Virus record (IMG/VR): IMGVR_UViG_2617270973_000001 | Origin: a virus | Lineage: Duplodnaviria > Heunggongvirae > Uroviricota > Caudoviricetes | Length of the DNA: 12,431 nucleotides | Strand: one strand, 5' to 3' | Part shown: positions 1 to 12,431 of the stretch, in pieces | Numbering within the stretch: position 1 is the first letter of the stretch | How the letters are laid out: every line of letters begins with the position of its first letter | Notes under the pieces: generated by a model | What the model was told of the DNA's origin: nothing | The model's input: the letters and a program-made list of their open reading frames with translations, nothing else | Database searches by the model: none | Position numbers and translations under genes: made by a program

Positions 1-177
1 CGCGAACGATACAGCCGTACCGCGATTAACAACATCAAAAAATTCTGGTCGCTGACAGCGAAAGGCTGCATGTTCGGCAAGAACATCACCAGTCCCGCAA
101 ATCCGCGCGAGACGCAGCCGCATTTCTTCGAATCCCGATTCCCTGAGCTGTTAAAGCTGCTCGATACCGTTCATTGA
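1..177 (+). CDS. 3' end (58 codons) of an upstream gene, product unidentified; likely a nin-region-type phage protein
   Basis: Frame 1 is open from the window edge to TGA at 175-177 (…KKFWSLTAKGCMFGKNITSPANPRETQPHFFESRFPELLKLLDTVH*); the other two forward frames are interrupted. The stop lies immediately before the next gene start (179/185). Confidence 0.45.
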   Translation, partial: RERYSRTAINNIKKFWSLTAKGCMFGKNITSPANPRETQPHFFESRFPELLKLLDTVH

Positions 178-178
178 G

Positions 179-1174
179 GTGACCGTGAGAGCACTACTGA
201 CCCCTGAAATTGCCCCGCGTATGGGGATCGTATTGTTCAGGCCAGGTTCAGAGCTGATGCCCCTGTTTATGCAGGGGCGTGTTCTGCTGGAGCCTGAGCC
301 GGAACGTTATTCATCTTTCGCCAGTGGTGCCGTTCCGGCGGCATCACAACCGCTGGCGGATGATCCTGCCGTTCGGGCCGTGTTCCGCAATGAGGCAGTG
401 ATCCGTCGTGCTGGTGGCGTGGAATGTCTTGAAAGCTGGTTACTTCGTGAAAAAGGCTGCCAGTGGCCTCATTCCGACTGGCACAGCGAGAACATGACCA
501 CAATGCGACACGCTCCGGGCGCAATCCGTCTGTGCTGGCACTGCGATAACCAGCTGCGCGATCAGTTCACGGAACGGCTGGAATCAATGGCAACGGATAA
601 CTGTGCCCGCTGGGTGTTGTCTGTTGTGCGTCGGGATCTCGGTTTTGATGATAGTCACGTTGTGACAATGCCGGAACTGTGCTGGTGGCTGATTCGTAAT
701 GACCTGGCGGATGCCTTACCGGAAAGTGCAGCCCGTAAGGCACTGAGATTACCAAAGCCTGTTGTGCCGTCTGTCACCCGGGAAAGTGACCTTGTGCCTT
801 CGGTTCCTGCCACCAGCATCATCCAGGATAAGGCAAAAAAGGTGCTGGCGCTGAAAGTGGATCCGGAGTCGCCGGAGTCTTTTATGTTACGCCCAAAACG
901 CCGCCGCTGGGTTAATGAAAAGTACACGCGCTGGGTTAAGACACAGCCGTGTGCATGTTGTGGAAAGCCTGCTGATGATCCCCACCACCTGATAGGCCAC
1001 GGTCAGGGTGGAATGGGTACAAAAGCGCATGACCTCTTTGTGTTGCCTTTGTGCAGAAAGCATCACGACGAGCTGCATGCGGATACCGTGGCATTTGAAG
1101 AGAAGTATGGCTCCCAGCTGGAGCTGATATTTCGTTTTATCGATCGTGCGCTGGCAATTGGCGTATTGGCGTAA
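179..1174 (+). CDS. YdfU-like prophage protein (DUF968 family) with C-terminal Cys/His cluster
   Basis: 331-codon ORF. GTG start at 179 or 185, with GAGG at 176-179 favouring 185. C-terminus carries CACCGKPADDPHHLIGHGQGGMGTKAHDLFVLPLCRKHHDELH, which I recognise as the YdfU/DUF968 signature. It sits directly upstream of a 250-aa Q-like gene, the same order as ydfU-quuQ in the E. coli Qin prophage (from memory). Confidence 0.65.
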   Translation: MTVRALLTPEIAPRMGIVLFRPGSELMPLFMQGRVLLEPEPERYSSFASGAVPAASQPLADDPAVRAVFRNEAVIRRAGGVECLESWLLREKGCQWPHSDWHSENMTTMRHAPGAIRLCWHCDNQLRDQFTERLESMATDNCARWVLSVVRRDLGFDDSHVVTMPELCWWLIRNDLADALPESAARKALRLPKPVVPSVTRESDLVPSVPATSIIQDKAKKVLALKVDPESPESFMLRPKRRRWVNEKYTRWVKTQPCACCGKPADDPHHLIGHGQGGMGTKAHDLFVLPLCRKHHDELHADTVAFEEKYGSQLELIFRFIDRALAIGVLA

Positions 1175-1187
1175 GTGGAGAACGAGC

Positions 1188-1940
1188 ATGAACCTTGAAG
1201 CCTTACCAAAATATTACTCCCCAAAATCTCCAAAATTGAGCGATGACGCACCGGCGACAGGCTCAGGTGGTTTAACGATTACGGATGTGATGGCTGCGCA
1301 GGGGATGGTGCAGTCGAAAGCACCGCTTGGGTTTGCCTTATTCCTGGCAAAAGTTGGTGTTCAGGATCCTCAGTTTGCGATTGAAGGTCTGCTCAATTAC
1401 GCGATGGCACTGGATAACCCGACATTGAACAAATTGAGTGAAGAAACCCGGTTACAGATCATCCCTTACCTTGTGAATTTTGCCTTTGCTGATTATTCCA
1501 GGTCTGCGGCAAGTAAGGCTCGCTGTGAGCATTGTGCTGGTACTGGATTTCATAATGTATTGCGCGAAGTGGTGAAACACTCCAGAAGCGGGGAATCTGT
1601 TATCAAGGAAGAGTGGGTGAAGGAACTATGTCAGCATTGCCATGGTAAGGGAGAAGTCAGCACAGCGTGCAGAGGGTGTAAGGGTAAAGGTATTGTCCTG
1701 GATGAAAAAAGAACCCGGCTTCATGGTGTGCCTGTTTATAAGATTTGTGGGCGTTGCAATGGCAACCGGTTTAGCCGTTTACCAACCACACTGGCGCGGC
1801 ATCATGTCCAGAAGCTGGTACCGGACCTGACGGATTATCAGTGGTACAAAGGATATGCAGATGTCATTGATAAACTGGTTACAAAGTGCTGGCAGGAAGA
1901 AGCATATGCAGAGACACAATTGAGAAAAGTGACAAGATAA
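1188..1940 (+). CDS. Late-gene antiterminator Q-like protein (QuuQ / phage 82 Q type), zinc-finger containing
   Basis: 250 aa from ATG 1188, with GGAG at 1177-1180. The track's 1146 start has no RBS and overlaps the upstream gene. Four CxxCxGxG-type motifs (CEHCAGTG, CQHCHGKG, CRGCKGKG, CGRCNGN). Followed within 150 bp by a promoter-like element and a strong intrinsic terminator, then the lysis genes. Confidence 0.7.
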   Translation: MNLEALPKYYSPKSPKLSDDAPATGSGGLTITDVMAAQGMVQSKAPLGFALFLAKVGVQDPQFAIEGLLNYAMALDNPTLNKLSEETRLQIIPYLVNFAFADYSRSAASKARCEHCAGTGFHNVLREVVKHSRSGESVIKEEWVKELCQHCHGKGEVSTACRGCKGKGIVLDEKRTRLHGVPVYKICGRCNGNRFSRLPTTLARHHVQKLVPDLTDYQWYKGYADVIDKLVTKCWQEEAYAETQLRKVTR

Positions 1941-1971
1941 ATGATTTTCGCCGAAGATGGCGACATGATGC

Positions 1972-2000
1972 TTGCATTTTTCAAAAAATATGGTTAGGAT
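1972..2000 (+). promoter_or_regulatory. Candidate late promoter (pR'-like): -35 TTGCAT, 17-bp spacer, -10 TAGGAT
   Basis: TTGCAT at 1972-1977 and TAGGAT at 1995-2000 with a 17-bp A/T-rich spacer, immediately downstream of the Q-like gene, where lambdoid phages carry pR'. Hexamers are imperfect and the assignment is positional. Confidence 0.3.
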
Positions 2001-2009
2001 TCTCCTAAC
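1993..2009. repeat. Perfect 7-bp inverted repeat GTTAGGA-ttc-TCCTAAC overlapping the candidate -10/+1 region
   Basis: Read directly: 1993-1999 GTTAGGA, 3-nt spacer, 2003-2009 TCCTAAC. Possible protein-binding palindrome or nascent-RNA hairpin at the start of the late transcript. Confidence 0.5.
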
Positions 2010-2050
2010 GATGGGCTTTGTATGTCTGCCGTTAACGAAATCATAACAAA

Positions 2051-2075
2051 CCTCGCTTCGGCGGGGTTTTTGCTT
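2051..2075 (+). terminator. Intrinsic terminator (tR'-like)
   Basis: 6-bp G/C-rich stem CCTCGC/GCGGGG (one G-U pair) closed by a UUCG tetraloop, followed by TTTTTGCTTTT. Lies about 50-70 nt downstream of the candidate promoter and 20 nt upstream of the RBS of the next ORF. Confidence 0.65.
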
Positions 2076-2090
2076 TTCTGGAGGTCAATA

Positions 2091-2348
2091 ATGCAGGGCG
2101 AAAAGCAGCAGCCATATTTTTTTAACCCTGGTATGACTGTTGAACAGCTTGAAGACTGGCTGGAGCAGCAAAAGCTTCATCTAAGCCGCTATAACCGTCT
2201 GGTAAAAGAAAAAGCAGAGCTTGAAGAACGGCTCAGTGATATTTCTGTGGAAATTGAACGAATGTCTGCTGGTGGTTTTAACGGAAAGTTGAGTTTCCCC
2301 TGGGAGTCAAGTCCGCCTCTGAGAAATAATCAACAGGGTAGTGTTTGA
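2091..2348 (+). CDS. Hypothetical protein, 85 aa, predicted coiled coil; first ORF after the tR'-like terminator
   Basis: ATG at 2091 preceded by GGAGG at 2081-2085. The track's 2022 start would make the terminator hairpin coding. The central segment (EQLEDWLEQQKLHLSRYNRLVKEKAELEERLSDISVEIERM) is strongly charged and heptad-like. No family recognised. Confidence 0.55.
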   Translation: MQGEKQQPYFFNPGMTVEQLEDWLEQQKLHLSRYNRLVKEKAELEERLSDISVEIERMSAGGFNGKLSFPWESSPPLRNNQQGSV

Positions 2349-2493
2349 CTGAAAGTTTTAGTGAGCGGAGAAATTCTGCTGCTTCTTCTGATATGTAATC
2401 AGGTTTTAGTCTGTCTGAAATAATAGACAAACTGTCATTAAGATCCCTTCCCCTCATATCTGAGAGGACCAACAGCAATTAAGAGGGGGCTAA

Positions 2494-2880
2494 ATGTCCG
2501 ATCCGATTTCCGGTACTGGGCTGGCTGGTGGTGCCCTGACGGGTGCCAGTGTTTATGGACTGCTGACCGGAACTGATTACGGCGTTGTATTTGGCGCATT
2601 TGCAGGGGCTGTATTCTACATAGCAACAGCAGCAGATCTGAGTGCATCGCGTCGACTGGCATATTTTATCGTGTCATATATTGCCGGGATCCTTTGCTCT
2701 GGGTTGGTTGGCTCCAAGCTGGCGAACTTGACCGGATACAGTGATAAACCTCTGGATGCTATTGGTGCCGTAATCGTCTCTGCTTTAGCCGTTAAAATCC
2801 TGACGTTCCTGAATAATCAGGATATCGGCTCGCTGGTGGCGCTCATAACGCGCCGGGGAGGTTCAGGTGGAGCTAAATGA
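2494..2880 (+). CDS. Putative holin (phage lysis membrane protein), 128 aa
   Basis: Strong RBS (AGAGGGGG) upstream of ATG 2494. Gly/Ala-rich hydrophobic segments consistent with 2-3 transmembrane helices and a charged C-terminal tail. First gene of a lysis cassette that ends with endolysin and Rz/Rz1. Confidence 0.7.
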   Translation: MSDPISGTGLAGGALTGASVYGLLTGTDYGVVFGAFAGAVFYIATAADLSASRRLAYFIVSYIAGILCSGLVGSKLANLTGYSDKPLDAIGAVIVSALAVKILTFLNNQDIGSLVALITRRGGSGGAK

Positions 2881-3148
2881 CCCGACAGCAACTATAAATG
2901 CGCTGTTATGTGCTTGTGTTGTTATTACTCTGATGTTTTATCGTCGTGGTGATTCGCGGCATCGTCCTTGGGTTTCACGTTTAGCCTGGCTGATTACTGT
3001 TACATACAGTGCTGTTCCGTTGGCCTATCTCTGTGGGATTTATCCTCATTCCTCATGGCCCATTATCGTGGCGAACACTATTTTTCTTTCCGTGCTGGTG
3101 GCCGTCAGAGGCAACGTTGCACGTCTGGTTGATCATCTGAGGCACTAA
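2867..3148 (+). CDS. Second small lysis-cassette membrane protein (holin or antiholin-like), 93 aa
   Basis: GTG start at 2867 with GGGGAGG at 2855-2861; overlaps the stop of the preceding gene. About three hydrophobic segments; its stop TAA (3146-3148) overlaps the endolysin ATG (3148). Confidence 0.65.
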   Translation: MELNDPTATINALLCACVVITLMFYRRGDSRHRPWVSRLAWLITVTYSAVPLAYLCGIYPHSSWPIIVANTIFLSVLVAVRGNVARLVDHLRH

Positions 3149-3762
3149 TGAACCAACAATTATTTCAAAAGGCGGCTGGTATTAGCGCCGGGCTGGCTGC
3201 GCGCTGGTTTCCGCACATTGATGCGGCGATGAAGGAATTCGGCATTACAGCACCAGCGGATCAGGCAATGTTTATCGCTCAGGTAGGCCATGAGTCGATG
3301 GGGTTTAGCGCCGTAGTTGAAAATTTTAACTACACACCATCTGCGCTGGTGGCGACGTTCGGAAAGAGGATCACACAGCAGCAGGCTGATGCCCTTGGCA
3401 GAACATCCGGACATGCAGCTCGTCAGGATGCTATTGCCAATCTGGTGTATAGCAACCGACTGGGTAACAAAGCACCCGGTGATGGCTGGAAATATCGCGG
3501 TAGAGGATTAATTCAAATCACTGGCCTCCATAATTATCGCATCTGTGGCGCGGCGCTGAAGTTAGATCTGGTGACCTCACCTGAACAACTGGAGCAGGAG
3601 CTACAGGCCGCGCGCTCAGCTGCATGGTTCTACACATCTAAAGGCTGCATGGTCTACGGTGCCGATATTAATCGTGTTACGCGCATCATTAACGGCGGTC
3701 TGAACGGTATTGAGGATCGTAAGATTCGATACAACAAGGCGCGGGCGGCGCTGCTGGTATGA
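3148..3762 (+). CDS. Endolysin, glycoside hydrolase family 19 (chitinase-like) type
   Basis: 204 aa. Contains YRGRGLIQITGLHNY and AAWFY, which resemble the class I chitinase / GH19 signatures. Sits between the holin-like genes and Rz. Confidence 0.85.
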   Translation: MNQQLFQKAAGISAGLAARWFPHIDAAMKEFGITAPADQAMFIAQVGHESMGFSAVVENFNYTPSALVATFGKRITQQQADALGRTSGHAARQDAIANLVYSNRLGNKAPGDGWKYRGRGLIQITGLHNYRICGAALKLDLVTSPEQLEQELQAARSAAWFYTSKGCMVYGADINRVTRIINGGLNGIEDRKIRYNKARAALLV

Positions 3763-4220
3763 AGATGAGTTATTGGGCGCTCATTTTAACGTTTATTGCT
3801 TGTATTGCTGGTGGTCTTGTCTGGTCAGCTAATCATTACCACAATAAAGCCATTGAATACAAAAAACAGCGCGACGAAAACGCTATGGCATTAGATTCGG
3901 CTATGGCGACGATCTCTGATATGCAGAAGCGTCAACGTGACGTAGCAGAACTCGATGCCAGATATACAAAGGAGCTTGCTGATGCTAACGCGACTATCGA
4001 AAGTCTCCGTGCTGATGTTTCTGCTGGTCGTAAGCGCCTGCAAGTCGCAGCCACCTGTGCAAAGTCAACGACCGGAGCCAGCGGCATGGGCGATGGAGAA
4101 AGCCCAGGACTTACAGCAGATGCTGAACTCAATTATTACCGTCTCCGAAGTGGAATCGACAGGATAACCGCGCAGGTTAACTACCTGCAGGAGTACATCA
4201 GGACTCAGTGCTTAAAATAA
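3759..4220 (+). CDS. Rz: Rz-like i-spanin (inner-membrane spanin subunit)
   Basis: 153 aa. N-terminal transmembrane helix (YWALILTFIACIAGGLVW) followed by a charged coiled-coil-like periplasmic region. ATG overlaps the endolysin stop (ATGA). A lipoprotein ORF is embedded in its +1 frame. Confidence 0.8.
   Translation: MKMSYWALILTFIACIAGGLVWSANHYHNKAIEYKKQRDENAMALDSAMATISDMQKRQRDVAELDARYTKELADANATIESLRADVSAGRKRLQVAATCAKSTTGASGMGDGESPGLTADAELNYYRLRSGIDRITAQVNYLQEYIRTQCLK
3982..4167 (+). CDS. Rz1: Rz1-like o-spanin (outer-membrane lipoprotein) embedded in the +1 frame of Rz
   Basis: ATG 3982 preceded by AAAGGAG at 3968-3974. Signal peptide with lipobox (MLTRLSKVSVLMFLLVVSAC), then a Pro-rich mature region (KSQPPVQSQRPEP…). 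Lies entirely inside Rz. The track's 3955 start is an in-frame alternative without an RBS. Confidence 0.75.
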   Translation: MLTRLSKVSVLMFLLVVSACKSQPPVQSQRPEPAAWAMEKAQDLQQMLNSIITVSEVESTG

Positions 4221-4262
4221 TTTTAACTTCACTGAAATTTAACAAGTGACTTTCAGGAAAAT

Positions 4263-4286
4263 GCCTCGCAGAAGCGGGGCTTTTTT
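4263..4286 (+). terminator. Intrinsic terminator downstream of the lysis cassette
   Basis: GCCTCGC-AGAA-GCGGGGC stem-loop (7 bp, one G-U pair) followed by TTTTTT at 4281-4286, about 40 nt after the Rz stop. Confidence 0.65.
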
Positions 4287-4433
4287 ATGTCCTCAGTAAA
4301 TGCGCTTCACACGCGCGACTTATGAACACAGAGCCTTTCAGGATGACCCTTGAGGATGCCGGTTTGGTTATCGGTGCCTTTCTGTGGGCCGGAATCCTGT
4401 GTGACAAGGTTCATCACTAAAAGGTAATTACCG

Positions 4434-4976
4434 ATGAATTATCCAACTATCGTTGACGGCATTGATTTCAAAGAACTGGTTTTTATTACCAACAATGACC
4501 CTGTCACCGATTCATTTATGGTGGCGAAAGCATTTCGTAAGCGACATGACAACGTTGTGCGTGATGTAGAAAGAACTATCGCTGCTTGTCCTGAAGAGTT
4601 TGATACAAAACTCAATTTTGAGGTTTGCTATAAAAACAATGAGTTACAGAATGGTAAGCCACAAAAATTCTATCGGCTACGTAAGGATGGGTTGATGCTT
4701 TTGGTTATGTCCTACACCAAAAAAGAAGCAATGCGTATCAAAATTGCTTACATCAACGCATTCAACTGGATGTACGCCATGCTTCAGGTTGGTAATCGTC
4801 AATTTGAAGAAGAGCGAAATGCCGTAATGCTGGAGTACATGAAAGAGAAGGATGTTGCCAGCATGTCAGGTCGCCTGCTAAATCGCTGGGGAAAAATTAA
4901 GAAGCCACAGCTGCTGGCTAGAATTGAACGCCTTGAACAGCACGGGCAAACCGTAATTCCCGGACTCACCAATTAA
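4434..4976 (+). CDS. Phage regulatory protein, Rha family
   Basis: 180 aa. The N-terminal region (ELVFITNNDPVTDSFMVAKAFRKRHDNVVRDVERTI) matches the conserved Rha-domain motif (…GKRHDNVLRDI…). Visibly more A/T-rich than its neighbours and bracketed by a terminator upstream and a 285-bp non-coding stretch downstream. Confidence 0.8.
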   Translation: MNYPTIVDGIDFKELVFITNNDPVTDSFMVAKAFRKRHDNVVRDVERTIAACPEEFDTKLNFEVCYKNNELQNGKPQKFYRLRKDGLMLLVMSYTKKEAMRIKIAYINAFNWMYAMLQVGNRQFEEERNAVMLEYMKEKDVASMSGRLLNRWGKIKKPQLLARIERLEQHGQTVIPGLTN

Positions 4977-5262
4977 CGGCAGCACCGCGAAACAACCCAA
5001 GCCAGTAAGTGGGGAAATAACACTGGCAGCCACTGAAAGATGAACCTCCAGCCTTATGGCAAAAAAGATTCTTTGTGGTGGCGGACTGATGGAAAGACAT
5101 CGGTTATTGCAGAGGCCATTCAATGAGTGGTCTCGACAATGGCTTATACCCTGCATGGGATAACTTAACTGATATCCCTTTTAACGGATAAACGGAGCCA
5201 ATAATGGCAGAGAATGTCGGCATTATGGCAGTGAAATTTGGATAAATCGGAGATTAGTACAT

Positions 5263-5613
5263 ATGCCGCCACGAATCCCAAAAGCCTGCCGTGTTCGCGG
5301 TTGCCGCCATACCACCACAGATCCGTCAGGATATTGTGAAAGCCACAAAAGCGAAGGCTGGACGCAATATAAGCCAGGTCAGTCCCGTCACCAGCGCGGT
5401 TATGGTTCGAAGTGGGACGTTATCCGCGCGCGTGTGCTGAAGCGTGACAAAGGCCTGTGCCAGTTGTGCCTGCGTGCCGGTGTGGTTCGTGAGGCGAAAA
5501 CCGTTGACCACATCATCCCTAAAGCGCATGGCGGCACAGATGCCGACAGCAATCTGCAGAGTTTGTGCTGGCCGTGCCATAAGGCGAAGACGGCCCGTGA
5601 ACGGCTAAAGTGA
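5263..5613 (+). CDS. HNH endonuclease (terminase-associated type)
   Basis: 116 aa. N-terminal Cys cluster (CRVRGCRH…C) and a classic HNH core (DHIIPKAHGG…NLQSLCWPCHKAKT). GGAG at 5249-5252. Directly upstream of the terminase small subunit, as in HK97-like phages. Confidence 0.85.
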   Translation: MPPRIPKACRVRGCRHTTTDPSGYCESHKSEGWTQYKPGQSRHQRGYGSKWDVIRARVLKRDKGLCQLCLRAGVVREAKTVDHIIPKAHGGTDADSNLQSLCWPCHKAKTARERLK

Positions 5614-5639
5614 TAATAATTCTCAACTGTCTGAGGGGA

Positions 5640-5699
5640 GGGGCGGGTCAAATCCCTGTGACCTGACGTCTTCCGGACTGCCCGCCCCATCGTTTTTTT
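5640..5699. other. G/C-rich inverted repeat plus T-tract between HNH and terS: candidate cos/packaging site or terminator
   Basis: GGGGCGGG (5640-5647) and CCCGCCCC (5681-5688) form a perfect 8-bp inverted repeat about 33 bp apart, followed by TTTTTTT (5693-5699). HK97-type phages place cos between the HNH gene and terS. Confidence 0.4.
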
Positions 5700-5738
5700 A
5701 TACCCGCGAAAAATGAAATTTAACCAGGAGTGCCGCAT

Positions 5739-6233
5739 ATGGCTGGAACGGCGGGGCGTTCCGGGCGTCGCCCCAAGCCAACGGCGCGCAAGGCGCTGGC
5801 CGGAAACCCCGGCAAGCGAGCCCTGAATAAAGATGAACCTGTTTTTACGCCCATCAAAGGTGTTGAGCCACCGGAGTGGTTCGCTGAAGAAGATCTCCCT
5901 CTCGCTACGATCATGTGGCAACTGACAACTAAAGAACTCTGCGGTCAGGGTCTGCTGTGCGTGACTGACCTCGCGGTGCTTGAGCGGTGGTGCGTGGCCT
6001 ACGAGTTCTGGCGACGTGCCGTGAAAAATATTGCCAGACAGGGCAACACCATCACCGGTGCAATGGGCGGTATGGTCAAAAATCCGGAGCTGACCGCCAA
6101 AAAAGAACAGGAGTCCGAGATGAGCAGTACGGGGGCAATGCTCGGACTCGACCCCAGCAGCCGCCAGCGTCTGATTGGCCTGGCGGGGCAGAAGAAAGCC
6201 ACTAACCCGTTTCTGAAAATCATCGAATCATGA
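5739..6233 (+). CDS. terS: Terminase small subunit, P27 family
   Basis: ATG 5739 with AGGAG at 5726-5730; the track's GTG 5730 start overlaps the RBS. N-terminal [29 protein letters not shown] and C-terminal [11 protein letters not shown] fit the P27-type small terminase pattern. Its stop overlaps the terL start (ATGA). Confidence 0.85.
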
Positions 6234-7963
6234 GCCGGAAATCTTACCCCAACGTAAATGCTGCCAATCAGTATGCCCGTGATGTCGTGCGCGGAAAGAT
6301 TGTGGCCTGCCAGTTTGTGATTCAGGCCTGCCAGCGCCATCTTGATGACCTGATGGAGGAAAAAAGTAAGTCGTTTCGTTACCGCTTCGACAAGGACCTG
6401 GCTGAACGGGCCGCGAAATTTATTCAGCTGTTGCCGCACACCAAGGGTGAGTGGGCATTTAAACGGATGCCCATCACGCTGGAGCCGTGGCAGCTATTTG
6501 TGATCTGCTGTGCGTTTGGCTGGGTCAATAAAGGCACCCGGTTGCGCCGCTTCCGGGAGGTGTATACCGAAATTCCCCGTAAGAACGGCAAATCGGCAAT
6601 CTCTGCCGGTGTTGCCCTGTATTGTTTTGCCTGTGATAACGAGTTCGGCGCGGAAGTGTATTCCGGTGCCACGACGGAGAAACAGGCATGGGAAGTCTTT
6701 CGTCCGGCACGACTGATGTGTAAACGCACACCCATGCTGACGGAAGCGTTCGGGATTGAGGTTAACGCCTCAAACATGAACCGTCCGGAGGATGGTGCGC
6801 GGTTTGAACCGCTGATCGGTAACCCCGGTGATGGTTCATCACCCCACTGTGCCGTGGTGGATGAATATCACGAGCACGCCACAGATGCGCTTTACACCAC
6901 GATGCTTACCGGGATGGGGGCGCGACGCCAGCCACTGATGTGGGCCATTACCACCGCCGGGTACAACATTGAGGGGCCGTGCTACGACAAACGGCGGGAA
7001 GTCATCGAGATGCTCAACGGCTCGGTGCCCAACGATGAACTGTTCGGGATCATCTATACCGTTGACGAAGGCGACGACTGGACCGACCCGCAGGTACTTG
7101 AAAAAGCTAACCCGAATATCGGTGTGTCGGTTTATCGCGAGTTTTTGTTAAGCCAGCAGCAACGTGCGAAAAATAACGCCCGTCTGGCAAACGTCTTTAA
7201 AACAAAACACCTCAATATCTGGGTGTCGGCGCGTTCGGCGTATTTCAACCTGGTGAGCTGGCAGAGCTGCGAGAATAAATCACTGACCCTTGAGCAGTTT
7301 GAGGGGCAGCCGTGCATTCTGGCCTTTGACCTGGCGCGTAAGCTGGATATGAACAGTATGGCGCGACTTTATACCCGCGAGATTGACGGTAAAACGCATT
7401 ACTACAGTGTGGCTCCGCGCTTCTGGGTACCGTATGACACGGTGTACAGCGTCGAGAAAAATGAAGATCGCCGGACAGCCGAGCGCTTTCAGAAATGGGT
7501 GGAAATGGGCGTTCTGACCGTTACCGATGGTGCGGAGGTGGATTATCGCTACATCCTCGAGGAGGCCAAAGCGGCGAACAAAATCAGCCCGGTCAGTGAG
7601 TCACCCATCGACCCCTTCGGGGCGACCGGGCTGTCGCATGACCTTGCGGATGAAGACCTGAACCCCATCACCATCATTCAGAACTACACCAACATGTCCG
7701 ACCCGATGAAAGAGCTGGAAGCGGCAATTGAATCGGGGCGTTTTCATCATGACGGCAATCCCATCATGACCTGGTGTATCGGCAACGTGGTCGGCAAAAC
7801 CATTCCGGGTAACGATGATGTGGTGAAGCCCGTCAAGGAGCAGGCGGAAAACAAAATTGATGGTGCAGTTGCGCTGATTATGGCGGTTGGCAGAGCCATG
7901 CTGTACGAGAAAGAAGACACGCTGTCTGATCACATTGAGTCCTACGGGATCCGCTCGCTTTAA
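6230..7963 (+). CDS. terL: Terminase large subunit (HK97 gp2-like / Terminase_1 family)
   Basis: 577 aa. Walker A-like motif in [18 protein letters not shown]. Size and position immediately after terS and upstream of the portal are as expected. Confidence 0.9.
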
Positions 7964-7974
7964 CTGAGGTAATT

Positions 7975-8157
7975 ATGATCATGCTGATTCTCGCGCCTCT
8001 GGTGGGCGTGCTGGGTGCGCTTTTGCTGGCGTATGGTGCCTGGCTGATTTATCCCCCGGCGGGGTTTGTTGTTGCCGGGGCGCTGTGCCTGTTCTGGTCG
8101 TGGCTGGTGGCGCGATATCTCGACCGTACACAGTCGTCTGTCGGCGGAGGTAAATAG
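7975..8157 (+). CDS. Hypothetical small membrane protein (60 aa, about 2 TM helices) between terL and portal
   Basis: GAGG at 7966-7969, 5 nt before ATG 7975. Two hydrophobic stretches ([26 protein letters not shown] and [18 protein letters not shown]). Its stop TAG overlaps the portal GTG start, which suggests translational coupling. No family recognised. Confidence 0.5.
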
Positions 8158-9398
8158 TGTTCTTTTCGGGATTATTTCAACGAAAAAGTGACGCACCTGT
8201 GACCACGCCAGCAGAGCTGGCGGATGCCATCGGGCTGTCGTATGACACCTATACCGGAAAGCAGATCAGCAGTCAGCGGGCTATGCGACTGACGGCGGTT
8301 TTTTCCTGCGTCAGAGTGCTGGCAGAGTCGGTCGGGATGTTGCCCTGCAATCTGTATCACCTGAACGGCAGCCTGAAGCAGAGAGCCACCGGCGAACGTC
8401 TGCATAAACTGATCTCCACGCATCCCAATGGCTATATGACGCCGCAGGAGTTCTGGGAGCTGGTGGTCACCTGTCTGTGCCTGAGGGGAAACTTTTACGC
8501 CTACAAAGTGAAAGCATTTGGCGAAGTGGCTGAACTGCTGCCCGTCGATCCCGGCTGTGTGGTACCGAAGCTTAACAGTAGCTGGGAACCGGTCTATCAG
8601 GTCACATTCCCGGATGGCTCCACGGATGTACTGAGCCAGGAGGATATCTGGCATGTGCGTACGCTGACGCTGGACGGACTGGTGGGGCTGAATCCCATCG
8701 CCTATGCCCGCGAGGCAATATCGCTGGCGGCAGCGACCGAAGAGCACGGGGCCAGACTGTTCAGCAATGGCGCGGTGACGTCGGGTGTTTTGCGTACAGA
8801 GCAGACGCTGTCGGATCAGGCTTATGAGCGCCTGAAGAAAGATTTTGAGGAGCGTCACACCGGGCTTGGCAATGCTCACCGCCCGATGATCCTTGAGATG
8901 GGGCTGGACTGGAAGTCGATGGCGTTGAACGCAGAGGACAGCCAGTTCCTGGAAACCCGCAAGTTTCAGCTTGAAGAAATCTGTCGTCTGTTCCGTGTGC
9001 CATTGCACATGGTGCAGAACACCGATCGCGCCACCTTCAACAATATCGAAGAGCTGGGGCTCGGATTTATCAACTATTCACTGGTGCCGTATCTGACCCG
9101 CATTGAGCAGCGGATCAACACCGGACTGGTACGAAAAAGTAAGCAGGGCGTTTATTACGCCAAATTTAACGCCGGGGCGTTACTGCGCGGGGATATGAAG
9201 TCCCGTTTTGAAGCCTACGCCACCGGGATTAACTGGGGAATTTACTCTCCCAATGACTGCCGCGACCTGGAAGATATGAATCCGCGTCCCGGTGGGGATG
9301 TCTATCTCACACCGATGAACATGACCACGAAACCCTCCGATGGCAGTAAAGCCGGTAAGCAGAAGGATAACGCCAATGCAGACGAAACAACGTCTTGA
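8157..9398 (+). CDS. Portal protein, HK97 family
   Basis: 413 aa. GTG start with GGAGG at 8146-8150. Length, position (terL - portal - protease - MCP) and sequence character are typical of HK97-family portals. Confidence 0.9.
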   Translation: MFFSGLFQRKSDAPVTTPAELADAIGLSYDTYTGKQISSQRAMRLTAVFSCVRVLAESVGMLPCNLYHLNGSLKQRATGERLHKLISTHPNGYMTPQEFWELVVTCLCLRGNFYAYKVKAFGEVAELLPVDPGCVVPKLNSSWEPVYQVTFPDGSTDVLSQEDIWHVRTLTLDGLVGLNPIAYAREAISLAAATEEHGARLFSNGAVTSGVLRTEQTLSDQAYERLKKDFEERHTGLGNAHRPMILEMGLDWKSMALNAEDSQFLETRKFQLEEICRLFRVPLHMVQNTDRATFNNIEELGLGFINYSLVPYLTRIEQRINTGLVRKSKQGVYYAKFNAGALLRGDMKSRFEAYATGINWGIYSPNDCRDLEDMNPRPGGDVYLTPMNMTTKPSDGSKAGKQKDNANADETTS

Positions 9399-10026
9399 TG
9401 TACCGCTGAGTCTGAAATCTGTCAGTGACTCCGGTGAGTTTGAAGGGTATGGCTCCGTCTTTGGTGTAAAGGACAGCCACGATGATGTGGTGATGTCCGG
9501 GGCATTTGCTGCTTCCCTGCGGGCGTGGAGTGACAGAAAAGCGTTACCTGCGCTGCTCTGGCAGCACCGCATGGATGAACCCATCGGTGTTTACACCGAA
9601 ATGAAGGAAGACGATGTCGGGCTTTACGTCAGGGGGCGGTTGCTTATTGATGATGATCCCCTCGCAAAACGCGCACATGCACACATGAAGGCCGGTTCGT
9701 TAACCGGCCTTTCTATTGGGTACGTCCTGAAAGACTGGGAATACGACCGGAGCAAAGAAGCCTTTCTGCTGAAAGAAATCGACCTCTGGGAAGTCAGTCT
9801 GGTGACGTTTCCGTCTAACGACGAGGCGCGGATCAGCGACGTCAAGAACGCGCTGGCCCGCGGGGAAATCCCCGAACAGAAAAAAATCGAAAGAGTCCTG
9901 CGTGATGTCGGACTCTCCCGTACCCAGGCCAAAGCATTCATGGCCGGGGGCTATGGCGCACTGTCCCTGCGCGACGCTGAGGATGTGGGCTCTGCACTGA
10001 ATGCACTGAAAAATCTGAACTTCTAA
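9376..10026 (+). CDS. Prohead maturation protease, HK97 family (S78/U35 type)
   Basis: ATG 9376 with AAGGA at 9362-9366; the track's 9340 start lies deep inside the portal gene. Conserved N-terminal pattern EGYGSVFGVKDSHDDVVMSGAF. Overlaps the portal 3' end by 23 nt. Confidence 0.85.
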   Translation: MQTKQRLDVPLSLKSVSDSGEFEGYGSVFGVKDSHDDVVMSGAFAASLRAWSDRKALPALLWQHRMDEPIGVYTEMKEDDVGLYVRGRLLIDDDPLAKRAHAHMKAGSLTGLSIGYVLKDWEYDRSKEAFLLKEIDLWEVSLVTFPSNDEARISDVKNALARGEIPEQKKIERVLRDVGLSRTQAKAFMAGGYGALSLRDAEDVGSALNALKNLNF

Positions 10027-10040
10027 TCAGGAGAAATACG

Positions 10041-11246
10041 ATGGCGGTTGATATTAAAGATGTCGAACAGGTCGCGCAGGAGCTGCAGCAGAAGTTTGAC
10101 GACTTCAAAGCAAAGAACGACAAGCGCGTGGATGCGATTGAGCAGGAAAAAGGCAAGCTTGCCGGGCAGGTGGAAACCCTGAACGGGAAACTCAGCGAGC
10201 TGGAAAATCTCAAAAGCGACCTTGAAAAAGAGCTGCTTGAGCTGAAACGTCCGGCAGGTGGAGCGCAAAATAAACTGGCCACCGAGCATAAAGAGGCGTT
10301 TGTGGGCTTTCTACGTAAAGGCCGTGAAGACGGTCTGCGCGATCTGGAGCGTAAGGCATTGCAGGTGGGTACCGATGAAGACGGTGGCTACGCCGTGCCG
10401 GAAGAACTGGATCGCAACATTCTTAACCTGCTGAAAGATGAAGTGGTGATGCGTCAGGAAGCCACGGTGATCACCGTTGGCGGTTCCGACTACAAAAAAC
10501 TGGTGAATCTGGGCGGTACGGCTTCCGGGTGGGTGGGGGAAACGGATACGCGATCCCAGACTGCCACCTCCAGACTGGAGCTGATTGAACCTCTCATGGG
10601 GGAAATCTACGGCAACCCGCAGGCTACCCAGAAAATGCTGGACGATGCCTTCTTCAACGTGGAGGCCTGGATCAACAGCGAGCTGGCAACCGAATTTGCT
10701 GAACAGGAAGAAATTGCCTTTACCTCAGGCGATGGCACCAAGAAGCCGAAAGGGTTCCTGGCGTATGAATCCACTGATGAAACCGACAAGGTCCGGGCGT
10801 TCGGCAAACTTCAGCATATTGTATCCGGCGAAGCGACCGCGGTGACCGCAGACGCCATTATCAAACTGATTTACACGCTGCGTAAGGCACACCGCACTGG
10901 CGCGAAGTTCATGATGAACAACAACAGCCTGTTTGCCATCCGTCTGCTGAAAGACACCGAGGGTAACTATCTGTGGCGTCCGGGGCTGGAACTGGGGCAG
11001 CCGTCCTCTCTGGCGGGTTACGGTATCGCTGAAAACGAACAGATGCCGGATATCGCCGCTGATGCGAAAGCCATTGCATTTGGTAACTTCAAACGGGGTT
11101 ACACCATCGTTGACCGTATCGGCACCCGCATTCTGCGTGACCCGTACACCAATAAACCGTTTGTCGGTTTTTATACCACCAAGCGCACCGGCGGGATGCT
11201 GGTCGATTCGCAGGCCATCAAACTGCTGAAGATTGCAGCGGCGTAA
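10041..11246 (+). CDS. Major capsid protein, HK97 fold, with N-terminal coiled-coil delta (scaffolding) domain
   Basis: 401 aa. AGGAG at 10029-10033. The first ~100 residues are a heptad-rich coiled coil (…LQQKFDDFKAKNDKRVDAIEQEKGKLAGQVETLNGKLSELENLKSDLEKELLELK), followed by a capsid core with motifs such as DEDGGYAVPEE. No separate scaffold gene lies between protease and capsid. Confidence 0.9.
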   Translation: MAVDIKDVEQVAQELQQKFDDFKAKNDKRVDAIEQEKGKLAGQVETLNGKLSELENLKSDLEKELLELKRPAGGAQNKLATEHKEAFVGFLRKGREDGLRDLERKALQVGTDEDGGYAVPEELDRNILNLLKDEVVMRQEATVITVGGSDYKKLVNLGGTASGWVGETDTRSQTATSRLELIEPLMGEIYGNPQATQKMLDDAFFNVEAWINSELATEFAEQEEIAFTSGDGTKKPKGFLAYESTDETDKVRAFGKLQHIVSGEATAVTADAIIKLIYTLRKAHRTGAKFMMNNNSLFAIRLLKDTEGNYLWRPGLELGQPSSLAGYGIAENEQMPDIAADAKAIAFGNFKRGYTIVDRIGTRILRDPYTNKPFVGFYTTKRTGGMLVDSQAIKLLKIAAA

Positions 11247-11253
11247 TCACTCA

Positions 11254-11273
11254 GGGGCGCGGAACCGCGCCCC
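11254..11273 (+). terminator. G/C-rich hairpin after the capsid gene; possible weak terminator, attenuator or mRNA stability element
   Basis: GGGGCGCGG-aa-CCGCGCCCC perfect inverted repeat 8 nt after the capsid stop. The downstream sequence (TGTTCTGAC) is only weakly U-rich, so efficient termination is doubtful. Confidence 0.35.
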
Positions 11274-11295
11274 CTGTTCTGACGGGTGAAGAATC

Positions 11296-11496
11296 ATGAT
11301 CCTGAAACAAGATCTGAAATGGTCACCGGACGGTATGCGTGTTGAGGTCATTCGGGCCGGTGAGTATGACGACGGGGCGCTTCCTGCCCGGGTGCAGGAG
11401 ATTGCACTTCAGGCCGGGTTAGCAGAGCGCGGAACCAGTGCAAAAAGCAGTAAAGCGGCAAAAGAGAAAAAAGCCACGACCAGTAAAGAGGGCTGA
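11296..11496 (+). CDS. Hypothetical small protein (66 aa) with Lys/Ala/Ser-rich C-terminal tail
   Basis: ORF in the head module between the capsid and connector genes. Weak RBS (GGGTGAAG). C-terminus SAKSSKAAKEKKATTSKEG is low-complexity and basic. No family recognised. Confidence 0.45.
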   Translation: MILKQDLKWSPDGMRVEVIRAGEYDDGALPARVQEIALQAGLAERGTSAKSSKAAKEKKATTSKEG

Positions 11497-11498
11497 GT

Positions 11499-11822
11499 AT
11501 GCTTCTGACAATGGAAGAGATTAAAGCCCAACTCCGGCTGGATGAGGATTTCGATGCTGATGACCGCCATCTGCAACTGCTGGCCTGTGCGGCGCAAAAG
11601 CGGACGGAAACGTATCTGAACCGGAAGCTCTATGCACCGGATGAAACCATTCCGGAGAGCGATCCGGACGGGCTGCACCTGCCGGATGATATTCGTCTGG
11701 GGATGCTGATGCTTATCAGCCATTTTTACGAAAACCGCTCGTCGGTTACGGAAGTGGAGAAACTCGACATGCCGCAGAGTTTTGGCTGGCTTGTCGGCCC
11801 GTACAGGTACTTTCCGCAATGA
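11499..11822 (+). CDS. Head-tail connector protein (gp6-like DNA-packaging/connector family)
   Basis: 107 aa. AAAGAGGG RBS. N-terminus MLLTMEEIKAQLRLDEDFDADD… matches the usual gp6-like start (MLLTLEE.K.HLR.D). Position after the capsid gene fits. Confidence 0.75.
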   Translation: MLLTMEEIKAQLRLDEDFDADDRHLQLLACAAQKRTETYLNRKLYAPDETIPESDPDGLHLPDDIRLGMLMLISHFYENRSSVTEVEKLDMPQSFGWLVGPYRYFPQ

Positions 11823-12229
11823 AAATTCGTCAGGCGCAGACCAGCGCAACCTACATTCTGCCGGACCCCGGTGAACTGAATAAACGCGTCCTGATCCGCC
11901 TGCGGGTGGATATGCCCGCGGATAACTTTGGCGTGGAGCCTCAATACCCGGTTACGTTCCGGACATGGGCGAAGGTTATCCAGACCAGTGCCACCACCTG
12001 GCAGGAAACCGCGCAGACCGGGGACGCCATCACCCATTACATCACCATTCGTTACCGCCGGGGGATCACCGCTGATTATGAGGTGGTCTGCGGTGACAGT
12101 GTGTACCGGGTGAAACGTCAGCGCGATCTGAACGGGGCGCGGCGCTTTCTGCTGCTGGAGTGTACGGAGCTGGGCGAATGTAGGCAGAGTCACGGAGGCA
12201 GCAATGGCGACTCCCTTTTTTCACGTTGA
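11819..12229 (+). CDS. Head closure / head-tail joining protein (HK97 gp7-like)
   Basis: 136 aa. ATG overlaps the connector stop (ATGA). The C-terminal pattern ITIRYRRGITADYEVVCGDSVYRVKRQRDLNGARRFLLLECTE resembles the head-closure family consensus. Confidence 0.7.
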   Translation: MKIRQAQTSATYILPDPGELNKRVLIRLRVDMPADNFGVEPQYPVTFRTWAKVIQTSATTWQETAQTGDAITHYITIRYRRGITADYEVVCGDSVYRVKRQRDLNGARRFLLLECTELGECRQSHGGSNGDSLFSR

Positions 12230-12431
12230 TGTTCAGCAGCCCGCCGAGATGCGCTTTAACCGCGCCCGTGTCCGGCGGGCGTTTGTCACGATTGGGCAGC
12301 GTCATATGCGTGATGCCCGTCGGCTGGTGATGCGCCGTGCGCGGTCGGCACCGGGTGAAAACCCCGGTTATCAGACCGGACGCCTGGCTCGTTCGATTGG
12401 TTATATGGTGCCGAGAGCCAGTAAAAAGCGA
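12204..12431 (+). CDS. HK97 gp10-like protein, 5' partial (runs off the window end)
   Basis: ATG 12204 with GGAGG at 12193-12197, open to the window end (76 codons, no stop), so it is absent from the ORF track. Translation MATPFFHVDVQQPAEMRFNRARVRRAF…SAPGENPGYQTGRLARSIGYMV fits the gp10-type pattern (…PGE.P….TG.L..SI…). Overlaps the previous gene out of frame by 26 nt. Confidence 0.65.
   Translation, partial: MATPFFHVDVQQPAEMRFNRARVRRAFVTIGQRHMRDARRLVMRRARSAPGENPGYQTGRLARSIGYMVPRASKKR

Follow-up and report, generated by a model that had tools for sequence, protein, structure and literature searches.

What kind of gene is the 85-codon ORF that lies between the antiterminator gene Q and the holin genes of a lambdoid prophage, and with which of its neighbours does it belong? 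The stretch of DNA considered here (12,431 nucleotides, IMG/VR virus record IMGVR_UViG_2617270973_000001, hereafter the window) comes from a lambdoid prophage of the ST64B/HK97-like type and spans its late-control and head genes. Salmonella phage 118970_sal3 and E. coli prophages, for instance that of ETEC H10407, have nearly the same sequence. An earlier note, made from the sequence alone, had placed an 85-aa ORF at positions 2091-2348, and both the coordinates and the peptide quoted from it are correct. The features of the window that bear on this ORF, hereafter the small gene, are as follows.

179-1174: DUF968/HNH gene
1188-1940, plus strand: antiterminator Q gene (PF03589, E 2.7e-54, plus a DnaJ-type zinc finger; phrog_127)
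1941-2047, plus strand: Q-proximal intergenic region, with presumed pR' and a short leader
2048-2079, plus strand: tR'-like intrinsic terminator (hairpin 2048-2069, T-rich tail 2070-2079)
2080-2084, plus strand: RBS GGAGG, 6 nt ahead of the ATG
2091-2348, plus strand: small gene, 85 aa, phrog_3501 (ATG 2091-2093, TGA 2346-2348)
2117-2123, plus strand: T7 homopolymer in codons Tyr9-Phe10-Phe11 of the small gene
2204-2234, minus strand: decayed putative intrinsic terminator of the partner gene, antisense to codons ~38-48 (KEKAELEERL) of the small gene
2278-2478, minus strand: remnant of an ECs1072-family gene, 66 codons (NF033230, E 5.9e-9, 36.1 bits)
2349-2414: 66-bp segment kept in the window and deleted in most E. 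coli copies
2444-2447: deletion junction; homology to full modules stops at 2443
2494-3148, plus strand: holin genes PF16931 (2494-2880) and PF05449 (2867-3148), start of the lysis cassette
3148-3762: GH19 endolysin

The endolysin is followed by Rz with an embedded Rz1, Rha, HNH, terminase, portal, protease and HK97-type capsid genes. In the case of Q, the mechanically called ORF starts at GTG 1146, whereas relatives are annotated from the ATG equivalent to 1188; related records name the product an antitermination protein. By analogy with lambda, pR' is presumed to lie within 1941-2047, an interval in which a consensus scan returned no promoter. A hairpin of nine pairs, five of them G-C, begins 108 nt past the Q stop; in the terminator scan it is followed by TTGCTTTTCT, and the RBS comes directly after. 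We infer that this hairpin (2048-2069) acts as tR'. Between positions 1900 and 2600 no Rfam match exceeded threshold, and the STnc100 sRNA and tRNAs carried by relatives are absent from the window.

The small gene had been described in the earlier note as the first ORF between a tR'-like terminator and the holin, at the site where stx is carried in Stx phages. Both parts of this description hold, with the hairpin upstream and the PF16931 holin starting at 2494. Phage phiSTEC1575-Stx2k has the same KilA-N, DUF968 and Q genes as the window and a segment 95.5% identical to window positions 1900-2033, past which lie tRNAs and stx2AB, with the holin last. Across Stx2c and Stx2k phages this segment is 93-95.5% identical, and similarity stops at its end. 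Since stx2AB lies behind a near-identical segment of the Q 3' end and presumed pR', the small gene sits in the classical pR' moron site of lambdoid phages (Tree et al. 2014, PMC4104026). A mosaic joint falls at about 2033/2034, and homology to ST64B-type modules runs from 2034-2060 to 2443; the terminator hairpin, the small gene and about 95 nt beyond it thus form one mosaic unit. In most relatives a hairpin and T-run likewise precede the RBS, with differing stem and loop sequences, and in one subgroup a tRNA-Thr takes the hairpin position, with the terminator farther upstream.

Morons at the pR' site are treated by Juhala et al. (2000), in the form in which Tree et al. (2014, PMC4104026) cite that work. 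As with such morons, the content between Q/pR' and the holin differs among the window, Stx2k/Stx2c phages and ST64B-type phages. However, a classical moron has its own promoter and terminator, and the small gene has neither: no promoter-like site was found in the 11 nt plus RBS that separate the tR'-like hairpin from the ATG, and no terminator between the stop codon and the holin. The small gene presumably depends on read-through from pR'.

An 85-codon frame is by itself no evidence of a gene, because the window has 88 ORFs of at least 40 aa; the evidence must come from conservation. The earlier note could assign no family, which is accurate insofar as the small protein has no family in Pfam, NCBIfam or PADLOC, but the ORF is a full-length member of phrog_3501 (E 6.4e-54, 180.9 bits, with residues 1-84 aligned to positions 1-84 of the 85-position profile), a family listed as of unknown function. 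RefSeq and GenBank annotate its members as hypothetical proteins. Among them, ST64B Sb50, 118970_sal3 gp129 (YP_009324840.1) and E. coli WP_001542448.1 are 75-99% identical and occupy the same post-Q position. A search of 5.8 billion proteins gave homologues in 58 clusters, almost all 81-93 aa long and all labelled hypothetical. A profile search of 1.84 billion representatives gave only 34 matches, from which it follows that the family is narrow; a scan of genome contigs with the family alignment gave no confirmed locus.

Against divergent homologues the dN/dS of the small gene is 0.11-0.29, with values of 0.036 for codons 1-16, where synonymous change is plentiful, 0.21 for the helix discussed below and 0.58 for the tail. 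Variable columns at codon positions 1, 2 and 3 number 47, 45 and 69, the third position varying most. The start codon, RBS and length are kept from E. coli to Photorhabdus, and two motifs are conserved, the N-terminal QQPYFFNPGM and the C-terminal GKLSFPW. The RBS, rightly called strong in the earlier note, is of the GGAGG or GGGGG type among homologues. The reading frame is therefore kept in relatives, with clusters of near-constant length and low dN/dS, and this conservation confirms that 2091-2348 is a genuine protein-coding gene. Longer forms of the protein, namely a 108-aa reading from the ATG at 2022 and the 119-aa annotation of Sb50, were rejected; the extension crosses the terminator hairpin and lacks conservation, and the alignment of homologues begins at Met1, preceded by an RBS that is itself conserved. 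A reading of QQPYFF as a sliding-clamp-binding, PIP-like motif was also set aside as a poor fit to the consensus.

The AlphaFold2 model of the small protein is a soluble single helix spanning residues 17-60 (pLDDT >90 in the core) between non-helical ends, with no membrane segment. Hydrophobic residues in this helix recur with a period of 3.45-3.5 residues, a power reached by 31 of 2000 shuffles, so that the heptad-like core noted earlier is a fair description. The modelled helix would fit a coiled coil or a docking helix. A profile search against PDB sequences returned designed coiled coils only (E about 0.003).

The neighbour that characterises the family lies on the opposite strand and had escaped the earlier note. 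In every divergent relative a full-length gene of the ECs1072 family converges on the small gene, encoding a protein of about 148 aa (144-163) that scores 167-181 bits against NF033230. This partner overlaps the 3' end of the small gene by 71-110 nt, its last 24-37 codons lying inside the small gene. Conversely, a search with the partner retrieved 80 viral loci, and all 80 have the small gene, arranged in the same way. For distant partners in Photorhabdus, Serratia, E. coli, Budviciaceae, Providencia, Erwinia and Rouxiella, a converging homologue of the small gene was found each time. The pair is spread over more than nine enterobacterial genera, four Q families and at least five holin families, and both genes are intact at 112 of the 175 loci in the census. 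ST64B and Klebsiella phages carry the full partner, which in ST64B has no annotation of any kind. In the Sakai prophage Sp4, the gene that gives the family its name lies between a cII-like gene and O, and its small-gene counterpart is doubtful (hhalign E 0.055).

The partner is modelled with confidence (pLDDT 90, pTM 0.87) as an all-helical protein. The model has no relative in PDB or BFVD, a profile search against PDB sequences returned nothing, and neither the partner nor the small protein matches any solved or viral fold. TA, Pfam and PADLOC models gave no match for the pair, the PADLOC defence models having been applied to the small protein and to five homologues of the partner. With pI values of 5.1 and 5.95, the two proteins are both acidic and show no charge complementarity. 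A promoter for the partner was not predicted at locus L054, and the best candidate at locus L069 matches 9 of 12 positions. In the literature on ECs1072, Sb50 and the 'Fels-1 prophage chaperone' no functional study was found, and the expression data found for either gene consist of a microarray entry for ECs1072 in Sakai without induction (PMC2241611).

A sister form of the pair is found in Shigella phage SfIV. There, gp36 is a distant partner (phrog_5286, E 1.5e-90), and an unannotated 68-aa ORF converges on it. This ORF belongs to phrog_1744 (E 4.8e-34), which is the second-best PHROG match of the window ORF (E 0.008); the intermediates P0085 and P0086 match both phrog_3501 and phrog_1744, and hhalign links the family alignment A1 to the SfIV ORF at E 3.8e-4. 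The SfIV ORF is the first gene past the cI terminator, behind a strong leftward promoter that matches 11 of 12 consensus positions. This promoter overlaps operator-like repeats also present in the cI/cro intergenic region (oR), which identifies it as pL-like. The metagenomic locus L175 has the same layout, next to a cI/cro/YdaT region. Thus the SfIV ORF resembles the window family in being convergent with, and overlapping, a partner of the phrog_5286/ECs1072 type, and differs from it in lying behind a pL-like promoter by cI rather than behind Q and tR', in overlapping its partner by only 29 nt, and in encoding a shorter protein without the C-terminal motif. Common to both is that the small gene comes first behind a control point of the lytic cycle with the partner antisense to it, and the first of these features is seen in the window, where the small gene lies directly past the tR'-like hairpin.

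These contexts bear on whether the small gene might instead be an independent late accessory gene, for lysis timing or direct action on the host, with an incidental link to the partner. The place of the gene as the first ORF past a tR'-like terminator and upstream of the holins, with a strong RBS, is what would be expected of such a gene. However, the holins beside its homologues belong to at least five unrelated families (PF16931, PF05449, PF05106, PF16083, PF04971/PF16080 and P22 gp13-like), and the Q genes to four (PF03589, PF06530, PF06323 and the ST64B Sb49 type), and this variety speaks against a specific partner in lysis or in Q. In relatives, 0.5-2 kb of tRNAs, STnc100 sRNA or an IS element separates the small gene from the holin, and at SfIV and L175, where the sister family occupies the immunity region, well away from the lysis genes, there is no holin beside it. 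Neither a membrane segment nor pairing with one holin, either of which would point to an antiholin or a lysis timer, was found. The survey of Q-ORF-holin synteny proposed in the earlier note therefore shows Q and holin families to vary, the sole invariant neighbour being the ECs1072-family gene; since no holin or Q family is constant in this way, it is unlikely that the gene acts directly on lysis timing, as the note had suggested, and an independent late gene is an improbable explanation overall. The idea of a late-expressed cargo gene fares better with respect to the moron site behind Q, and less well in that the gene is half of a convergent pair rather than free-standing. A role of the small gene in anti-defence or host manipulation is possible.

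The overlap between the two genes contains more than two converging ends. The synonymous divergence of the partner falls from 0.84 outside the overlap to 0.48 inside it, which argues that the overlap is truly dual-coding, and the peptides GKLSFPWDPSP of the small protein and DWDPKENSVFL of the partner are read from the same near-palindromic DNA. Farther into the small gene, the minus-strand sequence across from codons ~38-48 (KEKAALEERL) forms a hairpin of 8-10 bp followed by TTTTTCTTTT in all 21 of 21 distinct full modules. This hairpin and T-run are the exact antisense of KEKAALEERL, the most conserved peptide of the helix. Pairing is kept in 92% of cells, compared with 35-61% in slid controls, three pairs show compensatory changes, and values as high as those observed arise in no more than 3 of 500 shuffles. 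The median MFE is -14.5 in the 21 full modules and the MFE is -6.5 to -9.8 in the forms that lack a full partner (hereafter orphans), where the 3' arm is broken. Our reading is that the hairpin is a putative intrinsic terminator of the partner, embedded antisense within the small gene. In the window copy the A43E codon change has broken the hairpin (MFE -6.4), and the putative embedded terminator has decayed.

Such elements could in principle account for the frame without any protein, if it were held open only by the coding end and terminator of the antisense partner: KEKAALEERL is antisense to the hairpin and T-run, and GKLSFPWDPSP to DWDPKENSVFL. Neither antisense element reaches codons 1-16, and the very low dN/dS of these codons amid abundant synonymous change, with the start codon, RBS and length kept from E. 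coli to Photorhabdus and third positions varying most, leaves this explanation with hardly any probability.

The explanation that we tentatively prefer, while holding it at somewhat less than an even chance, is a toggle, with the partner expressed during lysogeny and silenced by the small gene in the lytic phase, the window copy being an orphan of this arrangement. In the lysogen, a promoter of its own would drive the partner. On the switch to lytic growth, the small gene would be strongly transcribed, which would shut the partner off through collision and through antisense pairing over the 71-113 nt in which the genes overlap. The small acidic coiled-coil protein would then bind and neutralise the partner protein that already exists, via its conserved terminal motifs.

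Several observations count against the toggle, namely the acidic character of both proteins, the lack of a convincing predicted partner promoter, the null alleles of the small gene, the Sakai Sp4 layout, and the lack of a fold or PADLOC match. Concerning the null alleles, nonsense or frameshift changes have disrupted the small gene at least four times independently next to an intact partner, which means that a lysogen tolerates the partner without the small gene.

The same pairing would also be seen if the small protein worked with the partner, as a subunit, adaptor or chaperone, and the convergent layout only balanced expression. Strict co-inheritance across genera and genomic contexts agrees with this, and a single long helix with conserved termini resembles a docking element. 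However, subunits of one machine are normally co-transcribed, and here lytic-only control of one gene and antisense placement of the other predict opposite timing; moreover, each gene of the pair is found intact next to a disrupted mate. A joint machine of this kind is thus unlikely.

In the window, the full-length partner is missing. The minus-strand ORF at 2278-2478 matches NF033230 ('ECs1072 family phage-associated protein') at positions 81-140 of 142, and its 36.1 bits fall below the curated cut-off of 70 bits, which applies to the whole protein. It corresponds to the C-terminal ~62 codons of the partner, lacks the native start, and overlaps the small gene by 71 nt. Aligned with full-length partners it has lost nearly invariant residues (DW to DL, EN to GN, FL to FR), and by this comparison it is a gene fragment. 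Homology to the modules of ST64B and of loci L054, L055 and L067 ends at 2443, and 2448-2516 matches the segment upstream of the holin at locus L073. The break at 2443/2448 implies that a deletion took the N-terminal ~80 codons of the partner and its promoter, along with the STnc100/tRNA region, and by the same alignments it joined the module to the holin leader. The loss of 66 bp (window 2349-2414) from most E. coli copies appears as further erosion of the remnant. Only the opposite-strand partner has the layout of a moron, and in the window it is truncated.

The orphan state is not peculiar to the window. The small gene occurs in 101 of 5426 complete E. coli genomes, in the orphan form in all of them; megablast with the full E. 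coli module of locus L167 found no match among complete E. coli genomes, and blastn with the L054 module found the orphan form only. Orphans are also found in Salmonella DT104-type prophages and in phages 118970_sal3 and SKA5. Hence, among phrog_3501 members, ST64B has a full partner, whereas the window, 118970_sal3 and SKA5 have a remnant only.

Within the orphan lineage, the small gene carries 11 non-synonymous and 5 synonymous segregating changes (pN/pS 0.56), compared with pN/pS values of 0.16-0.20 for Q, both holins and the endolysin. The ratio differs from that of these neighbours (Fisher p 0.015) and is compatible with neutrality (p 0.21). Indels occur in 4 of 52 copies of the small gene and in 0 of 104 holin copies (p 0.011), and three of the four frame-shifted orphan-lineage copies differ in the length of the T7 run in codons 9-11; copies L050 (T8) and L051-L053 (T6) are frame-shifted. 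These patterns of substitution and indels indicate relaxed constraint on the small gene in the orphan lineage.

Thus, the window gene may be a decaying leftover, still intact only through the short time since the partner was deleted, and this explanation is a serious contender, if tentative. It is favoured by the 11 to 5 changes, which do not depart from neutrality and are looser than in the neighbouring genes, and by the frame disruption seen in 4 of 52 copies but in no holin copy. Within the lineage dS is at most 0.04, so that an intact 85-codon frame is expected by chance, and erosion of the antisense terminator and of the partner remnant has already begun. On the other hand, the orphan form is widespread across E. 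coli, Salmonella DT104-type prophages, 118970_sal3 and SKA5, and keeps its RBS and start codon. Six of the 11 amino-acid changes fall in tail codons 64-85, where in full modules constraint is shared with the partner frame, and the N-terminal motif and helix are mostly unchanged. On the toggle explanation, the orphan in the window would either be drifting or be kept as protection from ECs1072-family proteins made by other resident prophages.

A more specific proposal, which we regard as doubtful, is that the pair constitutes a previously undescribed prophage conflict module. The partner would be a lysogen effector, in exclusion or host modulation, the small gene an off switch that is placed first in a lytic operon and acts both as convergent antisense transcription and as protein antagonist, and the orphans would be anti-exclusion genes.

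Arrangements of this type can be compared with known systems. In lambda, the convergent cII and oop units overlap at their 3' ends, and one transcript can pair with and destabilise the other. The cassette resembles cII/oop in its convergent transcription units overlapping at the 3' ends, and differs in that oop is a non-coding RNA, whereas here conserved proteins are encoded on both strands and one terminator is embedded in the coding sequence of the other gene. Prophage exclusion systems and type II TA systems share with the cassette a small acidic protein tied to a larger one, an accessory position in prophages, and the capacity of one half to survive as an orphan. However, type II TA systems are co-directional operons with recognisable domains, whereas the cassette is convergent.

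Taken alone, the gene in the window is another uncharacterised small ORF in a known cargo site behind Q. It is best described as an orphan half-cassette, probably a leftover, and is itself of modest interest. The cassette is a reasonable target for experiments. Two families that databases keep separate, phrog_3501/phrog_1744 and the ECs1072 family (NF033230/phrog_5286), form one cassette of Enterobacterales prophages, whose carriers include ST64B, SfIV and Klebsiella prophages, and several unannotated genes are thereby flagged in reference phage genomes. Its wiring is unusual, with dual-coding convergent ends, a terminator inside the other gene, and the small gene first behind a lytic promoter, and it yields a concrete, testable hypothesis for two families to which no function is attached. 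If the reading of the pair as a conflict module were true, orphans such as that in the window would let a phage grow where resident prophages make the partner.

The dual-coding overlap, in which the 3' end of the small gene (the 85-aa ORF) is shared with its partner, the convergent ECs1072-family gene on the opposite strand, contains two near-palindromes, and these have an equivalent in relatives:

2260-2300 of the window (relatives, for example L054, approximately 4170-4210): near-palindromes GGAAAACTGAGTTTTCC and TGGGATCCCA

As a consequence of this near-symmetry, the W-D-P of both proteins is read from the same bases. One relative, L170, carries a compensatory variant, GGAAAGCTGAGCTTTCC, and the near-palindrome may represent a structured element in both transcripts. 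Closer to its start, the small gene includes a homopolymeric run:

2117-2123: T7, spanning codons Tyr9-Phe10-Phe11

At this position L050 has T8 and L051-L053 have T6, and these copies of the gene are frame-shifted; the length variants could reflect assembly error, decay or slippage.

The following ORFs lack annotation; the first two, in reference phages, belong to the two families, and the third is a doubtful counterpart of the small gene:

ST64B (NC_004313), 2731-3165, minus strand: full-length 144-aa ECs1072-family protein
SfIV (NC_022749), 2754-2975, minus strand: 68-aa phrog_1744 ORF, convergent on gp36
E. coli Sakai Sp4 (L172), 34168-34677, plus strand: 169-aa ORF opposite ECs_5703

The ST64B record has no gene for the 144-aa protein, and places the start of Sb50 at an ATG further upstream, giving 119 aa and a reading frame that passes through the terminator hairpin. 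In SfIV, the unannotated ORF is the first after a promoter of pL-like type (3155-3128), and the operator-like 20-mers of this promoter are found again between cI and cro (3935-3954). ECs_5703, formerly ECs1072 and the name-giver of the family (105.7 bits), is flanked in Sp4 by a cII-like gene on one side and replication gene O on the other, and the N-terminus of the unannotated ORF opposite it, SPHIWRGGLSDVELAEWL, bears a weak likeness to the small-gene motif (hhalign E 0.055).

Upstream of the small gene, the presumed pR' region includes one perfect inverted repeat:

1993-2009: 7-bp arms, GTTAGGA-ttc-TCCTAAC

The repeat overlaps a possible -10 element (TAGGAT), with TTGCAT 17 nt before; a promoter scan called none at 1993-2009. 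Among the lysis genes, two holin genes occur in succession in the window, one of Pfam family PF16931 and the other of PF05449, and Rz (3759-4220) contains a second ORF:

3955-4167: typical Rz1 lipoprotein ORF (LMFLLVVSAC...), +1 frame of Rz

Just beyond the lysis genes of a cassette-bearing Rouxiella prophage is a further gene:

L176, 609-845: Acb2/Tad1-hairpin family protein (anti-CBASS/anti-Thoeris type)

In relatives, the interval between Q and holin holds additional elements around the cassette formed by the two convergent genes:

L069 4740-4935, L073 4741-4932, L074 5843-6034, L082 4756-4940, L054 5702-5935, late strand: sRNA STnc100 (Rfam RF02076, 75-109 bits)
L054 5034-5262, L067 941-1250, L069 3855-3930, L073 3870-3945: tRNA genes (Met, Phe, Thr, Gly)
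L074 4794-5840: 348-aa ORF, apparent insertion-sequence transposase

STnc100, which has been tied to PasD sRNAs (2026 preprint), lies approximately 100 nt past the partner start codon and is divergent from the partner; the window lacks it. The tRNA genes lie either upstream or downstream of the cassette, an arrangement similar to that of Stx phages, where tRNAs are upstream of stx. In one relative, L074, the transposase-like ORF has entered between the cassette and STnc100, which shows the plasticity of this interval.

Follow-up and report, generated by a model that had tools for sequence, protein, structure and literature searches.

The question raised by this locus is what an 8-bp inverted repeat made only of G and C, followed closely by a run of T residues, is doing between an HNH endonuclease gene and the terminase genes of a tailed phage. 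The locus lies in a 12,431-nucleotide stretch of viral DNA (IMG/VR record IMGVR_UViG_2617270973_000001, Caudoviricetes), which we refer to as the window. An earlier note on this DNA had read the repeat either as a candidate cos site or as a terminator. The repeat itself is present as that note described it: the left arm, GGGGCGGG, occupies positions 5640-5647 and the right arm, CCCGCCCC, positions 5681-5688, leaving 33 nt in between; TTTTTTT, at 5693-5699, starts 4 nt past the right arm. A repeat search of the window returned the arm pair as 8 nt with 100% complementarity, and each of the two 8-mers occurs only once in the window.

The placement of the repeat between the HNH gene and terS was likewise confirmed. 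The gap is 125 nt long, and both flanking genes were identified by Pfam. On its left is the gene for the HNH endonuclease, a packaging accessory nuclease (5263-5613, plus strand; PF01844, E = 2.3e-16). On its right is the gene for a small terminase of the P27/Terminase_4 family (terS, 5739-6233, plus strand; PF05119, E = 2.4e-21), followed by the gene for a large terminase of the HK97/phiE125 type (terL, 6230-7963, plus strand), which combines an ATPase with an RNase H-like nuclease (TerL_ATPase, PF03354, and TerL_nuclease, PF20441). As in SfV orf1, we place the start of terS at the ATG at 5739 and not at the GTG at 5730. Genes for a portal, a prohead protease, and a major capsid protein (all by Pfam) lie 3' of terL, and those for a Q antiterminator (1146-1940), two holins, an endolysin, Rz (3759-4220), and rha (4434-4976) lie 5' of the HNH gene. 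The cos region discussed below is located inside a Q-antiterminated lambdoid late operon. Two minor features of its upstream part are that the Q-family antiterminator has a match to a DnaJ-type zinc finger and that a gene for a DUF968/HNHc_6 protein (179-1174) is directly upstream of the antiterminator gene and overlaps it.

Relationship to the published cos site of SfV/SfI-type phages

Megablast of positions 5200-6300 against phage genomes showed 99.5% identity to SfV, 98.1% to SfIV, and 97.7% to both SfI and SfII, with further matches to several E. coli and Salmonella phages. The window TerS is 99 to 100% identical to the TerS proteins of SfIV and vB_EcoM-689R6. The linear records of the four Sf phages start at different points, equivalent to window positions 5672 (SfV and SfIV), 5689 (SfI), and 5614 (SfII). 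For SfI, run-off sequencing of both termini of virion DNA found 10 nt to be absent relative to the prophage, 5'-TGCCCGCCCC-3', and the authors then linearised the SfI record to end with the cos site (PMC3636060). The record accordingly ends in ...TTCCGGACTGCCCGCCCC and starts with GTCGTTTTTTTATACCCGCG, at the base equivalent to 5689. The cos site is stated to be common to SfI, SfII, SfIV, and SfV (PMC3851460). A point against this placement of the end is that the SfV record is linearised 7 nt further left, at window 5671|5672.

The 10 nt mapped in SfI are identical to window positions 5679-5688, which hold the 8 nt of the right arm preceded by TG. The cos core of the window differs from that of SfI at only two positions, 5655 (C for T) and 5689 (A for G), neither of which is in the cohesive end. 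All four Sf phages share with the window the order HNH-cos-terS-terL as well as the identical 10-nt cohesive end. They are not fully collinear with it, in that rha stands between the lysis genes and the HNH gene in the window while in SfV the Rz/Rz1 genes run straight into orf53 (HNH).

We conclude that positions 5635-5723 very probably constitute the cos region of a prophage, a temperate phage of the SfV/SfI type and of HK97 style. The cos hypothesis of the earlier note was thus correct in substance, given the identity of 5679-5688 with the cohesive end mapped in SfI, and the gene order, with HNH at the right end of the genome and terS at the left, agrees with the HK97-type placement of cos that it had invoked. 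It had, however, picked the wrong arm: it likened the left arm, GGGGCGGGTC, to a cohesive end, whereas the SfI end contains the right arm. The left arm looked like a cohesive end because the predicted bottom-strand 3' overhang of the left genome end reads GGGGCGGGCA.

The site is not a new one. It has already been published in the SfV/SfI literature, and it is ordinary for what is a very common prophage module. The HNH-cos-terS module (5263-6233) has a match of any extent in 1196 of 5426 complete E. coli genomes (~22%) and a match at ≥80% coverage in 1109 of the 5426; up to four copies occur per genome, and 15 places are on plasmids. (A cos/terS region 99% identical to that of the window also occurs on a 5.6-kb contig, JAEWTL010000102.1, labelled "MAG: Bacillota bacterium," which is probably a mis-binned or contaminant contig.)

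The same prevalence raises the alternative that the prophage is defective and that cos is a relic, present but no longer used. Many prophages of this kind are cryptic, and nothing in the window proves inducibility. Against this, the packaging and head open reading frames in the window are all intact and match their Pfam families over the full length, and the cos core is separated from that of SfI, a viable phage, by just the two substitutions noted above. We therefore regard the relic reading as unlikely.

If the locus is taken as the cos region of an SfV/SfI-type phage, then cos, both genome ends, and the mode of packaging are settled for the annotation of this E. coli prophage module. There are also consequences for gene transfer. 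Because packaging would be of the cos type rather than headful, generalized transduction should be limited, and satellites carrying cos could be mobilised.

Polarity of the cohesive ends

In run-off sequencing, synthesis proceeds up to the 5' end of each template strand, so that 5' overhangs give overlapping reads and 3' overhangs give a gap. The SfI reads leave a gap and do not overlap, from which we infer 10-nt 3' overhangs; the report of these reads itself gives no polarity (PMC3636060). In the window, the corresponding 10-nt 3' overhang, the equivalent of cosN, would comprise 5679-5688, produced by nicks in the bottom strand at 5678|5679 and in the top strand at 5688|5689. The position of this cohesive end is supported by the run-off gap and the record terminus of SfI and by the aligned columns of phage phiE125, as follows.

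Phages phiE125 and phi644-2 have 10-base 3' extensions, CGCCCGCTTC (PMC2920897). The phiE125 record ends in ...GGGACCGCCCGCTTC and starts with GTCGAATTTTCACGCCCGCGAAATT, and these termini fall in the same alignment columns as the cohesive end of the window. The cos regions of phiE125, phi644-2, and phi1026b align with the window without gaps, and the proteins that would act on them are homologous: identity between phiE125 and the window is 68% over 317 amino acids for TerL (gp2), 51% for TerS (gp1), and 52% for the HNH protein (gp70). Both types have the GGAC| junction, a GCCCGC overhang core, and an CCCGCGAAA block at the same distance. They differ at 4 of the 10 overhang positions and in what follows the G-rich box (AAAAAG in the phiE125 type, TCAAATC in the window), and the phiE125 type has no 8-bp inverted repeat, with only 3 of the 8 pairs.

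HK97 also has 10-nt 3' overhangs, and cleavage of its cos site is stimulated by the HNH protein gp74 (PMC9410871, PMC11331095). The 3' overhangs of phiE125 and HK97 provide independent support for 3' polarity in the SfI type. We note that PMC9410871 is internally inconsistent on the overhang length, its Discussion giving "lambda 10-nt 5', HK97 12-nt 3'" and the legend of its Figure 1 giving 10-nt 3' ends for HK97.

Conservation of the cos region and fate of the inverted repeat

We aligned the regions upstream of terS from species-representative bacterial genomes, covering TerS identities from 99% to about 50%, and added phages vB_E174 (phiE125-like), VW-6S, and HK97, giving 39 distinct sequences (38 relatives plus the window). 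These sequences align essentially gap-free, and their conservation profile resolves into five segments, A to E. Segment A (5635-5657) consists of a G-rich box plus TCAAATCYCT and is conserved, with high information content. Segment B (5658-5674) is a variable spacer of fixed length (~17 nt), with low information content and no indels in the 38 relatives. Segment C is GGAC|YGCC, in which the A, the C, and the GCC are invariant; variation affects the overhang in its 3' half and the position of the top-strand cut. Segment D is about 4 to 6 variable nt, and segment E, TTTTTATACCCGCGAAAAATGAAATTTAA at 5695-5723, is the most conserved block of the intergenic region, being near-invariant down to relatives with TerS ~75% identical. 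The left arm of the repeat lies inside segment A, the right arm lies in the cohesive end in segment C, and the T7 run forms the left edge of segment E. No extra copies of the three cos elements (compare the R sites of lambda) were found; each is single-copy in the window.

What these segments do not preserve is the pairing between the arms. Stem complementarity falls to 2 to 7 of 8 pairs in the 38 relatives, and mean complementarity is 4.76/8 within a sequence versus 4.93/8 between sequences. In a 13-sequence alignment, 77.9% of cells pair versus 78.3% in shuffles, and the stem covariation score was reached by 479 of 500 shuffles, with slid registers about as good. RNAalifold (-7.8 kcal/mol, covariation term +0.18) gave no covariation support for the stem. 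Perfect 8-bp inverted repeats with loops of 3 to 50 nt are not rare in such sequence (15 seeds in the window versus 9.6 ± 4.1 in dinucleotide shuffles), while G/C-only ones are, at 0.085 per dinucleotide shuffle. The inverted repeat is therefore not a conserved unit and not a functional hairpin: the boxes are kept and the complementarity is lost. Its G/C richness is genuine but reflects two separately conserved G/C-rich elements, not hairpin selection, and the perfect 8-bp repeat is a by-product of the G-rich upstream box meeting the C-rich cohesive end.

These results bear on two further readings of the locus, of which the first is that the repeat functions as DNA, either by forming a cruciform or by providing two inverted half-sites (GGGGCGGG) that position a nuclease on both sides. 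The perfect complementarity in the SfV/E. coli clade and the rarity by chance of all-G/C 8-bp repeats are in its favor, as is a 7-bp version (GGGGCGG / CCGCCCC) that Bacillus phage Gamma, a distant phage, carries and that likewise stops at the right-hand limit of the cohesive end. Yet intermediates of the same architecture (phiE125, HK97, Xenorhabdus, Morganella, and Gilliamella types) have only 2 to 5 of the 8 pairs, complementarity within a sequence is no higher than between sequences, and the shuffle and slide controls show no excess. In Gram-positive relatives, moreover, the upstream box is C-rich, which destroys complementarity with the C-rich ends. A DNA-level role of the repeat is accordingly very improbable.

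The second reading, which the earlier note had offered as its alternative, is a Rho-independent (intrinsic) terminator of unusually large loop separating the rha/HNH unit from the terminase genes. It can be dismissed as extremely improbable. An 8-bp all-G/C stem with a nearby T7 is suggestive, and the stem is included in the minimum free energy fold of 5614-5738. However, the loop is 33 nt long, the T-run does not follow the stem immediately, and the fold is unremarkable in energy (z = -0.64, with 50 of 200 shuffles equalling or bettering it). Relatives neither keep the stem nor compensate for changes in it. Most of them read AATTTTT or TATTTTT at the T-run, so that only T5 is conserved, and this run is embedded in an invariant 29-nt block extending well past any terminator tail. 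A promoter/terminator scan of 4200-6400 gave four terminator-like sites, none of them here, and the late operon downstream of Q must be transcribed across cos if the terminase and head proteins are to be made. The T7 run is part of the probable terminase-site block considered below, not a terminator tail. Annotators should be cautious not to label the G/C inverted repeat a terminator.

By way of contrast, a canonical intrinsic terminator, GCCTCGCAGAAGCGGGGC followed by TTTTTT, is found at 4263-4286, just after Rz and before rha. Another perfect 8-bp G/C hairpin, GGGGCGCG-GAAC-CGCGCCCC, is located at 11254-11273, directly after the major capsid stop codon (11246), and no T-tract follows it. An Rfam search with E values up to 10 returned only two chance-level matches (E = 6 to 9), both inside terS.

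Elements flanking the cohesive end

Positions 5693-5723 (TTTTTTTATACCCGCGAAAAATGAAATTTAA) consist of an A/T tract, CCCGCG, and a second A/T tract, and both their conservation and the analogy with HK97 point to a candidate TerS site, the equivalent of cosB. HK97 TerS recognizes 15 bp at +15 to +29, CTAACCCGATTTTTT. Recognition depends on a particular C:G pair within CCCG and on the A-tract beside it; the orientation of the A:T pairs is immaterial, and G:C insertions abolish binding (PMC11331095). In the window, CCCG is at +15 to +18, between one A/T tract at +5 to +14 and another at +21 to +35. By this analogy, block E (5693-5723) is probably the binding site of the small terminase.

The comparison with HK97 has a further aspect. 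HK97 resembles the window in the placement of HNH and terS (right and left genome ends, respectively), in a C-rich 10-nt cohesive end, in a G-run plus TCAAATC at the identical distance from GAC|, and in a CCCG plus A-tract element downstream. The left half of the HK97 site (G-box, TCAAATC, spacer, and GAC|) aligns gaplessly to the window, while the right half is shifted by 4 bp, the CCCG/A-tract site of HK97 being that much further from the cut. This difference fits a left half read by the shared TerL and HNH proteins and a right half read by a divergent TerS, and so favors block E as the TerS site. The window TerL is recognizably related to HK97 gp2 (26% identity, E = 2e-11). No sequence similarity was detected between the window TerS and HK97 gp1 by BLASTP, Pfam, or PDB sequence search, and HK97 TerS is not in PF05119; together with the 4-bp offset of the CCCG, this counts against the TerS-site assignment.

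Two other readings of sequences at this locus were tried and rejected. The idea of a tRNA or T-arm for GGGTCAAATCCC was dropped after ARAGORN found no tRNA. A T5...A5 inverted repeat around ATACCCGCG in block E shows two apparent compensatory changes in phiE125, but, judged by reading the alignment, it is broken in most enterobacterial relatives (AATTTTT...AAAAA).

On the other side of the cut, the upstream cos element at 5635-5657 (plus strand), conserved in the 38-sequence alignment, is made up of the G-rich box plus TCAAATCCCT (GGGGAGGGGCGGGTCAAATCCCT) and contains the left arm. Its distance from the AC|YG junction is fixed. In the window, phage Gamma, Moraxella Mcat31, and Klebsiella Kp4884-3, the start of GGGGCGGGT precedes the junction by exactly 39 nt; the distance from the G-box to the junction is 38 nt in the D3-like Pseudomonas phage PMG1, and by gapless alignment the spacing in HK97 is the same as in the window. 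In Gram-positive HNH-associated cos phages, the G-rich box is replaced by C-rich boxes (CCCCCCACCC, CCCCCCCACCC, CCCCCCTGCCC, and CCCCGCCCCC). Those of phi105, BN12, and phiSLT (CCCCCCACCC-like) start 40 to 41 nt before an AC|CG, and that of S. thermophilus phage P7574 is near the end of the record. In Che8, a C8G7 run is found nearer the end, and the last 10 nt of the record are preceded by CC, not AC.

We found no description of the G-box element in the HK97 packaging literature examined. By position it resembles lambda cosQ, and we propose that it may be a cosQ-like signal or a docking signal for TerL or HNH. A reading of TCAAATCYCTG as a site for integration host factor (IHF) was also considered and rejected; the IHF consensus is WATCAANNNNTTR, and by eye the sequence matches only part of it.

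The resemblance to lambda is one of layout. The lambda cos site, like that of the window, is tripartite, with an upstream element, a nicking site, and, adjoining the terminase genes, a downstream site for the small terminase; its cohesive end is likewise G/C-rich. However, lambda has 12-nt 5' overhangs (PMC12315714), its terminase families are other than the TerL_ATPase/TerL_nuclease and Terminase_4 of the window, and it has no HNH partner and is helped by IHF. No lambda-family terminases were found in the window, where only PF05119 (TerS) and PF03354 plus PF20441 (TerL) matched. The window cos is not of the lambda (cosQ-cosN-cosB) type.

The HNH protein and the cut junction

The window HNH protein (116 amino acids) has an N-terminal zinc ribbon of the CxxxxC...CxxH type. 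Its identity is 52% to phiE125 gp70, 41% to the HNH nickase of phage Gamma (a full-length homologue), and 38% to HK97 gp74, which is without the N-terminal zinc ribbon. Among PDB entries, the best match to the window protein was the HNH nickase of GVE2 (5h0m, E = 1.3e-11, full length). N.phiGamma, N.phiE2 of GVE2, and N.phi105 are terminase-associated HNH nicking endonucleases, and the window protein is homologous to the Gamma and GVE2 enzymes. Previous work by Xu and Gupta showed that HNH proteins of the N.phiGamma and GVE2 type are strand-specific nickases that cut CG^GT, opposite AC^CG, and mapped this nicking specificity without connecting it to cos (PMC3592412).

The connection suggests itself when the junctions are compared. 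GGAC (5675-5678) is immediately to the left of the proposed bottom-strand nick in the window, and its A and C are invariant in the conservation profile. The junction reads GGAC|TG in the window, TGAC|CG in HK97, GGAC|CG in phiE125, and GTAC|CG in Gamma. In phiE125, HK97, and Gamma, the presumed bottom-strand cos nick falls exactly in the nickase motif. The AC|TG of the window gives CA^GT on the bottom strand, which is listed only as a star site (PMC3592412). AC|YG is the only strongly conserved part of the cut region in the conservation profile. From the coincidence of the junction with the nickase motif, together with this conservation, the sequence-specific nick in the bottom strand would be assigned to HNH and the one in the top strand, 9 to 10 nt away, to TerL. 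How HNH and TerL divide the work in HK97-type packaging, where cos needs TerS gp1, TerL gp2, and HNH gp74, was left open by recent structural work, and the division suggested here is one of the two options that it allowed (PMC11331095).

It is possible, if on balance improbable, that these features amount to a common grammar of HNH-dependent cos sites. In such a grammar, AC|YG(CC) would be nicked on the bottom strand by HNH, TerL would cut a poorly conserved top-strand position 9 to 10 nt downstream by measuring distance, and a G-rich box (C-rich in Gram-positive phages) ~39 bp upstream would signal arrest or docking to the incoming motor, much like cosQ. To our knowledge, no such grammar has previously been spelled out.

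Several observations count against the assignment of the bottom-strand nick to HNH. The junction of Gamma reads GTAC|CGCCGCCCC, and the 9-mer CGCCGCCCC is repeated at both ends of the record (NC_007458), but the Wbeta/Gamma ends (CGCCGCCCC) have been called 5' overhangs from PhageTerm analysis (PMC8878798), whereas the strand nicked by the Gamma HNH protein and the relatives HK97 and phiE125 would predict 3' overhangs. The AC|CG rule is also not exact everywhere: the annotated cos sites of phi105 and phiSLT are 1 nt to either side of the junction, and Che8 has CC in place of AC. HK97 gp74 has been described as non-specific and merely stimulatory. The phasing of the G-box, the AC|YG junction, and the CCCGCG/A-tract block supply cheap, testable hypotheses about the division of work between HNH and TerL.

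Proposed packaging mechanism

In the SfV/SfI-type phage represented by the window, packaging may proceed as follows. The P27-family small terminase would bind the A-tract/CCCGCG/A-tract block at 5693-5723 on concatemeric DNA, just to the right of the cut. TerL and the adjacent HNH protein would then make two staggered nicks, in the bottom strand at GGAC|TG (5678|5679) and in the top strand after CCCC (5688|5689). The products would be 10-nt 3' cohesive ends, with TGCCCGCCCC on the right genome end. Packaging would proceed rightwards from terS and halt at the next cos, where the motor would first meet the G-box/TCAAATC element (5635-5657), ~39 bp before the cut.

Variation in other relatives

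The arrangement of the terminase end of the genome varies in some relatives. Vibrio phage H2 (KY658673.3) has an HNH homologue, annotated as "holin," that stops 6 nt short of terS. Since its HNH-terS boundary offers no intergenic region resembling cos, cos in this phage must be elsewhere or within coding sequence. Relatives in Photorhabdus, Xenorhabdus, and Morganella have ~50 to 75 extra nt between the CCCGCGAAAAATGAAATTTAA block and the terS start codon, and in Xenorhabdus this insert has a conserved TTTCACTGTTTTTGAGCACGGGAGGTGCTG motif. The cohesive-end region of the same three groups is HK97-like, reading GGAC|CGCCGCCT.
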